A stretch of DNA of 7,722 bases, taken from a virus. Lineage: Duplodnaviria; Heunggongvirae; Uroviricota; Caudoviricetes. The notes beneath the pieces are model-generated. The model saw nothing but the letters and a program-made list of their open reading frames with translations. It did no database searches and was not told the origin of the DNA. The number at the start of each line of letters is the position of its first letter. Position 1 is the first letter of the stretch. The DNA is taken from IMG/VR virus record IMGVR_UViG_3300014846_000039. One strand, 5' to 3'. The translations under genes were made by a program, and so were the position numbers. Below are positions 1-7,722 of the stretch, one piece after another.

Positions 1-426
1 ACGCTGGCGGTGGTAACCGCAACGGGGCGGCTGGCACGCGTTAATCAGAACGGTAAATTTCGTTACTGCATGCCGGGGGGTAATTTACCAGCAGATCCGA
101 AAACCGCGCCGGTAACGGAAAATGATGGTAAGGCCTTTCCTCAGCCAGCAGGTGCTGCGTTACCAGTCCGGGAAGCCGCAACACAGGAAGAAATTAAAAC
201 AGAAACTGTGGCGGACATTGTGCAGCCGTTGCCATCGTTTACCGAAACGCAAGCAGATGAGCTGATTTTTCCGTCCCTTCGCAGGGCAAACCTGGCGCTG
301 CGCAGGGCGAAAAGTGATGTTCAGAAGTGGGAGCGAGTCTGCGCCGCGCTGCGGGAGCTGAACAAGCACCGGGATATTGTTCGACAGATTACTGATTCTT
401 CCCGCCGTGTTGTATCGGAAAAGTGA
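1..426 (+). CDS. Hypothetical phage protein, 3' portion only (5' end lies upstream of the window)
   Basis: Frame 1 is open from nt 1 to TGA at 424-426 with no in-window upstream stop; the GTG at 10 in the ORF track is probably an internal codon. No motif recognised. Followed by a well-placed RBS and start of the next gene. Confidence 0.5.
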
Positions 427-441
427 TTGCCGGAGGCGCTT

Positions 442-867
442 ATGGCAAAAGTATTTACACAAGAAGAGCGGGAAAAAATTAAAGGGCAGGTTGTTGAACT
501 TGTACGTCTGAGCGGTCGCGAGACGTTGCGGCAACTGGAAGCCAAGACAGGTGCGACAAGATATCTGATGAGTGTTCTCGCCAGAGAGCTGGTTGCCAGT
601 GGCGATGTATACAACTCTGGTTACGGGTTATTCCCGTCTGAACAGGCGCGTAAGGACTGGCAAAATGCTCGCAAAAAACTCTCAAGGGCAAAGGTGAAGA
701 AACCTGCAGTGGTTGATCCGGACCTTATCTGGTCGTTACCAGACGGCGAAATACGCCGCTACGACAGGCGCCTGAACATAATCTGTCGCGAGTGCCGGAA
801 GAGCGAAGCTATGCAGCGTGTACTGGCATTTTATCAAGGAAATGTTAGGTATTTTAGACGTTACTAG
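442..867 (+). CDS. Hypothetical prophage protein (about 141 aa)
   Basis: ATG at 442 preceded by GGAGG at 432-436 (5-nt spacing); ORF track lists 427..867 from a TTG, but the ATG with this RBS is the more plausible start. Stop TAG 865-867. No family recognised. Confidence 0.55.
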   Translation: MAKVFTQEEREKIKGQVVELVRLSGRETLRQLEAKTGATRYLMSVLARELVASGDVYNSGYGLFPSEQARKDWQNARKKLSRAKVKKPAVVDPDLIWSLPDGEIRRYDRRLNIICRECRKSEAMQRVLAFYQGNVRYFRRY

Positions 868-1020
868 ATTAAAGAGCATTAGTTCAGATGTGAATTGACA
901 TTTTCATGGCGCAGGGTAGAGCCAGCGTGGTTGTCCGCTTTGCGTCAAAACCAGATATTACCAGATTTAGACATATATTCCCGATAGCCCTGCTCTGATG
1001 CTACACTCTGTGCTATTTTC

Positions 1021-1707
1021 ATGACCCCAATAAAAATATTTATGACTATTGCTGATTTCAAACGGCCTAAATTGGAGCTCCCAAACGGGGCAAACAAACT
1101 ACTACTGCACTCTTGCTGTGCTCCATGTTCCGGTGAAGTGATGGAGGCGCTTCAGGCCTCGGGAATCGACTACACCATCTTTTTCTACAACCCGAACATT
1201 CATCCTCAGAAAGAGTATTTAATTCGTAAGGATGAAAATATTCGCTTTGCTGAACAACACGGCGTGCCGTTTATCGATGCTGATTACGACACCGACAACT
1301 GGTTTGAACGTGCCAAAGGAATGGAATGGGAGCCTGAGAGGGGGATCCGTTGTACCATGTGTTTTGACATGCGTTTTGAGCGGACAGCGTTGTACGCTGC
1401 TGAAAATGGTTTCAGTGTGATCAGCAGTTCACTGGGCATTTCACGCTGGAAAAATATGCAGCAGGTTAACGAGTGTGGGCGGCGAGCTGTTGCGCATTAT
1501 CCGGGTATGGTGTACTGGGATTATAACTGGCGCAAGCAGGGCGGCTCGTCCCGTATGATTGAAATCAGCAAGCGCGAAAAATTCTATCAGCAGGAATATT
1601 GTGGCTGTGTGTATTCTCTGCGCGATACCAATCTACACCGCAAATCTCAGGGACGCCCTCTTATCAAAATTGGCCAACTCCACTACGGAAAAGAAGAGAA
1701 GGAGTGA
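1021..1707 (+). CDS. queH: Epoxyqueuosine reductase QueH-like protein (DUF208 family)
   Basis: 228-aa ORF with the N-terminal [11 protein letters not shown] cysteine motif and further conserved Cys (CTMCFD, CGC) that I associate with DUF208/QueH. No obvious Shine-Dalgarno before 1021; in-frame alternative start ATG at 1042. Assignment by motif memory only. Confidence 0.6.
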
Positions 1708-1945
1708 TTTTATGGATCACCTTTCTGATTGATTTCATATTGGCGAGGTGACGTGAGTTAAGTAGAATGGCTGCGGGGGGCTTGAGGCTATCTGTCTCAG
1801 GCATGAACACTGAAAGGCAGATAGAGAAAAGCCCCAGTTAACATTTCGCGTCCTGCAAGACGCTTAACATTAATCTGAGGCCCAATCTATGTCTCACAAA
1901 TGTAGGTTAGCCTCTTACGTGCCGAAAGGCAAGGGGAAGCAGGCT

Positions 1946-2209
1946 ATGAAGCAGCAAAAGGCGATGTTAATCGCCCTGATCGTCATCTGTTTAACCGTCA
2001 TTGTGACGGCACTGGTAACGAGGAAAGACCTCTGCGAGGTACGAATCCGAACCGGCCAGACGGAGGTCGCTGTCTTCACAGCTTTGCCAGGCATCCTCAA
2101 CGCACCCGCACTTAACCCGCTTCGGCGGGTTTTTGCATTAGTCTGGTTGACAAAAATAGAAAAATGCGAAAATATGTGGTTTACGAATTCTAAAAAAAGC
2201 GAAACTTGA
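1946..2209 (+). CDS. hokD: Hok/Gef-family membrane toxin, HokD(RelF)-like for the first 46 codons, with replaced and extended 3' end (possible pseudogene or variant)
   Basis: ATG 1946 with SD AAGGGGA at 1931-1937. Residues 1-46 (MKQQKAMLIALIVICLTVIVTALVTRKDLCEVRIRTGQTEVAVFTA) match HokD/RelF as I remember it; canonical Hok proteins are about 50 aa, but here the frame runs on to TGA 2207-2209 (87 aa) through a terminator hairpin and a promoter-like sequence. The ORF-track start at 1889 is in frame but upstream of the SD-supported ATG. Confidence 0.65.
   Translation: MKQQKAMLIALIVICLTVIVTALVTRKDLCEVRIRTGQTEVAVFTALPGILNAPALNPLRRVFALVWLTKIEKCENMWFTNSKKSET
2115..2134 (+). repeat. Direct repeat copy 1 (acccgcttcggcgggttttt), identical to 3950-3969
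   Basis: Exact 20-nt identity read directly from the sequence. Confidence 0.85.
2116..2134 (+). terminator. Rho-independent terminator-like hairpin (5-bp GC stem cccgc/gcggg, TTCG tetraloop, T5 run)
   Basis: Stem 2116-2120 pairs with 2125-2129, loop ttcg 2121-2124, T-run 2130-2134; lies inside the extended hok frame and just upstream of the cassette promoter-like element. Confidence 0.55.
2147..2176 (+). promoter_or_regulatory. Putative sigma70 promoter for the cassette (perfect -35 TTGACA, weak AT-rich -10)
   Basis: TTGACA at 2147-2152; about 17 nt downstream an AT-rich -10 candidate (aaatat 2170-2175); 35 nt before ATG 2211. The -10 is poor, so low confidence. Confidence 0.3.
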
Positions 2210-2210
2210 A

Positions 2211-2861
2211 ATGAATGAAAATCAGTTAGCTCCTTGTTGGGAATTTCAACCTTATCTTGCTGAAAACTATGTTCGCCACTTGTTGGCGGAGATCGCTAAC
2301 GTACTTGAGCAGCTGTACTATCATAAGCACGCATTAGACAGCAACTGGTCTGAAGGTGTAAGGGCTTATGATTGGGTCAGAAATCATCTTATTCAAAATG
2401 AAGATGCAATTCCTGGCCTTGAGATGATTTCCAAGGGGTTGGACTATGTAGTTGCTTTAAATAAAGTTCCGCTACAATTTACCAAAGATTGCATTAATAA
2501 CCCCAAAAAGAAACATCGTCTGCGTCGAAATAAAGTAGAGTATGAGCAGCTCTCATTGTTTGGTGATGTTGAGGCTGAGCAAGATATTACATGGCGAGTC
2601 ATAGCTGAGCCTTTTTTATCCGAAGAGGGCGATGGTGAATTAGAGTCCACACTGCCTCGTTGGGAGGTAGCTCTTGTTGGATTTAATACTTATGGTGCTC
2701 AGATTAGTATAGTTTCTCATCAATCTACAGCATCGATGCCGCTTATGCCTCTTGATTATAACACACTCCCTGACGAAGCGGAGATTAATAAGGTGCCTCT
2801 TCGTCGGCGTACGAAGGATAAAGATTTGGATGTGAGCAGTGATGGAACATCAGGTGAATAA
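2211..2861 (+). CDS. Hypothetical protein, 216 aa, no recognisable family; first gene of the inserted cassette
   Basis: ATG 2211, TAA 2859-2861; overlaps the downstream gene by 20 nt (operon-like). AT-rich codon usage (hand-counted samples about 33-38% G+C versus about 50% in flanking genes). No clear SD. Acidic protein with two basic patches (NPKKKHRLRRNK, VPLRRRTKDKD); no TM segment or catalytic motif recognised. Confidence 0.6.
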   Translation: MNENQLAPCWEFQPYLAENYVRHLLAEIANVLEQLYYHKHALDSNWSEGVRAYDWVRNHLIQNEDAIPGLEMISKGLDYVVALNKVPLQFTKDCINNPKKKHRLRRNKVEYEQLSLFGDVEAEQDITWRVIAEPFLSEEGDGELESTLPRWEVALVGFNTYGAQISIVSHQSTASMPLMPLDYNTLPDEAEINKVPLRRRTKDKDLDVSSDGTSGE

Positions 2862-3945
2862 CTTCACTGAGTATCGGGGTGATAAGCTCAAACTAGCGAG
2901 AATGGCTGTTGGGCTTTCTTGTGAAGAGTTAGCCGAAAAAATTGGCAAGACAAAGCAATTCGTTAGCAAACTGGAGAAGGGGTGCAGGCCATCGGAGCAA
3001 TGTCTTGAGTTAATATCTTCAGCGCTTATGATTAAGTCCAGTTTTCTTTTTACTGAACGAAAATACGCTCTGGAAAGTGATGTCTGCCATTTTCGGAGTA
3101 AGAAGTCCAGGACTCAAACGCTGACTAATAGTGTATTGGCCAGGGCTGAGATTCTTAATATTATAATTTCTGCTGTTGAAGGTGAAATCGAATTTCCTGA
3201 CGTTAACATACCGGAGCACCCAGGGGCTGAATTACTTACTCCGAATGATATTGAGCGAGTGGCAGAAGATTGTCGCCGTGCCTGGAATTTAGGTCTTGGC
3301 CCTATATCATCAATGGTTAAATTGGCGGAGAGTTTAGGGGTAATCGTTGCGCATGTTACGGGAGTCGATGATCGTGTTGATGCTTTTACTGTTCACAATA
3401 ACAGGCCTGTTATCATCAGGAACAATGTTAAAAAAAGCATATGTAGATTTCGCTCTGATTTAGGTCATGAATTAGGGCATTTAGTAATGCATGAGGGCAT
3501 AACGACAGGTGATAAACTTACGGAATCACAAGCCGATCACTTTTCGAGCGCCTTATTAGTTCCCAGGTTATCTTTCATTAAAGAATTTCCACGAATACGA
3601 GGTAAGCAATTCGACTGGAATGCTCTGGTTGAATTTAAACTTAGATGGAAAATCAGCCTTAAAATGTGTATTTATCGAGCCAGCGCATTAGGCTTATTGA
3701 CCCAGGAACAGGCAAGAACTGGCTATATGCATCTTAATTCCAGAGGGTATACGAGAGTTGAACCTGGTGATGAACTTTTGCGCCCTGAAGAACCCGGCAT
3801 GCTGGCCGAGGCGATTGAAATGCTGGATGATGCAACCTGGCTAAGAATTCTTATGAAAACTGGCTTGAGCCAAGATTTAATTCGTGAGTTGTTCTCCATC
3901 AACAGACCTATTACAAATCCAAGAAATATTTTCCAGATTGTTTGA
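2842..3945 (+). CDS. HTH_XRE DNA-binding domain fused to ImmA/IrrE-family (COG2856, M78-like) zinc metallopeptidase, with a C-terminal extension of about 110 aa
   Basis: N-terminal XRE-type HTH (LKLARMAVGLSCEELAEKIGKTKQFVSKLEKG); HEXXH zinc motif HELGH encoded at 3466-3480; downstream third-ligand motif typical of ImmA/IrrE (ESQADHFSSALLVP). ORF track starts at GTG 2839; the adjacent ATG at 2842 is preferred. Stop TGA 3943-3945, followed immediately by a terminator. Confidence 0.8.
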   Translation: MEHQVNNFTEYRGDKLKLARMAVGLSCEELAEKIGKTKQFVSKLEKGCRPSEQCLELISSALMIKSSFLFTERKYALESDVCHFRSKKSRTQTLTNSVLARAEILNIIISAVEGEIEFPDVNIPEHPGAELLTPNDIERVAEDCRRAWNLGLGPISSMVKLAESLGVIVAHVTGVDDRVDAFTVHNNRPVIIRNNVKKSICRFRSDLGHELGHLVMHEGITTGDKLTESQADHFSSALLVPRLSFIKEFPRIRGKQFDWNALVEFKLRWKISLKMCIYRASALGLLTQEQARTGYMHLNSRGYTRVEPGDELLRPEEPGMLAEAIEMLDDATWLRILMKTGLSQDLIRELFSINRPITNPRNIFQIV

Positions 3946-3949
3946 GTAT

Positions 3950-3969
3950 ACCCGCTTCGGCGGGTTTTT
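3950..3969 (+). repeat. Direct repeat copy 2 (acccgcttcggcgggttttt), identical to 2115-2134
   Basis: Exact 20-nt identity read directly from the sequence. Confidence 0.85.
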
Positions 3970-3970
3970 T
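3951..3970 (+). terminator. Rho-independent terminator (cccgc / TTCG loop / gcggg, T6 run) ending the cassette
   Basis: Stem 3951-3955 / 3960-3964, loop 3956-3959, T-run 3965-3970; 5 nt after the stop codon of the peptidase gene. Confidence 0.6.
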
Positions 3971-3989
3971 GTTTTTATTTTCAACGTGT

Positions 3990-4019
3990 TTGAAGTTTTG
4001 GACGGTGCCAGAATAGAAT
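3990..4019 (+). promoter_or_regulatory. Putative promoter (TTGAAG, 18-nt spacer, TAGAAT) upstream of the small ORFs
   Basis: -35-like TTGAAG 3990-3995 and -10-like TAGAAT 4014-4019; sequence-only guess. Confidence 0.25.
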
Positions 4020-4054
4020 CAAAAATACTTAAGTAGCGCGCAGGGAGAAGAGGG

Positions 4055-4276
4055 ATGGACCCCGAACAGGGGGAGTGCTATTTATCTGGAAGGATTCTGT
4101 TGATGAAAATCGAAGAATTACGTGAAATTTTTAGTGAAGATGGCCTCTATGCTGTGCGCGTTGAGAATGGGGGTATTACCTACACAGCGTTAATTCCTGA
4201 TGATCATGTAGTGTTATCTGTTGAGGCATTCATTGAATACTTGGAAAGACTCGGTTTCAAGGTAGTTCGGGAATAA
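4055..4276 (+). CDS. Hypothetical small phage protein (73 aa; 57 aa if started at ATG 4103)
   Basis: ATG 4055 preceded by purine-rich GGGAGAAGAGGG (4043-4054); alternative ATG 4103 preceded by GGAAGGA (4088-4094). Stop TAA 4274-4276. No family recognised. Confidence 0.5.
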   Translation: MDPEQGECYLSGRILLMKIEELREIFSEDGLYAVRVENGGITYTALIPDDHVVLSVEAFIEYLERLGFKVVRE

Positions 4277-4335
4277 GTTATAATACGTGAGCCAGCCTGA
4301 ACAACTGGCACCTGCTGCGCCAGCAGAGACAACCG

Positions 4336-4608
4336 ATGGCGCACAATACCAAACACCACAATTCTGATGCCGACCCTGCCAGCAGACACGGACGGCGCTC
4401 TCACGCATTCAAATATGACTGGTACCAGCATGACCAATGCACTGAAGAACAGGCCGAGTGGCTGATTCAGAATTACCGCAGACGTGGATACCAGTTTCAG
4501 AAAGGCCTCAGTCCTGACTTCCGACACTGGATAATTTCCGTCAGGCTCCCTTATTCCGAACGCCCGCCGCGTCCGTCCCGCACATATCAGCAACGCATCT
4601 GGAGGTAA
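4336..4608 (+). CDS. Hypothetical small basic protein (90 aa)
   Basis: ORF from the track; no clear SD; its stop TAA 4606-4608 is embedded in the RBS/start of the next gene, suggesting coupling. Positionally analogous to the small gene (rem) that I recall between hokD and ydfU in the K-12 Qin prophage, but the sequence was not recognised. Confidence 0.4.
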   Translation: MAHNTKHHNSDADPASRHGRRSHAFKYDWYQHDQCTEEQAEWLIQNYRRRGYQFQKGLSPDFRHWIISVRLPYSERPPRPSRTYQQRIWR

Positions 4609-4609
4609 C

Positions 4610-5668
4610 GTGCGGGTATTACTTCGACCTGTTCTGGTACCGGAACTCAGTCTGGTTATCGTTAAGCCAGGCCGTGAATCAATGTCAGTATTCCATAACG
4701 GCAGAATATTGGTGGAACCGGAACCCAAAAACATGCGCAGTCTTCCGTCCGGCGTCGTTGCAGCCGTTAGCCAGCCGTTGGCTGAGGATAAAACATTACT
4801 ACCATTTTTCAGCGATGAGCGGGTAATTCGTGCAGCAGGTGGTGCAGGTGCACTGTCTGACTGGTTATTACGTCACGTGAAATCCTGCCAGTGGCCACAC
4901 GGCGATTATCATCACAGCGAAACAGTCATTCACCGTTACGGTACCGGCGCGATGGTGTTGTGCTGGCACTGTGACAACCAGCTGCGCAACCAGACATCAG
5001 AATCACTCGATCAACTTGCTCAGCAGAATCTGGTTGCCTGGATGATTGACGTCATCCGTCACGCAATAAGCGGTACGCAGGAGAGGGAGTTATCGCTGGC
5101 CGAATTATCCTGGTGGGCGGCCTGCAATCAGGTGGTGGATGCACTACCTGAGGCAGTAGCGCGTCGTTCGCTGGGATTACCGGTGGAAACAATCCGCTCC
5201 GTATACCGTGAGAGTGACATCGTACCGGGAGAACAGACAGCCATCAGCATACTGAAGCAGCGCACAAAAAATATTGCGCTTCCACTTCACGTCCACCAGC
5301 AACAGCCCCCACCCCAGGAAAAGACGTTAGTAAGCATCGCCGTTGATCCGGAGTCTCCGGCTCAGTACCTCCAGCGCCAGAAACCACAACGGGAAGAGAT
5401 GCCTGTATACACGCGCTGGGTAAAAACGCAGAAATGCATGACGTGCGGTAATCAGGCAGATGATCCGCATCACATCATTGGTCATGGACTGGGAGGGATG
5501 GGAACAAAGGCTGACGATTTGTTTGTTATTCCGTTGTGCCGTAAATGCCATAACAAACTACATGCCGGAGTAAAAGATTTTGAAGAAAAACACGGCAGTC
5601 AGCTGTTGTTGCTGATTCGTTTTTTAATGCACGCGAGAAATTCGGGTGTTCTGAAGTGGAAAGCATAA
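4610..5668 (+). CDS. DUF968-family prophage protein (YdfU-like) with C-terminal HNH-like Cys/His motif
   Basis: GTG 4610 preceded by GGAGG 4601-4605; alternative ATG at 4682. C-terminus carries CMTCGNQADDPHHIIGHGLGG...CRKCHNKLH, a Cys/His pattern I associate with DUF968/HNH-like zinc-binding. Stop TAA 5666-5668 directly abuts the rusA ATG. Confidence 0.65.
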   Translation: MRVLLRPVLVPELSLVIVKPGRESMSVFHNGRILVEPEPKNMRSLPSGVVAAVSQPLAEDKTLLPFFSDERVIRAAGGAGALSDWLLRHVKSCQWPHGDYHHSETVIHRYGTGAMVLCWHCDNQLRNQTSESLDQLAQQNLVAWMIDVIRHAISGTQERELSLAELSWWAACNQVVDALPEAVARRSLGLPVETIRSVYRESDIVPGEQTAISILKQRTKNIALPLHVHQQQPPPQEKTLVSIAVDPESPAQYLQRQKPQREEMPVYTRWVKTQKCMTCGNQADDPHHIIGHGLGGMGTKADDLFVIPLCRKCHNKLHAGVKDFEEKHGSQLLLLIRFLMHARNSGVLKWKA

Positions 5669-6049
5669 ATGACCGAACGCATAGAATTTGTTTTGCCTTA
5701 CCCGCCGACGGTGAACACTTACTGGCGACGCCGTGGCAGCACATATTTTGTATCAAAAGCCGGGGAGCGTTATCGCCGGGCAGTGGCGCTTATTGTTCGC
5801 CAGCAGCGGCTGAAATTAAGCCTGTCCGGAAGGTTGGCAATAAAAATTATTGCAGAACCACCGGATAAGCGCCGCCGTGACCCGGACAATATTCTGAAAG
5901 CGCCGCTGGATGCGCTGACGCATGCGGGGTTGCTAATGGACGATGAGCAGTTTGATGAAATCAATATCGTTCGTGCTCAGCCAGTATCTGGTGGACGTCT
6001 GGGGGTGAAGATTTACCCCATAATGCTTGAAGGGCAGGTCAAAAAATGA
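5669..6049 (+). CDS. rusA: Holliday-junction resolvase RusA family
   Basis: 126-aa ORF with RusA-like blocks (LPYPPTVNTYWRR; DKRRRDPDNILKAPLDALTHAGLLMDDEQ; GGRLGV) comparable to E. coli RusA. Stop overlaps the next start (ATGA at 6046-6049). Confidence 0.85.
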   Translation: MTERIEFVLPYPPTVNTYWRRRGSTYFVSKAGERYRRAVALIVRQQRLKLSLSGRLAIKIIAEPPDKRRRDPDNILKAPLDALTHAGLLMDDEQFDEINIVRAQPVSGGRLGVKIYPIMLEGQVKK

Positions 6050-6702
6050 AACTGGAAGATTTACCGAAATACTACTCCCCAAAATCCCCCGGCCTGACTG
6101 ATGCATCGGCCTCAACGTCGAAAGATGCGCTGAGTATCACTGATGTGATGGCCGCGCAGGGCATGACACAGAATCGGGCTGAGATGGGGTTTTCTGCGTT
6201 CCTTGGGAAAATGGGCATTAGTATGAATGACAGAGAGCGGGCAACAGAATTGCTGACAGAATATGCACTCAGTCGGTGTGATCGCGTGGCGGCGTTAAGA
6301 AAACTCCCGGCAGAAATAAAACCGGTAGTGATGCGCATTATGGCTTCGTACGCTTTTGAGGATTATGCCCGCAGCGCAGCGAGTAAAAAGCAGTGCCCTT
6401 GTTGCTATGGGGAAAAATTTATTGAAAGCGTAGTTTTTACAAACAAGGTCCAGTATCCGGATGGTAAGCCGCCGGTATGGGCAAAGTGTACGAAAGGTGT
6501 GTATCCGTCTTACTGGGAAGAATGGAAAAAAAATCGGGAGGTGGTAAAAGTTGCCTGTCCGGAGTGTGGCGGAAAGGGTGAGGTTTCCACCGCCTGTAAG
6601 GATTGCCGTGGGCGTGGTGTCGCCATTCATCGTGAAGAGTCGGTAAAACGTGGTATGCCTGTTATCAGAGACTGCCAGCGTTGTGGTTGGTCGTGGCTGT
6701 GA
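6046..6702 (+). CDS. Late-gene antitermination protein Q family
   Basis: 218-aa ORF immediately after rusA (typical lambdoid order), with Cys-rich zinc-finger-like segments (CPCCYGEKF, CPECGGKGEVSTACKDCRGRG, CQRCGW) and followed by a promoter plus intrinsic terminator, as expected for Q / pR' / tR'. Confidence 0.75.
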   Translation: MKLEDLPKYYSPKSPGLTDASASTSKDALSITDVMAAQGMTQNRAEMGFSAFLGKMGISMNDRERATELLTEYALSRCDRVAALRKLPAEIKPVVMRIMASYAFEDYARSAASKKQCPCCYGEKFIESVVFTNKVQYPDGKPPVWAKCTKGVYPSYWEEWKKNREVVKVACPECGGKGEVSTACKDCRGRGVAIHREESVKRGMPVIRDCQRCGWSWL

Positions 6703-6873
6703 AAGGCTGCCATCAACGGAGGCATTTAATGCCATATGCAAAGTGACGAGTGCTATCACGCTTGATACGTGGAAAAAATCAGTGAAACGCTTTTACGATA
6801 CGTTGGTGGTTCGGTTTGACATTGAAGAGGCATGGGCGGAGCGGCAGTTAAAGAGGGTAACGCGATAGTGTTG

Positions 6874-6901
6874 TTGATTTTTCCCGAATCTGTGGTAAAT
6901 T
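6874..6901 (+). promoter_or_regulatory. Putative late promoter (pR'-like) with extended -10 (TTGATT, 16 nt, TGgTAAATT)
   Basis: -35-like TTGATT 6874-6879; TG at 6893-6894 then TAAATT 6896-6901; lies between Q and a strong intrinsic terminator. Sequence-only prediction. Confidence 0.35.
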
Positions 6902-6950
6902 TGCCCTAACGATGGGCGTTTTATGCCTGACGTTAGAAGAATTTTTACAC

Positions 6951-6972
6951 CCCGCCGCCTGGCGGGTTTTTT
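6951..6972 (+). terminator. Rho-independent terminator (tR'-like): 6-bp GC stem cccgcc/ggcggg, 4-nt loop, T6
   Basis: Stem 6951-6956 / 6961-6966, loop gcct 6957-6960, T-run 6967-6972. Confidence 0.6.
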
Positions 6973-7094
6973 ATGACTGAAATCGCGTCAGTACAGTAAA
7001 CGCGCTGGTGGCGGTGAATACCTGTCTTTCAGCTTGCTGGCTTTTTCGACAAGAGTTATTGGTGTGTCACGTTAACCGGAAAAGGGAAAAAGAC

Positions 7095-7292
7095 ATGCTG
7101 AAACAGCAGGATATGACCGAAACCGCCAGAGTGGTGTTTAATGAATTAAGTGCCACCGAACCGGCGACAGTCGGGGAGATTGCGCAGAATACTTACCTTT
7201 CACGTGAACGCTGCCAGTTAATACTGACCCAGCTTGTTATGGCGGGACTGGCAGACTATCAGTTCGGTTGTTACAGACGCCTTCAGTCCTGA
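7095..7292 (+). CDS. Small hypothetical protein (65 aa), possibly winged-helix DNA-binding
   Basis: ATG 7095 with AAGGGA-type SD at 7082-7087; ORF track lists a longer 7008..7292 version from GTG, which I consider less likely. The segment TVGEIAQNTYLSRERCQLILTQLVMAGLA resembles DeoR/MarR-like wHTH recognition helices (weak, by eye). Stop TGA 7290-7292 is inside a terminator hairpin. Confidence 0.45.
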   Translation: MLKQQDMTETARVVFNELSATEPATVGEIAQNTYLSRERCQLILTQLVMAGLADYQFGCYRRLQS

Positions 7293-7302
7293 AGGCTTTT
7301 TT
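7279..7302 (+). terminator. Rho-independent terminator (gccttca / gtcc / tgaaggc, T6)
   Basis: 7-bp stem 7279-7285 / 7290-7296, loop 7286-7289, T-run 7297-7302. Confidence 0.55.
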
Positions 7303-7391
7303 ATTTGTGGTAAATGGGCGGCTGGTGGGTGTTAGGGGCACTCACCAGCCATCTGCTCATGCGTCCGGATCACAAGCAAACCTCAGGCCCA

Positions 7392-7410
7392 CTGCTTTGC
7401 GCAAAAGCAG
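7392..7410. promoter_or_regulatory. Near-perfect 19-bp palindrome CTGCTTTGCGCAAAAGCAG upstream of the methyltransferase start (candidate operator or hairpin)
   Basis: Arms ctgcttt (7392-7398) and aaagcag (7404-7410) are reverse complements around gcgca; 33 nt before ATG 7443. Confidence 0.3.
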
Positions 7411-7442
7411 AATGAGCCTATCAGAGACAGGCTTAATGATCC

Positions 7443-7722
7443 ATGCTTAATACTGTAAAAATATCCAGTTGTGAGTTAATCAACGCCGACTGCCTGGAAT
7501 TTATCCGGTCGTTACCCGAAAATTCTGTTGACCTGATAGTCACGGACCCGCCGTACTTTAAAGTGAAGCCTGAGGGCTGGGATAACCAGTGGAAGGGCGA
7601 CGATGATTACCTGAAATGGCTGGACCAGTGTCTGGCGCAGTTCTGGCGGGTGCTGAAACCTGCCGGAAGTCTTTACCTGTTCTGTGGCCATCGCCTGGCG
7701 TCTGACATTGAAATCATGATGC
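7443..7722 (+). CDS. DNA methyltransferase (N6-adenine or N4-cytosine class, DPPY motif), 5' part only; continues beyond the window
   Basis: Open frame from ATG 7443 (in-frame TGA immediately upstream at 7437-7439) to the window end; N-terminus ...NADCLEFIRSLPENSVDLIVTDPPYF contains the DPPY catalytic motif of amino-methyltransferases. Not in the ORF track because no stop is reached. Confidence 0.8.
   Translation, partial: MLNTVKISSCELINADCLEFIRSLPENSVDLIVTDPPYFKVKPEGWDNQWKGDDDYLKWLDQCLAQFWRVLKPAGSLYLFCGHRLASDIEIMM

What the first reader, a model, noticed from the sequence alone, without database searches (positions are those of the whole stretch)
1021..4276. Variable cargo region between replication-side genes and the DUF968-rusA-Q block
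The conserved coupled block DUF968 / rusA / Q (overlapping or abutting stops and starts at 5666-5671 and 6046-6049) is preceded here by QueH-like, hok and the cassette. From memory, the equivalent position in the K-12 Qin prophage holds relB-relE-hokD upstream of rem/ydfU/Q. That would make this a cargo hotspot where different toxin or accessory modules are exchanged.
Basis: partly seen in the sequence, partly recalled or inferred. Interest (0 to 1): 0.45.

Follow-up and report, generated by a model that had tools for sequence, protein, structure and literature searches.

The report
Defence-gene hotspot in lambdoid prophages
This stretch of an E. coli lambda-like prophage is a genuine swap zone: between the replication genes and a conserved recombination-gene block, related prophages carry dozens of different toxin-antitoxin and anti-phage defence modules, and this window holds a QueH gene, a damaged hok toxin and a RosmerTA defence cassette.

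Summary
The window is the ninR (replication-to-Q) region of a Rac/Qin-type E. coli prophage. The invariant anchor is a 90-aa gene plus DUF968 plus RusA, not Q, whose allele varies. This anchor occurs at 9,154 places in 4,547 of 5,426 complete E. coli genomes. Upstream lie two variable slots, separated by a conserved sok/hok module.

- **Slot A** (window 847-1754) holds QueH here. Elsewhere it holds Kiwa, CBASS, Septu, several PADLOC candidate systems, the Paa adhesin or small nin-type ORFs.
- **Slot B** (2135-4290) holds a RosmerTA defence system (rmrT 2211-2861, rmrA 2842-3945) plus a short rem-like gene. Elsewhere it is empty or holds Rem only, two other Rosmer variants, ParDE, RelE/XRE, an XRE+M78 pair or a lipoprotein. 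Where hok is absent, a type II R-M system or IetAS sits next to the anchor.

The Rosmer cassette is bracketed by a perfect 20-nt direct repeat of the hok terminator hairpin. One locus (L159) is the exact unoccupied form. The cassette is 99.8-100% identical in prophages whose DUF968 DNA is only 80-89% identical, which indicates recent horizontal exchange. Breakpoints vary, so exchange is by recombination rather than a site-specific mechanism. It is a new instance of a known kind of system.

The parts
1..426 (+). 3' part of the DUF1627 gene, on the conserved replication-side flank
   Evidence: Pfam PF07789, E = 2e-82. RefSeq annotation of the near-identical locus L001.
442..867 (+). DUF977 gene. 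Its 3' end (about 846) is the left boundary of variable slot A.
   Evidence: Pfam PF06163, E = 7e-28. Homology to relatives ends at window 846 in 27 loci.
847..1754 (+). Slot A cargo in this window: the QueH module (ORF 1021-1707; the RefSeq start corresponds to 1042)
   Evidence: Pfam QueH, E = 1e-65. L002 and L003 have 2.6-2.9 kb of small ORFs here instead. The module is in 1,234 of 5,426 E. coli genomes, against 4,547 for the anchor. Other loci hold Kiwa, CBASS, Septu, PDC systems or Paa at this position.
1755..2134 (+). Conserved sok/hok module that divides the two slots. It has a promoter-like site at 1740-1768, an hok mRNA leader/sok region at 1776-1951, hok codons at 1946-2083, a 56-nt deletion junction at 2084|2085, an fbi-like 3' element at about 2095-2107, and a terminator hairpin at 2114-2134.
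   Evidence: Rfam RF01794, 116 bits. Pfam HOK_GEF. Promoter and terminator scan. Deletion relative to L001-L003. The 5'-3' fold-back is retained. Homology to relatives starts at 1752-1763 in 43 loci.
2115..2134 (+). Left copy of the 20-nt direct repeat ACCCGCTTCGGCGGGTTTTT (the hok terminator hairpin)
   Evidence: the repeat finder family D1, 100% identity. The 14-mer occurs twice in the window against 0.00 expected by chance.
2135..3949 (+). RosmerTA defence cassette: TTGACA -35-like hexamer at 2147-2152, rmrT (toxin) at 2211-2861, rmrA (HTH + M78 Zn-peptidase antitoxin with HELGH motif) at 2842-3945, with a 20-nt gene overlap
   Evidence: PADLOC RmrT 4.6e-25 and RmrA 6e-105. Pfam HTH_3 plus Peptidase_M78. 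Present at 239 places in 237 E. coli genomes, 224 of them at 99% identity or more. It is 99.8-100% identical in loci whose DUF968 DNA is 80-89% identical.
3950..3969 (+). Right copy of the 20-nt direct repeat, which also serves as the terminator of the Rosmer cassette
3970..4290 (+). Short rem-like module (ORF 4055-4276; the likely start is ATG 4103, giving 57 aa)
   Evidence: phrog_340, E = 1.8e-18. The same 57-aa gene sits directly after the hok terminator in L159, which lacks Rosmer. RefSeq calls it a partial pseudogene.
4291..4335 (+). Conserved 45-nt leader GCCAGCCTGAAC...CAACCG, the right boundary of slot B
   Evidence: It is the same sequence in empty, Rosmer, lipoprotein, ParDE and XRE+M78 loci. 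Identity to relatives drops from 100% to about 83% at this point.
4336..6049 (+). Invariant anchor: p90 (phrog_1212, 4336-4608), DUF968 Orf-like/HNH gene (4610-5668) and RusA (5669-6049)
   Evidence: p90 lies immediately upstream of DUF968 in 215 anchors. Megablast finds the anchor at 9,154 places in 4,547 of 5,426 genomes.
6046..6868 (+). Q antiterminator, translationally coupled to rusA (ATGA overlap). In this window it is frameshifted by a 1-nt insertion at 6687. The allele varies between relatives.
   Evidence: phrog_127 and phrog_25523. Alignment to L001 and L003. The Q marker is absent or only about 40% identical in many loci.

Best explanation
The window is the ninR (replication-to-Q) segment of a Rac/Qin-type lambdoid prophage of E. 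coli. It contains a two-slot cargo hotspot.

Three blocks are conserved: the DUF1627/DUF977 genes on the left, the 380-bp sok/hok module in the middle, and the 45-nt leader plus p90-DUF968-RusA on the right. These blocks supply homology. Co-resident or co-infecting lambdoid phages recombine within them, so whatever lies between is exchanged as a unit.

The cargo consists of self-contained accessory modules (morons). In the window these are QueH in slot A and a RosmerTA toxin-antitoxin defence system in slot B. In a lysogen the cassette is presumably transcribed from its own promoter-like site (TTGACA at 2147) and stopped by its own copy of the hok terminator. The lytic genes downstream would then stay silent. 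RmrA (HTH plus Zn-peptidase) would hold the toxin RmrT in check until an infecting phage triggers abortive infection.

New cassettes enter or leave slot B by short-homology or illegitimate recombination at or near the terminator hairpin, which leaves it duplicated (20-23 nt) on both sides.

What is shown: the conserved flanks, the diversity and identity of the cargo, independent assortment of the two slots, the direct repeats, the exact unoccupied form, and the identity cliff at the slot boundaries.

What is inferred: the recombination mechanism, expression in the lysogen, and defence activity.
For: Context:
- A prophage with racR/ydaS/ydaT-type immunity, replication genes, then Q, tRNAs and lysis genes.
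- The ninR region is already known to be shuffled (PMC4118853).

Diversity:
- 39 DNA types of slot A in 58 loci, and 11 usable DNA types of slot B in 62 usable loci (65 clustered, 3 with empty sequence).
- 21 marker architectures in 77 anchors.
- Enlarged census of 215 anchors.

Cargo identified:
- Three RosmerTA variants.
- ParDE.
- NgoMIV-type R-M, IetAS and RelE/XRE.
- Kiwa, CBASS, PDC-S06, PDC-S15, PDC-S39, PDC-M68B and an NsnA-like protein.
- Septu, PDC-S33 and PD-Lambda-2_C.
- The Paa adhesin and relBE in K-12.

Exchange:
- The cassette is 99.8-100% identical while p90 and DUF968 are 80-89% identical. This includes an E. albertii locus.
- 224 of 238 E. coli records carry it at 99% identity or more, whereas the anchor is 80-90% identical in most genomes.
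- The slots assort independently.

Insertion footprint:
- A perfect 20-nt direct repeat at 2115-2134 and 3950-3969.
- The same duplication flanks Rosmer2, Rosmer3 and XRE+M78 cargo.
- L159 equals the window arrangement minus 1,835 bp, with a 21-nt overlap.
- The hairpin 14-mer occurs 199 times in 3.0 Mb of loci, and only at this locus.

RosmerTA is an experimentally validated defence and TA family (10.1101/2022.05.11.491447; PMC10440598).
Against: - No expression, toxicity or phage-challenge data exist for this cassette.
- The promoter scan did not call a promoter at 2147.
- None of 50,697 sequenced phage records carries the cassette. The carriers seen may therefore be largely defective prophages. 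The window's own prophage has a frameshifted Q and a damaged hok.
- The sampled loci are the best 80 matches of each scan. They are not independent isolates, so the proportions are only indicative.
- The left limit of slot A was not verified in loci that lack the DUF977/DUF1627 markers.
- The hairpin duplication could also arise from unequal crossing-over between phages rather than from de novo insertion.
Confidence: 0.8

Rival explanations
1. Decay only. An ancestral prophage carried a long region, and the present variety is the result of different deletions in defective prophages, with no gain or exchange of modules.
For: Many carriers look defective: the window has a frameshifted Q and a 56-nt hok deletion, and K-12 Qin is cryptic. 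Recombination between the two 20-nt hairpin copies would delete a cassette precisely. The 'empty' form L159 could therefore be a loss.
Against: The alternatives are unrelated sequences occupying the same coordinates, not nested subsets. The cassette is nearly identical across flanks that differ by 11-20%. An ancestor holding all the cargo types together would far exceed a phage genome.
Confidence: 0.07
2. Site-specific cassette system. The terminator hairpin acts as a recombination site, comparable to an integron attC, recognised by a phage enzyme such as the neighbouring HNH/Orf-like DUF968 protein or RusA. That enzyme would insert and excise the cassettes.
For: The same hairpin flanks five unrelated plus-strand cassettes and occurs nowhere else in 3.0 Mb of loci. 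The occupied and unoccupied forms differ by exactly one repeat plus the cassette. A nuclease and a resolvase are encoded next door.
Against: Breakpoints are not fixed. The lipoprotein cargo starts inside the hairpin, and the ParDE and RelE/XRE cargos replace the hairpin altogether, leaving zero copies. Slot A has no flanking repeat. No integrase-type gene is linked. An 80%-identical Rosmer homologue sits in a different ninR context with neither hok nor DUF968.
Confidence: 0.07
3. The cassette is an autonomous mobile element (a transposon or IS-borne passenger) that merely prefers this site.
For: IS elements and a group II intron do occur in some copies of the region (H1; H31). The direct repeats resemble a target duplication.
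Against: There is no transposase, integrase or inverted repeat inside 2135-3949. 20-23 nt is far longer than usual target duplications. All examined copies at 99% identity or more lie in the same slot, including the two 'plasmid' copies.
Confidence: 0.04

Closest known systems
[quoted passage not shown] 2022, PMC9122126; PMC13586616)
   Same: Conserved phage core genes flank a short interval whose content differs between otherwise related prophages. That content is rich in known and candidate anti-phage systems, and the systems are exchanged between elements of the same type.
   Different: The phage family is different (lambdoid, Rac/Qin type) and so is the position (the ninR region between replication genes and Q). 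There are two adjacent slots divided by a conserved sok/hok type I TA module, and a duplicated terminator hairpin at plus-strand cassette ends. None of the cargo here has been tested experimentally.
Lambda ninR region and 'morons' of lambdoid phages (PMC4118853; the moron concept is cited in PMC9122126)
   Same: The position is the same, between the P-like replication genes and Q. It holds an Orf-like gene upstream of a Holliday-junction resolvase (RusA). The region is known to be shuffled, with gain of unrelated genes. The cargo has a promoter-like start and a terminator.
   Different: Here the shuffling is resolved into defined slots with shared breakpoints, and the cargo is shown to be mostly defence and TA systems rather than small nin genes.
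K-12 Qin prophage segment relB-relE-hokD-rem-ydfU-ydfT
   Same: The backbone order is the same: hok, then a rem-family gene, then an unannotated p90 homologue (70% identical), then DUF968, then Q. The hok terminator hairpin is present.
   Different: In Qin, relBE lies directly upstream of hokD where the window has QueH. There is no Rosmer cassette and no rusA, and the Q allele is only about 40% identical.
RosmerTA (RmrT/RmrA) anti-phage toxin-antitoxin systems (Millman et al. 2022; Ernits et al. 2023)
   Same: A two-gene operon with overlapping genes. The antitoxin has an N-terminal HTH and an M78/ImmA-type Zn-peptidase with HExxH. The toxin has no known domain. Both genes have strong PADLOC RmrA/RmrT matches.

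Membership tests
Prophage-encoded defence hotspot (P2/P4 sense) | Interval bounded by conserved core genes of one phage family | tested here: met
   The DUF977 3' end, the sok/hok module and the p90-DUF968-RusA block are shared across 215 anchors.
Prophage-encoded defence hotspot (P2/P4 sense) | Many unrelated gene sets occupy the interval in related elements | tested here: met
   39 slot-A types in 58 loci and about 11 slot-B classes. 21 architectures in 77 anchors.
Prophage-encoded defence hotspot (P2/P4 sense) | Content enriched in known anti-phage systems | tested here: inconclusive
   Many known systems were found: Rosmer x3, R-M, IetAS, Kiwa, CBASS, Septu and PDC candidates. No formal enrichment statistic against a background was computed.
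Prophage-encoded defence hotspot (P2/P4 sense) | Cargo protects the lysogen against phages | not testable with these tools
   This needs plaque assays.
RosmerTA | Antitoxin with HTH plus Zn-peptidase (M78/ImmA) and an HExxH motif | tested here: met
   Pfam HTH_3 at residues 17-63 and Peptidase_M78 at 177-282. HELGH is present in the translation. PADLOC RmrA, E = 6e-105.
RosmerTA | Adjacent co-oriented toxin gene matching an RmrT profile | tested here: met
   rmrT at 2211-2861 overlaps rmrA by 20 nt. PADLOC RmrT PDLC03929, E = 4.6e-25.
RosmerTA | Toxicity neutralised by the antitoxin, and anti-phage activity | not testable with these tools
   Only literature on other family members is available.
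Moron | Extra DNA inserted between two genes that are adjacent in related phages | tested here: met
   L159 has hok terminator-rem'-p90 without the 1,835-bp insert. Empty sites (323 nt) occur in 68 anchors.
Moron | Own terminator | tested here: met
   A terminator-like hairpin plus T-run at 3950-3965/3969. This is a consensus match only.
Moron | Own promoter active in the lysogen | tested here: inconclusive
   TTGACA at 2147-2152 is shared by all three Rosmer variants. However, there is no good -10 hexamer and the scan did not call a promoter.
[quoted passage not shown] | Hok/Gef peptide ORF with a sok/mok leader | tested here: met
   Pfam HOK_GEF, E = 1.5e-21. Rfam sok, 116 bits.
[quoted passage not shown] | Intact toxin reading frame | tested here: not met
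   The 56-nt deletion removes the last 5 codons and the stop. The ORF is extended to 87 aa.
Lambdoid ninR region | Lies between the replication genes and Q and contains an Orf-like gene upstream of a junction resolvase | tested here: met
   The annotated neighbourhood of L001. DUF968 is described as Orf-like plus HNH in PMC4118853. RusA Pfam match.

The most novel reading that the evidence does not exclude
The 20-nt terminator hairpin may be more than a passive short homology. It could be a dedicated cassette-exchange site, processed by the adjacent phage recombination enzymes (the DUF968 Orf-like/HNH nuclease and the RusA resolvase). That would give lambdoid phages an integron-like way of capturing and shuffling defence cassettes next to their own recombination genes.
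Probability: 0.07. Interest if true: 0.85.

Novelty: new member of a known kind. Interest (0 to 1): 0.5.

Why it matters
The anchor p90-DUF968-RusA is found in 84% of complete E. coli genomes, often several times per genome. A well-delimited pair of slots next to it is therefore a very large, easily indexed reservoir of prophage-borne immunity and toxin-antitoxin genes.

As with the P2/P4 hotspots, location alone can nominate new defence genes. Candidates here include the 130-aa lipoprotein, the Rem family, a 932-aa ORF, and several unannotated 330-520-aa ORFs and ORF pairs.

The near-identity of the Rosmer cassette across diverged prophages, and in E. albertii, gives a concrete case of how defence systems spread between resident prophages.

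It also puts the long-known K-12 relBE-hokD locus in context, as one occupant of a general cargo site.

Tried and rejected
- **RmrA in the PDB.** Only the HTH domain matched.
- **Flanking repeats around the QueH module.** None found.
- **The cassette in isolated phages.** 0 of 50,697 records carry it. In plasmids there are 2 records, both in the same prophage context.
- **A fixed, site-specific insertion point.** Rejected because breakpoints differ between cargo types.
- **Distant DUF968 homologues.** Those in Enterobacter, Kosakonia, Phytobacter and Symbiopectobacterium (41-53% identity) have neither hok nor the hairpin. The slot architecture is therefore specific to Escherichia/Shigella prophages.
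- **Prior description of this hotspot.** Literature searches found only the general ninR mosaicism and the P2/P4 hotspots. The library is incomplete, so priority cannot be excluded.
- **The 56-nt hok deletion in other genomes.** All listed best matches span the deletion as two pieces.


Full report
**What the window is.** Megablast against complete E. coli genomes finds the whole window at 99.4% identity in a dozen chromosomes, and parts of it in 4,880 of 5,426 genomes. In the near-identical locus L001, RefSeq annotates a lambdoid prophage with this gene order: exonuclease, dicB, racR, ydaS/ydaT-type immunity genes, replication genes, DUF1627, DUF977, QueH, hokD, two genes, DUF968, RusA, antiterminator, DNA methyltransferase, tRNAs, lysis genes. 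The window is therefore the ninR-equivalent region between the replication genes and Q. That region is already described as heavily shuffled in lambdoid phages (PMC4118853).

**Checking the observation.**
- QueH: ORF 1021-1707, Pfam E = 1e-65.
- Hok: Pfam E = 1.5e-21.
- DUF968 (4610-5668) and RusA (5669-6049).
- The DUF968 stop abuts the rusA start, and rusA overlaps Q in ATGA at 6046-6049.
- The unnamed 'cassette' is a RosmerTA system. The ORF at 2211-2861 matches PADLOC RmrT (4.6e-25). The ORF at 2842-3945 matches RmrA (6e-105) and has HTH_3 and Peptidase_M78 domains.
- It is followed by a short rem-family gene (phrog_340).
- Rfam places the sok/hok leader at 1776-1951 (116 bits).

**The synteny test.** I collected 246 loci (3.0 Mb) around DUF968 homologues:
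- three scans of IMG/VR;
- one scan of GTDB species representatives;
- annotated E. coli records.

A 90-aa gene (phrog_1212) always lies directly upstream of DUF968, and RusA almost always follows. Q varies in allele, and Qin-type prophages lack RusA. The invariant anchor is therefore p90-DUF968-RusA. It is found at 9,154 places in 4,547 genomes. Upstream of it, the sok/hok module is present in 175 of 197 informative anchors. It splits the variable DNA into two slots.

**Slot B (hok terminator to p90).** Measured from the hok ATG to the p90 ATG, the classes are:

| Interval length (nt) | Content | n |
|---|---|---|
| 321-323 | empty | 68 |
| 689-703 | Rem only, as in Qin | 57 |
| 453-667 | short rem-like genes | 18 |
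| 987-988 | 130-aa lipoprotein | 10 |
| 2390-2540 | window-type RosmerTA | 12 |
| 2185-2187 | second Rosmer variant | 4 |
| 2156 | third Rosmer variant | 1 |
| 1373 | ParDE plus a lipoprotein | 2 |
| 1444 | RelE(PF06296)/XRE | 1 |
| 1671 | split XRE + M78 peptidase pair | 2 |

In 22 anchors without hok, the position next to p90 holds:
- ParDE (10);
- an NgoMIV-type type II R-M system (4);
- IetAS (1);
- a PemK-like gene (1);
- RelE/XRE (1);
- Rem (1);
- none of my markers (4).

**Slot A (DUF977 to sok/hok).** Fifty-eight loci gave 39 DNA types. The breakpoints are shared: about 846 on the left and 1752-1763 on the right. The window's occupant, QueH, is in 1,234 genomes. Alternatives are:
- strings of small nin-type ORFs (DUF551, DUF7167, DUF4406, XF1762);
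- the Paa adhesin;
- relBE in K-12;
- Kiwa, and CBASS (cyclase plus 2TM effector);
- PDC-S06, PDC-S15, PDC-S39 and PDC-M68B;
- an NsnA/GmrSD-like protein;
- Septu, PDC-S33 and a PD-Lambda-2_C-like protein;
- several large ORFs with no match.

The two slots assort independently. QueH is found with an empty, a lipoprotein or a Rosmer slot B. Rosmer is found with four slot-A types.

**Evidence for exchange rather than decay.**
- The cassette is 99.8-100% identical between the window and six other loci. In those loci p90 and DUF968 are 80-89% identical and sok/hok is 93-95% identical. One of them is an E. albertii contig.
- Across E. coli, 224 of 238 records carry the cassette at 99% identity or more. 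The anchor is 80-90% identical to the window in 4,454 of 4,561 records.
- The alternatives are unrelated sequences at the same coordinates, not nested deletions.

**Anatomy of the insertion.**
- The cassette is bracketed by a perfect 20-nt direct repeat, ACCCGCTTCGGCGGGTTTTT, at 2115-2134 and 3950-3969 (0.00 expected by chance). This is the hok terminator hairpin.
- The other two Rosmer variants and the XRE+M78 cargo show the same 20-23-nt duplication.
- Locus L159 is the window's arrangement without the insert. It aligns up to the hairpin and resumes from the second hairpin, with a 21-nt overlap, a difference of 1,835 bp.
- The hairpin 14-mer occurs 199 times in the 3.0 Mb collected, and always at this locus.
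- Breakpoints are not uniform. The lipoprotein cargo starts inside the hairpin. The minus-strand ParDE and RelE/XRE cargos remove it.
- I therefore favour short-homology or illegitimate recombination for the first insertion, followed by homologous exchange through the conserved flanks. I give a dedicated site-specific mechanism a low probability.
- All three Rosmer variants begin with ...TGGTTGACAAA just after the T-run. This resembles CTGGTTTACAAT in the empty site. It may be a promoter, but the scan did not call one.

**How the cargo would work.** This part is inferred from the literature. RosmerTA systems are validated toxin-antitoxin defence systems in which a Zn-peptidase antitoxin restrains a variable toxin. 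Deletion of rmrA could not be obtained, possibly due to toxicity (10.1101/2022.05.11.491447). A phage-borne member depolarises membranes and protects against some coliphages (PMC10440598). The window's RmrT has no Pfam or PDB relative. A moderate model (pLDDT 65) gives only weak PD-(D/E)xK nuclease-like matches.

**Novelty.** Shuffling of ninR and prophage defence hotspots (P2, P4 and others) are both known (PMC4118853; PMC9122126; 10.1101/2022.05.12.491691). I found no description of this lambdoid hok/DUF968 hotspot in the searchable library. The library is incomplete, so I rate it a new member of a known kind.

**Limits.**
- The loci are the best 80 hits per scan and include near-duplicates, so counts are indicative only.
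- Some slot-A left limits are unverified.
- No enrichment statistic was computed.
- No function was tested.

Noticed in passing
window 2084|2085 (hok 3' end): A 56-nt deletion relative to all relatives removes the last five hok codons, the stop codon and a stem-loop. The lost codons include the Tyr codon that a preprint reports as a TadA-edited Tyr-to-Cys site. The ORF now runs to 2209 (87 aa), while the 5'-3' fold-back of the mRNA is kept. The toxin is probably inactive. The deletion was not seen in the best E. coli matches.
   Followed up: partly
window 6326-6737 and 6687: Q carries a patch that matches the L003 allele rather than the otherwise identical L001, which suggests gene conversion. 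A 1-nt insertion at 6687 splits Q into two ORFs (6046-6702 and 6650-6868). It could be a real pseudogene or a sequencing error.
   Followed up: partly
window 1021-1707: A prophage-borne epoxyqueuosine reductase QueH is present in 1,234 of 5,426 E. coli genomes. From my own knowledge, E. coli already has the non-homologous QueG. No paper on a phage role was found, so its benefit to phage or host is unexplained.
   Followed up: partly
L094 (JAGZPX010000007.1): A contig labelled as a Veillonella parvula MAG carries an E. coli-type prophage segment: DUF977-QueH-Kiwa-hok-rem-DUF968. This is most likely a binning contaminant.
   Followed up: no
H151, Actinobacillus phage vB_Apl-pPE4 13211-13645: This record contains a sok/hok module 97% identical to the window's. 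That is unexpected for a Pasteurellaceae phage.
   Followed up: no
L039 4409-7207; L196 3137-4624; L221 2315-3769; L215 720-2849; L205 3244-4800; L093 4791-6131: Slot A holds large ORFs with little or no PADLOC match: 932, 495, 484, 370+333, 518 and 446 aa. Only the 932-aa ORF has a hit, a weak LmuA N-terminal match at 4.8e-07. By location they are candidate new defence genes.
   Followed up: partly
L112 (E. coli KL53) 6068-7802: An 80%-identical RosmerTA homologue lies in the ninR region of a different lambdoid backbone. That backbone has ead/Ea22, DUF550, DinI, DUF1367, DUF1364, RusA, YlcG and Q, but neither hok nor DUF968. The wider ninR region therefore also accepts this cargo.
   Followed up: partly
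window 4277-4335 and the empty sites of relatives: A -10-like hexamer lies about 10 nt upstream of the conserved 45-nt p90 leader: TATAAT at 4281-4286 in the window, TACAAT in empty sites. It may be a promoter for p90-DUF968-RusA-Q.
   Followed up: no
L049 3955-5001 and 6664-7716: One IMG/VR contig has two DUF968-RusA anchors in tandem, about 2.7 kb apart.
   Followed up: no

What the first reader, a model, noticed from the sequence alone, without database searches (positions are those of the whole stretch)
1021..1707. Prophage-borne QueH-like (DUF208) gene with no convincing RBS
A tRNA-modification enzyme homologue sitting among phage early genes is not core phage machinery. Phages are known to carry 7-deazaguanine/queuosine-pathway genes for tRNA or DNA modification, so this could alter host queuosine status. 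Neither candidate start (1021 or 1042) has a Shine-Dalgarno, so expression may be low or depend on upstream transcription.
Basis: partly seen in the sequence, partly recalled or inferred. Interest (0 to 1): 0.4.

Follow-up and report, generated by a model that had tools for sequence, protein, structure and literature searches.

The report
Prophage-carried QueH tRNA-modification enzyme gene
A lambda-like E. coli prophage carries an intact copy of queH, the vitamin-B12-independent enzyme for the last step of the tRNA base queuosine. The copy was taken, with its own promoter, from a related bacterium's chromosome, so lysogens probably no longer need B12 for that step.

Summary
ORF 1021-1707 is a full-length QueH (Pfam PF02677, E=1e-65). 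It is 31-33% identical to solved Thermotoga QueH, and the AlphaFold model superposes on it (TM 0.82). All six metal-binding cysteines are present.

The real start is almost certainly ATG 1042 (221 aa). Neither ATG has a Shine-Dalgarno, but that is not decay. The closest chromosomal orthologues (Scandinavium, Kluyvera, Enterobacter, Erwinia; 86-92% aa) also lack one. They share an extended -10 element (TGCTACACT, window 999-1007) about 40 nt upstream of the ATG.

DNA homology to the Scandinavium chromosome spans only window 992-1711, so the phage captured promoter, leader and CDS as a tight cassette. It sits in a variable cargo slot between the replication module (DUF977) and hokD.

The gene is in 995 of 5426 complete E. 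coli genomes, including O104:H4 and E. coli B. dN/dS between prophage alleles is 0.05, and every genome also has the B12-dependent queG.

Best reading: a lysogenic-conversion gene that makes epoxyqueuosine-to-queuosine reduction cobalamin-independent. There is no link to phage DNA 7-deazaguanine modification. RefSeq already annotates the gene, but I found no study of it. It is a new member of a known kind, of moderate interest.

The parts
1042..1707 (+). queH coding sequence (221 aa plus stop), the most likely true CDS. Cys codons: C25 1114-1116, C26 1117-1119, C29 1126-1128, C104 1351-1353, C107 1360-1362, C187 1600-1602, C189 1606-1608.
   Evidence: Pfam PF02677 E=1e-65. PGAP calls this start in E. 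coli genomes (WP_000150294.1). Orthologue N-termini align to it. The cysteines are invariant in 42 orthologues. The AF2 model's best PDB hits are TmQueH, TM 0.82. dN/dS is 0.05-0.06 against the second prophage allele.
1021..1041 (+). Seven in-frame codons from an upstream ATG (MTPIKIF). A possible but unlikely N-terminal extension; more probably part of the 5' leader.
   Evidence: The ORF list gives 1021 as the first ATG. The ATG is kept in the E. coli B/HannyBb allele, but no equivalent conserved ATG exists in chromosomal orthologues, whose proteins start at the 1042 equivalent.
999..1007 (+). Extended -10 promoter element TGcTACACT (inferred). The predicted transcript start is about 1012-1016.
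   Evidence: The same 9-mer lies 31-35 nt upstream of the ATG in Erwinia, Symbiopectobacterium and Enterobacter chromosomal queH, and TGCTACAAT in Scandinavium and Kluyvera. A TAnnnT hexamer lies at -45..-37 in 31 of 46 Enterobacterales-like loci, against a mean of 5.5 (max 11) in control windows. It is perfectly conserved between the two prophage alleles while the leader varies. The generic sigma-70 scan did not call it because the -35 is weak. There is no experimental TSS.
1008..1041 (+). SD-less, AU-rich 5' leader.
   Evidence: The anti-SD duplex is +0.7 kcal/mol. Region 1014-1080 folds weakly (MFE -4.8 kcal/mol, z=+0.76) with the start codon unpaired. No Rfam family or riboswitch matches.
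992..1711 (+). Segment homologous at DNA level to a chromosomal queH locus. This is the captured cassette: -10, leader and CDS, ending 4 nt after the stop.
   Evidence: blastn against the Scandinavium chromosome (L012) gives 84.3% over window 992-1711 and nothing beyond. Other chromosomal loci match only within 1029-1711. The Scandinavium, Erwinia and Providencia contexts are non-phage.
926..1713 (+). Module shared between the two prophage alleles of queH (the window type and the E. coli B/HannyBb type). The flanks differ on both sides.
   Evidence: blastn gives 92.9% over 926-1713 against L002/L003, with unrelated DNA on each side: a methyltransferase fragment upstream and about 370 extra bp downstream. 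Among IMG/VR prophage contigs the left mosaic boundary varies (1, 432, 735, 864, 971, 978).
427..867 (+). Upstream neighbour: DUF977 / Ren-like protein, the end of the replication module. It forms the left edge of the cargo slot.
   Evidence: Pfam PF06163 E=7e-28. PHROG phrog_142, Ren-like. No terminator-like site lies between it and queH.
1740..2084 (+). Downstream neighbour: the hok/sok type I toxin-antitoxin locus, comprising a promoter-like site 1740-1768, the sok/hok leader 1776-1951 and hok from 1946. It forms the right edge of the cargo slot.
   Evidence: Rfam RF01794, 116 bits. Promoter-like TTGGCG-17-TAGAAT. Pfam HOK_GEF. The queH-hok linkage is kept in the IMG/VR loci.

Best explanation
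Window 1042-1707 encodes a functional, cobalamin-independent epoxyqueuosine reductase (QueH, an iron-sulfur enzyme). It reduces epoxyqueuosine (oQ) to queuosine (Q) at position 34 of tRNA-Asp, -Asn, -His and -Tyr.

A lambdoid (Rac/Qin-like) phage captured the gene from the chromosome of an Enterobacteriaceae relative. What it captured was a minimal cassette: an extended -10 promoter, an SD-less leader and the CDS. The cassette sits in a variable cargo slot between the replication module and hokD.

Every E. coli already has QueG, which needs cobalamin, and E. coli cannot make cobalamin de novo. The prophage copy therefore most likely works as a lysogenic-conversion ('moron') gene that lets the lysogen complete Q synthesis without B12. 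With no terminator upstream, it would also be transcribed with the early-right operon during lytic growth.

Shown here: family membership, intact cofactor ligands, purifying selection, chromosomal origin, cassette boundaries, conserved upstream element, and universal queG.

Inferred: the enzymatic activity, promoter activity in lysogens, SD-independent translation from 1042, and any physiological benefit.
For: Identity:
- Pfam QueH matches full length at E=1e-65.
- TmQueH matches at E=8e-22 with 31-33% identity.
- The AF2 model (pLDDT 76) has the five TmQueH entries as its top PDB hits, TM 0.77-0.82.
- C25, C26, C104, C107, C187 and C189 are invariant.

Origin:
- The protein is 80-92% identical to chromosomal QueH of Scandinavium, Kluyvera, Enterobacter, Erwinia and Providencia, all in non-phage contexts.
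- DNA homology is limited to window 992-1711.

Selection:
- dN/dS is 0.046-0.060 at dS 0.27-0.29 between the two prophage alleles.
- All 80 best IMG/VR copies are 100% identical in protein.
- The gene is intact in prophages that are otherwise decaying. In this window Q is frameshifted and hok is truncated. The E. coli B Qin-like remnant has several pseudogenes.

Expression signals:
- The TGnTAnnnT element is conserved at about -40 in chromosomal orthologues and in both prophage alleles.
- The nearest orthologues share the SD-less leader, and the leader is unstructured.

Redundancy with QueG:
- queG is in 5426 of 5426 genomes and queH in 995 of 5426.

Literature:
- QueH is a non-orthologous, iron-dependent and cobamide-independent replacement of QueG (PMC5372724; PMC6461909; PMC13443448).
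- E. coli QueG is cobamide-dependent (PMC11841063; the title of Frey et al. 1988 as cited).
Against: - No activity, transcript or protein data exist for this copy.
- The promoter is inferred from conservation only. It has a poor -35 and the generic sigma-70 scan missed it.
- Without an SD, translation efficiency is unknown.
- The residue matching TmQueH Asp13, which structural biologists have mutated (9dco, D13N), is Cys here. The Thermotoga mechanism therefore cannot be transferred residue for residue, although 104 of 108 motif-bearing family representatives also have Cys.
- Corrinoids are usually available in the gut, so the benefit of B12 independence may be confined to particular niches.
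- Whether oQ and Q differ in decoding is not established.
Confidence: 0.72

Rival explanations
1. The gene is a functional oQ reductase that serves the phage rather than the host. It would be transcribed mainly from the early-right operon after induction or infection, raising Q levels to tune translation of phage or host genes during lytic growth.
For: The gene lies in the early-right transcription unit, in the same orientation, with no terminator between DUF977 and queH. It is carried by an isolated phage, HannyBb. A Shewanella preprint reports that phage infection raises Q at the expense of oQ through queG induction, so the oQ-to-Q step can respond to infection.
Against: The prophage genes are not enriched in NAU codons relative to the host flank (0.56 against 0.63). 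A conserved promoter element was captured along with the gene. The gene stays intact in prophages whose late functions are broken, which points to selection in the lysogen. The two roles do not exclude each other.
Confidence: 0.15
2. The gene is a silent or barely expressed passenger. It was captured by chance, is not translated efficiently because it lacks an SD, and has no physiological effect.
For: There is no SD at either ATG. The generic scan finds no sigma-70 promoter. queG already supplies the activity in all E. coli.
Against: Purifying selection is strong between prophage alleles (dN/dS about 0.05 at dS about 0.28). The gene is intact in 80 of 80 IMG/VR copies and covered at 80% or more in 985 of 995 genomes. 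The SD-less leader and the -10 element are also features of the chromosomal orthologues, which are ordinary non-phage genes.
Confidence: 0.08
3. The gene is part of a phage 7-deazaguanine DNA-modification or anti-restriction system, or otherwise acts on a substrate other than tRNA-oQ, for example as a defence or counter-defence factor in a cargo hotspot.
For: Phages do use preQ0-derived bases in DNA (PMC6884629). The slot and its neighbourhood hold defence-type cargo: RosmerTA just downstream, hok/sok, and relBE in K-12.
Against: No DpdA/TGT-like gene and no FolE, QueD, QueE or QueC is present in the window or the O104:H4 prophage. QueH has no PADLOC match. At 80-92% identity to chromosomal QueH, with every invariant residue kept, neofunctionalisation is unlikely. 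Hutinet et al. found no QueA, QueG or QueH in phages that carry DNA-modification clusters.
Confidence: 0.05

Closest known systems
QueH (DUF208 / PF02677 / IPR003828) epoxyqueuosine reductase; solved example Thermotoga maritima QueH (PDB 7lc5, 7lc7, 9deu)
   Same: Full-length domain match, the same fold (TM 0.82) and the same six cysteines in CC...CxxC...CxC order. Presumably it catalyses the same cobalamin-independent oQ-to-Q reduction on tRNA.
   Different: Only 31-33% identical. The Tm Asp13 position is Cys (CCAPC instead of CCAPD), as in most family members. A 19-residue N-terminal and roughly 25-residue C-terminal extension are shared with proteobacterial orthologues. This copy is encoded on a prophage.
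Chromosomal QueH of Enterobacterales (Scandinavium 92%, Kluyvera 91%, Enterobacter 88-90%, Erwinia 86%, Providencia 84% aa identity)
   Same: Orthologous protein of the same length and start, with the same extended -10 element about 40 nt upstream and the same SD-less leader in the closest relatives.
   Different: Those genes sit in ordinary chromosomal neighbourhoods: purL-queH-glrK in Erwinia, tmcA-DUF441-queH in Providencia, and SDR/MBL/Hcp genes in Scandinavium. This copy sits between a phage replication module and hok/sok, and it moves with prophages.
[quoted passage not shown]
   Same: Same reaction and same tRNA substrates. Present in the same cells (queG in 5426 of 5426 E. coli genomes).
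   Different: Not homologous. QueG needs a corrinoid cofactor that E. coli must import, whereas QueH is described as iron-dependent and cobamide-independent.
Phage 7-deazaguanine clusters (DpdA with FolE/QueD/QueE/QueC, +/- QueF, ArcS, Gat-QueC) that modify phage DNA
   Same: Both are phage-borne genes drawn from the queuosine/7-deazaguanine pathway.
   Different: Those systems make preQ0-type bases and insert them into DNA with a DpdA transglycosylase. No such genes occur here. The survey of those phages reported no QueA, QueG or QueH (PMC6884629). This is a single late-pathway tRNA enzyme.
Lambdoid prophage 'morons' / lysogenic-conversion cargo genes
   Same: A single non-phage gene in a variable slot, present or absent among prophages with the same backbone, apparently with its own promoter, and retained in defective prophages.
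   Different: No terminator of its own lies between the stop (1707) and the hok promoter (1740). The cargo is a housekeeping-type tRNA-modification isozyme rather than a virulence, exclusion or defence gene.

Membership tests
QueH (PF02677, epoxyqueuosine reductase) | Full-length match to the family profile above the curated threshold | tested here: met
   PF02677: 221.5 bits against a cut-off of 23.5, profile positions 1-174 of 175, E=1.1e-65.
QueH (PF02677, epoxyqueuosine reductase) | Same fold as solved QueH | tested here: met
   The AF2 model (pLDDT 76, pTM 0.77) has 7lc5, 7lc7, 9d86, 9dco and 9deu as its top five PDB hits, with target-normalised TM 0.77-0.82 and rmsd 2.9-4.0 A. The next hits (TtuA, LarE) are far weaker.
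QueH (PF02677, epoxyqueuosine reductase) | Six conserved cysteines (CC...CxxC...CxC) that hold the iron-sulfur cluster and adjacent iron | tested here: met
   C25, C26, C104, C107, C187 and C189 (221-aa numbering) align with the six Cys of TmQueH and are invariant in 42 orthologues. Their role as ligands comes from the published structure, recalled from memory; the paper was not held.
QueH (PF02677, epoxyqueuosine reductase) | Acidic residue at the TmQueH Asp13 position (CCAPD) | tested here: not met
   The residue is Cys29 (CCAPC) here and in all close orthologues. This is not a family-wide requirement: of the 150 best 50%-identity cluster representatives, 108 carry the CCAP motif, and of these 104 have Cys, 3 have Asp and 1 has Leu. 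So it separates a Thermotoga-type subgroup and does not exclude membership.
QueH (PF02677, epoxyqueuosine reductase) | Converts oQ-tRNA to Q-tRNA without cobalamin | not testable with these tools
   Needs complementation of a queG deletion strain and LC-MS of tRNA nucleosides.
QueH (PF02677, epoxyqueuosine reductase) | Evolves under purifying selection as an orthologue of chromosomal QueH | tested here: met
   dN/dS is 0.046-0.060 between prophage alleles and 0.014-0.034 against Scandinavium, Kluyvera and the L010 locus. Identity to chromosomal orthologues is 80-92% aa.
Prophage moron / lysogenic-conversion cargo | Dispensable insert that is present or absent among prophages sharing the same backbone | tested here: met
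   The DUF977-to-hokD slot holds queH in 995 of 5426 genomes. It holds flxA/ydfV/relBE in K-12 Qin and other hypothetical genes in strains GU2018_CL13 and 4973.
Prophage moron / lysogenic-conversion cargo | Own promoter active in the lysogen | tested here: inconclusive
   A conserved extended -10 (TGCTACACT, 999-1007) is shared with chromosomal orthologues. The -35 is weak, the generic scan does not call it, and no TSS data exist.
Prophage moron / lysogenic-conversion cargo | Own transcription terminator | tested here: not met
   No terminator-like site lies between the queH stop (1707) and the hok promoter-like site (1740-1768). The only one in 700-2300 is at 2114-2131, after hok.
Phage 7-deazaguanine DNA-modification system | DpdA/TGT-like DNA transglycosylase encoded by the phage | tested here: not met
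   None among the window ORFs scanned with Pfam, nor among the annotated features of about 29 kb of the O104:H4 prophage.
Phage 7-deazaguanine DNA-modification system | preQ0 synthesis genes (FolE, QueD, QueE, QueC) in the phage | tested here: not met
   None in the window or in the annotated prophage regions.

The most novel reading that the evidence does not exclude
A temperate phage changes its host's tRNA-modification chemistry. By carrying a self-promoted queH cassette, Rac/Qin-like prophages would make roughly one E. coli genome in five, including O104:H4 and the B/BL21 lineage, independent of imported corrinoids for Q34 formation. K-12-type strains would be left with epoxyqueuosine when B12 is scarce. 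If so, the Q/oQ status of E. coli tRNA would be a strain-variable, prophage-determined trait, and retention of queH in decaying prophages would reflect host-level selection in B12-poor niches.
Probability: 0.45. Interest if true: 0.55.

Novelty: new member of a known kind. Interest (0 to 1): 0.4.

Why it matters
E. coli is the reference organism for the B12-dependent last step of queuosine synthesis. About 18% of complete E. coli genomes turn out to carry a second, non-homologous enzyme on a prophage, among them the outbreak strain O104:H4 and the E. coli B lineage used for protein production and experimental evolution.

If the gene is active, tRNA from these strains grown without B12 should carry Q where K-12 carries oQ. 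That would matter for comparing tRNA modification, codon-specific translation and recombinant expression between strains.

It would also be a clear case of a phage capturing a late-pathway tRNA-modification gene together with its native promoter. A published survey of phage 7-deazaguanine genes found no such gene, and the phage protein-family resource PHROGs still lists this family (phrog_3217) as 'unknown function'.

The practical lesson for annotation is narrower. A missing Shine-Dalgarno is an ancestral trait of this gene lineage, not evidence of a dead gene.

Tried and rejected
- **Riboswitch or other structured RNA upstream of queH.** An Rfam scan of the whole window at E<=1 found only sok/hok (1776-1951) and one chance snoRNA hit. 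Leader sequences are not conserved between genera. Rejected.
- **Generic sigma-70 and terminator scan of 700-2300.** No promoter was called upstream of queH and no terminator after it. The promoter proposal therefore rests on comparative evidence only.
- **NAU-codon enrichment in phage genes as a reason to carry a Q enzyme.** The prophage scores 0.56 and the host flank 0.63. No support.
- **Defence-system membership of QueH.** No PADLOC hit.
- **NCBIfam.** No model matched QueH, although PGAP names the protein QueH.
- **Phage collection.** Only one near-identical phage record exists (HannyBb). The other tblastn hits are 30-79% identical and come from unannotated faecal 'Bacteriophage sp.' contigs or very large 'phage' records that look bacterial. 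I did not count them as evidence of phage carriage.
- **Literature.** Eight full-text searches (QueH + prophage; epoxyqueuosine reductase + QueH + E. coli; QueH + 4Fe-4S + Thermotoga maritima; the QueH structure-paper title; epoxyqueuosine + cobalamin + QueG; DUF208; epoxyqueuosine reductase + phage; QueH whole word) found no paper on an E. coli prophage QueH. Several hits were surname or acronym artefacts.
- **Key primary papers not held.** Zallot 2017, Li 2021 and Frey 1988 could not be read. Statements about their content rest on my own knowledge, on their titles, and on how held papers cite them.
- **ATG 1021 as the start.** Considered and judged unlikely, because orthologues start at the 1042 equivalent and upstream ATGs are not conserved in position or frame.
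Full report
**1. The observation**

The window has an ORF from ATG 1021 to the stop at 1705-1707 (228 aa), with a second in-frame ATG at 1042. The product matches Pfam QueH (PF02677) over the whole profile, positions 1-174 of 175, at 221.5 bits against a curated cut-off of 23.5 (E=1.1e-65). By sequence it matches the solved Thermotoga maritima QueH (7lc5) at E=8e-22.

An AlphaFold2 model was built on 42 orthologues (mean pLDDT 76, pTM 0.77). Its five best PDB matches are the five TmQueH entries, with target-normalised TM 0.77-0.82. The next matches, TtuA and LarE (PP-loop/adenine-nucleotide-hydrolase folds), are far behind.

The six cysteines of TmQueH align with C25, C26, C104, C107, C187 and C189 in 221-aa numbering. 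All six are invariant in the orthologue alignments.

The one difference from Thermotoga is at Asp13, a residue that structural biologists have mutated (PDB 9dco is D13N and 9d86 is C9S). That position is Cys29 here (CCAPC). This is not peculiar to the phage copy. Every close orthologue has Cys there. Of the 150 best 50%-identity cluster representatives, 108 carry the CCAP motif; 104 of those have Cys, 3 have Asp and 1 has Leu.

**2. Start codon and ribosome-binding site**

The best duplex between the 22 nt upstream and the 16S 3' end is +0.9 kcal/mol for 1021 and +0.7 for 1042. Window genes with an obvious SD score -8.2 to -10.6.

The start is most likely 1042. RefSeq/PGAP uses it (WP_000150294.1, 221 aa). 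The N-termini of chromosomal orthologues align to it: [14 protein letters not shown] here, MTNPAFKRAKLELP in Erwinia and MSTAPFIRPQLTLP in P0002. Upstream ATGs in other loci are not conserved in position or frame.

**3. The missing SD is ancestral, and the gene brought a promoter with it**

I collected 80 genomic loci encoding close relatives from one genome per species. Only the Escherichia loci have phage neighbours.

The closest non-phage copies are Scandinavium (92% aa), Kluyvera (91%), Enterobacter (88-90%), Symbiopectobacterium (87%) and Erwinia (86%). Where I checked the context it is ordinary chromosome:
- purL-queH-glrK in Erwinia;
- tmcA-DUF441-queH in Providencia;
- SDR, metallo-beta-lactamase-fold and Hcp genes in Scandinavium.

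These nearest relatives also lack an SD, with duplex energies from +0.7 to -1.5 kcal/mol. More distant ones such as Serratia have GAGGTGAGG at -7.6.

About 40 nt upstream of the ATG the nearest relatives carry the same extended -10 element as the window (TGCTACACT, 999-1007):
- TGCTACACT in Erwinia, Symbiopectobacterium and Enterobacter quasihormaechei;
- TGCTACAAT in Scandinavium and Kluyvera;
- TGCTAAAAT in L010.

A TAnnnT hexamer starts at -45..-37 in 31 of 46 Enterobacterales-like chromosomal loci. Control 9-nt windows in the same upstream regions average 5.5 with a maximum of 11. The figure for other taxa is 2 of 34. The TGn extension is present in 15 loci.

In Erwinia the element follows the purL terminator, as expected for an independent transcription unit. 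The two prophage alleles conserve the element perfectly while the leader between it and the ATG varies.

The predicted leader (about 1014-1041) is AU-rich. The region 1014-1080 is essentially unstructured (MFE -4.8 kcal/mol, z=+0.76, start codon unpaired). That is the kind of site at which SD-independent initiation is known to work; this last point is established knowledge, not tested here.

No Rfam family, and in particular no preQ1 or cobalamin riboswitch, matches the region. The generic sigma-70 scan does not call the promoter because the -35 is poor. The promoter remains an inference from conservation.

**4. What was captured, and where it sits**

DNA homology between the window and the Scandinavium chromosome runs from 992 to 1711 (84%) and stops there. 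Other chromosomal loci match only inside 1029-1711. The cassette is thus the -10 element, the leader and the CDS, ending 4 nt past the stop, with no terminator.

A second prophage allele is 94% identical in nucleotides and 96-97% in protein. It occurs in E. coli B and in the isolated phage HannyBb. It shares 926-1713 with the window but has different DNA on both sides.

IMG/VR holds 190 viral contigs with relatives. The best 80 are all 100% identical in protein, and their left mosaic boundaries vary (window 1, 432, 735, 864, 971, 978).

The insertion slot lies between the DUF977/Ren-like gene that ends the replication module and hokD. It is a cargo hotspot:
- K-12 Qin carries flxA, ydfV and relBE there;
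- strain GU2018_CL13 carries two hypothetical genes;
- strain 4973 carries another.

**5. Distribution and selection**

The gene is in 995 of 5426 complete E. coli genomes, and 985 of them cover at least 80% of it. These include O104:H4, in a prophage next to ompW bounded by integrase and excisionase, and E. coli B. The genus representative of E. albertii also has it.

queG, the cobalamin-dependent enzyme, is in 5426 of 5426 genomes. QueH is therefore an addition, not a replacement.

Between the two prophage alleles dN/dS is 0.046-0.060 at dS 0.27-0.29. That is strong purifying selection while the gene has been phage-borne.

In several prophages the surrounding phage functions are decaying while queH is intact:
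- In this window the antiterminator Q has a +1 T frameshift and hokD has lost 56 bp.
- The E. coli B element is a remnant with several pseudogenes.
- The O104:H4 prophage has frameshifted head genes.

**6. How it most likely works**

Established knowledge, and how held papers describe it:
- QueA makes epoxyqueuosine on tRNA, and QueG or QueH reduces it to queuosine (PMC5372724).
- QueG needs cobalamin, and E. coli has it as one of four cobamide-dependent enzymes (PMC11841063).
- The cobamide dependence of oQ reduction in E. coli was the subject of Frey et al. 1988 (title cited; the paper is not held).
- QueH is a non-orthologous, iron-dependent, cobamide-independent alternative (PMC6461909; PMC13443448).
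- That E. coli cannot make corrinoids de novo is established knowledge.

Putting these together, the prophage copy should let a lysogen finish Q34 without imported B12. It would be transcribed from its own promoter in the lysogen. Because no terminator separates it from the replication genes, it would also be transcribed from the early-right operon after induction.

Activity, promoter use, translation from 1042 and any fitness effect are all inferred.

**7. Rivals**

- A phage-centred role in the lytic cycle is possible and does not exclude the above. A Shewanella preprint shows the oQ-to-Q step responding to infection. Against it, the prophage genes are not NAU-enriched (0.56 against 0.63 in the host flank), and retention in defective prophages argues for selection in the lysogen.
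- A silent passenger is hard to square with dN/dS of about 0.05.
- A role in phage DNA 7-deazaguanine modification is not supported. No DpdA or preQ0-synthesis genes are present. QueH has no PADLOC match. The published phage survey found no QueA, QueG or QueH in such phages (PMC6884629).

**8. Comparison with what is known, and novelty**

The protein is a bona fide QueH and RefSeq names it so. PHROGs has the family as phrog_3217, 'unknown function', with a profile that starts at residue 34 and so lacks the CCAPC motif. HannyBb annotates it as hypothetical.

I found no paper on a prophage-borne QueH in E. coli in eight full-text searches. The library lacks most subscription journals, so this is not proof of absence.

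I rate it a new member of a known kind: a known enzyme in a new, mobile setting, with a testable physiological consequence. Interest is moderate at 0.4. The identity is unsurprising. The prevalence in well-used strains, the promoter-plus-gene capture and the B12 angle are worth one experiment.

Noticed in passing
window 2084/2085 (hok, 1946-2209): hokD has a 56-bp deletion relative to strain S1-CAM-02-A, K-12 Qin and O104:H4. It removes the last five codons, the stop and a downstream GC-rich hairpin. The ORF now reads ...VFTA followed by 41 unrelated residues, up to 2209. The sok/hok leader (Rfam RF01794, 116 bits, 1776-1951) and the promoter-like site 1740-1768 are intact.
   Followed up: partly
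window 2211-2861 and 2839-3945: The two overlapping genes match the RosmerTA anti-phage defence pair in PADLOC (RmrT E=4.6e-25; RmrA E=6e-105, an HTH plus ImmA/IrrE peptidase). They are inserted between hok and DUF968 relative to the O104:H4 prophage, in a lower-GC stretch (about 0.40-0.44).
   Followed up: partly
window 6046-6868 (near 6687): Antiterminator Q is split by a single extra T (GTGGTTGGTCG against GTGG-TGGTCG in two related prophages). This leaves ORFs 6046-6702 and 6650-6868, both of which hit Pfam Antiterm. The prophage in this window is probably defective for late gene expression, unless this is a sequencing error.
   Followed up: partly
slot between DUF977 (ends 867) and hok promoter (1740); loci L003, L004, L171, L172: This position is a variable cargo hotspot in Rac/Qin-like prophages. 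It holds queH here, flxA/ydfV/relBE in K-12 Qin, two hypothetical proteins (weak HEPN/RES-NTD and GNAT hits) in GU2018_CL13, and a 340-aa hypothetical in strain 4973.
   Followed up: partly
L003 (E. coli B-RalR, NZ_CP117043.1) 6706-7371: The E. coli B lineage carries an intact queH allele (WP_021568046.1) inside a heavily decayed Qin-like remnant. B-derived laboratory strains may therefore differ from K-12 in the B12 dependence of queuosine formation.
   Followed up: no
window 1042-1704 against PHROGs: phrog_3217 ('unknown function') is this QueH family (E=1.7e-138), but its profile begins at residue 34. The phage gene calls behind it seem to start at an internal Met and omit the CCAPC motif, which may be why phage annotators do not recognise the family.
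   Followed up: no
Genome-contig loci L052-L090: This QueH clade is unusually conserved: 75-81% aa identity between the E. coli prophage copy and Sphingomonas, Stenotrophomonas, Neisseriaceae, Pseudomonas and Paracoccus. A few records carry implausible organism labels for such a sequence (Bacillus subtilis SK7B5, 'Candidatus Avacidaminococcus'), which suggests contamination or mis-binning.
   Followed up: no
window 4055-4276 and 4336-4608: Two small ORFs with a good SD (orf73) or only PHROG matches (phrog_340, phrog_1212; unknown function) lie between RosmerTA and DUF968. In strain S1-CAM-02-A the corresponding region is interrupted by IS629 and a group II intron.
   Followed up: no

What the first reader, a model, noticed from the sequence alone, without database searches (positions are those of the whole stretch)
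2084..3970. AT-rich two-gene cassette (orphan 216-aa protein + HTH_XRE-ImmA/IrrE peptidase) inserted at the 3' end of hok: candidate undescribed accessory or defence module
Seen in sequence: (i) hok matches HokD for 46 codons and then diverges at nt 2084, with the frame running through a terminator and promoter-like sequence; (ii) a self-contained unit follows, with a TTGACA -35 box, two overlapping genes (2211-2861 and 2842-3945) and a terminator; (iii) hand-counted G+C of about 33-38% in the cassette versus about 50% in flanking genes; (iv) identical 20-nt terminator hairpins on both sides. The second gene is a confident HTH + ImmA/IrrE metallopeptidase fusion; the first gene has no recognisable family. 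Established knowledge: XRE/COG2856 proteins act as signal-responsive regulators or antitoxin-like partners in mobile elements, and lambdoid prophages carry variable cargo (morons, defence genes) between the replication genes and Q. Inference: this pair is a horizontally acquired module whose unknown first protein is an effector, toxin or sensor controlled by the peptidase-regulator. I cannot name it as any known system.
Basis: partly seen in the sequence, partly recalled or inferred. Interest (0 to 1): 0.85.

Follow-up and report, generated by a model that had tools for sequence, protein, structure and literature searches.

The report
Known RosmerTA defence cassette in prophage
The two-gene cassette next to hok is a real, horizontally acquired module in an E. 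coli lambdoid prophage, but it is not undescribed: both proteins match the published RosmerTA toxin-antitoxin anti-phage system, so it is an ordinary member of a known kind whose toxin subfamily has not been tested.

Summary
The cassette is real. It has two overlapping + strand genes (2211-2861, 216 aa; 2842-3945, 367 aa), G+C of 41.5% against 50.5% in the flanks, and an exact 20-nt terminator repeat on each side. It is present in 237 of 5,426 complete E. coli genomes and cleanly absent from related prophages.

It is not an unknown system. PADLOC profiles call the 216-aa protein RmrT (E=4.6e-25) and the HTH-M78 peptidase RmrA (E=6e-105). That is RosmerTA, described by Millman et al. in 2022.

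The toxin belongs to a catalogued RmrT family (PDLC03929, phrog_5786). This family is unrelated in sequence to the validated E. coli OLC-716 toxin, and its fold has no confident match. I found no test of this subfamily.

The hok divergence at 2084 is a separate 56-nt deletion, not the cassette junction. It removes the hokD stop codon and a hairpin, and it is absent from all 5,426 genomes. The true insertion point is just after the hok terminator (about 2135).

Most likely mechanism: an autoregulated toxin-antitoxin abortive-infection module carried as a prophage moron. Novelty: already known. Interest is low.

The parts
1776..1951 (+). Context: hok/sok regulatory region (Rfam sok family match). 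This is the neighbouring type I toxin-antitoxin locus, not part of the cassette.
   Evidence: Rfam RF01794, 116 bits against a gathering score of 59.
1946..2209 (+). Context: hokD reading frame that has lost its stop codon. It codes 46 native codons followed by a 41-codon read-through tail that runs across the terminator and the rmrT promoter region.
   Evidence: Pfam HOK_GEF E=1.5e-21. Translation. Alignment to intact hokD loci. This exact fusion protein is absent from the 15-billion-protein collection.
2084..2085 (.). Junction of a 56-nt deletion. It removes the last 5 hokD codons (YEPEE), the stop codon and a G+C-rich hairpin. It is independent of the cassette.
   Evidence: Alignment A1 against G1/2 and a cassette-free prophage. 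A 40-mer spanning the junction has no match in 5,426 complete E. coli genomes.
2114..2134 (+). hok terminator hairpin. It is the left copy of the 20-nt direct repeat, and the cassette starts immediately downstream.
   Evidence: It is conserved in prophages that lack the cassette.
2144..2204 (+). Cassette regulatory region. It holds two tandem 28-nt repeats (2144-2171 and 2177-2204, 33 nt apart). The first contains TTGACA (2147-2152). This is the candidate promoter plus RmrA operator.
   Evidence: The repeat is found in E. coli, Enterobacter and Serratia copies. The upstream 67 nt is 91% and 87% identical where the coding sequence is 81% and 64-67% identical. The -10 is weak and not reported by the consensus scan.
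2211..2861 (+). rmrT. It encodes the 216-aa predicted RosmerTA toxin, a soluble acidic protein with no transmembrane segment.
   Evidence: PADLOC RmrT PDLC03929 E=4.6e-25, covering 5-195 of 198 profile positions. All 60 family members hit the same model. phrog_5786 E=8e-85. There is no Pfam or NCBIfam match. pI 4.9 and maximum 19-residue hydropathy 0.84.
2842..3945 (+). rmrA. It encodes the 367-aa predicted antitoxin/regulator: XRE-type HTH (about residues 13-72), M78/ImmA-IrrE Zn-peptidase (about 176-281, HELGH at 209-213) and a C-terminal extension.
   Evidence: PADLOC RmrA PDLC03943 E=6e-105 plus 13 further RmrA models. Pfam HTH_3 and Peptidase_M78. 29% identity, E=2e-35, to the validated OLC-716 RmrA with HELGHLV conserved. 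NCBIfam spr1629-family antitoxin E=1.5e-45, below its cutoff.
3950..3971 (+). The cassette's own intrinsic terminator. It is the right copy of the 20-nt repeat and marks the end of the inserted segment.
   Evidence: The same stem (ACCCGC/GCGGGT) with other loops follows rmrA in E. coli 14EC001, E. coli KL53 and Enterobacter.

Best explanation
Window 2135-3971 is a RosmerTA (rmrT-rmrA) toxin-antitoxin/anti-phage cassette. It is carried as a self-contained moron (promoter, two translationally coupled genes, terminator) in the region between the replication genes and Q of a lambdoid E. coli prophage. It sits just downstream of the hok/sok terminator.

Proposed working:
- RmrA binds the conserved tandem repeats in its own promoter through its N-terminal XRE HTH, and it keeps RmrT inactive.
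- Phage infection, or failure of ClpXP-type proteostasis, upsets that balance. The M78 peptidase domain acts as the switch.
- Freed RmrT is a soluble cytoplasmic protein. It arrests or kills the cell before the phage completes its cycle (abortive infection).

Shown here: family assignment of both proteins, an intact HEXXH motif, a conserved gene pair with overlap, mobility, presence/absence polymorphism, and a regulatory region more conserved than the coding sequence.

Inferred: toxicity, neutralisation, autoregulation, the trigger and the anti-phage phenotype.
For: - Both proteins match Rosmer profiles: RmrT PDLC03929 at E=4.6e-25 and RmrA PDLC03943 at E=6e-105. All 60 homologues of the 216-aa protein hit the same RmrT model, the best at 3e-72.
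- RmrA is 29% identical (E=2e-35) to the experimentally verified RmrA of E. coli OLC-716 over 301 residues, including the HELGHLV motif.
- The pair, with a 14-20 nt overlap, recurs in Xenorhabdus, Serratia and Enterobacter prophages. It also occurs in a different E. coli prophage that has no hok. Its position within these prophages differs.
- RmrA is more conserved than RmrT (92/72/64% against 84/63/52% amino-acid identity). This fits the published Rosmer pattern of a conserved antitoxin with diverse toxins (PMC10440598).
- The cassette is in 237 of 5,426 E. coli genomes. In Ec-U5 and O157 644-PT8 it is precisely absent, and the hok terminator abuts the rem-like gene.
- The upstream 67 nt, with its tandem 28-nt repeat, is more conserved than the genes.
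- The two natural loss-of-function alleles I saw both hit rmrT and leave rmrA intact: Q34* in CP088590.1 and an IS5 insertion in FDAARGOS_1249. That is what is expected if RmrT is the toxic partner.
- Literature: a rmrA deletion could not be transformed and the system protects against phage. Rosmer-type toxins make clpP or clpX essential.
Against: - I found no experiment on this RmrT subfamily.
- It shows no detectable homology to the validated OLC-716 toxin (BLASTP gives nothing; hhalign probability 1.1%). Its Rosmer membership therefore rests on its partner and on a profile library built by guilt-by-association.
- The promoter has a weak -10, and rmrT has no clear Shine-Dalgarno sequence.
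- In the related PD-lambda-2 system, the HTH-peptidase itself was the toxic component (PMC9519451). The polarity is therefore not guaranteed.
- Many toxin-antitoxin modules stabilise their element rather than defend the host.
Confidence: 0.8

Rival explanations
1. The pair is a toxin-antitoxin addiction module that stabilises the prophage, with no anti-phage role. This would be the same job as the neighbouring hok/sok locus.
For: It lies directly beside another post-segregational killing locus, hok/sok. Toxin-antitoxin architecture alone does not prove defence. Only two Rosmer systems have published phage data, and neither has this toxin family.
Against: The module moves between prophages and positions as independent cargo. 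It is absent from most otherwise similar prophages. Validated Rosmer systems do protect against phage. Addiction and defence are not mutually exclusive.
Confidence: 0.12
2. The polarity is reversed. The HTH-peptidase (the 367-aa protein) is the toxic or effector component, and the 216-aa protein is its inhibitor or sensor, as reported for PD-lambda-2A/B.
For: Vassallo et al. 2022 found that overexpressing the Xre-peptidase fusion alone was toxic and that the upstream protein rescued it (PMC9519451).
Against: PD-lambda-2 has a HigB-like first gene and a required third gene. Neither is present here. The rmrA deletion could not be transformed in the validated Rosmer system. The natural disruptions I saw hit rmrT and leave rmrA intact.
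Confidence: 0.05
3. The pair is an ImmR/ImmA- or IrrE/DdrO-style regulatory switch that controls induction or gene expression of the prophage itself. On this reading it is ordinary phage regulation, not an autonomous module.
For: The domain content matches: an XRE HTH plus an M78 peptidase. PHROGs labels the family 'transcriptional regulator'.
Against: The prophage has its own repressor/cro-type region far upstream: a RacR-like repressor, an HTH protein and YdaT. Related prophages lack the cassette altogether. It occurs at different positions, before or after Q. It is always paired with the RmrT-family gene, and it has its own promoter region and terminator.
Confidence: 0.03

Closest known systems
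RosmerTA (RmrT/RmrA) of E. coli OLC-716, validated by Millman et al. 2022 (preprint 10.1101/2022.05.11.491447). It is probably the same type as the E101 prophage toxin-antitoxin module that makes clpP essential (Rousset et al., 10.1101/2020.05.25.114553).
   Same: It is a two-gene operon with the toxin gene first. The antitoxin is an XRE-HTH plus M78 Zn-peptidase of about 370 aa with a HELGH motif. The window RmrA is 29% identical to it (E=2e-35). Both are found in E. coli mobile elements.
   Different: The toxin families are unrelated in sequence: PDLC03929 here against PDLC03935 there, with hhalign probability 1.1%. The best RmrA sub-model also differs (PDLC03943 against PDLC03949). There is no phenotype data for the window's type.
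RmrTA of Gordonia phage Kita (Ernits et al. 2023, PMC10440598)
   Same: It has an ImmA-type protease antitoxin with an orphan toxin, it is phage-borne, and it gives narrow anti-phage defence.
   Different: The Kita toxin has a C-terminal membrane segment and depolarises the membrane. The window's RmrT has no hydrophobic segment and is acidic and soluble, so a different, cytoplasmic target is expected.
RipAB (Spr1630/Spr1629) of Streptococcus pneumoniae, a Rosmer-family toxin-antitoxin system (10.1101/2025.09.02.673660)
   Same: The antitoxin has the same HTH plus ImmA architecture. The window RmrA hits the NCBIfam spr1629-family model at E=1.5e-45. The toxin is cytoplasmic.
   Different: The score is below that model's cutoff (156 against 335 bits), so the two are not equivalogs. 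RipA targets the DnaN clamp and depends on ClpX. Neither property is known for this toxin.
ImmR/ImmA of ICEBs1 and IrrE/DdrO of Deinococcus (established knowledge, cited in PMC10440598)
   Same: An M78 metallopeptidase is functionally coupled to an XRE HTH repressor. This is the likely mechanistic template, in which proteolysis relieves HTH-mediated control.
   Different: In those systems the protease and repressor are separate proteins that regulate element excision or the DNA-damage response. Here they are fused, paired with a toxin gene, and dispensable for the prophage.
PD-lambda-2 (Vassallo et al. 2022, PMC9519451)
   Same: [quoted passage not shown]
   Different: It has three components, with a HigB-like first gene and a P4-antitoxin-like third gene, and the peptidase fusion is the toxic part. 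None of these features is seen here.

Membership tests
RosmerTA (RmrT/RmrA) | An RmrA component: an XRE-type HTH fused to an M78 (ImmA/IrrE, COG2856) Zn-peptidase that matches RmrA profiles. | tested here: met
   PADLOC RmrA PDLC03943 E=6.2e-105, covering 2-342 of 370 positions, plus 13 other RmrA models. Pfam HTH_3 and Peptidase_M78 are both above their cutoffs.
RosmerTA (RmrT/RmrA) | An intact HEXXH metal-binding/catalytic motif in RmrA. | tested here: met
   HELGH at residues 209-213. It is conserved in the Enterobacter, Serratia and Xenorhabdus orthologues and aligns with HELGH of the validated RmrA.
RosmerTA (RmrT/RmrA) | An adjacent, co-oriented gene that matches an RmrT profile. | tested here: met
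   PADLOC RmrT PDLC03929 E=4.6e-25, covering 5-195 of 198 positions. 60 of 60 family members hit this model. The gene lies immediately upstream and overlaps rmrA by 20 nt.
RosmerTA (RmrT/RmrA) | The gene pair is conserved as a unit across genomic contexts (toxin-antitoxin-like bicistron). | tested here: met
   The same pair, with a 14-20 nt overlap, occurs in Xenorhabdus, Serratia, Enterobacter and a second E. coli prophage type.
RosmerTA (RmrT/RmrA) | The toxin is homologous to an experimentally validated RmrT. This is not strictly defining, because RmrTs are reported to be diverse (PMC10440598). | tested here: not met
   BLASTP against the OLC-716 RmrT gives no alignment better than E=7. Profile-profile hhalign of A5 against A8 gives probability 1.1%. 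The validated toxin hits different models, PDLC03935 and PDLC03932.
RosmerTA (RmrT/RmrA) | RmrT is toxic, RmrA neutralises it, and rmrA cannot be deleted. | not testable with these tools
   There is only indirect support: both natural disruptions I saw (Q34* and an IS5 insertion) fall in rmrT while rmrA stays intact.
RosmerTA (RmrT/RmrA) | The system protects against phage infection. | not testable with these tools
   Phage protection is published only for the OLC-716 and Kita systems.
ImmR/ImmA-type mobile-element regulatory switch | A separate HTH repressor and M78 protease that belong to the element's core regulatory region and control its excision or induction. | tested here: not met
   The HTH and peptidase are fused in one protein. 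The cassette is absent from closely related prophages. It lies about 5 kb downstream of the prophage's own repressor region.
PD-lambda-2 | Three genes: a HigB-like toxin-fold protein, an Xre-peptidase, and a P4-antitoxin-like third component. | tested here: not met
   The first protein has no Pfam hit and no HigB hit. No third gene lies between rmrA and the terminator.
CapH/CapP regulators of CBASS | A separate CapH HTH and CapP peptidase located next to a CBASS operon. | tested here: not met
   There are only weak secondary hits (capP E=1.6e-14, capH E=1.5e-4), far below the RmrA scores. The window contains no CBASS genes.

The most novel reading that the evidence does not exclude
Probability: 0.3. 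Interest if true: 0.5.

Novelty: already known. Interest (0 to 1): 0.2.

Why it matters
For genome annotation, RefSeq labels these genes 'hypothetical protein' and 'helix-turn-helix domain-containing protein' in more than 230 complete E. coli genomes. They can be relabelled as a RosmerTA defence/toxin-antitoxin pair.

For biology, the locus adds a clean example of a moron-style defence cassette in the variable slot downstream of hokD in lambdoid prophages. It also points to an untested RmrT toxin family in a tractable host.

It does not reveal a new kind of system.

Tried and rejected
- Pfam and NCBIfam scans of the 216-aa protein and of 60 homologues gave no family.
- The first AlphaFold model, from 14 close homologues, was poor (pLDDT 61). 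A 60-sequence alignment raised it to 83.7.
- The conserved residues (D43, D93, K100, E110) do not form a canonical PD-(D/E)xK motif on the predicted strands. This is my own reading of alignment A5.
- The afdb50 structure library was unavailable.
- A profile search of the solved-structure sequences found nothing.
- Homology to the validated RmrT was tested and rejected.
- Nucleotide and tblastn searches of 50,697 phage genome records found no copy of the cassette or of RmrT.
- Looking for cassette-bearing strain names in Millman's supplementary tables gave nothing useful, because the Rosmer table (S11) is truncated in the held copy.
- The idea that nt 2084 is the insertion junction was rejected by alignment.
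- The idea that the 20-nt repeat is a target-site duplication was rejected. The cassette ends in a terminator with the same stem but different loops in other contexts, so the hairpin belongs to the cassette.
Full report
**1. Observation**

The window has two overlapping + strand ORFs, at 2211-2861 (216 aa) and 2842-3945 (367 aa). An alternative GTG start lies at 2839. RefSeq annotates the same two genes in the 99.9%-identical locus of E. coli G1/2.

The second protein carries HTH_3 and Peptidase_M78 domains, with HELGH at residues 209-213. The first protein has no Pfam hit.

An exact 20-nt direct repeat, ACCCGCTTCGGCGGGTTTTT, lies at 2115-2134 and 3950-3969. Both copies score as intrinsic-terminator-like hairpins.

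Cassette G+C is 41.5%, with third-codon-position G+C of 35-38%. The flanks are 50.5%, with third-position G+C of 50-52%.

TTGACA is at 2147-2152. No acceptable -10 hexamer follows at 16-18 nt, and the consensus scan does not report a promoter there.

**2. The hok breakpoint is a separate event**

I aligned the window with G1/2 and with cassette-free prophages. The window lacks 56 nt between positions 2084 and 2085. The missing segment holds the last five hokD codons (YEPEE), the stop codon and a G+C-rich hairpin.

The remaining hok 3' region, including the terminator at 2114-2134, is conserved in all loci compared. The hok frame therefore reads on for 41 extra codons and ends at TGA 2207-2209.

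A 40-mer spanning the junction has no match in 5,426 complete E. coli genomes. The fused Hok protein is not in the 15-billion-protein collection. The upstream sok/hok regulatory region is intact (Rfam sok, 116 bits).

This deletion is rare or unique. It has nothing to do with the insertion of the cassette.

**3. True boundaries, and presence/absence**

In E. coli Ec-U5 and O157 644-PT8, the hok terminator is followed directly by the sequence that in the window follows the second terminator copy (a rem-like gene). The window therefore carries an insertion of about 1.84 kb, from about 2135 to 3971, bracketed by the 20-nt repeat.

The cassette alone is found in 237 of 5,426 genomes, and 224 records are at least 99% identical. 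hokD-like sequence is found in 4,753 genomes.

The segment between the hok terminator and the conserved GCCAGCCTGAACAACTGG (about 4291) is a variable slot. Its contents across strains are:
- rem only;
- 440 nt with no annotated gene;
- a split HTH plus ImmA/IrrE pair;
- rmrTA plus a rem-like ORF, as in the window;
- rmrTA alone, in 14EC001.

The terminator after rmrA has the same stem but different loops in 14EC001 (TACG), KL53 (TATAT) and Enterobacter (TGCTA). The hairpin therefore belongs to the cassette.

The exact identity with the hok terminator in this lineage is best explained by recombination within two similar hairpins. A target-site duplication is a poorer explanation. This point is inference.

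**4. Identity**

PADLOC-DB profiles assign the 216-aa protein to RmrT (PDLC03929, E=4.6e-25, nearly full length). They assign the 367-aa protein to RmrA (PDLC03943, E=6.2e-105, plus 13 further RmrA models). RmrT/RmrA is the RosmerTA system.

[quoted passage not shown] The system defends against phage, and its rmrA deletion could not be transformed. Ernits et al. describe RmrA as HTH plus ImmA protease paired with diverse RmrT toxins. They validated a second system from Gordonia phage Kita.

The validated E. coli OLC-716 sequences are in Millman's supplementary table. The window's RmrA is 29% identical to that RmrA over 301 residues (E=2e-35), and the HELGHLV motif is conserved.

The two toxins are unrelated. 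BLASTP finds nothing. A profile-profile comparison of a 60-member alignment with a 23-member alignment gives 1.1% probability. The validated toxin hits other RmrT models (PDLC03935 and PDLC03932).

PHROGs places the two window proteins in phrog_5786 (unknown function) and phrog_2439 (transcriptional regulator). NCBIfam gives a sub-threshold hit of RmrA to the spr1629-family repressor/antitoxin, which is the S. pneumoniae Rosmer antitoxin RipB.

**5. The module behaves as an autonomous mobile pair**

Homologues of RmrT with 52-84% identity are each followed by an RmrA orthologue with a 14-20 nt overlap. They occur in the following prophages, at different positions:
- Xenorhabdus, between the replication genes and Q;
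- Serratia, between Q and the lysis genes;
- Enterobacter, after DUF977;
- a different E. coli prophage with no hok nearby (KL53).

In every host the cassette has lower G+C than its flanks. RmrA is more conserved than RmrT.

The 67 nt upstream of rmrT is more conserved than the coding sequence. It is 91% identical where the coding sequence is 81% (Enterobacter), and 87% where the coding sequence is 64-67% (Serratia). It contains two tandem 28-nt repeats 33 nt apart, which is about three helical turns. This suggests a selected promoter/operator, despite the weak -10.

**6. The toxin**

An exhaustive profile search finds only 65 clusters (at 50% identity) of about 200-aa proteins. All the aligned members hit PDLC03929.

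With the 60-sequence alignment, AlphaFold gives pLDDT 83.7 and pTM 0.73. The fold has two long N-terminal helices, a three-stranded sheet, a helix and three more strands, followed by a disordered, charged C-terminal tail.

The protein is acidic (pI 4.9) and has no hydrophobic segment. This differs from the membrane-depolarising Kita toxin.

**7. Mechanism proposed**

The cassette is an autoregulated type II-like toxin-antitoxin/abortive-infection module, working as follows:
- RmrA represses the operon through its HTH at the tandem repeats and neutralises RmrT.
- Infection, or disturbed ClpXP-dependent proteostasis, upsets the balance. The literature links Rosmer toxins to clpP and clpX essentiality.
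- The peptidase domain serves as the switch, by analogy with ImmA/ImmR.
- Free RmrT hits a cytoplasmic target.

Only the family assignments, the architecture and the conservation are shown here. The rest is inference.

There is some circumstantial support for the toxin-antitoxin polarity. The two natural null alleles I met both disrupt rmrT and keep rmrA intact. They are a Q34* codon in CP088590.1 and an IS5 insertion in FDAARGOS_1249.

**8. Rivals**

I considered three alternatives:
- a pure addiction module with no defence role;
- reversed polarity, as in PD-lambda-2;
- a prophage induction switch.

The last is disfavoured for two reasons. The cassette is dispensable cargo, and the prophage has its own repressor region.

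**9. Verdict**

The interpretation as an acquired toxin/regulator module is right. The claim that it is undescribed is wrong, because standard defence-system profiles call it RosmerTA.

The toxin subfamily is catalogued but, as far as I could find, untested, and its biochemical activity is unknown. Novelty is 'already known' and interest is low.

Noticed in passing
window 2084-2085 (hok ORF 1946-2209): A 56-nt deletion removes the hokD stop codon and a downstream hairpin. It creates an 87-aa Hok fusion that reads through the terminator to within 2 nt of the rmrT start codon. The junction is absent from 5,426 complete E. coli genomes, and the fusion protein is absent from a 15-billion-protein collection. 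It could be a strain-specific inactivation of the Hok toxin or a sequencing/assembly error.
   Followed up: yes
window 2144-2171 and 2177-2204: Two tandem 28-nt repeats (TGGTTGACAAAAATAGAAAAATGCGAAA and TGGTTTACGAATTCTAAAAAAAGCGAAA) lie 33 nt apart, upstream of rmrT. They are conserved in Enterobacter and Serratia more strongly than the coding sequence. This is a candidate RmrA operator or a pair of promoters. rmrT has no obvious Shine-Dalgarno sequence.
   Followed up: partly
window 1021-1707: The prophage carries a full-length epoxyqueuosine reductase QueH gene (Pfam QueH E=1e-65) between DUF977 and hok. A lone queuosine-pathway enzyme as lambdoid prophage cargo is unexpected. It travels with the cassette in several strains (G1/2, FDAARGOS_1249, CP088590.1).
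   Followed up: no
window 3972-4290 (ORF 4055-4276): A 73-aa ORF (phrog_340, unknown function) has a first ~200 nt of flanking and coding sequence that is 90% identical to the rem region of the K-12 Qin prophage. It then diverges, giving a mosaic rem-like gene. Its G+C is also low (41%).
   Followed up: partly
L005 3090-3928 (E. coli JNE131328); L002 3350-3800; L013 4810-4920: The slot between the hokD terminator and the conserved GCCAGCCTGAACAACTGG motif is a cargo hotspot. Its alternative contents include a split HTH gene plus a separate ImmA/IrrE peptidase gene, a 440-nt segment with no annotated gene, rem alone, or rmrTA without the rem-like ORF.
   Followed up: partly
L012 4075-4725 (CP088590.1) and L014 1732-3291 (FDAARGOS_1249): These are natural null alleles of rmrT: a Q34* nonsense codon and an IS5 insertion. 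In both, rmrA is intact. This fits RmrT being the toxic partner. CP088590.1 is deposited as a 175-kb 'plasmid' that contains this whole prophage segment.
   Followed up: partly
L006 9449-10049 and 10710-11355 (Xenorhabdus prophage): The Xenorhabdus prophage that carries the rmrTA orthologue also carries ParE/Phd and HicA/HicB pairs within 4 kb downstream. This is a cluster of toxin-antitoxin cargo around Q.
   Followed up: no

What the first reader, a model, noticed from the sequence alone, without database searches (positions are those of the whole stretch)
2115..3969. Identical 20-nt terminator hairpins (acccgcttcggcgggttttt) bracketing the cassette
Exact 20-nt identity at 2115-2134 and 3950-3969; each is a GC stem with a TTCG tetraloop and T-run. 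Exact duplication on both flanks of a compositionally distinct insert suggests either that the terminator served as the recombination site for cassette gain, or a duplication created on insertion. The first copy lies inside the aberrant 3' extension of hok.
Basis: seen in the sequence. Interest (0 to 1): 0.55.

Follow-up and report, generated by a model that had tools for sequence, protein, structure and literature searches.

The report
Terminator hairpin brackets a defence cassette
The two identical 20-base hairpins are the hok toxin gene's own terminator and a second copy closing an inserted RosmerTA anti-phage cassette, and comparison with hundreds of related prophages indicates that this hairpin is the joint at which different defence and toxin-antitoxin cassettes are swapped in and out.

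Summary
ACCCGCTTCGGCGGGTTTTT occurs exactly twice (2115-2134 and 3950-3969), and both copies fold as terminators.

The left copy is the native terminator of hok/sok. The 1.8-kb insert is a RosmerTA (RmrT+RmrA) moron with its own conserved promoter.

Empty sites exist: an intact hok, one hairpin, then the same right flank. In an unbiased sample of 89 hok-terminator loci, 74 were empty and 12 occupied.

The occupied sites hold at least five cargoes: three RosmerTA subtypes, an HTH+M78 peptidase pair and a Phd/Doc-like pair. Each starts right after the T-run and ends in a second near-identical hairpin followed by the native flank.

In 1.5 Mb of these prophages the hairpin core occurs only at hok and at cargo ends. 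The right copy's T-run length usually follows the downstream flank, which places crossovers inside the hairpin.

The same cargoes end in this hairpin in unrelated slots, including tail operons.

Best reading: the hairpin serves as short homology for recombination. This resembles the PeSL cassettes of T4-like phages. It is not a transposon target duplication.

The aberrant hok extension comes from a separate 56-bp deletion private to this sequence.

Novelty: a new variant of a known kind. Interest is moderate.

The parts
1776..1951 (+). hok/sok regulatory region (hok mRNA leader, mok start, sok target)
   Evidence: Rfam RF01794 'sok' match, 116 bits against a gathering score of 59, E 1e-26. The window differs from its nearest relative L143 at 1778-1779, in the presumed tac element.
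1946..2084 (+). hok (HokD-type) coding sequence, truncated at its 3' end by a 56-bp deletion between 2084 and 2085. The reading frame then runs on to 2209.
   Evidence: Pfam HOK_GEF, 9e-22. Alignment with E. coli 118UI shows the 56-bp gap. The junction is absent from 5,426 genomes.
2094..2110 (+). fbi-like element of the hok mRNA 3' end, complementary to the 5' tac region around 1781-1797
   Evidence: RNAduplex of 1760-1830 with 2085-2114 gives -31.0 kcal/mol against -22.1 +/- 4.0 for shuffles. The assignment as fbi rests on established hok/sok biology (own knowledge).
2115..2134 (+). Left copy of the hairpin (T): the native intrinsic terminator of hok mRNA
   Evidence: Present as the only copy, with the same upstream fbi sequence, in empty sites. 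Called by the terminator scan. Folds at -15.1 kcal/mol.
2135..2210 (+). Cassette promoter and 5'-UTR block: -35 TTGACA at 2147-2152, candidate -10 region at about 2165-2176, then an invariant leader up to the rmrT ATG
   Evidence: Invariant block GGTTGACA..CGAAAATAT..GGTTTAC..AAAAAGCGAAACTT.A.ATG in 9 different genomic contexts (alignment A3). The consensus promoter scan did not call it, so promoter function is inferred.
2211..2861 (+). rmrT, toxin of the RosmerTA system (216 aa)
   Evidence: PADLOC RmrT PDLC03929, 4.6e-25, full length. No Pfam family.
2842..3945 (+). rmrA, antitoxin of RosmerTA (HTH + M78 Zn-peptidase with HELGH motif). It overlaps the end of rmrT. A GTG at 2839 is an alternative start.
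   Evidence: PADLOC RmrA PDLC03943, 6e-105. Pfam HTH_3 and Peptidase_M78. RefSeq annotates the 1104-nt gene.
3950..3970 (+). Right copy of the hairpin (T, with a 6-T run): terminator of the cassette and right-hand recombination joint
   Evidence: Exact repeat. Terminator-like. Folds at -10.9 kcal/mol. It is followed at once by the sequence that follows the single hairpin in empty sites.
3971..4276 (+). Native downstream flank: rem leader and a rem-like ORF (probable start at 4103)
   Evidence: Collinear with the empty sites L002, L003 and L282.
2135..3969 (+). The inserted unit relative to empty sites: 1815 bp of cargo plus one hairpin copy (equivalently 2115-3949)
   Evidence: Three-way alignment of the empty site with the left and right junctions (A2). 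The 1815-bp cargo is found in 237 of 5,426 E. coli genomes.

Best explanation
The two hairpins are one terminator present twice. The left copy is the native Rho-independent terminator that ends the hok mRNA. The right copy ends an inserted RosmerTA toxin-antitoxin/defence moron (own promoter, rmrT, rmrA).

The hairpin plus its T-run is about 20-24 nt of identity. It acts as the short homology at which accessory cassettes are recombined into, out of and between temperate phage genomes. A cassette that carries such a hairpin recombines with the resident hok terminator. This could occur by two crossovers between co-resident phage genomes, by integration of a circle carrying [cargo + one hairpin], or by template switching. 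Each route yields hok-T-cargo-T-flank. The direct repeat can later delete the cargo or exchange the flank.

Functionally, the arrangement keeps the hok mRNA 3' end intact. It also insulates the cassette from upstream transcription and stops cassette transcripts before rem and the nin genes.

What is shown: the empty/occupied relationship, the precise junctions, recurrence with five cargoes, and restriction of the hairpin to hok and cargo ends within this phage family.

What is inferred: that recombination, probably by phage Rad52-like recombinases, uses the hairpin as homology; the intermediates; and the terminator and promoter activities.
For: (1) Empty sites. An intact hok, one hairpin, then the identical right flank is seen in HannyBb, PPompW/Stx2_14040 and 65 E. 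coli genomes with the window's own flank type.

(2) Occupancy. In 89 usable loci retrieved only by the hok fbi+terminator string, 74 were empty, 3 had another backbone and 12 were occupied. All 12 occupied loci have a second hairpin.

(3) Cargo diversity. At least five cargo types and at least six junction types (RosmerTA-a, -b, -c, HTH+M78, two Phd/Doc variants) begin directly after the T-run of hok's hairpin. Each ends in CCCGC(T/C)T(C/A)GGCGGG+T followed at position 0 by a native flank.

(4) Census. In 157 hok-linked loci (1.51 Mb) the 14-nt core occurs only as the hok terminator plus 44 extra copies, all at cargo ends. There are none elsewhere and none on the minus strand, although 102 other terminator-like hairpin types are present.

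(5) T-run bookkeeping. The right copy's T-run length mostly follows the downstream flank type. It is T4 with the 'D' flank for three different cargoes and T6 with the B and A-like flanks. The left copy's T-run follows the cargo. The same Doc cargo is joined to five or more different right flanks. Together these place crossovers inside the hairpin or T-run.

(6) Other contexts. The same RosmerTA subfamily sits in at least 7 other contexts. In several hok-less ones it is again bracketed by ACCCG-stem hairpins at a fixed distance from its -35.

(7) A second slot. In a tail-operon slot, homology between L165 (RosmerTA) and L039/L052/L060 (DUF6694 lipoprotein cargo) resumes within 1-3 nt of the exact 20-mer. 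Diverged Doc-like cargoes in tail and nin slots also end in the exact 20-mer.

(8) Plausibility. The minimal efficient pairing segment of Red-beta is 23-27 bp, and Rad52-like recombinases drive lambdoid mosaicism on short, diverged homologies (PMC3945230). A published precedent exists for terminator/promoter cassettes acting as recombination linkers in T4-like phages (PMC2839356).
Against: The shared identity (20-24 nt) is at or just below the Red-beta minimal pairing segment, so events would be rare.

The 20-mer is a near-optimal terminator: a GC stem closed on a C(UUCG)G tetraloop. It recurs in many unrelated phage contigs, so some of the identity could be convergent.

Right-hand hairpins of diverged RosmerTA copies keep the stem but differ in the loop (TACG, TATAT, CATTG, TGCTT). 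This fits a terminator inherited vertically with the cassette as well as it fits recombination.

For the window's own class the right copy has T6 while A-type empty sites have T5, so the T-run rule fails by one base.

No circular intermediate, tandem [cargo-T][cargo-T] array or very recent (>99% identical backbone) empty/occupied pair was found. The best empty site is 96.3% identical.

No experiment was possible.
Confidence: 0.65

Rival explanations
1. Functional coincidence. Each cargo brought its own terminator, and this happens to be the same hyperstable GC-stem/UUCG hairpin by convergent selection. Insertion was by illegitimate recombination, and selection kept only insertions that leave hok's terminator intact. 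On this view the hairpins are terminators only, not recombination substrates.
For: The exact 20-mer is found in more than 90 unrelated IMG/VR contexts. Diverged RosmerTA copies carry same-stem, different-loop hairpins as if inherited with the cassette. Morons classically carry their own promoter and terminator (PMC3594210).
Against: At least six junction types all lie exactly at the end of hok's T-run, and the native flank resumes at position 0 after the second hairpin. Random insertion into a 40-130-nt intergenic target would scatter. Within 1.5 Mb of these prophages the core occurs at no terminator other than hok's and the cargo ends, while 102 other hairpin types are used. The right copy's T-run length mostly co-varies with the flank, not with the cargo.
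Confidence: 0.13
2. Copy-choice. The hairpin stalls replication, and the nascent strand ending in the hairpin switches to another template carrying the same hairpin. It copies the cargo and switches back at the next hairpin. The product is the same as in the best explanation, but the mechanism is replicative rather than break-join.
For: The evidence is the same precise, hairpin-limited junctions. The hairpin is stable, at -11 to -15 kcal/mol. That stable hairpins promote template switching rests on general knowledge.
Against: Nothing here distinguishes it from annealing-based recombination. The stem is only 6-7 bp.
Confidence: 0.1
3. Dedicated hairpin-directed site-specific recombination. In this integron-attC-like or IS200/IS605-like model, an enzyme encoded elsewhere recognises the folded hairpin and inserts [cargo + hairpin] units.
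For: The architecture of cassettes that each end in a near-identical folded element resembles integron cassettes. The same element closes different cargoes in non-homologous slots: the nin region, between tail genes, and before DinI.
Against: No integrase, HUH or tyrosine recombinase gene lies in or next to the cassette in the window. No tandem arrays were seen. Slots occur in phages of different types with no shared candidate enzyme identified. The element lacks attC core sites.
Confidence: 0.07
4. Target-site duplication made by a transposable element that carried the cassette.
For: Direct repeats flank an insert of different composition.
Against: There is no transposase or integrase in the 1.8-kb insert, which holds only rmrT and rmrA. 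There are no terminal inverted repeats at 2135 and 3949. A 20-24 nt repeat is far longer than usual target duplications. The same repeat flanks five unrelated cargoes.
Confidence: 0.02

Closest known systems
PeSL (promoter-early stem-loop) regulatory cassettes of T4-like phages RB49/phi1 (Arbiol et al. 2010, PMC2839356)
   Same: A stem-loop terminator sits directly next to a sigma70-type promoter at the borders of inserted, deleted or replaced accessory genes. Here the hairpin is 12 nt upstream of the cassette's TTGACA. The repeated element is proposed to serve as the homology ('linker') for modular shuffling, and it also insulates transcription.
   Different: The phages here are temperate lambdoid/siphoviral prophages, not virulent T4-like phages. 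The conserved part is the terminator hairpin itself (ACCCGC-TTCG-GCGGG-T run) rather than the promoter plus a polyG/polyC stem, and there is no sequence relationship. The cargoes are toxin-antitoxin/defence operons rather than ORFans. Mini-circles have not been shown here. [quoted passage not shown]
Morons of lambdoid phages (Juhala/Hendrix; reviewed in PMC3594210)
   Same: This is an autonomous unit with its own promoter and terminator and different G+C. It is absent from close relatives, inserted between two phage genes, and expressed from the prophage.
   Different: Classical moron accretion assumes illegitimate recombination with no conserved flanking sequence. Here the flanking terminator is duplicated, shared by different morons, and coincides with the junctions.
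RosmerTA anti-phage toxin-antitoxin system (Millman et al. 2022, bioRxiv 10.1101/2022.05.11.491447)
   Same: The two-gene operon has a toxin of unknown function followed by an antitoxin with HTH and Zn-peptidase domains. There are strong PADLOC RmrT and RmrA matches.
   Different: This concerns only the cargo, not the hairpins. Activity of this particular allele is untested, and its RmrT is a weak member of model PDLC03929 (86 bits against 308 bits for the L198 allele).
hok/sok type I toxin-antitoxin locus (hokD/relF-type of lambdoid prophages)
   Same: The left hairpin is the terminator at the 3' end of the hok mRNA, directly after the fbi element. Hok domain and sok Rfam matches are present.
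   Different: In the window hok has lost its last codons, its stop codon and a 3'-UTR hairpin through a private 56-bp deletion. It also has a change in the 5' tac region, so it is probably non-functional.
Botstein-Campbell 'linker' model and boundary sequences of lambdoid mosaicism; relaxed homologous recombination by Rad52-like recombinases (De Paepe et al. 2014, PMC3945230)
   Same: Module exchange occurs at short conserved sequences between genes. The hok terminator is itself joined to at least four different downstream backbones, starting right after its T-run.
   Different: Here the linker is identified as a specific intrinsic terminator that is duplicated by cassette gain. Its length (20-24 nt) is at the lower limit of the measured pairing requirement.
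Integron gene cassettes (ORF + attC)
   Same: Promoter-proximal slot filled by interchangeable cassettes that each end in a folded imperfect or perfect palindrome.
   Different: There is no integrase, no attI or attC core sites, and no arrays. The cassettes carry their own promoters.

Membership tests
Intrinsic (Rho-independent) terminator | G+C-rich stem-loop immediately followed by a T (U) run on the transcribed strand | tested here: met
   Both copies are called by the terminator scan. They fold at -15.1 and -10.9 kcal/mol, with z-scores of about -3.
Intrinsic (Rho-independent) terminator | Position just downstream of the stop codon of a co-oriented gene or operon | tested here: met
   The right copy starts 5 nt after the rmrA stop (3945). 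The left copy lies 64 nt (intervening) after the hokD stop codon in relatives with an intact hok.
Intrinsic (Rho-independent) terminator | Measured termination of transcription | not testable with these tools
   This needs Term-seq, 3'-end mapping or a reporter assay.
hok/sok type I TA locus | Hok/Gef family toxin ORF | tested here: met
   Pfam HOK_GEF, 9.2e-22.
hok/sok type I TA locus | sok antisense and leader RNA region | tested here: met
   Rfam RF01794, 116 bits against a gathering score of 59.
hok/sok type I TA locus | 3' fbi element complementary to the 5' tac element, followed by a terminator | tested here: inconclusive
   The duplex is -31.0 kcal/mol against -22.1 +/- 4.0 for shuffles, z about -2.2. 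The window has a change in the tac region.
hok/sok type I TA locus | Intact hok reading frame with its stop codon before the terminator | tested here: not met
   A 56-bp deletion removes the stop codon. The frame runs through the terminator to 2209.
RosmerTA defence system | Adjacent co-oriented rmrT and rmrA genes matching the system's profiles | tested here: met
   PADLOC RmrT 4.6e-25 and RmrA 6.2e-105. The genes overlap by about 20 nt.
RosmerTA defence system | Antitoxin with an HTH domain plus a Zn-peptidase (M78, HExxH) domain | tested here: met
   Pfam HTH_3 5e-07 and Peptidase_M78 6e-11. The HELGH motif is in the translation.
RosmerTA defence system | Toxicity neutralised by the antitoxin, and protection against phage | not testable with these tools
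   This was shown for other alleles in Millman et al. 2022. It is untested for this one.
Moron | Present in some and absent from other closely related phages, at a gene boundary | tested here: met
   Empty and occupied sites were both found.
Moron | Composition different from the neighbouring genes | tested here: met
   G+C is 0.40-0.45 inside against 0.47-0.55 outside.
Moron | Own promoter | tested here: inconclusive
   An invariant TTGACA-containing block lies upstream of rmrT in 9 contexts, but the consensus promoter scan did not call it.
Moron | Own terminator | tested here: met
   The right hairpin lies directly after rmrA.
PeSL-like recombination linker cassette | Stem-loop terminator adjacent to a sigma70-type promoter, in an intergenic position | tested here: met
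   The hairpin ends at 2134 and TTGACA is at 2147-2152. A hairpin + T-run abuts the conserved promoter block at a fixed distance in 7 of 9 contexts.
PeSL-like recombination linker cassette | Copies of the element coincide with the borders of insertions, deletions or replacements between relatives | tested here: met
   
PeSL-like recombination linker cassette | Circular [cargo + one element] molecules produced by recombination between flanking copies | not testable with these tools
   This needs outward-facing PCR or a read-level search in lysogens.
PeSL-like recombination linker cassette | Sequence homology to the T4-type PeSL motif | not tested
   Homology is not expected, so this is treated as an analogue, not a member.
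Transposon target-site duplication | Transposase or integrase gene, or terminal inverted repeats, in the insert | tested here: not met
   The insert holds only rmrT and rmrA. No inverted repeat pairs the insert ends.
Integron cassette (attC) | Integron integrase and attI nearby, and arrays of cassettes | tested here: not met
   There is no integrase in the window. No tandem arrays occur among 157 loci.

The most novel reading that the evidence does not exclude
The hairpin could be the att-like joint of a cassette system in temperate enterobacterial phages. Units of [promoter-cargo-hairpin] would leave by hairpin x hairpin recombination, possibly as mini-circles, and re-enter at any resident copy of the hairpin. 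Such units include toxin-antitoxin and defence morons, and arguably hok/sok itself. This would move cassettes between non-homologous slots: after hok, elsewhere in the nin region and between tail genes. It would be a lambdoid counterpart of T4-type PeSL shuffling, working as an integrase-free, integron-like exchange of defence cassettes.
Probability: 0.3. Interest if true: 0.75.

Novelty: new variant of a known kind. Interest (0 to 1): 0.52.

Why it matters
How morons and defence cassettes move between phage genomes is unresolved. It is also unresolved whether phage mosaic joints come from short homologies or from random illegitimate events filtered by selection (stated as still debated in PMC3945230).

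This locus offers a concrete, recurrent and sequence-defined joint. A single terminator hairpin bounds at least five different TA/defence cargoes at one slot, and it closes the same cargoes in unrelated slots. That makes the 'linker' model directly testable with a simple mutational design.

It also defines a predictable hotspot, immediately after the hok terminator of lambdoid prophages. About 13% of those sites were occupied in the sample, and the hotspot could be mined for new defence genes.

Practically, the direct repeat predicts spontaneous precise loss of the RosmerTA cassette.

Tried and rejected
- A 110-nt query across the hok deletion could not separate deleted from intact loci, because two joined pieces score like one. 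I replaced it with a 44-nt junction-specific query, which found nothing.
- Folding 375 nt of hok mRNA from an arbitrary 5' end did not recover the tac-fbi pairing. I replaced it with a duplex calculation, which is only moderately significant.
- My first hairpin census used a flawed regular expression and missed the 20-mer itself. I redid it by explicit enumeration.
- The genome-contig scan for RmrA relatives returned only one locus, from E. albertii.
- I considered and rejected a transposon target duplication and an integron, because there is no enzyme, no terminal repeats and no arrays.
- I searched for tandem [cargo-T][cargo-T] arrays and found none.
- I searched for a near-identical (>99%) empty counterpart of the window's prophage and found none. 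The best is 96.3%.
- Literature searches for a described hok-adjacent defence hotspot or terminator-mediated moron exchange in lambdoid phages found none in the held library. This is not proof of absence.
- I did not characterise RmrT further (structure or remote homology), because it does not bear on the hairpins.
Full report
OBSERVATION. The string ACCCGCTTCGGCGGGTTTTT occurs exactly twice in the window, at 2115-2134 and 3950-3969 on the + strand. There are no further matches with up to three mismatches, and no match in 200 dinucleotide-preserving shuffles (repeat family D6). The identity is limited to the 20-mer, and the right copy has one more T. Both copies are called terminator-like. They fold into a 6-7 bp G+C stem closed on a TTCG loop, at -15.1 and -10.9 kcal/mol. 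The DNA between them has lower G+C, 0.40-0.45 against 0.47-0.55 outside.

WHAT LIES AROUND IT. The window is the nin region of a lambdoid prophage of E. coli. In order it carries a DUF977 gene, a QueH homologue, hok/sok, the insert, a rem-like ORF, a 90-aa ORF, and DUF968, RusA and antiterminator Q genes. The hok locus is recognised by Pfam HOK_GEF and Rfam sok (116 bits).

The insert encodes RmrT (PADLOC 4.6e-25) and RmrA (6e-105; HTH plus M78 Zn-peptidase). This is the RosmerTA toxin-antitoxin defence system of Millman et al. 2022. The 1815-bp cargo is present in 237 of 5,426 complete E. coli genomes, almost always at 99% identity or higher.

THE ABERRANT HOK. Alignment with strain 118UI, which carries the identical cassette, shows that the window lacks 56 bp after position 2084. 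The missing stretch holds the last hok codons, the stop codon and a 3'-UTR hairpin. The deletion junction is absent from all 5,426 complete genomes and from every IMG/VR locus with the cassette.

It is therefore a private lesion, independent of cassette gain. If transcription ends at the left hairpin, the hok message has no stop codon, so hok is probably inactive (inference).

The nearest relative held (L143) is identical to the window from 2085 to 6325. Against it, the window also has a change in the hok 5' tac region and a +1 frameshift in Q, which shortens Q from 273 to 218 aa. This looks like a decaying prophage that keeps an intact defence cassette.

EMPTY SITES. Phages HannyBb and PPompW/Stx2_14040 have an intact hok, the fbi-like sequence and one copy of the 20-mer. 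This is followed directly by GTTTTTATTTTCAACG..., the sequence that follows the second copy in the window.

I built the hypothetical excision product carrying the window's own distinctive right flank and searched for it. It matched as a single piece in 65 E. coli genomes, the best at 96.3% over 651 nt. A three-way alignment shows that the empty site equals the left flank, one hairpin and the right flank.

So the inserted unit is 1815 bp of cargo plus one hairpin copy.

IS THE 20-MER A GENERIC TERMINATOR? A G+C stem closed on a C(UUCG)G tetraloop is a near-optimal terminator, so convergence is plausible.

Within hok-carrying prophages the picture differs. In 157 loci (1.51 Mb) the 14-nt core occurs only as the hok terminator plus 44 further copies, all at the right end of inserted cargo. 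None occurs elsewhere or on the other strand, while 102 other terminator-like hairpin types are in use.

OTHER CARGO AT THE SAME SITE. I scanned IMG/VR for the hok-specific fbi+terminator string and classified what follows it. Among 89 usable loci:
- 74 are empty: 35 continue into rem, 35 into the 90-aa gene, and 4 are Rac-like.
- 3 continue into a different nin backbone.
- 12 are occupied.

The occupants are:
- the window's RosmerTA;
- a second RosmerTA allele (L198; RmrT 308 bits, RmrA 515 bits);
- a third RosmerTA subtype (L239);
- an HTH protein plus an M78 peptidase (L185 type);
- a small ORF plus a Fic/Doc protein (L115, L106, L224).

Every cargo starts immediately after the T-run of hok's hairpin. 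Every one ends in a second hairpin that is exact or differs by one base, and a native downstream flank follows from its first base. Random insertion into the 40-130-nt intergenic target would not give this.

WHERE THE CROSSOVERS ARE. The right copy's T-run length mostly follows the downstream flank type and not the cargo. It is T4 with the 'D' flank for RosmerTA, Doc and HTH+M78 alike, and T6 with the B and A-like flanks. The left copy's T-run follows the cargo's left junction.

The same Doc cargo is joined to five or more different right flanks. Even without cargo, hok's terminator is joined to at least four different backbones. These patterns place recurrent mosaic joints inside the hairpin or T-run. 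One exception concerns the window's own class, where the right copy has T6 while A-type empty sites have T5.

THE CASSETTE ELSEWHERE. Relatives of this RmrA (73-100% aa) occur in at least nine contexts: after replication genes, after hok, between Q and the lysis genes, and in a tail operon. All share an invariant promoter/5'-UTR block containing TTGACA (alignment A3).

In seven of the nine, a hairpin plus T-run abuts that block at a fixed distance. In five of those it is an ACCCG-stem hairpin. The right-hand hairpin keeps the stem ACCCGC/GCGGGT in seven contexts, but the loops differ.

In L165 the cassette lies between a tape-measure-like gene and the downstream tail genes, and it ends in the exact 20-mer. 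Its relatives L039, L052 and L060 carry a DUF6694 lipoprotein there instead, and homology resumes within 1-3 nt of the 20-mer.

Diverged Doc-like cargoes (73-78% aa) in two different tail slots, and in front of a DinI gene, also end in the exact 20-mer.

MECHANISM. The best-supported reading is that the hairpin, about 20-24 nt of identity, is the short homology at which cassettes are recombined. A cassette carrying such a hairpin recombines with a resident copy and yields T-cargo-T. The direct repeat then allows loss or flank exchange.

The minimal efficient pairing segment is 23-27 bp for Red-beta and 31-34 bp for RecA, and Rad52-like recombinases drive lambdoid mosaicism on short, diverged homologies (PMC3945230). 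So the element is at the margin of what these enzymes use, which is adequate for rare evolutionary events.

Whether the route is two crossovers, a mini-circle or template switching cannot be told from sequence. What is shown is the junction anatomy, its recurrence and the restricted distribution of the hairpin. The enzymology, the intermediates and the terminator and promoter activities are inferred.

Functionally, the arrangement preserves the hok mRNA 3' end. It also shields the toxin-first operon from upstream read-through and stops its transcripts before rem (inference).

RIVALS.
- Convergent own-terminator plus illegitimate insertion explains the wide occurrence of the 20-mer. It does not explain the junction precision, the census or the T-run bookkeeping.
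- A transposon target duplication is excluded by the lack of any transposase or terminal repeats and by the same repeat flanking unrelated cargoes.
- A dedicated hairpin-specific recombinase (integron-like) is not excluded, but it has no candidate enzyme and no arrays were seen.

COMPARISON WITH WHAT IS KNOWN. The cargo is a member of RosmerTA, and the left hairpin belongs to hok/sok. The unit is a moron in the classical sense, with its own promoter and terminator (PMC3594210).

The closest published mechanism is the PeSL cassettes of T4-like phages. These are stem-loop terminators next to sigma70 promoters that flank indels and serve as recombination linkers, with mini-circles (PMC2839356). 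[quoted passage not shown]

The present case is an analogue, not a homologue. It occurs in temperate phages, the terminator itself is the conserved joint, and the payload is defence or TA operons. I found no description of the hok-terminator slot or of terminator-bounded cassette exchange in lambdoid prophages in the held library.

VERDICT. The target-duplication alternative is rejected as a transposition event. I rate this a new variant of a known kind, of moderate interest. Its main value is that it gives the old 'linker versus illegitimate recombination' question a defined, testable sequence, and that it marks a minable defence hotspot right after hok.

Noticed in passing
window 2084|2085: A 56-bp deletion removes the last hok codons, the stop codon and a 3'-UTR hairpin. 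The frame then runs through the terminator to 2209, which would give a non-stop message if transcription terminates there. The junction is absent from 5,426 complete E. coli genomes and from all related IMG/VR loci.
   Followed up: yes
window 6687 (Q gene, 6046-6868): An extra T relative to the nearest relative L143 frameshifts the antiterminator Q gene. The product drops from 273 aa to 218 aa, plus an overlapping 72-aa ORF. Together with the hok lesions this suggests a decaying prophage that keeps an intact defence cassette.
   Followed up: partly
window 1778-1779: The presumed tac element of the hok mRNA reads GCGGGGGGC where relatives have GCGGGTGC (one substitution and one extra G).
   Followed up: partly
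window 6326-6737: About 40 substitutions relative to L143 are clustered in 412 nt inside Q. There are none in the preceding 4.2 kb and few after. This looks like a small recombination patch.
   Followed up: no
L339 4789-5566 (IMGVR_UViG_2671180309_000002): A 249-aa ORF inserted between gpL-like and gpK-like tail genes ends in a further exact copy of the 20-mer. The same contig has a Doc-like cargo plus the 20-mer in front of the gpM-like gene.
   Followed up: partly
IMG/VR loci L016, L023, L037, L056, L064, L067, L080, L081, L090, L096, L108 and others: In many unrelated phage contigs the 20-mer is followed by a similar string: T-run + ATTGCC(C/T)GGAG + 5-7 nt + ATG, in front of different genes. 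This may be a longer conserved terminator-plus-ribosome-site intercistronic unit.
   Followed up: no
window 2190-2213 and alignment A3: The leader AAAAAGCGAAACTTGAAATG before rmrT is invariant across cassettes whose proteins are only 73% identical. It has no obvious Shine-Dalgarno sequence, so it may be a regulatory or operator element for RmrA.
   Followed up: no
NZ_CP069459.1 (H1) and NZ_AP045810.1 (H2): In two E. coli genomes the RosmerTA cassette is interrupted by an IS5-family and an IS3-family element respectively.
   Followed up: no
L127 (NZ_AP026904.1, pMY504-2, 237-kb linear 'plasmid'): The same hok-T-RosmerTA-T arrangement lies on a record annotated as a plasmid. It could be a phage-plasmid or an assembly artefact.
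   Followed up: no
window 4103-4276: The rem-like ORF shares only its N-terminal third with Rem of PPompW/HannyBb. Its C-terminal part is unrelated, so there is another mosaic joint inside the gene.
   Followed up: no
L177 (Escherichia albertii NBRC 107761, NZ_BBMY01000139.1): The identical rmrA gene (100% aa) and the same right junction occur in E. albertii. The cassette-bearing prophage therefore crosses species.
   Followed up: no
L060 3561-4364, L039 1473-2276: A DUF6694 lipoprotein moron occupies the tape-measure/gpM slot in relatives of L165, and it is closed by the same exact 20-mer.
   Followed up: partly

What the first reader, a model, noticed from the sequence alone, without database searches (positions are those of the whole stretch)
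1946..2209. hok toxin gene with its native stop codon missing and the reading frame extended into the cassette junction
The first 46 codons match HokD/RelF as I remember it (51 aa ending YEPEE), but here the sequence after codon 46 differs and the frame stays open for 41 more codons across a terminator hairpin and a promoter-like region, ending 1 nt before the cassette ATG. The toxin is therefore either inactivated by the insertion or expressed as a C-terminally altered variant. The SD and start are intact.
Basis: partly seen in the sequence, partly recalled or inferred. Interest (0 to 1): 0.5.

Follow-up and report, generated by a model that had tools for sequence, protein, structure and literature searches.

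The report
Prophage hok toxin gene broken by deletion
A small membrane-toxin gene (hokD type) in an E. coli-like prophage has lost 56 bases that carried its last five codons, its stop codon and an RNA hairpin it needs, so it is most likely a dead toxin gene: an ordinary decay event, not caused by the neighbouring defence cassette.

Summary
ORF 1946-2209 encodes 87 aa. Its first 46 residues equal HokD (51 aa, ...AVFTAYEPEE). The frame then stays open for 41 codons to TGA 2207-2209, one base before the cassette ATG at 2211.

The break at codon 46 is not the cassette junction. It is a separate 56-bp internal deletion (window 2084|2085). The deletion removes codons 47-51, the TAA stop and the GC-rich 3' stem-loop of the hok mRNA. 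Positions 2085-2134 are native hok 3' UTR (fbi-like element and terminator). The cassette is a RosmerTA toxin-antitoxin/defence pair that begins after the terminator. It lies behind an annotated 51-aa hokD in each of the four complete genomes whose annotation was read; 231 complete E. coli genomes carry this junction.

The deletion junction was found in none of 5,426 complete E. coli genomes, nor in the phage, viral, metagenome and species-representative collections.

In plasmid R1 hok, stop-codon loss, a C-terminal tag and a weakened 3' stem-loop each abolish toxicity. Transcripts ending at the hok terminator here also have no stop codon. The most likely reading is a private, inactivated hok allele in a decaying prophage, whose Q antiterminator is also frameshifted. 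Interest is low.

The parts
1740..1768 (+). hok promoter-like site (TTGGCG, 17-nt spacer, TAGAAT)
   Evidence: Consensus scan. It lies 7-8 nt upstream of the start of the Rfam leader match. Promoter function is inferred, not shown.
1775..1788 (+). 5' end of hok mRNA (tac element) carrying a private T->GG change (GGGTGCTTGAGG -> GGGGGGCTTGAGG)
   Evidence: Pairwise comparison with the closest genome. No match for this 44-mer in 5,426 genomes. The predicted tac-stem hairpin is stronger (-31.0 vs -27.5 kcal/mol) and the predicted tac/fbi duplex is weaker (-16.7 to -18.9 vs -21.5 kcal/mol).
1776..1951 (+). hok leader, the region that Sok antisense RNA targets (Rfam RF01794, full-length match); the sok gene itself lies antisense within it and was not delimited
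   Evidence: cmscan 116.2 bits against a gathering score of 59, E 1.1e-26, model positions 1-157 of 157. From 1780 to 2084 the sequence is identical to DETEC-S792 (L004) and 118UI (L001), so Sok should be intact.
1889..2209 (+). mok-like ORF in frame with hok (19-aa N-terminal extension), here 106 aa instead of 70 aa
   Evidence: ORF list. The same in-frame architecture appears in 70-aa homologues such as P0020, found on at least 999 contigs.
1946..2209 (+). hok' ORF, 87 aa: HokD residues 1-46 plus a 41-aa out-of-context tail
2084..2085 (+). Junction of the 56-bp deletion. Missing sequence: ACGAACCTGAGGAGTAAGAGACCCGGCGGGGGAGTAATCTCCCGCCACCTCTGATG, which holds codons 47-51 including the editable Tyr47 codon, the TAA stop and the 3' stem-loop
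   Evidence: Alignments A1 and A2 and the pairwise comparison. The deleted segment folds into a 9-bp GC-rich stem-loop, -21.3 kcal/mol. Only 1 nt of microhomology (T) is present at the endpoints.
2095..2107 (+). fbi-like element (CCTCAACGCACCC) that pairs with the mRNA 5' end
   Evidence: The predicted 5'/3' end pairing is present in both the intact relative and the window.
2114..2135 (+). Native hok intrinsic terminator (stem, UUCG loop, T run), now inside the open reading frame
   Evidence: Terminator scan. Identical in K-12, 118UI and the cassette-free strain 2/0.
2135..3969 (+). RosmerTA cassette (rmrT 2211-2861, rmrA 2839/2842-3945), ending in a second exact copy of the 20-nt terminator (3950-3969)
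   Evidence: PADLOC RmrT E 4.6e-25 and RmrA E 6.2e-105. Pfam HTH_3 and Peptidase_M78 in rmrA. 20-nt exact direct repeat. The right junction rejoins the K-12 hokD-rem spacer. This is context, not the cause of the lesion.

Best explanation
[quoted passage not shown] Promoter, tac, Sok target, in-frame mok, hok, fbi and terminator are all present. The toxin gene has been knocked out by a private 56-bp deletion between window 2084 and 2085.

Shown: the deletion removes codons 47-51, the TAA stop and the GC-rich stem-loop between the stop codon and the fbi element. The downstream RosmerTA cassette sits after the hok terminator. It is found behind an annotated 51-aa hokD in the four complete genomes whose annotation was read, so it did not cause the break.

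Inferred consequences:
1. The protein loses the editable Tyr47 codon (recoded to Cys) and the acidic tail, and gains 41 unrelated residues. In R1 Hok, a 17-aa read-through extension or an 8-aa C-terminal tag abolishes toxicity.
2. The stem-loop that protects the 3' end of the processed, translatable hok mRNA is gone, so that species should be degraded by 3'-5' exonucleases.
3. Transcripts that end at the hok terminator, or are trimmed from it, have no in-frame stop codon. Ribosomes would stall, and the product would be tagged by tmRNA and degraded.

The net result is an orphan Sok with a dead toxin, in a prophage that is also losing its Q antiterminator.
For: - The 56-bp gap is seen against 118UI, DETEC-S792, strain 2/0 and K-12.
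- The window is otherwise identical to DETEC-S792 from 123 to 6325, apart from a T->GG change at 1775-1779.
- 231 genomes carry the hok-cassette junction. hokD is annotated as intact in the rows and loci examined.
- The junction 44-mer has no match in 5,426 complete E. coli genomes, while a control 44-mer matches 4,686 genomes.
- The exact 25-mer junction is absent from genome, viral and metagenome contigs, and the junction 44-mer has no match in phage records.
- Neither the 87-aa nor the 106-aa product is on record.
- The deleted segment folds as a 9-bp GC stem-loop and forms the 3' terminal hairpin in the truncated-mRNA analogue.
- R1 experiments (PMC9841398): six stop-codon substitutions were recovered as toxicity suppressors, a C-terminal FLAG tag abolishes toxicity, and 19 of 22 3'-UTR suppressors break the terminal stem and eliminate Tr-hok mRNA.
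- The Tyr-to-Cys editing site is shared by hokC, hokD and hokE at the position equivalent to the essential Cys46 of HokB (PMC12214031).
- There is no in-frame stop between 1946 and the terminator.
- An independent 128-bp deletion of the hok 3' end lies in front of the same cassette in another draft genome, and there are several other sporadic frameshift or read-through Hok variants. Such decay therefore recurs.
- The Q antiterminator is frameshifted in the window.
Against: - Toxicity, mRNA species and tmRNA tagging were not measured. The inactivation argument rests on R1 Hok, which is only about 44% identical to the 51-aa prophage homologue HokW.
- Pfam positions 1-41 of 42 are retained, and the TM helix and Cys30 are intact.
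- C-terminally 3xFLAG-tagged HokW is still made and reaches the inner membrane (PMC8621323).
- Overexpressed Hok tolerates many point substitutions.
- Read-through transcripts would give a complete 87-aa product with a stop codon.
- The source reads cannot be inspected, so an assembly error cannot be excluded.
Confidence: 0.8

Rival explanations
1. One reading: insertion of the downstream cassette cut off the end of hok, so the codon-46 breakpoint is the insertion junction.
For: The reading frame does run to within one base of the cassette ATG. The cassette is an insertion relative to K-12 and to strain 2/0.
Against: The 50 nt after the breakpoint (2085-2134) are native hok 3' UTR and terminator, identical to cassette-free loci. 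The same cassette follows an annotated 51-aa hokD in 118UI, DETEC-S792 and the other cassette-bearing rows read; 231 genomes share the junction. The cassette boundary lies at the terminator and is marked by 20-nt direct repeats.
Confidence: 0.02
2. The 87-aa protein, or the 106-aa form read from the mok start, is a functional C-terminally remodelled toxin rather than a dead one.
For: The SD, the start codon, the TM helix, Cys30 and 41 of 42 Pfam positions are retained. Tagged HokW still inserts into the inner membrane. Hok toxicity under overexpression is robust to alanine substitutions.
Against: R1 read-through (+17 aa) and FLAG-tagged Hok are non-toxic. The editable Tyr47 is lost. The 3' protective stem-loop is lost. 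Terminated transcripts have no stop codon. The allele is private, with no sign of conservation.
Confidence: 0.1
3. The deletion is a sequencing or assembly artefact, and the real genome has an intact hokD.
For: The window carries two further private small indel-type differences: T->GG in a G run at 1775-1779 and an extra T at 6687. That pattern can indicate an error-prone assembly. The deleted segment also contains a very stable GC hairpin.
Against: A clean 56-bp loss with unique flanks and no repeat is not a typical base-calling or collapse error. An independent 128-bp deletion at the same place in another assembly shows that real deletions occur here. The deletion endpoints do not coincide with the base of the hairpin.
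Confidence: 0.08

Closest known systems
hokD (relF) of E. coli K-12 Qin prophage and PGAP 'type I toxin-antitoxin system toxin HokD' (WP_000813254.1)
   Same: Residues 1-46 are identical. The 3' UTR fbi-like element and terminator are identical where present.
   Different: K-12 hokD has lost its 5' leader, sok and mok to the relBE rearrangement but keeps the 51-aa ORF. The window keeps the full leader but has lost codons 47-51, the stop codon and the 3' stem-loop.
hokW-sokW of Sakai prophage Sp5 (Takada et al. 2021, PMC8621323)
   Same: A 51-aa Hok with a complete hok/sok locus in a lambdoid prophage. The published knockout primers show that the 5' end (GCGGGTGCTTGAGGCTATCTG...) and the 3' stem-loop sequence are of the same type. 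It is reported to aid lysis and phage release on induction.
   Different: hokW is intact and functional. The window allele lacks the C-terminus, the stop codon and the stem-loop, and its prophage has a frameshifted Q.
hok/sok of plasmid R1, the regulatory paradigm (Le Rhun et al. 2022, PMC9841398)
   Same: tac/fbi end pairing, mok leader ORF, Sok target, 3' processing and a protective terminal stem-loop. The lesion here combines two classes of loss-of-function change recovered in that screen: stop-codon loss and loss of the 3' stem.
   Different: Only about 44% protein identity between the 51-aa prophage homologue HokW and R1 Hok. mok is in frame with hok here. The lesion here is a natural 56-bp deletion rather than a point substitution.
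Inactivated chromosomal hok loci of laboratory E. coli: hokA, hokC and hokE by IS elements, hokD by rearrangement (as summarised in PMC12214031)
   Same: A naturally disabled hok locus with remnants of its regulatory RNA elements.
   Different: The mechanism here is a small internal deletion, and it is private to this sequence.

Membership tests
Hok/Gef toxin family (Pfam PF01848) | Sequence match to the HOK_GEF profile above the curated threshold | tested here: met
   76.8 bits against a cut-off of 22; residues 6-46 match profile positions 1-41 of 42.
Hok/Gef toxin family (Pfam PF01848) | Small protein of about 50 aa ending shortly after the periplasmic segment | tested here: not met
   87 aa. 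Homologues are 51 aa, or 70 aa from the in-frame mok start.
Hok/Gef toxin family (Pfam PF01848) | C-terminal cysteine, encoded in DNA or created by TadA editing of a Tyr codon (HokB position 46, HokD Tyr47) | tested here: not met
   The TAC codon lies in the deleted segment, and residue 47 is now Leu.
[quoted passage not shown] | hok leader with the Sok-complementary region | tested here: met
   Rfam RF01794, 116.2 bits, full length.
[quoted passage not shown] | Overlapping mok leader ORF that delivers ribosomes to hok | tested here: met
   ATG at 1889 in frame with hok, preceded by GAGG. The same architecture appears in 70-aa homologues. Translational coupling itself was not tested.
[quoted passage not shown] | Long-range 5' tac / 3' fbi end pairing | tested here: met
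   Predicted in both the MFE and the centroid structure of the intact relative. It is present in the MFE of the window, but with one mismatch and lower duplex energy.
[quoted passage not shown] | Stable stem-loop forming the 3' end of the processed, translatable mRNA | tested here: not met
   The whole stem-loop lies in the 56-bp deletion.
[quoted passage not shown] | Toxin kills when Sok is absent, and Sok represses it | not testable with these tools
   Needs expression and sok-knockout experiments.
RosmerTA (the neighbouring cassette) | Adjacent rmrT toxin and rmrA antitoxin (HTH plus Zn-peptidase M78) | tested here: met
   PADLOC RmrT E 4.6e-25 and RmrA E 6.2e-105. Pfam HTH_3 and Peptidase_M78. 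The genes overlap by 20-23 nt, depending on the rmrA start chosen.

The most novel reading that the evidence does not exclude
The two private changes in the hok transcript may be linked. The T->GG change in the tac element is predicted to strengthen the open tac stem by 3.5 kcal/mol and to weaken the closed tac/fbi pairing by 2.6-4.8 kcal/mol. It could therefore have been an activating mutation that made hok dangerous, with the 56-bp deletion as its naturally selected suppressor.

Alternatively, the read-through ORF now crosses the terminator and stops one base before the rmrT ATG. That could put translation of the RosmerTA toxin under hok/Sok control by termination-reinitiation.
Probability: 0.06. 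Interest if true: 0.4.

Novelty: already known. Interest (0 to 1): 0.13.

Why it matters
It matters little beyond annotation. The ORF should be called a hokD pseudogene (Δ56), not an 87-aa protein or a hok-cassette fusion. The adjacent two genes should be called RosmerTA.

It is a tidy natural example of the loss-of-function classes mapped experimentally in R1 hok: stop-codon loss and loss of the 3' stem-loop. It adds to the evidence that prophage hok loci decay recurrently. If the tac change and the deletion were shown to be an activator-suppressor pair, that would be a modestly interesting natural confirmation of the hok mRNA folding model.

Tried and rejected
- **Cassette insertion as the cause.** Rejected by alignment.
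- **A conserved 87-aa Hok form.** Rejected. The junction is absent from all collections. The exact 87-aa and 106-aa products are not on record.
- **Finding the source genome.** The frameshifted Q product gave nothing. The closest complete genomes are 99.4% identical and all carry the undeleted form.
- **The tac GG variant elsewhere.** One 20-mer hit appeared in a Desulfonatronovibrio MAG (L006), but BLAST shows no further similarity. About one such hit is expected by chance in 596 Gb.
- **A mechanistic signature for the deletion.** There is only 1 nt of microhomology, and the endpoints (RNA positions 310-365) do not sit at the base of the predicted helix, whose pairs join 315-318 to 369-372. 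No clean hairpin excision or repeat-mediated slippage is evident.
- **A sigma-70 promoter between 2135 and 2210.** Only a TTGACA hexamer is present, and nothing reached the scan threshold.
- **Significance of the stop falling 1 nt before the ATG.** The same TTGAAATG sequence is present in all cassette-bearing relatives. The adjacency is a pre-existing accident of that frame.

Full report
**1. What is in the sequence**

The window is the early-right (nin-like) region of a lambdoid prophage. Its genes are:
- DUF977 (442-867)
- QueH (1021-1707)
- a hok/sok locus
- a two-gene cassette (2211-2861 and 2839-3945)
- Rem (4055-4276)
- DUF968 (4610-5668)
- RusA (5669-6049)
- a Q-type antiterminator (from 6046)
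- the start of a DNA methyltransferase

The ORF at 1946-2209 translates to 87 aa. Residues 1-46 are identical to HokD. After codon 46 the frame continues for 41 codons and stops at TGA 2207-2209, one base before the ATG at 2211. Pfam HOK_GEF matches residues 6-46 at 76.8 bits.

**2. Where the break really is**

I aligned the window with three other loci:
- E. coli 118UI (L001), which has intact hokD and the same cassette
- strain 2/0 (L002), which has intact hokD and no cassette
- a K-12 derivative (L003)

The window lacks 56 bp between positions 2084 and 2085. The missing sequence is ACGAACCTGAGGAGTAAGAGACCCGGCGGGGGAGTAATCTCCCGCCACCTCTGATG. This segment holds codons 47-51 (YEPEE), the TAA stop and a GC-rich stem-loop.

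The next 50 nt of the window (2085-2134) are not cassette DNA. They are the native hok 3' UTR, namely the fbi-like element CCTCAACGCACCC and the intrinsic terminator, and they are identical in cassette-free loci.

The cassette begins after the terminator at about 2135. It ends with a second exact 20-nt copy of the terminator at 3950-3969. After that the sequence rejoins the hokD-rem spacer seen in K-12.

The junction of hok with this cassette occurs in 231 of 5,426 complete E. coli genomes. In every row or locus examined, hokD is annotated as the intact 51-aa gene. The cassette insertion therefore did not truncate hok.

**3. How common the deletion is**

- A 44-nt query centred on the junction cannot seed a megablast match unless the deletion is present. 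It has no match in the 5,426 complete genomes.
- A control 44-mer from inside hok matches 4,686 genomes.
- The exact 25-mer junction is absent from the species-representative genomes, the viral contigs and the metagenome contigs, and the junction 44-mer has no match in the phage records.
- Neither the 87-aa product nor the 106-aa ORF from the upstream ATG is on record.

The closest complete genomes (for example DETEC-S792, L004) are 99.4% identical. Between window 123 and 6325 they differ from the window at only two places, both inside the hok transcript: the 56-bp deletion and a T->GG change at 1775-1779 in the 5' tac element. That 5' variant is also unmatched in the complete genomes.

A homologue search showed that Hok relatives are overwhelmingly 51 aa, or 70 aa when read from an in-frame upstream ATG. 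There is a scatter of rare frameshifted or read-through variants.

One of these, P0001, is an independent 128-bp deletion. It fuses codon 33 into the terminator, in front of the same cassette but in a different prophage backbone (L005). Decay of the hok 3' end therefore recurs, but this particular allele is private.

**4. What the locus is**

Rfam's sok model matches 1776-1951 over its full length at 116 bits. A promoter-like site lies just upstream at 1740-1768. An ATG at 1889, preceded by GAGG, opens a mok-like ORF in frame with hok.

Folding the intact relative's transcript predicts the long-range 5'/3' (tac/fbi) pairing that defines hok mRNAs. The deleted stem-loop lies between the stop codon and fbi. 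When the RNA is cut after that stem-loop, it becomes the 3' terminal hairpin, as in the processed Tr-hok mRNA of R1.

This is a complete hok/sok locus of the HokD/HokW type. The published hokW primers carry the same 5' end and the same 3' stem-loop sequences.

**5. Likely consequences (inferred)**

a. *Protein.* In R1 hok, all six recovered stop-codon substitutions, which give a 17-aa extension, were toxicity suppressors. A C-terminal 8-aa FLAG tag also abolishes toxicity (PMC9841398). The deletion here starts at the Tyr47 codon TAC. TadA edits this site to a Cys codon in hokC, hokD and hokE, and it is equivalent to the Cys46 needed for HokB toxicity (PMC12214031; preprint 10.1101/2025.08.07.668861).

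b. *mRNA.* In R1, 19 of 22 3'-UTR suppressors weaken the terminal stem of Tr-hok, and the processed mRNA disappears. Here the whole stem is gone.

c. *Non-stop transcripts.* There is no in-frame stop between 1946 and the terminator at 2114-2135. Transcripts that terminate or are trimmed there are non-stop mRNAs. From established knowledge of trans-translation, these are rescued by tmRNA-SmpB and their products are degraded. Only read-through transcripts could yield the full 87-aa product.

Together these points make a dead toxin with an orphan Sok the most likely state (confidence about 0.8). None of it was measured. The counter-evidence is that the TM helix, Cys30 and 41 of 42 Pfam positions remain, and that C-terminally tagged HokW still reaches the inner membrane.

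**6. Context of decay**

The Q antiterminator is split by an extra T at 6687, giving ORFs of 218 aa and 72 aa against 273 aa in relatives. The best-matching alleles are one base shorter and are annotated as intact. A 44-mer across the site has no match.

The window therefore carries three private lesions. This suggests either a decaying prophage, as is common in Shigella-like or host-restricted lineages, or an indel-prone assembly. I rate the artefact explanation at about 0.08, because a clean 56-bp loss is not a typical sequencing error.

**7. The tac change**

The T->GG change turns GGGUGCUU into GGGGGGCUU. This can pair without a bulge to AAGCCCC.
- The predicted 5' hairpin goes from -27.5 to -31.0 kcal/mol.
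- The predicted tac/fbi duplex goes from -21.5 to between -16.7 and -18.9 kcal/mol.

In the R1 model this would favour the open, translatable fold. The two private events both fall within the roughly 360-nt hok transcript, out of 6.2 kb that is otherwise identical. That is suggestive of selection at this locus, possibly an activating change followed by a suppressing deletion. The order of events and the effect are unknown, so this remains a low-probability speculation.

**8. Comparison and verdict**

The system is known (hok/sok; HokD/HokW), and so is its neighbour. The neighbour is RosmerTA: PADLOC gives RmrT E 4.6e-25 and RmrA E 6.2e-105, and the system is described in Millman et al., 10.1101/2022.05.11.491447. 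Naturally inactivated hok loci are well documented.

The finding is a correct observation with a partly wrong cause. It is best annotated as a hokD pseudogene carrying a 56-bp 3' deletion. Novelty: already known. Interest: low.

Noticed in passing
window 2135-3969 (rmrT 2211-2861, rmrA 2839-3945): The 'cassette' is a RosmerTA toxin-antitoxin/anti-phage defence pair (PADLOC RmrT E 4.6e-25, RmrA E 6.2e-105). It is a 1,835-bp insertion between hok and rem, bracketed by exact 20-nt copies of the hok terminator (2115-2134 and 3950-3969). 231 complete E. coli genomes carry the same junction.
   Followed up: partly
L005 3943-4191 (GCA_008385495.1 contig RDVZ01000056): An independent 128-bp deletion fuses hok codon 33 into the terminator in front of the same RosmerTA cassette, in a different prophage backbone (82-aa product P0001). 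Loss of the hok 3' end next to this cassette has happened at least twice. Whether it is enriched there was not tested.
   Followed up: partly
window 1775-1779: A private T->GG change in the hok mRNA 5' tac element. It is predicted to strengthen the tac stem (-31.0 vs -27.5 kcal/mol) and weaken tac/fbi end pairing. It has no match in 5,426 genomes.
   Followed up: partly
window 6046-6868 (extra T at 6687): The Q-type antitermination gene is frameshifted, giving ORFs of 218 aa and 72 aa instead of one 273-aa protein. The best-matching alleles in complete genomes are one base shorter and intact.
   Followed up: partly
window 1889-1945: The mok-like leader ORF is in frame with hok and adds 19 aa at the N-terminus, unlike the out-of-frame mok I recall for R1. 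The same architecture is seen in 70-aa 'Hok family' proteins found on roughly a thousand contigs or more.
   Followed up: partly
window 1021-1707: An epoxyqueuosine reductase QueH homologue (Pfam E 1.1e-65) is encoded in the prophage early region just upstream of hok/sok. It is conserved in related prophages.
   Followed up: no
window 78-122 and 6326-6737: Dense SNP clusters relative to the closest genomes, next to long stretches of 100% identity. This indicates mosaic recombination tracts typical of lambdoid prophages.
   Followed up: no

What the first reader, a model, noticed from the sequence alone, without database searches (positions are those of the whole stretch)
2211..2861. Orphan 216-aa protein with no recognisable motif, translationally overlapping the peptidase-regulator gene
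The ORF is long, uninterrupted and AT-rich like its partner, and its last 20 nt overlap the start of the HTH-peptidase gene, implying co-translation. It has no TM helix, nucleotide-binding or nuclease motif that I can identify, only two basic patches (NPKKKHRLRRNK and VPLRRRTKDKD) in an otherwise acidic sequence. In Xre/COG2856-associated pairs the partner is often the effector, so this is the most likely novel component.
Basis: inference. Interest (0 to 1): 0.6.

Follow-up and report, generated by a model that had tools for sequence, protein, structure and literature searches.

The report
Known RosmerTA toxin gene, not an orphan
The 216-residue protein is the toxin half (RmrT) of a catalogued two-gene toxin-antitoxin and anti-phage cassette (RosmerTA) sitting in an E. 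coli prophage, so it is not a new component, but it carries a textbook DNA-sliding-clamp-binding motif that suggests how this unexplained toxin family might work.

Summary
The ORF (2211-2861, + strand, 216 aa) is real. It overlaps the HTH-peptidase gene by 20 nt, has low GC, no membrane segment and two basic patches, and is under strong purifying selection.

It is not an orphan. PADLOC identifies it as RmrT (PDLC03929, E=4.6e-25) and its partner as RmrA (E=6e-105), which together make a RosmerTA system. Profile searches find a family of about 60 clusters, each ~200 aa. Every family locus I examined had a ~370-aa HTH+M78 gene directly downstream. The family includes close relatives of Vmi480, a Vibrio toxin shown in 2015 to kill E. 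coli unless Vmi470 is present.

The identical pair occurs in 232 of 5,426 complete E. coli genomes. It forms a 1,835-bp cassette inserted at a terminator between hokD and the next prophage gene.

No fold or Pfam relative was found, so the biochemical mechanism is still open.

One observation appears to be new. Residues 113-117 are QLSLF, the exact consensus beta-clamp-binding motif (p≈3.5e-4 in shuffles). The motif is conserved across the family and sits in a low-confidence loop. Another Rosmer toxin, RipA, is reported to target DnaN. I therefore propose clamp poisoning as the mechanism, at about 40%.

Verdict: already known as a system, with moderate interest.

The parts
2115..2134 (+). Left copy of the 20-nt direct repeat ACCCGCTTCGGCGGGTTTTT. 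It is the hokD terminator hairpin and marks the left edge of the inserted cassette.
   Evidence: The empty site holds a single copy.
2145..2210 (+). Conserved 66-nt leader of the cassette. It is a candidate promoter (perfect -35 TTGACA at 2147-2152, weak -10) with two imperfect 34-nt direct repeats that may be operators for the RmrA HTH.
   Evidence: It is 86% identical to the Serratia and P4-like copies although synonymous sites are near saturation. Identity falls to ~30% immediately upstream. The promoter and operator roles are inferred.
2211..2861 (+). rmrT, the 216-aa toxin component of RosmerTA (the finding).
   Evidence: PADLOC RmrT PDLC03929, E=4.6e-25. PHROG 5786. Purifying selection. 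RefSeq WP_001004956.1, annotated 'hypothetical protein'.
2334..2369 (+). Conserved loop LDSNWSEGVRAY (aa 42-53). D43, W46, G49, R51 and Y53 are among the most conserved family positions.
   Evidence: pLDDT is low here.
2499..2534 (+). Basic patch NPKKKHRLRRNK (aa 97-108), directly upstream of the clamp-motif-like pentapeptide.
   Evidence: PKKxHRL is conserved in the enterobacterial, Vibrio, Pseudomonas and Aeromonas subgroups.
2547..2561 (+). QLSLF (aa 113-117), an exact match to the bacterial beta-sliding-clamp-binding consensus QL[S/D]LF.
   Evidence: Sequence. p=3.5e-4 in composition-matched shuffles. Conserved across the family. Consensus cited from PMC12309361. Binding itself is inferred.
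2793..2825 (+). C-terminal basic patch VPLRRRTKDKD (aa 195-205) in the less conserved tail.
2842..3945 (+). rmrA, the 367-aa antitoxin/regulator (N-terminal Xre-type HTH plus M78/ImmA-IrrE Zn-peptidase). It overlaps rmrT by 20 nt.
   Evidence: PADLOC RmrA PDLC03943, E=6e-105. Pfam HTH_3 and Peptidase_M78. 29% identical (E=2e-35) to the verified RmrA of E. coli OLC-716. RefSeq WP_000401168.1.
2887..3027 (+). HTH_3 domain of RmrA.
   Evidence: aa 17-63 of the 368-aa GTG-start translation.
3367..3684 (+). Peptidase_M78 domain of RmrA, with the HELGH (HExxH) zinc motif at 3466-3480.
3950..3969 (+). Right copy of the 20-nt direct repeat. It is the terminator hairpin after rmrA and marks the right edge of the cassette.

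Best explanation
ORF 2211-2861 encodes RmrT, the toxin of a RosmerTA toxin-antitoxin/anti-phage module. The overlapping downstream gene encodes RmrA, the antitoxin, a fused Xre-type HTH and M78 Zn-peptidase. The two genes, a conserved 66-nt leader and a terminator form a 1.8-kb 'moron' cassette inserted at the hokD terminator in the nin region of a lambdoid E. coli prophage.

Shown here:
- Family membership.
- The conserved two-gene architecture.
- Mobility of the cassette.
- Purifying selection on the gene.

Shown by others for homologues:
- The first gene product is lethal and the second neutralises it (Vmi480/Vmi470).
- Rosmer systems protect against phages, although the verified system uses a different RmrT family.

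Inferred mechanism, about 40% likely. RmrT is a soluble protein that docks onto the beta sliding clamp (DnaN) through its exposed, optimal QLSLF motif and blocks replication. In uninfected cells RmrA keeps it harmless through HTH autorepression plus proteolytic or adaptor action, possibly with ClpXP. During infection this control fails, and replication of host and phage stops, which is abortive infection.
For: Identity:
- PADLOC RmrT E=4.6e-25 and RmrA E=6e-105.
- All 54 divergent family members hit the same RmrT model.
- An HTH+M78 gene of ~370 aa lies directly downstream in all seven family loci examined, in unrelated neighbourhoods.
- RmrA has an intact HExxH motif.

Link to an experimentally tested toxin:
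- Primer sequences give the Vmi480 termini as MTKKPEFY and KVQKKVSDE. These match cluster P0033 (MTPKPEFY...KIQKEVDDDE, 199 aa against 198 aa).
- The P0033 group aligns to the window's family at 99.8% probability, E=2.8e-29.
- Vmi480 kills E. coli, and vmi470 cannot be deleted on its own.

Cassette:
- 232 genomes carry it. About 2,787 have the empty site with one terminator copy.
- The leader is conserved.

Clamp hypothesis:
- The exact QLSLF has p=3.5e-4 in shuffles.
- At the aligned position, Q is present in 52/53, L/M in 49/53, S/D in 40/53, L in 36/53 and F in 42/53 sequences (44, 27, 25, 39 and 16 of 54 in the 50%-cluster representatives).
- A relaxed motif is present in 83% and 46% of the two sets, against 0.9% in shuffles.
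- Q113 and E110 rank 9th and 12th of 216 columns for conservation.
- The motif lies in the low-pLDDT insertion at residues 96-123.
- The consensus is QL[S/D]LF, and QLSLF binds the E. coli clamp with sub-micromolar affinity (PMC12309361).
- The Rosmer toxin RipA targets the hydrophobic pocket of DnaN and needs ClpX for neutralisation (PMC12795458).
- An E. coli E101 prophage pair is reported as 33%/42% identical to Vmi480/470, and it makes clpP essential.
Against: - No experiment exists for this protein. Anti-phage activity was verified only for a Rosmer system whose RmrT is unrelated in sequence (BLASTP finds no similarity; hhalign probability 1%).
- The clamp idea rests on a short linear motif. 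With the deeper alignment AF2 draws residues 108-115 as a low-confidence helix. E110, three residues upstream, is even more conserved than the motif, so the segment could instead be a structural element or the antitoxin-binding site.
- In the most divergent family members the fifth position is often A, D or P rather than F or L.
- I could not obtain the RipA or E101_02645 sequences, so their relation to this family is untested.
- Full-length Vmi480 was not available. Only its termini were compared.
Confidence: 0.85

Rival explanations
1. RmrT is a Rosmer toxin, but its target is something other than the sliding clamp. On this reading the conserved E..QLSLF segment is a structural helix or the surface recognised by RmrA, and the conserved D43-W46-G49-R51-Y53 loop is the active or binding site.
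For: AF2 with the deeper alignment draws residues 108-115 as a helix. E110 is more conserved than the motif residues. The D43..Y53 loop holds several of the most conserved positions. The T46S suppressor in the E101 toxin may map to that loop. Many family members deviate from F/L at motif position 5.
Against: An exact optimal clamp motif is unlikely by chance (3.5e-4). Its Q, L and F positions are the conserved ones, as in real clamp-binding motifs. There is a precedent of a Rosmer toxin acting on the motif-binding pocket of DnaN.
Confidence: 0.4
2. RmrT is a nuclease with a degenerate restriction-endonuclease-like (PD-(D/E)xK) core that degrades DNA when released.
Confidence: 0.08
3. RmrT kills by depolarising or permeabilising the membrane, as shown for the Rosmer toxin RmrT(D5) of Gordonia phage Kita.
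For: A Rosmer toxin with this mechanism exists (PMC10440598).
Against: The protein is acidic (pI 4.9) and hydrophilic (GRAVY -0.54). Its most hydrophobic 19-residue window scores only 0.84, so there is no transmembrane segment. The Kita toxin belongs to a different sequence cluster and has a predicted membrane region.
Confidence: 0.04
4. The roles are reversed. The HTH-peptidase is the harmful component and the 216-aa protein restrains it or acts as sensor or substrate, as reported for PD-lambda-2, where the Xre-peptidase alone was toxic.
For: Vassallo et al. found PD-lambda-2B (HTH+peptidase) toxic and rescued by the upstream gene (PMC9519451).
Against: In the homologous Vmi480/470 pair the first gene is the lethal one, and the peptidase gene cannot be deleted alone. 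Decayed natural copies lose the first gene and keep rmrA: an IS5 insertion in rmrT with rmrA intact, and a frameshifted toxin next to an intact 362-aa partner in V. sonorensis. In Millman's system it was rmrA that could not be deleted.
Confidence: 0.05
5. The ORF is a chance open frame or an ordinary structural or housekeeping phage gene.
For: None beyond the RefSeq annotation 'hypothetical protein'.
Against: dN/dS ≈0.09 with near-saturated synonymous sites. There are hundreds of identical copies and a wide family. There are no hits to structural phage families, and the gene is absent from 50,697 deposited phage genomes at both DNA and protein level. It is present or absent as a cassette.
Confidence: 0.01

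Closest known systems
RosmerTA (RmrT/RmrA) anti-phage toxin-antitoxin system, Millman et al. 2022; verified example from E. coli OLC-716
   Same: The architecture is the same: a small protein of unknown function directly upstream of, and coupled to, a ~370-aa HTH+Zn-peptidase (M78/ImmA-IrrE) protein. RmrA is homologous (29% identity, E=2e-35). Both genes hit PADLOC Rosmer models.
   Different: The toxin belongs to a different RmrT sequence family: PDLC03929 here against PDLC03935 for the verified one. There is no detectable homology. Defence has not been tested for this family.
Vmi480/Vmi470 toxin-antitoxin pair of Vibrio mimicus MGIVmi1 (Luo et al. 2015, PMC4671572)
   Same: It belongs to the same RmrT family. 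The Vmi480 termini match cluster P0033, which aligns with the window's family at 99.8% probability. Gene order is the same (toxin first) and the sizes are similar (198+362 aa against 216+367 aa). Toxicity in E. coli and neutralisation by the partner have been shown.
   Different: Identity is only ~24% (window against P0033). Vmi480/470 lies on a mobilisable genomic island with a 5-bp gap between the genes, whereas here the pair is in a lambdoid prophage with a 20-nt overlap.
RipA/RipB (Spr1630/Spr1629) Rosmer-family TA of Streptococcus pneumoniae (PMC12795458)
   Same: The antitoxin is of the same kind (NCBIfam spr1629-family model, E=1.5e-45, below its equivalog cut-off). The toxin is reported to act on the hydrophobic pocket of the DnaN sliding clamp, which is the pocket that binds QL[S/D]LF motifs, and the window's toxin carries such a motif.
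   Different: RipA's clamp link is genetic and yeast-two-hybrid evidence. No clamp motif is mentioned in that paper.
SocAB (type VI TA) of Caulobacter crescentus
   Same: The toxin acts on the beta clamp. ClpXP is needed to keep the toxin harmless, in parallel with the clpP/clpX dependence reported for the E101 pair and for RipAB.
   Different: SocA is a small ClpXP adaptor, not an HTH-peptidase. There is no sequence similarity. ClpXP involvement is untested here.
ImmR/ImmA and DdrO/IrrE repressor-metalloprotease switches
   Same: RmrA combines both halves, an Xre HTH and an M78/COG2856 peptidase with HExxH.
   Different: Those systems are two proteins that control gene expression of mobile elements or DNA-repair regulons, and they have no toxin partner.

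Membership tests
RosmerTA defence system | RmrA: one protein with an N-terminal Xre-type HTH and a C-terminal Zn-peptidase (M78/ImmA-IrrE, COG2856) that matches an RmrA profile | tested here: met
   Pfam HTH_3 5e-07 and Peptidase_M78 6e-11. PADLOC RmrA PDLC03943 E=6e-105, plus 13 further RmrA models. 29% identical to the verified RmrA.
RosmerTA defence system | An intact HExxH zinc-binding motif in the peptidase domain | tested here: met
   HELGH at aa 209-213 of RmrA, nt 3466-3480.
RosmerTA defence system | An adjacent co-oriented small gene that matches an RmrT profile | tested here: met
   PADLOC RmrT PDLC03929 E=4.6e-25 over aa 7-209. 54 of 54 family members hit the same model.
RosmerTA defence system | The two genes travel together as a unit across taxa and contexts | tested here: met
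   An HTH+M78 gene lies directly downstream in 7 of 7 loci: MAGs and metagenomes, a P4-like element, a Serratia prophage and a Xenorhabdus prophage, and V. sonorensis.
RosmerTA defence system | RmrT is toxic and RmrA neutralises it | not testable with these tools
   Shown for the homologous Vmi480/Vmi470 pair (PMC4671572). In Millman's system rmrA could not be deleted. Natural decay hits rmrT and spares rmrA.
RosmerTA defence system | Protection against phage infection | not testable with these tools
   Verified only for the OLC-716 system (a different RmrT family) and for the phage Kita system.
Vmi480-type RmrT family (PADLOC PDLC03929) | Sequence homology to Vmi480 | tested here: met
   This was tested by proxy. 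The Vmi480 N- and C-termini recovered from primers match cluster P0033. P0033 hits PDLC03929 at 4e-35. Its group aligns with the window's family at 99.8% probability, E=2.8e-29, over 185 columns. Full-length Vmi480 was not compared.
Beta-sliding-clamp (DnaN) binding proteins | Presence of a clamp-binding motif QL[S/D]LF (or QxxLF / QLxLxL) | tested here: met
   QLSLF at aa 113-117. p=3.5e-4 for the strict motif and 3.4% for any loose form in shuffles.
Beta-sliding-clamp (DnaN) binding proteins | The motif is conserved in homologues at the key positions 1, 4 and 5 | tested here: inconclusive
   Conservation is strong in one set (Q 52/53, L 36/53, F 42/53). It is weaker among the 50%-cluster representatives (Q 44/54, L 39/54, F or L 26/54).
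Beta-sliding-clamp (DnaN) binding proteins | The motif is accessible in a flexible region | tested here: inconclusive
   It lies in the insertion at residues 96-123, with pLDDT 34-56. One model leaves the pentapeptide 113-117 mostly as coil. The other draws a helix at 108-115.
Beta-sliding-clamp (DnaN) binding proteins | Physical binding to the clamp pocket | not testable with these tools
   No complex prediction or assay was available.
PD-(D/E)xK nucleases | Conserved catalytic D...(D/E)xK residues on the beta2-beta3 hairpin | tested here: not met
Membrane-depolarising Rosmer toxins (Kita RmrT D5 type) | A predicted transmembrane or strongly hydrophobic segment | tested here: not met
   The highest 19-residue hydropathy is 0.84, GRAVY is -0.54 and pI is 4.9.

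The most novel reading that the evidence does not exclude
Rosmer toxins of the Vmi480 family, and perhaps Rosmer toxins more generally, are sliding-clamp poisons. They use an optimal QL[S/D]LF clamp-binding motif on a flexible loop to occupy the DnaN pocket and stall replication of host and phage. The HTH-peptidase RmrA, together with ClpXP, keeps them in check in the manner of SocAB.

Supporting hints beyond this family:
- The sequence-unrelated, experimentally verified RmrT of E. coli OLC-716 has a QLKLDL (QLxLxL-type) motif in a variable loop. Its Vibrio-type relatives have NLDLF at that place.
- RipA genetically targets the same DnaN pocket.

I found no paper in the searchable library that links Rosmer toxins to a clamp-binding motif.
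Probability: 0.35. Interest if true: 0.65.

Novelty: already known. Interest (0 to 1): 0.38.

Why it matters
As a gene pair this is an ordinary instance of a catalogued defence/TA system, and standard tools such as PADLOC would flag it. Its value lies in three points:

- It corrects the 'hypothetical protein' annotation carried by several hundred identical database copies (413 member sequences; 232 complete E. coli genomes).
- It ties the PADLOC RmrT family PDLC03929 to the experimentally toxic Vmi480, which is widely used as a counter-selection marker.
- How any soluble Rosmer toxin kills is essentially unknown. A conserved, optimal clamp-binding motif gives a cheap and decisive hypothesis.

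If the hypothesis holds, it would explain the puzzling ClpXP dependence of these modules. It would connect RipA, SocB and Rosmer into one theme of clamp-targeting abortive infection. It would also predict which phages are sensitive, namely those that rely on host DnaN.

Tried and rejected
- Pfam and NCBIfam on the ORF gave no hit. Pfam on 54 family members gave none.
- A family profile against all PDB sequences gave nothing below E=0.35.
- Two AF2 models had only medium confidence (pLDDT 62 and 67, pTM 0.6).
- The membrane-toxin reading was rejected on hydropathy.
- BLASTP and hhalign against the verified OLC-716 RmrT family showed no homology.
- Megablast and tblastn against 50,697 phage records found no match.
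- I tried to find the E. coli E101 toxin (WP_001179380.1) by listing members of 20 family clusters. It was not found, so the ClpP link rests only on the identity stated in that paper.
- I tried to fetch Vmi480 from genome contigs. Two alignments were too divergent for the tool. The single-protein scan returned only a frameshifted V. sonorensis copy. Millman's supplementary tables did not help.
- I checked whether any E. coli genome shares the window's 56-nt hokD deletion. None of the listed rows does, but the ranking cannot exclude it.
Full report
OBSERVATION

The window holds an uninterrupted ORF at 2211-2861 on the + strand (ATG to TAA, 216 aa). The next ORF encodes a protein with an HTH_3 domain and a Peptidase_M78 (ImmA/IrrE) domain. 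A GTG at 2839 is the alternative start.

Both genes are 42% GC with GC3 of 35-38%. The neighbouring genes are 48-52% GC (QueH 47.5%, the prophage genes downstream about 51%) with GC3 near 52%. The protein is acidic (pI 4.9) and hydrophilic. Its most hydrophobic 19-residue window scores 0.84, so there is no membrane segment. The two basic patches are at aa 97-108 and 195-205.

The ORF is a real gene. Against homologues from a P4-like element, a Serratia prophage and a Xenorhabdus prophage, synonymous sites differ at 65-83% and non-synonymous sites at 12-32%. For the closest homologue dN/dS is about 0.09.

WHAT IT IS

The protein is not an orphan. PADLOC identifies it as RmrT (model PDLC03929, E=4.6e-25, nearly full length) and its partner as RmrA (PDLC03943, E=6e-105, plus 13 further RmrA models). 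PHROGs places it in phrog_5786 (8e-85, unknown function) and places the partner in a 'transcriptional regulator' family.

RmrT and RmrA are the two genes of RosmerTA. Millman et al. [quoted passage not shown] The NetFlax study describes Rosmer as many different toxins paired with the same protease-type antitoxin.

FAMILY AND GENE NEIGHBOURHOOD

Close relatives (55-84% identity) occur in Enterobacter, Buttiauxella, Serratia, Salmonella, Plesiomonas and Xenorhabdus. A profile search of 1.84 billion cluster representatives finds 69 hits at E<1e-3, almost all 195-225 aa long. Named members come from Aeromonas, Vibrio, Pseudomonas, Photobacterium and Rhizobium, and all are annotated 'hypothetical'. 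All 54 divergent members tested hit the same PADLOC RmrT model.

In every locus I looked at, the gene is followed directly by a ~370-aa HTH+M78 gene. The spacing ranges from a 29-nt overlap to a 7-nt gap. The surrounding genes are unrelated from locus to locus:
- an integrase/resolvase island;
- a nif cluster;
- a P4-like satellite;
- the Q-to-lysis junction of a Serratia prophage;
- a Xenorhabdus nin-like region.

LINK TO AN EXPERIMENTALLY TESTED TOXIN

Luo et al. 2015 showed that vmi480 (198 aa) of Vibrio mimicus is lethal to E. coli. They also showed that vmi470 (362 aa, HTH+Zn-peptidase) neutralises it and cannot be deleted alone.

Their cloning primers give the Vmi480 termini as MTKKPEFY... 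and ...KVQKKVSDE. Cluster P0033 from Vibrio fluvialis (199 aa) reads MTPKPEFY...KIQKEVDDDE. It hits PDLC03929 at 4e-35. Its group aligns with the window's family at 99.8% probability, E=2.8e-29. A V. sonorensis relative shows the same geometry as vmi480/470, with a 5-nt gap before a 362-aa partner, but its toxin is frameshifted.

The window's protein is therefore a divergent member (~24% identity) of the Vmi480 toxin family.

By contrast, the RmrT that Millman verified for phage defence (E. coli OLC-716, sequence) belongs to another model (PDLC03935). It shows no homology to this family. Its RmrA is 29% identical to the window's RmrA.

GENOMIC SETTING

The window is the nin region of a lambdoid E. 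coli prophage. In order it carries:
- DUF977;
- QueH;
- hokD;
- the rmrTA pair;
- a phrog_340 gene;
- DUF968/HNH;
- RusA;
- Q.

The pair with identical sequence is present in 232 of 5,426 complete E. coli genomes. About 2,787 genomes have the same hokD-to-phrog_340 junction without it.

A direct alignment shows a 1,835-bp insertion bounded by two copies of the 20-nt terminator hairpin sequence ACCCGCTTCGGCGGGTTTTT. The empty site has one copy.

The 66 nt between GGTTGACA (2145) and the start codon are 86% identical to the Serratia and P4-like copies, even though synonymous sites in the gene are near saturation. Identity drops to about 30% just upstream. The leader therefore belongs to the mobile unit and is under selection. 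It holds a perfect -35 hexamer and two imperfect 34-nt direct repeats. I read these as a promoter plus operators for the RmrA HTH, which is an inference.

The cassette is absent from 50,697 deposited phage genomes at both DNA and protein level.

HOW IT MIGHT WORK

No fold or domain assignment was possible. There is no Pfam, NCBIfam or PDB sequence hit. The AF2 models have medium confidence (pLDDT 62-67). They show two N-terminal helices, a six-stranded sheet and low-confidence insertions. No structural neighbour is significant.

The most informative feature is a short motif. Residues 113-117 read QLSLF, the exact consensus of the bacterial beta-clamp-binding motif. The consensus is QL[S/D]LF, or QxxLF more generally, and QLSLF binds the E. 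coli clamp with sub-micromolar affinity (PMC12309361).

- Composition-matched shuffles give the strict motif in 0.035% of trials.
- The motif sits in the low-confidence insertion at residues 96-123, between strands 3 and 4, just after the basic patch.
- It is conserved. In a 53-sequence alignment Q is present in 52, L/M in 49, S/D in 40, L in 36 and F in 42 sequences. Among 54 representatives of 50%-identity clusters, Q is present in 44 and L in 39, and position 5 is F or L in 26.
- A relaxed pattern is present at the aligned place in 83% and 46% of the two sets, against 0.9% in shuffles.
- Q113 ranks 9th of 216 columns in information content.

Independent precedent comes from three systems:
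- The Rosmer-family toxin RipA of S. pneumoniae interacts with DnaN. It is suppressed by mutations in the hydrophobic pocket of DnaN and needs ClpX to be neutralised.
- SocB of Caulobacter is a clamp toxin removed by ClpXP.
- An E. coli E101 prophage pair, reported as 33%/42% identical to Vmi480/470, makes clpP essential.

I therefore propose the following model, at about 40%. RmrT poisons the sliding clamp. RmrA keeps it harmless by autorepression and proteolysis or hand-over to ClpXP. Infection breaks this control and stops replication.

The main rival, also about 40%, is that the conserved E..QLSLF segment is a structural or antitoxin-binding element and the target lies elsewhere. Three observations favour this rival. 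E110 is even more conserved than the motif. One model draws a helix there. Position 5 drifts in distant members.

COMPARISON AND NOVELTY

The pair meets every sequence-level criterion for RosmerTA:
- an RmrA profile match;
- an intact HExxH motif;
- an RmrT profile match;
- a conserved two-gene unit.

Toxicity and defence could not be tested here. It is a member of the Vmi480-type RmrT family, not of the family verified for defence. As a system it is already known and would be called by standard defence finders.

The clamp-motif observation appears to be new within the library I could search. Only the RipAB paper links Rosmer and DnaN, and it mentions no motif.

DECAYED COPIES

Decay hits the toxin gene and spares the antitoxin gene, as expected for a toxin-antitoxin pair:
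- Three frameshifted variants turned up among the close clusters, each a cluster with a single member sequence.
- A V. sonorensis copy is frameshifted next to an intact partner.
- An E. coli strain has IS5 inside rmrT with rmrA intact.

Noticed in passing
window 2089/2090 (hokD region, 1947-2209): The window lacks 56 nt that are present in every listed E. coli genome. The deletion removes the last hokD codons, its stop codon and a downstream GC-rich hairpin. The hok frame therefore runs on to a TGA at 2207-2209, one base before the rmrT start codon.
   Followed up: partly
window 2145-2212: Two imperfect 34-nt direct repeats (GGTTGACAAAAATAGAAAAATGCGAAAATATGTG and GGTTTACGAATTCTAAAAAAAGCGAAACTTGAAA, 20/34 identical) fill the conserved leader of the cassette. 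They are candidate operators for the RmrA HTH, overlapping a TTGACA -35 hexamer.
   Followed up: partly
window 2115-2134 and 3950-3969: An identical 20-nt terminator hairpin flanks the 1,835-bp rmrTA cassette. The empty site in about 2,787 E. coli genomes has one copy. This suggests that the cassette moves by recombination at terminators, or that it carries its own copy.
   Followed up: yes
L012 (E. coli FDAARGOS_1249) 875-2434; L010 (V. sonorensis) 2968-3596; proteins P0013, P0014, P0016: Decayed copies lose the toxin and keep the partner.
   Followed up: partly
Verified RmrT of E. coli OLC-716 (alignment A10), aa ~143-148: This sequence-unrelated Rosmer toxin also has a clamp-motif-like hexapeptide, QLKLDL (QLxLxL type), in a loop of variable length. 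Its Vibrio and Photobacterium relatives have NLDLF at that place. On its own this is weak (2.6-5.9% in shuffles).
   Followed up: partly
window 1021-1707: A prophage-borne epoxyqueuosine reductase QueH (Pfam 1e-65) sits just upstream of hokD in the nin region. It is an unusual tRNA-modification gene for a lambdoid prophage.
   Followed up: no
L007 (Logan ERR4968628_133) 397-5738; L008 (Serratia) 2235-6211: The same cassette sits in other known accessory-gene hotspots. One copy is downstream of a DUF927 primase in a P4-like element. Another lies between the Q antiterminator and the holin gene in a Serratia prophage.
   Followed up: partly
window 4055-4276: A 73-aa ORF of phrog_340 (1.8e-18, unknown function) lies directly after the cassette. 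In RefSeq genomes that carry the cassette, only a 75-nt pseudogene fragment is annotated there.
   Followed up: no

What the first reader, a model, noticed from the sequence alone, without database searches (positions are those of the whole stretch)
2842..3945. HTH_XRE-ImmA/IrrE metallopeptidase fusion with an extra C-terminal domain of about 110 aa
HTH, HELGH (3466-3480) and the E-x-x-A-x-x-F-x-x-x-L-L-x-P third-ligand motif are all present, so the peptidase looks catalytically competent. The roughly 110 residues after the peptidase core (from about WNALVEFKLRW to the end) are not part of the minimal ImmA fold as I know it and could be a sensor domain, by analogy with the sensor-like C-terminal domain of IrrE/PprI. 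A single polypeptide combining DNA binding and protease could be an autoregulated switch that fires on a phage- or stress-derived signal.
Basis: partly seen in the sequence, partly recalled or inferred. Interest (0 to 1): 0.6.

Follow-up and report, generated by a model that had tools for sequence, protein, structure and literature searches.

The report
RosmerTA antitoxin RmrA in a prophage
The gene is real and intact, but it is the already-described antitoxin (RmrA) of a RosmerTA toxin-antitoxin anti-phage cassette carried by an E. coli prophage, and its "extra" C-terminal stretch is the normal, conserved end of that protein family rather than an IrrE-like sensor domain.

Summary
The ORF runs 2842-3945 (367 aa). 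It has an XRE HTH (aa 13-72), HELGH at 3466-3480, the third-ligand motif at aa 228-241, and 109 residues from W259 to the end.

The protein is not a new architecture. It matches PADLOC RmrA profiles over its full length (E 6e-105). The overlapping upstream 216-aa gene matches RmrT (E 4.6e-25). This is a RosmerTA toxin-antitoxin defence module. The same gene sizes and order were validated as Vmi480/Vmi470 in 2015.

The cassette (about 2136-3949) is a self-contained insert between hokD and rem of a lambdoid E. coli prophage. It is 100% identical in listed genomes, and 237 of 5,426 complete genomes carry at least 80% of it. It is bounded by duplicated terminator hairpins. Its promoter region holds two conserved GGTTKAC-N14-GCGAAA repeats.

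Of the "extra 110 aa", residues 259-281 lie within Pfam's M78 model. Residues 284-367 are an all-helical extension. All but four of the 81 relatives compared, which span many phyla, carry a comparable extension. It is found only behind this peptidase, folds confidently only in the full-length model, and matches no known fold. It is not GAF-like.

A sensor role is untested. Interest is low. One lead is worth testing: an invariant (C)HFR(S/K) motif in the flexible HTH-peptidase linker could be a self-cleavage site.

The parts
2114..2135 (+). hokD terminator hairpin (AACCCGCTTCGGCGGGTTTTTG); left boundary of the inserted cassette
   Evidence: Terminator scan. Comparison with the empty site in phage PhiR42_1.
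2136..2210 (+). Cassette promoter/operator region with TTGACA at 2147-2152
   Evidence: The sequence is conserved upstream of rmrT in homologous cassettes L083, L086 and L084, which sit in different prophage contexts. The promoter function is inferred; the simple sigma-70 scan did not flag it.
2145..2171 (+). Operator-like repeat 1: GGTTGAC-N14-GCGAAA (overlaps the -35 hexamer)
   Evidence: Direct repeat. The pattern occurs twice in the window against 0.03 expected. Conserved in relatives.
2178..2204 (+). Operator-like repeat 2: GGTTTAC-N14-GCGAAA, 33 nt after repeat 1
2211..2861 (+). rmrT, 216-aa putative toxin of unknown biochemical function
   Evidence: PADLOC RmrT PDLC03929, E 4.6e-25, covering 5-195 of 198 profile positions. 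phrog_5786, E 8e-85. Homologous upstream gene in 63 of 80 related loci. No Pfam or PDB hit.
2842..3945 (+). rmrA, 367-aa HTH-M78 antitoxin/repressor (the finding)
   Evidence: PADLOC RmrA PDLC03943, E 6e-105, aa 11-350 against profile 2-342/370. phrog_2439 matches full length. AF2 model pLDDT 89.3, pTM 0.87.
2878..3057 (+). XRE-type HTH DNA-binding domain (aa 13-72)
3085..3099 (+). Invariant linker motif CHFRS (aa 82-86) in the lowest-confidence internal stretch
   Evidence: H83, F84 and R85 are invariant in alignment A1. F84 is kept in 72 of 81 and R85 in 77 of 81 relatives across phyla. The pLDDT block for aa 81-90 is 62.
3115..3690 (+). M78 (ImmA/IrrE) metallopeptidase module (aa 92-283), including the HTH-like end (aa 242-283)
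3466..3480 (+). HELGH zinc-binding/catalytic motif
3523..3564 (+). Third zinc-ligand helix ESQADHFSSALLVP (E228)
3691..3942 (+). Family-specific C-terminal extension (aa 284-367). It consists of helix 288-300, a conserved acidic loop (E307, D310, E316, P318), three short helices (320-351) and a variable tail ending in hydrophobic residues.
3950..3970 (+). Second copy of the terminator hairpin (ACCCGCTTCGGCGGGTTTTTTG); right boundary of the cassette

Best explanation
The ORF encodes RmrA, the antitoxin and probable autorepressor of a two-gene RosmerTA (Vmi480/Vmi470-type) toxin-antitoxin anti-phage module. The module sits as a self-contained, terminator-bounded cassette between hokD and rem in the early-right region of a lambdoid E. 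coli prophage.

Proposed working, with the status of each step marked:
(1) rmrT and rmrA are co-transcribed from the cassette's own promoter and translationally coupled through a 20-nt overlap. The anatomy is shown; the coupling is inferred.
(2) The N-terminal XRE HTH binds the two GGTTKAC-N14-GCGAAA repeats that overlap the promoter, and so autoregulates the operon. The repeats and their conservation are shown; binding is inferred.
(3) The rest of the protein keeps RmrT harmless. This part is the M78 peptidase body together with the C-terminal helical extension, which appears to pack onto it. Neutralisation is shown for homologues in the literature; how it happens is unknown.
(4) The near-invariant active site implies that proteolysis matters. 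Infection-triggered cleavage or loss of RmrA would then free RmrT and stop the infected cell. This step is inferred.

The C-terminal 84 aa are an integral, family-specific part of RmrA. They are not a separable IrrE-like sensor domain.
For: Identity and family:
- Full-length matches to 14 PADLOC RmrA profiles, best E 6e-105. The upstream gene matches RmrT at E 4.6e-25.
- Full-length match to phrog_2439.
- Literature. RosmerTA is a Zn-peptidase antitoxin with a toxin of unknown function; it defends against phage and a delta-rmrA mutant could not be obtained. The ImmA-domain antitoxin is a hub that often carries an N-terminal HTH. Vmi480 (198 aa, first gene) and Vmi470 (362 aa, HTH plus Zn-peptidase) were validated as toxin and antidote. 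A related E. coli prophage pair makes clpP essential.

Gene pairing:
- 80 related loci from many phyla nearly all have a same-strand ORF abutting or overlapping the rmrA start, most of about 200-320 aa. 63 of the 80 belong to one RmrT family.

Cassette:
- 100% identical in listed genomes; 237 of 5,426 complete E. coli genomes carry at least 80% of it.
- The empty site is seen in phages PhiR42_1 and PPompW.
- Duplicated terminator hairpins flank it.
- GC content is 0.41-0.45 against about 0.5 in the flanks.
- Relatives also sit in prophage regions with nin, Q-antiterminator, methyltransferase or lysis genes.
- The operator-like repeats occur twice against 0.03 expected and are conserved in relatives.

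C-terminus:
- All but four of the 81 relatives compared have 72-121 aa after the M78 module. E307, E316 and P318 are kept in 71-76 of 81.
- pLDDT is 90-95 in the full-length model, but 51-69 for aa 284-319 when folded alone.
- The C-terminal profile finds only this family.
Against: Nothing here tests toxicity, neutralisation, DNA binding, proteolysis or phage defence for this allele. RmrT has no invariant residues and no recognisable fold or enzyme motif, so calling it a toxin rests on homology to PADLOC and literature families. The simple sigma-70 scan did not call the proposed promoter. The model coordinates and PAE were not available, so packing of the C-terminus on the peptidase is inferred only from pLDDT and pTM. 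The NCBIfam spr1629 antitoxin equivalog scores below its cut-off (155.9 against 335).
Confidence: 0.82

Rival explanations
1. [quoted passage not shown] That domain would activate the protease to cut the HTH or the upstream protein.
For: The peptidase module is structurally closest to CapP and IrrE/PprI. In those proteins a C-terminal domain does bind ssDNA and stimulates cleavage. The RmrA C-terminal region is conserved and contains invariant acidic residues.
Confidence: 0.07
2. RmrA is a prophage life-cycle regulator of the ImmR/ImmA kind: a repressor plus anti-repressor protease in one chain. It would control induction or late gene expression of the prophage, not a toxin.
For: HTH+M78 pairs control ICEBs1 and some phages. 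The gene lies in the regulatory early-right region, upstream of the Q antiterminator.
Against: Closely related phages lack the cassette altogether and keep hok and rem adjacent. It is insulated by terminators. It always travels with the upstream RmrT-family gene, including in non-phage contexts across phyla. The homologous Vmi470 sits on a genomic island and behaves as an antidote.
Confidence: 0.03
3. This is a variant within the TA model. The peptidase fold is only a scaffold that binds and masks RmrT, a pseudo-protease in the manner of Rir, which shows no detectable cleavage. The HExxH motif would be retained for zinc-dependent folding rather than catalysis.
For: Rir inhibits its repressor without detectable cleavage despite an active-site motif. 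The overlap of the two genes suggests stoichiometric co-production, typical of complex-forming type II TA pairs.
Against: The catalytic Glu (E210), not only the metal ligands, is kept in 79 of 81 relatives down to about 30% identity. That pattern is more easily explained by selection on catalysis.
Confidence: 0.08

Closest known systems
Vmi480/Vmi470 toxin-antitoxin pair of Vibrio mimicus MGIVmi1 (Luo et al. 2015, PMC4671572)
   Same: Same gene order (toxin first) and comparable sizes: 198 and 362 aa against 216 and 367 aa here. The antitoxin has an N-terminal HTH followed by a Zn-peptidase. The genes are tightly linked with their own promoter. The toxin has no known domain. A GTDB locus with exactly those sizes and a 5-nt gap (L003) is 47% identical to RmrA, and its upstream gene matches RmrT at E 6e-16.
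   Different: That pair is on a genomic island with a 5-bp spacer. This one is in a prophage with a 20-nt overlap.
RosmerTA (RmrT/RmrA) anti-phage systems (Millman et al. 2022; PADLOC/DefenseFinder models)
   Same: Both proteins match the RmrA and RmrT profile families over their full length. The antitoxin is a Zn-peptidase and the toxin is of unknown function.
   Different: Whether this allele is the one tested experimentally is unknown. The Kita-phage RmrT is a membrane-depolarising protein with predicted transmembrane regions. Nothing in the RmrT sequence here suggested a membrane segment, but this was not formally tested.
CapH/CapP and DdrO/IrrE(PprI) repressor-protease pairs
   Same: These have the same two functional modules: an XRE HTH repressor and an M78 peptidase with an HTH-like linker subdomain. 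CapP and PprI are the best structural matches for the peptidase.
   Different: There the two modules are usually separate proteins, and the peptidase carries a C-terminal GAF-like ssDNA-binding domain. RmrA is a fusion, has a short helical extension in place of GAF, and is paired with a toxin rather than regulating a divergent operon.
ImmR/ImmA of ICEBs1
   Same: M78 peptidase acting on an XRE repressor; a minimal peptidase without GAF.
   Different: ImmA is 169 aa and a separate protein. There is no toxin partner and no C-terminal extension.
PD-lambda-2 (Vassallo et al. 2022)
   Same: An Xre-peptidase fusion encoded after a toxin-like gene in an E. coli defence system.
   Different: PD-lambda-2 has a HigB-like first gene and a required third gene, and its Xre-peptidase component is itself toxic. 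Here the first gene has no HigB/RelE signature and no third gene lies inside the terminator-bounded cassette.
LexA (functional analogy proposed by Makarova et al. 2009)
   Same: One chain combines a DNA-binding domain, a flexible linker and a protease domain.
   Different: LexA is a serine-lysine autoprotease. Self-cleavage of RmrA has not been shown.

Membership tests
RosmerTA (RmrT/RmrA) | Antitoxin matching RmrA profiles (Zn-peptidase, usually with an N-terminal HTH) | tested here: met
   PDLC03943, E 6e-105, aa 11-350 against profile 2-342/370. Thirteen further RmrA profiles score E 3e-70 to 6e-30.
RosmerTA (RmrT/RmrA) | Adjacent gene matching an RmrT profile | tested here: met
   PDLC03929, E 4.6e-25, aa 7-209 against profile 5-195/198.
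RosmerTA (RmrT/RmrA) | Two-gene operon on one strand | tested here: met
   rmrT 2211-2861 and rmrA 2842-3945 are on the same strand with a 20-nt overlap, between two terminator hairpins.
RosmerTA (RmrT/RmrA) | RmrT is toxic and RmrA neutralises it | not testable with these tools
   Shown only for homologues in the literature.
RosmerTA (RmrT/RmrA) | Protection against phage infection | not testable with these tools
   Literature only.
ImmA/IrrE metallopeptidases (M78, PF06114, COG2856) | HExxH plus a downstream Glu as third zinc ligand | tested here: met
   H209, E210, H213 and E228 are invariant in A1 and kept in 78-79 of 81 relatives.
ImmA/IrrE metallopeptidases (M78, PF06114, COG2856) | Pfam PF06114 above the gathering score | tested here: met
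   42.6 bits against a cut-off of 22; aa 176-281, profile positions 15-123 of 123.
ImmA/IrrE metallopeptidases (M78, PF06114, COG2856) | Fold of the peptidase module | tested here: met
ImmA/IrrE metallopeptidases (M78, PF06114, COG2856) | Site-specific cleavage of an XRE-type repressor | not testable with these tools
IrrE/PprI-CapP subgroup | C-terminal GAF-like domain (ssDNA sensor) | tested here: not met
ScfR/PrpR-type regulators (HTH + M78-like + C-terminal DUF2083; definition recalled from memory) | DUF2083 C-terminal domain | tested here: not met
NCBIfam NF052239 spr1629 family repressor/antitoxin (equivalog) | Score at or above the curated cut-off (335 bits) | tested here: not met
   155.9 bits, E 1.5e-45, aligned over the full length. 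It is related but outside the equivalog.
PD-lambda-2 | HigB-like first gene and a third P4-antitoxin-like gene | tested here: not met
   The upstream protein has no Pfam hit. A terminator follows directly after rmrA.

The most novel reading that the evidence does not exclude
The invariant (C)HFR(S/K) motif (aa 82-86) lies in the only low-confidence internal stretch, exactly between the HTH and the peptidase. It could be the M78 self-cleavage site, F84|R85. That pairing has a hydrophobic P1 as in ImmR F95|M96 and an Arg P1' as in DdrO L106|R107. The conserved acidic loop of the C-terminal extension (E307, D310, E316, P318) would complete or gate the substrate cleft. RmrA would then be a LexA-like single-chain switch. 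A phage cue would trigger cleavage in cis or trans, detaching the DNA-binding domain. That would derepress the operon and release RmrT at the same time.
Probability: 0.15. Interest if true: 0.55.

Novelty: already known. Interest (0 to 1): 0.2.

Why it matters
The finding adds little as it stands. The gene would be labelled RosmerTA RmrA by current defence-system annotators, and the fusion architecture has been discussed since 2009. RefSeq names it only "helix-turn-helix domain-containing protein" and its partner "hypothetical protein".

What remains open is how RosmerTA works: what RmrT does, what the peptidase cuts, and what phage cue it senses. This analysis gives concrete handles for that question in a very common E. 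coli allele:
- a conserved two-repeat operator candidate;
- an invariant linker motif that resembles known M78 cleavage sites;
- a mapped C-terminal extension with a conserved acidic loop and a variable three-helix end.

Tried and rejected
- Mobile or shuffled C-terminal domain. Rejected: a profile search of 1.84 billion representatives found it only behind this peptidase. The short hits checked were N-truncated fragments, apart from one chimera.
- Function of RmrT. Pfam on 33 members and a PDB profile search gave nothing above noise, and no invariant residues were found.
- Co-variation of the C-terminus with toxin type. Uninformative: nearly all partners are one family or look-alike families, so clade and partner are confounded.
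- Identity with the E. coli E101 TA pair of Rousset et al. This could not be checked, because proteins cannot be fetched by accession. The cluster look-up did not list those accessions.
- Sigma-70 scan. It did not call the cassette promoter, and the hits inside the genes are at chance level.
- Lau et al. 2022 in PMC. Not held; the bioRxiv version was used instead.
- Contact prediction by co-evolution. Not attempted, because there are too few sequences. Model coordinates and PAE are not exposed by the tools.

Full report
**Observation.** The window carries an intact ORF from ATG 2842 to TGA 3945, encoding 367 aa. RefSeq annotates the same coordinates in near-identical E. coli prophages as WP_000401168.1, "helix-turn-helix domain-containing protein". 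HELGH is at nt 3466-3480 (aa 209-213). The motif ESQADHFSSALLVP is at aa 228-241. WNALVEFKLRW begins at aa 259, 109 residues from the end. Pfam finds HTH_3 (aa 16-62) and Peptidase_M78 (aa 176-281, 42.6 bits against a cut-off of 22). The description is therefore accurate. The one correction is that Pfam's M78 model already extends to residue 281.

**What it is.** Against PADLOC the protein matches 14 RmrA profiles over essentially its whole length. The best is PDLC03943 at E 6e-105, aa 11-350 against profile 2-342/370. The 216-aa upstream ORF (2211-2861, overlapping rmrA by 20 nt) matches RmrT at E 4.6e-25, covering 5-195 of 198 profile positions. PHROGs holds full-length families for both proteins. 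NCBIfam's spr1629 repressor/antitoxin model aligns end to end but scores below its equivalog cut-off.

[quoted passage not shown] The ImmA-domain antitoxin is a hub in the TA network and often carries an N-terminal HTH. The same gene order and sizes were validated genetically in 2015: a 198-aa toxin first, then a 362-aa HTH plus Zn-peptidase antidote, named Vmi480/Vmi470. Makarova et al. had already noted in 2009 that more than half of COG2856 peptidases are fused to Xre domains and sit next to toxins. They also drew the LexA analogy. A related E. coli prophage pair makes clpP essential.

**Genomic setting.** The whole window is 99.4% identical to E. coli prophage DNA. The 2.2-kb stretch around the cassette is 100% identical in the listed genomes. 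237 of 5,426 complete E. coli genomes carry at least 80% of it. Phages such as PhiR42_1 and the PPompW group have only the two flanks, adjacent to each other.

Alignment shows that the cassette (about 2136-3949) lies directly after the hokD terminator hairpin ACCCGCTTCGGCGGGTTTTT. That hairpin is present again right after the rmrA stop codon, at 2114-2135 and 3950-3970. GC content falls to 0.41-0.45 across the cassette, against about 0.5 on either side. Homologous cassettes with 60-76% protein identity sit in other prophages, next to nin, Q-antiterminator, methyltransferase or lysis genes. This is a typical terminator-insulated prophage "moron".

**Regulatory region.** Between the left hairpin and the rmrT start lie two direct repeats, GGTTGAC-N14-GCGAAA (2145-2171) and GGTTTAC-N14-GCGAAA (2178-2204), spaced 33 nt apart. 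The pattern occurs twice in the window against 0.03 expected. The repeats, and a TTGACA inside the first one, are conserved upstream of rmrT in three divergent cassettes whose outer flanks are unrelated. I infer that this is the promoter/operator bound by the RmrA HTH. Binding itself is untested, and the simple sigma-70 scan did not call the site.

**The protein.** A 51-sequence alignment (37-84% identity) has several invariant positions: H209, E210, H213, E228, a block R202/R204/D206, W259, E307, D310, E316, and a linker motif H83-F84-R85. AlphaFold2 with this alignment gives a confident, compact model (pLDDT 89.3, pTM 0.87). Its elements are:
- five HTH helices (aa 13-70);
- a lower-confidence linker (pLDDT 62 for aa 81-90);
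- a peptidase module with a three-stranded sheet (168-194), the HExxH helix (200-216) and the third-ligand helix (225-239);
- then only helices: 242-248, 259-269, 273-282, 288-300, a loop, and 320-327, 330-340, 344-351.

**The C-terminal extension.**
- It is not GAF-like, because it has no beta-sheet.
- Folded alone it drops to pLDDT 72 and pTM 0.45. Residues 284-319 fall to 51-69, whereas the three short helices stay at 76-88. In the full-length model the same residues score 90-95.
- In 80 loci from GTDB species representatives (Proteobacteria, Actinomycetota, Acidobacteriota, Chloroflexota, Cyanobacteria), all but four relatives have 72-121 residues after the M78 module. The four exceptions have 28-42 residues; the clearest of them (L039, L059) have tails that look frameshifted. 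E307 is kept in 76, E316 in 71 and P318 in 75 of 81 sequences. Conservation then falls from 0.58 (aa 284-319) to 0.40 (aa 320-352) and 0.30 (tail).
- A profile of the extension searched against 1.84 billion cluster representatives found 235 proteins. In full-length proteins the match always lies at about residues 275-370 of a 360-420-aa protein. The short hits examined are mostly N-truncated fragments that still carry the upstream peptidase motifs.

The extension is thus a normal, integral feature of this family, not a domain recruited from elsewhere. Its role may be part of the substrate cleft, a toxin-contact surface, or a dimer interface. That remains open.

**The partner.** Nearly every related locus has a same-strand ORF ending at or overlapping the rmrA start, most of them about 200-320 aa. 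Iterative HMM searches unite 63 of the 80 with the window's RmrT. Many of the rest are similar in size and in their acidic tails. The family has no invariant residue and no Pfam or PDB relative. I cannot say what RmrT does.

**How it most likely works.**
- Shown: a conserved, insulated two-gene cassette; an intact and strongly conserved metalloprotease site; an XRE HTH; and conserved operator-like repeats.
- From the literature on homologues: the first gene is toxic, the second is its antidote, and such systems defend against phage.
- Inferred: RmrA represses its own operon through the repeats and keeps RmrT inactive. Conservation of the catalytic Glu argues that proteolysis is part of the mechanism. 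Infection would inactivate or consume RmrA, releasing RmrT.

One specific lead stands out. The invariant F84-R85 sits in the flexible linker between the HTH and the peptidase. It resembles the known M78 cleavage sites ImmR F95|M96 and DdrO L106|R107. Self-cleavage there would give the LexA-like switch that Makarova et al. proposed. I give that about 15%.

**Rivals.**
- An IrrE/CapP-type sensor switch fails on the structure of the C-terminus.
- An ImmR/ImmA-type prophage regulator fails because related phages lack the cassette and because the gene always travels with the RmrT-family gene.
- A non-catalytic scaffold is possible, but it is disfavoured by conservation of the catalytic Glu.

**Verdict.** The object is an already known kind of system (RosmerTA, Vmi480/470 type). 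Interest is low at 0.2. The residual value lies in concrete, testable handles on the unknown RosmerTA mechanism.

Noticed in passing
window 2084/2085 (hok ORF 1889-2209): Compared with E. coli 042, DETEC-S792 and phage PhiR42_1, the window lacks 56 bp. The missing stretch removes the last six codons and stop of hokD plus a GC-rich hairpin. The hok reading frame therefore runs on to TGA 2207-2209, 1 nt before the rmrT ATG. A 40-mer across the junction has no match in 5,426 complete E. coli genomes. This is either a rare allele or an assembly artefact.
   Followed up: partly
window 6687 (ORFs 6046-6702 and 6650-6868): A 1-nt insertion relative to a 99.4%-identical prophage splits the Q antitermination gene (273 aa in the relative) into two ORFs. 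Together with the hok deletion, this suggests a decaying prophage or a sequence of lower quality.
   Followed up: partly
window 6326-6603: 36 of the 48 differences (substitutions and single-base indels) from the closest E. coli prophage cluster in about 280 bp inside the Q gene. This looks like a mosaic recombination patch.
   Followed up: no
window 1776-1951: Rfam sok (RF01794) match at 116 bits on the + strand, upstream of and overlapping the hok start. The window has a 1-nt insertion at 1779 relative to the closest prophage.
   Followed up: no
window 1021-1707: An epoxyqueuosine reductase QueH gene (Pfam E 1e-65) sits in the prophage early-right region, about where phage PhiR42_1 carries relBE upstream of hok.
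   Followed up: no
window 3085-3099 (RmrA aa 82-86): The motif (C)HFR(S/K) is invariant or nearly so across phyla, yet it lies in the least confident internal stretch of the model, between the HTH and the peptidase. F-R resembles the known M78 cleavage sites.
   Followed up: partly
window 3898-3942 (RmrA aa 353-367) and relatives: Despite a variable tail, many family members end in a short hydrophobic motif (for example IFQIV, LRLV, LTLV, VVSL), sometimes followed by a few more residues. It could be a degron or a docking strand.
   Followed up: no
PDB 9vzy_A (not in the window): A solved 393-aa "HTH cro/C1-type domain-containing protein" aligns to the RmrA profile over positions 158-292 (E 1.3e-8). 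It has about 78 further residues, so a structure of a related HTH-M78 fusion exists. No paper about it was found in the library.
   Followed up: partly
window 4055-4276 and 4336-4608: The downstream 73-aa ORF is a rem-like protein (phrog_340). RefSeq annotates only a 75-nt partial pseudogene at that position in related genomes. The next 90-aa ORF matches phrog_1212. A promoter-like site lies at 3990-4019, just after the cassette terminator.
   Followed up: no
loci L041, L062, L069, L071, L075, L076, L080-L082: The upstream partners of some distant RmrA relatives fall outside the RmrT HMM family. They share its size (217-300 aa), an acidic C-terminal tail and a basic P-x-K/R...R segment, so they are probably remote homologues. 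A Streptomyces/actinomycete clade (L050, L052, L058, L066, L070) has no convincing upstream partner.
   Followed up: partly

What the first reader, a model, noticed from the sequence alone, without database searches (positions are those of the whole stretch)
7095..7722. Small wHTH-like gene, terminator, 19-bp palindrome and DPPY methyltransferase: possible controller-type regulation of a phage methylase
A 65-aa putative DNA-binding protein directly precedes a methyltransferase, separated by an intrinsic terminator and a near-perfect palindrome (7392-7410). This resembles the controller (C-protein) and operator arrangement of restriction-modification systems. The methylase is probably an orphan anti-restriction or epigenetic function; no restriction endonuclease is visible in the window, but the gene continues off-window.
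Basis: inference. Interest (0 to 1): 0.4.

Follow-up and report, generated by a model that had tools for sequence, protein, structure and literature searches.

The report
Late-operon leader of phage methylase M.EcoGII
This stretch is the start of the late operon of a lambda-like E. coli prophage, where two terminators and a conserved folded RNA leader sit in front of the known non-specific DNA methylase M.EcoGII; it is not a restriction-modification "controller" circuit.

Summary
All four features are present at the stated coordinates: a 65-aa ORF (7095-7292), an intrinsic terminator (7279-7302), an inverted repeat (7392-7410) and a DPPY methylase (7443 onward).

The controller-protein reading does not hold.
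- The region lies just downstream of antiterminator Q (6046-6868), a lambda-like late promoter pR' (6874-6916) and its terminator tR' (6951-6972).
- The first 93 residues of the methylase are identical to M.EcoGII, the non-specific adenine methylase reported silent in lysogens.
- No relative has a restriction gene downstream. tRNA genes, morons such as stx2e, and lysis genes follow instead.
- The small protein is a real, conserved winged-helix protein. It accompanies the methylase in about 80-88% of loci, but each gene also occurs without the other.
- The "palindrome" is one hairpin of a ~140-nt leader that always ends at the methylase ATG and persists when the small gene is absent.
- Base-pair covariation supports a fold on the + strand RNA. 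The leader's 5' ~80 nt are homologous to the leader upstream of the holin gene in epsilon34, P22 and lambda. No Rfam family matches.

Most likely the methylase is controlled by Q antitermination through tandem terminators, with the leader acting on the late mRNA. The leader's own function is unknown.

The parts
6046..6868 (+). Late antiterminator Q gene (context). In this window it carries an extra T at 6687 that truncates it to 218 aa.
   Evidence: Pfam PF03589 Antiterm E = 3.8e-49 on the intact 273-aa relative. RefSeq annotates it as 'antitermination protein'. The frameshift is seen by alignment to L001. No complete E. coli genome shares the extra T; the best match is 99.6% over 241 nt.
6874..6916 (+). 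Late promoter pR': -35 TTGATT (6874-6879), a 16-nt spacer ending in TGG, -10 TAAATT (6896-6901), then AACGATGGG (6908-6916). The last element is the lambda-type sigma70 pause-inducing -10-like sequence, and the start site is probably near 6908.
   Evidence: Direct comparison with lambda pR': GGTAAATTTGACTCAACGATGGG in lambda against GGTAAATTTGCCCTAACGATGGG here. The consensus scan missed it because it scores 8 of 12 and the tool needs 9.
6951..6972 (+). tR', the first intrinsic terminator of the late operon. It would give a roughly 65-nt pR' transcript in a lysogen.
   Evidence: Stem CCCGCC/GGCGGG followed by TTTTTT. The fold of 6908-6975 has dG -21.9, z = -2.6. The pR'-tR' unit (6873-6974) recurs at 87-91% identity in other prophages with different downstream genes.
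7095..7292 (+). 65-aa winged-helix protein gene (phrog_331, function unknown; RefSeq 'hypothetical' or 'TrmB family').
   Evidence: phrog_331 E = 1.8e-37. Pfam TrmB is subthreshold at 19.1 bits against a 25.6 cut-off. AF2 pLDDT 88.5 with winged-helix topology. Foldseek hits are winged-helix domains of IclR, MarR, O-methyltransferase N-termini and SelB, at E about 1e-3. Homologues occur in SfV, phiP27, mEp460, cdtI, and Klebsiella, Citrobacter, Hafnia, Morganella and Providencia phages. The codon-position pattern indicates coding selection.
7279..7302 (+). Second intrinsic terminator (t2), overlapping the stop codon of the small gene.
   Evidence: A hairpin of variable sequence at this position precedes the leader in most Escherichia, Citrobacter, Klebsiella and Enterobacter loci, including loci without the small gene. 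It is absent from the Proteus/Providencia-type group. A strong T-run is specific to the window's lineage.
7304..7442 (+). Conserved structured leader of the methylase mRNA.
- P1alt: 7314-7318 with 7356-7360.
- P2: 7320-7331 with 7339-7350.
- P3-lower: 7352-7355 with 7377-7380.
- P4: 7392-7398 with 7404-7410.
- A window-specific hairpin at 7415-7433.
   Evidence: Spacer nucleotide identity is 0.65-0.73 where third-codon identity is 0.25-0.53. Covariance model R1 finds one copy per methylase locus, always on the + strand and ending at the ATG, at 93-157 bits. Of 34 pairs, 19 show double-sided changes, against 11.6 +/- 1.4 in shuffles and 4-6 in slid controls. P1alt is 100% pair-compatible. No Rfam match.
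7392..7410 (+).
   Evidence: Core GCUU..AAGC is invariant. The outer pairs are weakly supported: the pair at alignment columns 136-154 is UA 27, CG 5, UG 5, unpaired 23. The distance between the invariant GCTT and AAGC arms varies from 7 to 9 nt across lineages.
7443..7722 (+). 5' part (93 codons) of an M.EcoGII-family beta-class N6-adenine DNA methyltransferase. It continues off-window and is 352 aa in the closest relative.
   Evidence: 100% identity over 93 aa to M.EcoGII as printed in Supplementary Table S1 of PMC11551740. The full-length relative is 94% identical. PF01555 E = 9.5e-44.

Best explanation
The stretch is the 5' end of the late operon of a lambdoid E. coli prophage.

Proposed mechanism:
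1. The late promoter pR' (6874-6916) fires constitutively.
2. In a lysogen its transcripts stop about 65 nt downstream at tR' (6951-6972). A second terminator (7279-7302) backs this up.
3. Only RNA polymerase modified by the Q antiterminator, whose gene ends at 6868, reads through both terminators, the 65-aa winged-helix gene and a ~140-nt structured leader, and into the methylase gene.
4. The methylase is M.EcoGII or a near-identical allele, a non-specific adenine methylase that is harmful when expressed constitutively.
5. It is therefore kept silent in the prophage and made only late in lytic growth, where it would methylate progeny DNA against restriction in the next host.

The inverted repeat at 7392-7410 is hairpin P4 of the leader RNA, not a protein operator.

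The 5' two-thirds of the leader is a long interrupted hairpin (P1alt-P2) plus P3. It is an ancient late-leader element shared with epsilon34, P22 and lambda, where it precedes the holin gene. It most plausibly acts on the late mRNA through processing, stability or translation of the first late gene. RNase III cleavage is one candidate.

The winged-helix protein is a frequent but dispensable companion whose role is unknown.

Shown:
- the sequence anatomy;
- homology to lambda pR';
- identity to M.EcoGII;
- synteny;
- conservation and covariation of the leader.

Inferred:
- Q-dependent read-through;
- late timing of expression;
- the anti-restriction role;
- any function of the leader.
For: - Genomic context in relatives is Q, then the small ORF, the methylase, tRNAs, morons such as stx2e, and lysis genes.
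- pR' matches lambda through the -10 and the AACGATGGG pause element.
- Two canonical terminators are present.
- No sigma70 promoter-like site was found between tR' and the methylase.
- The first 93 residues of the methylase are 100% identical to M.EcoGII.
- The leader travels with the methylase even where the small gene is missing.
- Covariation and one-strand wobble compatibility support a + strand RNA fold.
- Homology of the leader's 5' part to the holin leader of epsilon34 has z = 13.6, with 0 of 2000 shuffles reaching the score. The lambda copy is a covariance-model hit at E = 1.4e-4.
Against: - Nothing here measures transcription, so Q dependence is inferred from anatomy and from lambda and Stx-phage precedent.
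- Q is frameshifted in this window. In this particular genome the operon may be dead, or the extra T may be a sequencing error.
- The strong 80-88% co-occurrence and constant 150-nt spacing of the small gene and the methylase are not explained by Q control alone.
- The centre of P4 stays self-complementary in several lineages (AGCGCT, GTGCAC, GTCGAC, ACGCGT). That pattern would also suit a DNA dyad.
- The structural counts on A4 come from an alignment fitted to the model.
Confidence: 0.7

Rival explanations
1. Controller-type circuit. The 65-aa winged-helix protein binds the 7392-7410 palindrome as duplex DNA and represses or activates methylase transcription, as C proteins do in restriction-modification systems.
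For: - The winged-helix fold is supported.
- The putative recognition helix RCQLILTQL is almost invariant across genera.
- The gene pair is syntenic in 203 of 230 and 59 of 74 sampled loci.
- The centre of P4 remains self-complementary in several sequence versions.
Against: - No restriction gene is present in any relative.
- No promoter-like site lies next to the palindrome.
- The site is single and lies downstream of the regulator gene.
- Leader and palindrome are retained unchanged in loci without the small gene.
- Small-protein alleles only 55% identical sit next to identical leaders.
- Arm spacing varies by 7-9 nt.
- M.EcoGII cloned alone is active (PMC5778455).
Confidence: 0.1
2. Post-transcriptional gate. 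The winged-helix protein, or the methylase itself (which also acts on RNA), binds the structured leader RNA and limits translation of the toxic methylase. This could operate on top of Q antitermination.
For: - The leader ends exactly at the ATG.
- E. coli-type leaders have no Shine-Dalgarno sequence.
- The apical part of P2 and several single-stranded blocks are conserved in sequence, as expected of a binding site.
- M.EcoGII methylates RNA (abstract of PMC5778455).
- Some winged-helix domains bind RNA; SelB is among the Foldseek hits.
Against: - The 5' two-thirds of the leader also precede holin genes in phages that have neither protein.
- There is no direct evidence of binding.
- The small protein is absent from about 12% of methylase loci.
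Confidence: 0.15
3. The leader has no function of its own. It is conserved as a recombination 'linker' or mosaic-module boundary, possibly helped by the Chi site at 7321-7328, or through recent horizontal spread.
For: - Mosaic breakpoints fall at 6951 and at about 7332, right after the Chi site.
- Chi is over-represented in the window: 3 sites against 0.27 expected.
- Leaders are identical between phages with different small-gene alleles.
Against: - Compensatory changes keep the helices intact while the sequence changes. P2 reads GGCUGG../..CCAGCC, GACUGU../..ACAGUC and GACCGA../..UCGGUC in different lineages.
- Chi itself is lost in those lineages.
- Conservation exceeds synonymous-site identity in comparisons where synonymous sites are near saturation.
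Confidence: 0.05

Closest known systems
M.EcoGII / M.EcoGI, non-specific beta-class N6-adenine methyltransferases of E. coli O104:H4 C227-11 prophages (Murray et al. 2018, PMC5778455)
   Same: - The first 93 residues are identical, and the full-length relative is 94% identical.
- Both have an N-terminal DPPY motif.
- Both are prophage-borne.
- Both are found in phage 1720a-02, which matches the window at 96.6% nucleotide identity.
   Different: None shown for the enzyme. The upstream terminators, the small gene and the leader are not mentioned in the passages of that paper I retrieved (a term search that included 'upstream'); I did not read it in full.
Lambda pR'-qut-6S RNA-tR' late control, and the Stx-phage equivalent that yields StxS (PMC7547250)
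   Same: - A constitutive promoter is followed by an early intrinsic terminator.
- The -10 TAAATT and the AACGATGGG pause element are shared with lambda.
- The Q gene lies immediately upstream, and the late and lysis genes downstream.
   Different: - The terminated RNA would be about 65 nt, against 194 nt (lambda, from memory, not checked here) and 258 nt (StxS).
- Q belongs to a different family, PF03589.
- Two extra genes and a second terminator lie between tR' and the lysis cassette.
Controller (C) proteins of type II restriction-modification systems, such as C.PvuII, C.AhdI and C.Esp1396I (from general knowledge)
   Same: A small helix-turn-helix-type protein gene lies next to a methylase gene, with an inverted repeat nearby.
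   Different: - There is no endonuclease gene.
- The fold is winged-helix, not Xre-type.
- The repeat is single, lies downstream of the small gene, and sits inside a conserved RNA leader.
- Each gene occurs without the other.
Leader between tR' and the holin gene in lambda (45016-45152), P22, ES18 and epsilon34
   Same: The motif GTGAAAATGGGCGGC, a 10-12-bp covarying hairpin and the block ..TTTGCTCATGC..GTCACGAACAAACCACG are homologous to window 7307-7385.
   Different: - The phage versions lack GGCCCA, P4 and the GAGCCTATCAGAG block, and lead into a holin gene rather than a methylase.
[quoted passage not shown] 1988, Virology 167:568). I know this from the title only, cited as reference 49 of PMC7547250. 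I could not check whether the sites coincide with this hairpin.

Membership tests
C-protein-controlled restriction-modification system | A restriction endonuclease gene adjacent to, and co-regulated with, the C gene | tested here: not met
   Downstream of the methylase in relatives are tRNA genes, morons (tolA-like, stx2e) or the holin and lysis genes. Upstream is Q.
C-protein-controlled restriction-modification system | The regulator is a small Xre-type helix-turn-helix protein | tested here: not met
   The best Pfam hits are winged-helix families (TrmB, MarR_2, HTH_24), all subthreshold, with no HTH_3 hit. The AF2 model has winged-helix topology.
C-protein-controlled restriction-modification system | Paired palindromic C-boxes immediately upstream of the C gene | tested here: not met
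   There is a single inverted repeat, 100 nt downstream of the small gene and 33 nt upstream of the methylase ATG. No second copy exists in the window.
M.EcoGII-family beta-class N6-adenine methyltransferase | Close sequence identity to M.EcoGII | tested here: met
   93 of 93 residues are identical for the window part, and 329 of 349 (94%) for the full-length relative L001. The reference sequence was taken from an OCR copy of a supplementary PDF.
M.EcoGII-family beta-class N6-adenine methyltransferase | Beta-class motif order: N-terminal DPPY, central target-recognition domain, C-terminal FxGxG | tested here: met
   D35-P-P-Y38 lies in the window. FMGSGS at 309-314 lies in the relative. PF01555 spans residues 29-340.
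M.EcoGII-family beta-class N6-adenine methyltransferase | Sequence-independent adenine methylation | not testable with these tools
   Requires methylome or enzymatic data. It is inferred from identity to the characterised enzyme (PMC5778455).
Lambdoid late operon under Q antitermination | Q gene directly upstream of the promoter | tested here: met
   PF03589 E = 3.8e-49 and phrog_127. In this window the gene has a +1 frameshift at 6687.
Lambdoid late operon under Q antitermination | Promoter with a promoter-proximal sigma70 pause element, followed closely by an intrinsic terminator | tested here: met
   TAAATT-N6-AACGATGGG is identical to lambda. The terminator lies at 6951-6972.
Lambdoid late operon under Q antitermination | Q-dependent read-through into late genes | not testable with these tools
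   Needs transcript mapping with and without Q.
Winged-helix (TrmB/MarR-like) DNA-binding proteins | Score above the family gathering threshold | tested here: not met
   TrmB 19.1 bits against 25.6. MarR_2 15.9 against 27.
Winged-helix (TrmB/MarR-like) DNA-binding proteins | H1-S1-H2-H3-S2-wing-S3 fold | tested here: met
   AF2 gives helices at 4-16, 26-33 and 37-49 and strands at 53-56 and 59-62, with pLDDT 88.5. Only one of the five models was this confident. TM-score is 0.8 to the IclR winged-helix domain.
Any curated RNA family (Rfam 15) | Covariance-model match to the leader | tested here: not met
   No hit at E <= 1 in the window or in L004, L010, L011 or lambda across this element.

The most novel reading that the evidence does not exclude
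The ~140-nt leader would be a previously undescribed structured RNA of lambdoid late operons. Its core is a covarying long hairpin plus a pseudoknot or alternative helix, and this core is present even in lambda and P22 upstream of the holin gene. In M.EcoGII-type phages the core has gained a 3' extension (P4 and the GAGCCUAUCAGAG block). Together with the companion winged-helix protein, or with the methylase itself, this extension would gate translation or processing of a toxic, sequence-independent methylase.
Probability: 0.25. Interest if true: 0.6.

Novelty: new member of a known kind. Interest (0 to 1): 0.35.

Why it matters
M.EcoGII is widely used as a tool for non-specific m6A marking, and it is common in E. 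coli prophages. The upstream module (window 6860-7460) matches at 80% coverage or more in 2365 of 5426 complete genomes.

Placing the gene behind pR', two terminators and a structured leader gives a concrete explanation for its silence in lysogens. It also predicts when progeny DNA becomes hypermethylated.

The leader itself shows covariation and is shared with the lambda and P22 holin leaders. It is a testable candidate for a cis-acting element in the best-studied phage family, and it may correspond to the old, little-followed report of RNase III sites in the lambda late leader.

Tried and rejected
- **A sigma70 promoter between tR' and the methylase.** The scan found none. The conserved TGTG(A/G)AAAT at the leader start resembles an extended -10, but the critical A at -11 and the TG spacing are not conserved (GGAAAT and TGAAAT variants). 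A promoter there would also defeat Q control.
- **A promoter for the small gene, in the moron style.** The conserved block CTTGCTG..GACAAGAGTTA gives no consistent -10.
- **My first leader model, helix P1 (UGGGC/GCCCA).** It is invariant in the methylase-type leaders and varies only slightly once diverged sequences are added. It is absent from the lambda and P22 versions and is broken in L277. P1alt (AUGGG/CUCAU) fits every sequence and shows two compensatory events.
- **A pseudoknot between the P2 loop and CUA(U/C)CA.** It holds in some lineages but not consistently.
- **A protein-coding reading of the spacer** (the 60-aa ORF 7268-7450). It is broken by 1-nt indels in relatives.
- **Homology of the small protein to lambda orf-64.** None was found.
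- **Chi as the selected feature of P2.** Chi is lost in the Proteus-type and L277 lineages while the pairing is kept.
- **The genome contigs pattern scan.** It was too permissive and mostly returned chance hits in GC-rich genomes; only about 18 Enterobacterales loci were usable.
- **Literature searches.** Searches for the leader sequence and for the lambda tandem terminators found nothing. The 1988 RNase III paper is not held.

Full report
**Observation.**
- The ORF runs from ATG 7095 to the stop at 7290-7292 and encodes 65 aa.
- A canonical intrinsic terminator has stem 7279-7296 followed by TTTTTTATTT, dG -10.5 kcal/mol, z = -3.2. It overlaps the stop codon.
- 7392-7410 reads CTGCTTTGCGCAAAAGCAG: two 7-nt arms around an asymmetric 5-nt centre.
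- On its own this repeat is unremarkable. Its fold has z = -1.1, 34 of 200 shuffles fold as well, and there is no second copy in the window.
- The methylase starts at 7443, carries DPPY at residues 35-38 and runs off the window.

**Context.** The window is a lambdoid E. coli prophage. It carries QueH, hok/sok, DUF968, RusA and Q.
- The finding lies immediately downstream of the Q antiterminator gene (6046-6868; PF03589, E = 3.8e-49 on the intact relative).
- Between Q and the small ORF lies a promoter. Its -10 and initially transcribed region match lambda pR' almost base for base: GGTAAATTTGCCCTAACGATGGG here against GGTAAATTTGACTCAACGATGGG in lambda.
- The match includes AACGATGGG, which I recall (from the lambda literature, not checked here) to be the sigma70-dependent pause element at which Q loads.
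- A strong terminator follows at 6951-6972, CCCGCC/GGCGGG plus T6. Unmodified polymerase would therefore make a roughly 65-nt RNA, the counterpart of lambda 6S RNA and of StxS (PMC7547250).
- Relatives show what lies beyond the window. The methylase is 352 aa. It is followed by tRNA genes, by morons (stx2e in phiP27) or directly by the holin, and then by the lysis genes.
- No relative has a restriction endonuclease gene.
- The module from 6951 onward is mosaic and pairs with several different Q/pR' types.
- The same Q/pR'/tR' also occurs with the tRNAs directly behind it and no methylase.

**The methylase.** The 93 residues encoded in the window are identical to the N-terminus of M.EcoGII as printed in Supplementary Table S1 of PMC11551740. 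The full-length relative is 94% identical, and some of the differences may be OCR errors.
- M.EcoGII is the non-specific adenine methyltransferase of E. coli O104:H4.
- Its describers noted relatives in phage 1720a-02, which matches this window at 96.6% nucleotide identity.
- The anatomy here supplies a mechanism for that silence: the gene sits behind pR' and two terminators, with no promoter-like site in between.

**The small protein.** It is a real gene.
- Homologues at 48-98% identity occur in phages of Escherichia, Shigella, Klebsiella, Citrobacter, Hafnia, Morganella and Providencia.
- Divergence is concentrated at third codon positions.
- It belongs to phrog_331, whose function is unknown.
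- Pfam winged-helix families hit only below threshold.
- An AlphaFold model with pLDDT 88.5 has the H1-strand-H2-H3-hairpin topology. It superposes on the winged-helix domains of IclR and MarR regulators, on O-methyltransferase N-termini and on SelB.
- 'wHTH-like' is therefore correct, but the protein is generic and carries a net charge of about -1.

**The palindrome is part of a structured leader.** The spacer between the small gene and the methylase keeps its length (138-153 nt) and much of its sequence from E. coli to Morganella.
- Spacer identity is 0.65-0.73 in comparisons where third-codon identity of the flanking genes is 0.25-0.53.
- I sampled loci by methylase homology. Of 230 loci, 203 have the small gene 131-156 nt upstream.
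- Most of the 27 without it still carry the leader directly before the ATG, preceded by tR' or another hairpin.
- A covariance model built on 62 non-redundant leaders finds exactly one copy per methylase locus. The copy is always on the + strand and always ends at the ATG.

**Pair counts support base-pairing.**
- 81-84% of cells pair, against 27-47% when the partners are slid.
- 19 of 34 pairs have changes on both sides, against 11.6 +/- 1.4 in shuffles and 4-6 in slid controls.
- P2 (7320-7331 with 7339-7350) is rewritten in different lineages with pairing kept: GGCUGGUGGGUG/CACCCACCAGCC, GACUGUAAAGUG/CACCUUUACAGUC and GACCGAUGAGUG/CACACAUCGGUC.
- An outer helix, P1alt (AUGGG 7314-7318 with CUCAU 7356-7360), is pair-compatible in all 300 cells. 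Its variation is U-A/U-G and G-C/G-U, plus C-G in lambda and A-U in L277. That one-strand wobble pattern argues for the + strand RNA.
- P3-lower (7352-7355 with 7377-7380) covaries at three of its four pairs. It crosses P1alt, so it is either an H-type pseudoknot or an alternative fold.
Its outer pairs are weak and the distance between its invariant arms varies from 7 to 9 nt.
- That variation fits a hairpin better than a fixed-spacing dimer site. However, the centre of P4 is self-complementary in several versions, so a DNA-level role is not excluded.
- No Rfam family matches, and I found no paper containing the sequence.

**The leader is older than the methylase.** The model also hit lambda at 45016-45152, just upstream of gene S, at E = 1.4e-4.
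- The lambda version is conserved in 184 phage records, including Sf6, P22, ES18 and epsilon34, always between tR' and the holin.
- Aligned together, the two types share GTGAAAATGGGCGGC, the covarying hairpin and ..TTTGCTCATGC..GTCACGAACAAACCACG.
- Epsilon34 against the mEp460-type leader gives a local alignment z of 13.6, with 0 of 2000 shuffles reaching the score.
- The first ~80 nt of the leader are therefore a general lambdoid late-leader element. GGCCCA, P4 and the GAGCCUAUCAGAG block are the methylase-specific 3' extension.
- A paper title cited in PMC7547250 (Daniels et al. 1988) reports RNase III processing sites in the lambda late leader.
- The long interrupted P1alt-P2 hairpin is a plausible substrate, but I could not read that paper.

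**Testing the controller idea.** Every defining feature of C-protein systems that I could test failed.
- There is no endonuclease gene.
- The protein does not have an Xre-type fold.
- There are no paired operators upstream of the regulator gene.
- The small gene also occurs without the methylase in 15 of 74 loci, for example ATCC 25922 and an Stx2k phage. The methylase and leader occur without the small gene.
- Small-protein alleles only 55% identical sit beside identical leaders.
- M.EcoGII is active when cloned alone.
- What remains unexplained is the strong synteny and the nearly invariant helix 3 (RCQLILTQL). I therefore keep a minority probability that the protein acts on the leader, as DNA or as RNA.

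**Verdict.** The features are real, and the orphan anti-restriction methylase is right. The regulatory model is not right.
- The main control is almost certainly Q antitermination through tandem terminators.
- The palindrome is one hairpin of a conserved leader RNA whose function is unknown.
- The enzyme and the late-operon logic are already known.
- The companion protein and the leader are uncharacterised members of known kinds.

Noticed in passing
window 6687 (within Q, 6046-6868): An extra T relative to all relatives shifts the frame and truncates Q from 273 to 218 aa. None of 5426 complete E. coli genomes shares it; the best match is 99.6% over 241 nt, differing only by this indel. It is either a sequencing error or a dead late operon in this strain.
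   Followed up: partly
lambda 45016-45152 (L372:1217-1353); P22 L454:451-564; ES18 L455; epsilon34 L456: The 5' ~80 nt of the methylase leader are homologous to a conserved, unannotated element between tR' and the holin gene of lambda and P22-like phages (184 phage records). This suggests a general structured late-leader RNA, possibly the RNase III site reported for lambda in 1988.
   Followed up: partly
window 5293-5300 (-), 7004-7011 (+), 7321-7328 (+): There are three Chi sequences (GCTGGTGG) in 7.7 kb against 0.27 expected; 0 of 200 shuffles reach 3. Two flank the small gene in the same orientation. A recurrent mosaic breakpoint at about 7332 lies just after the second of these.
   Followed up: partly
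window ~7031-7075: A block upstream of the small ORF (CTTGCTG-N8-10-GAC(A/C)AGAGTTA..TGT) is conserved from E. coli to Morganella. It has no consistent sigma70 -10, so it may be another RNA element or a protein site.
   Followed up: no
window 6891-6900 and 7306-7315: TGTGGTAAAT occurs at the pR' extended -10 and again at the 5' edge of the leader. In addition, the tails of tR' and t2 are 82% alike (6958-6974 against 7288-7304). This hints that the small-gene cassette arose by duplication or insertion at a terminator.
   Followed up: no
window 6908-6972: The predicted ~65-nt constitutive pR'-tR' transcript would be a counterpart of lambda 6S RNA and of the Hfq-binding StxS sRNA. The pR'-tR' unit recurs at 87-91% identity in many prophages with different downstream genes.
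   Followed up: no
window 7420-7445 and relatives: The methylase start has no recognisable Shine-Dalgarno sequence in E. coli-type leaders. A GATC site (7438-7441) abuts the start codon in most lineages.
   Followed up: no
window 1776-1951 and 1021-1707: A sok antitoxin RNA (Rfam RF01794, 116 bits) lies next to hokD. An epoxyqueuosine reductase QueH gene is also carried by the prophage.
   Followed up: no
L373 (phage phiSTEC1575-Stx2k) 2477-3548: In this Stx2k phage the small winged-helix gene and the first third of the leader are followed by a 237-aa helix-turn-helix protein gene instead of the methylase, and then by tRNAs and stx2.
   Followed up: no
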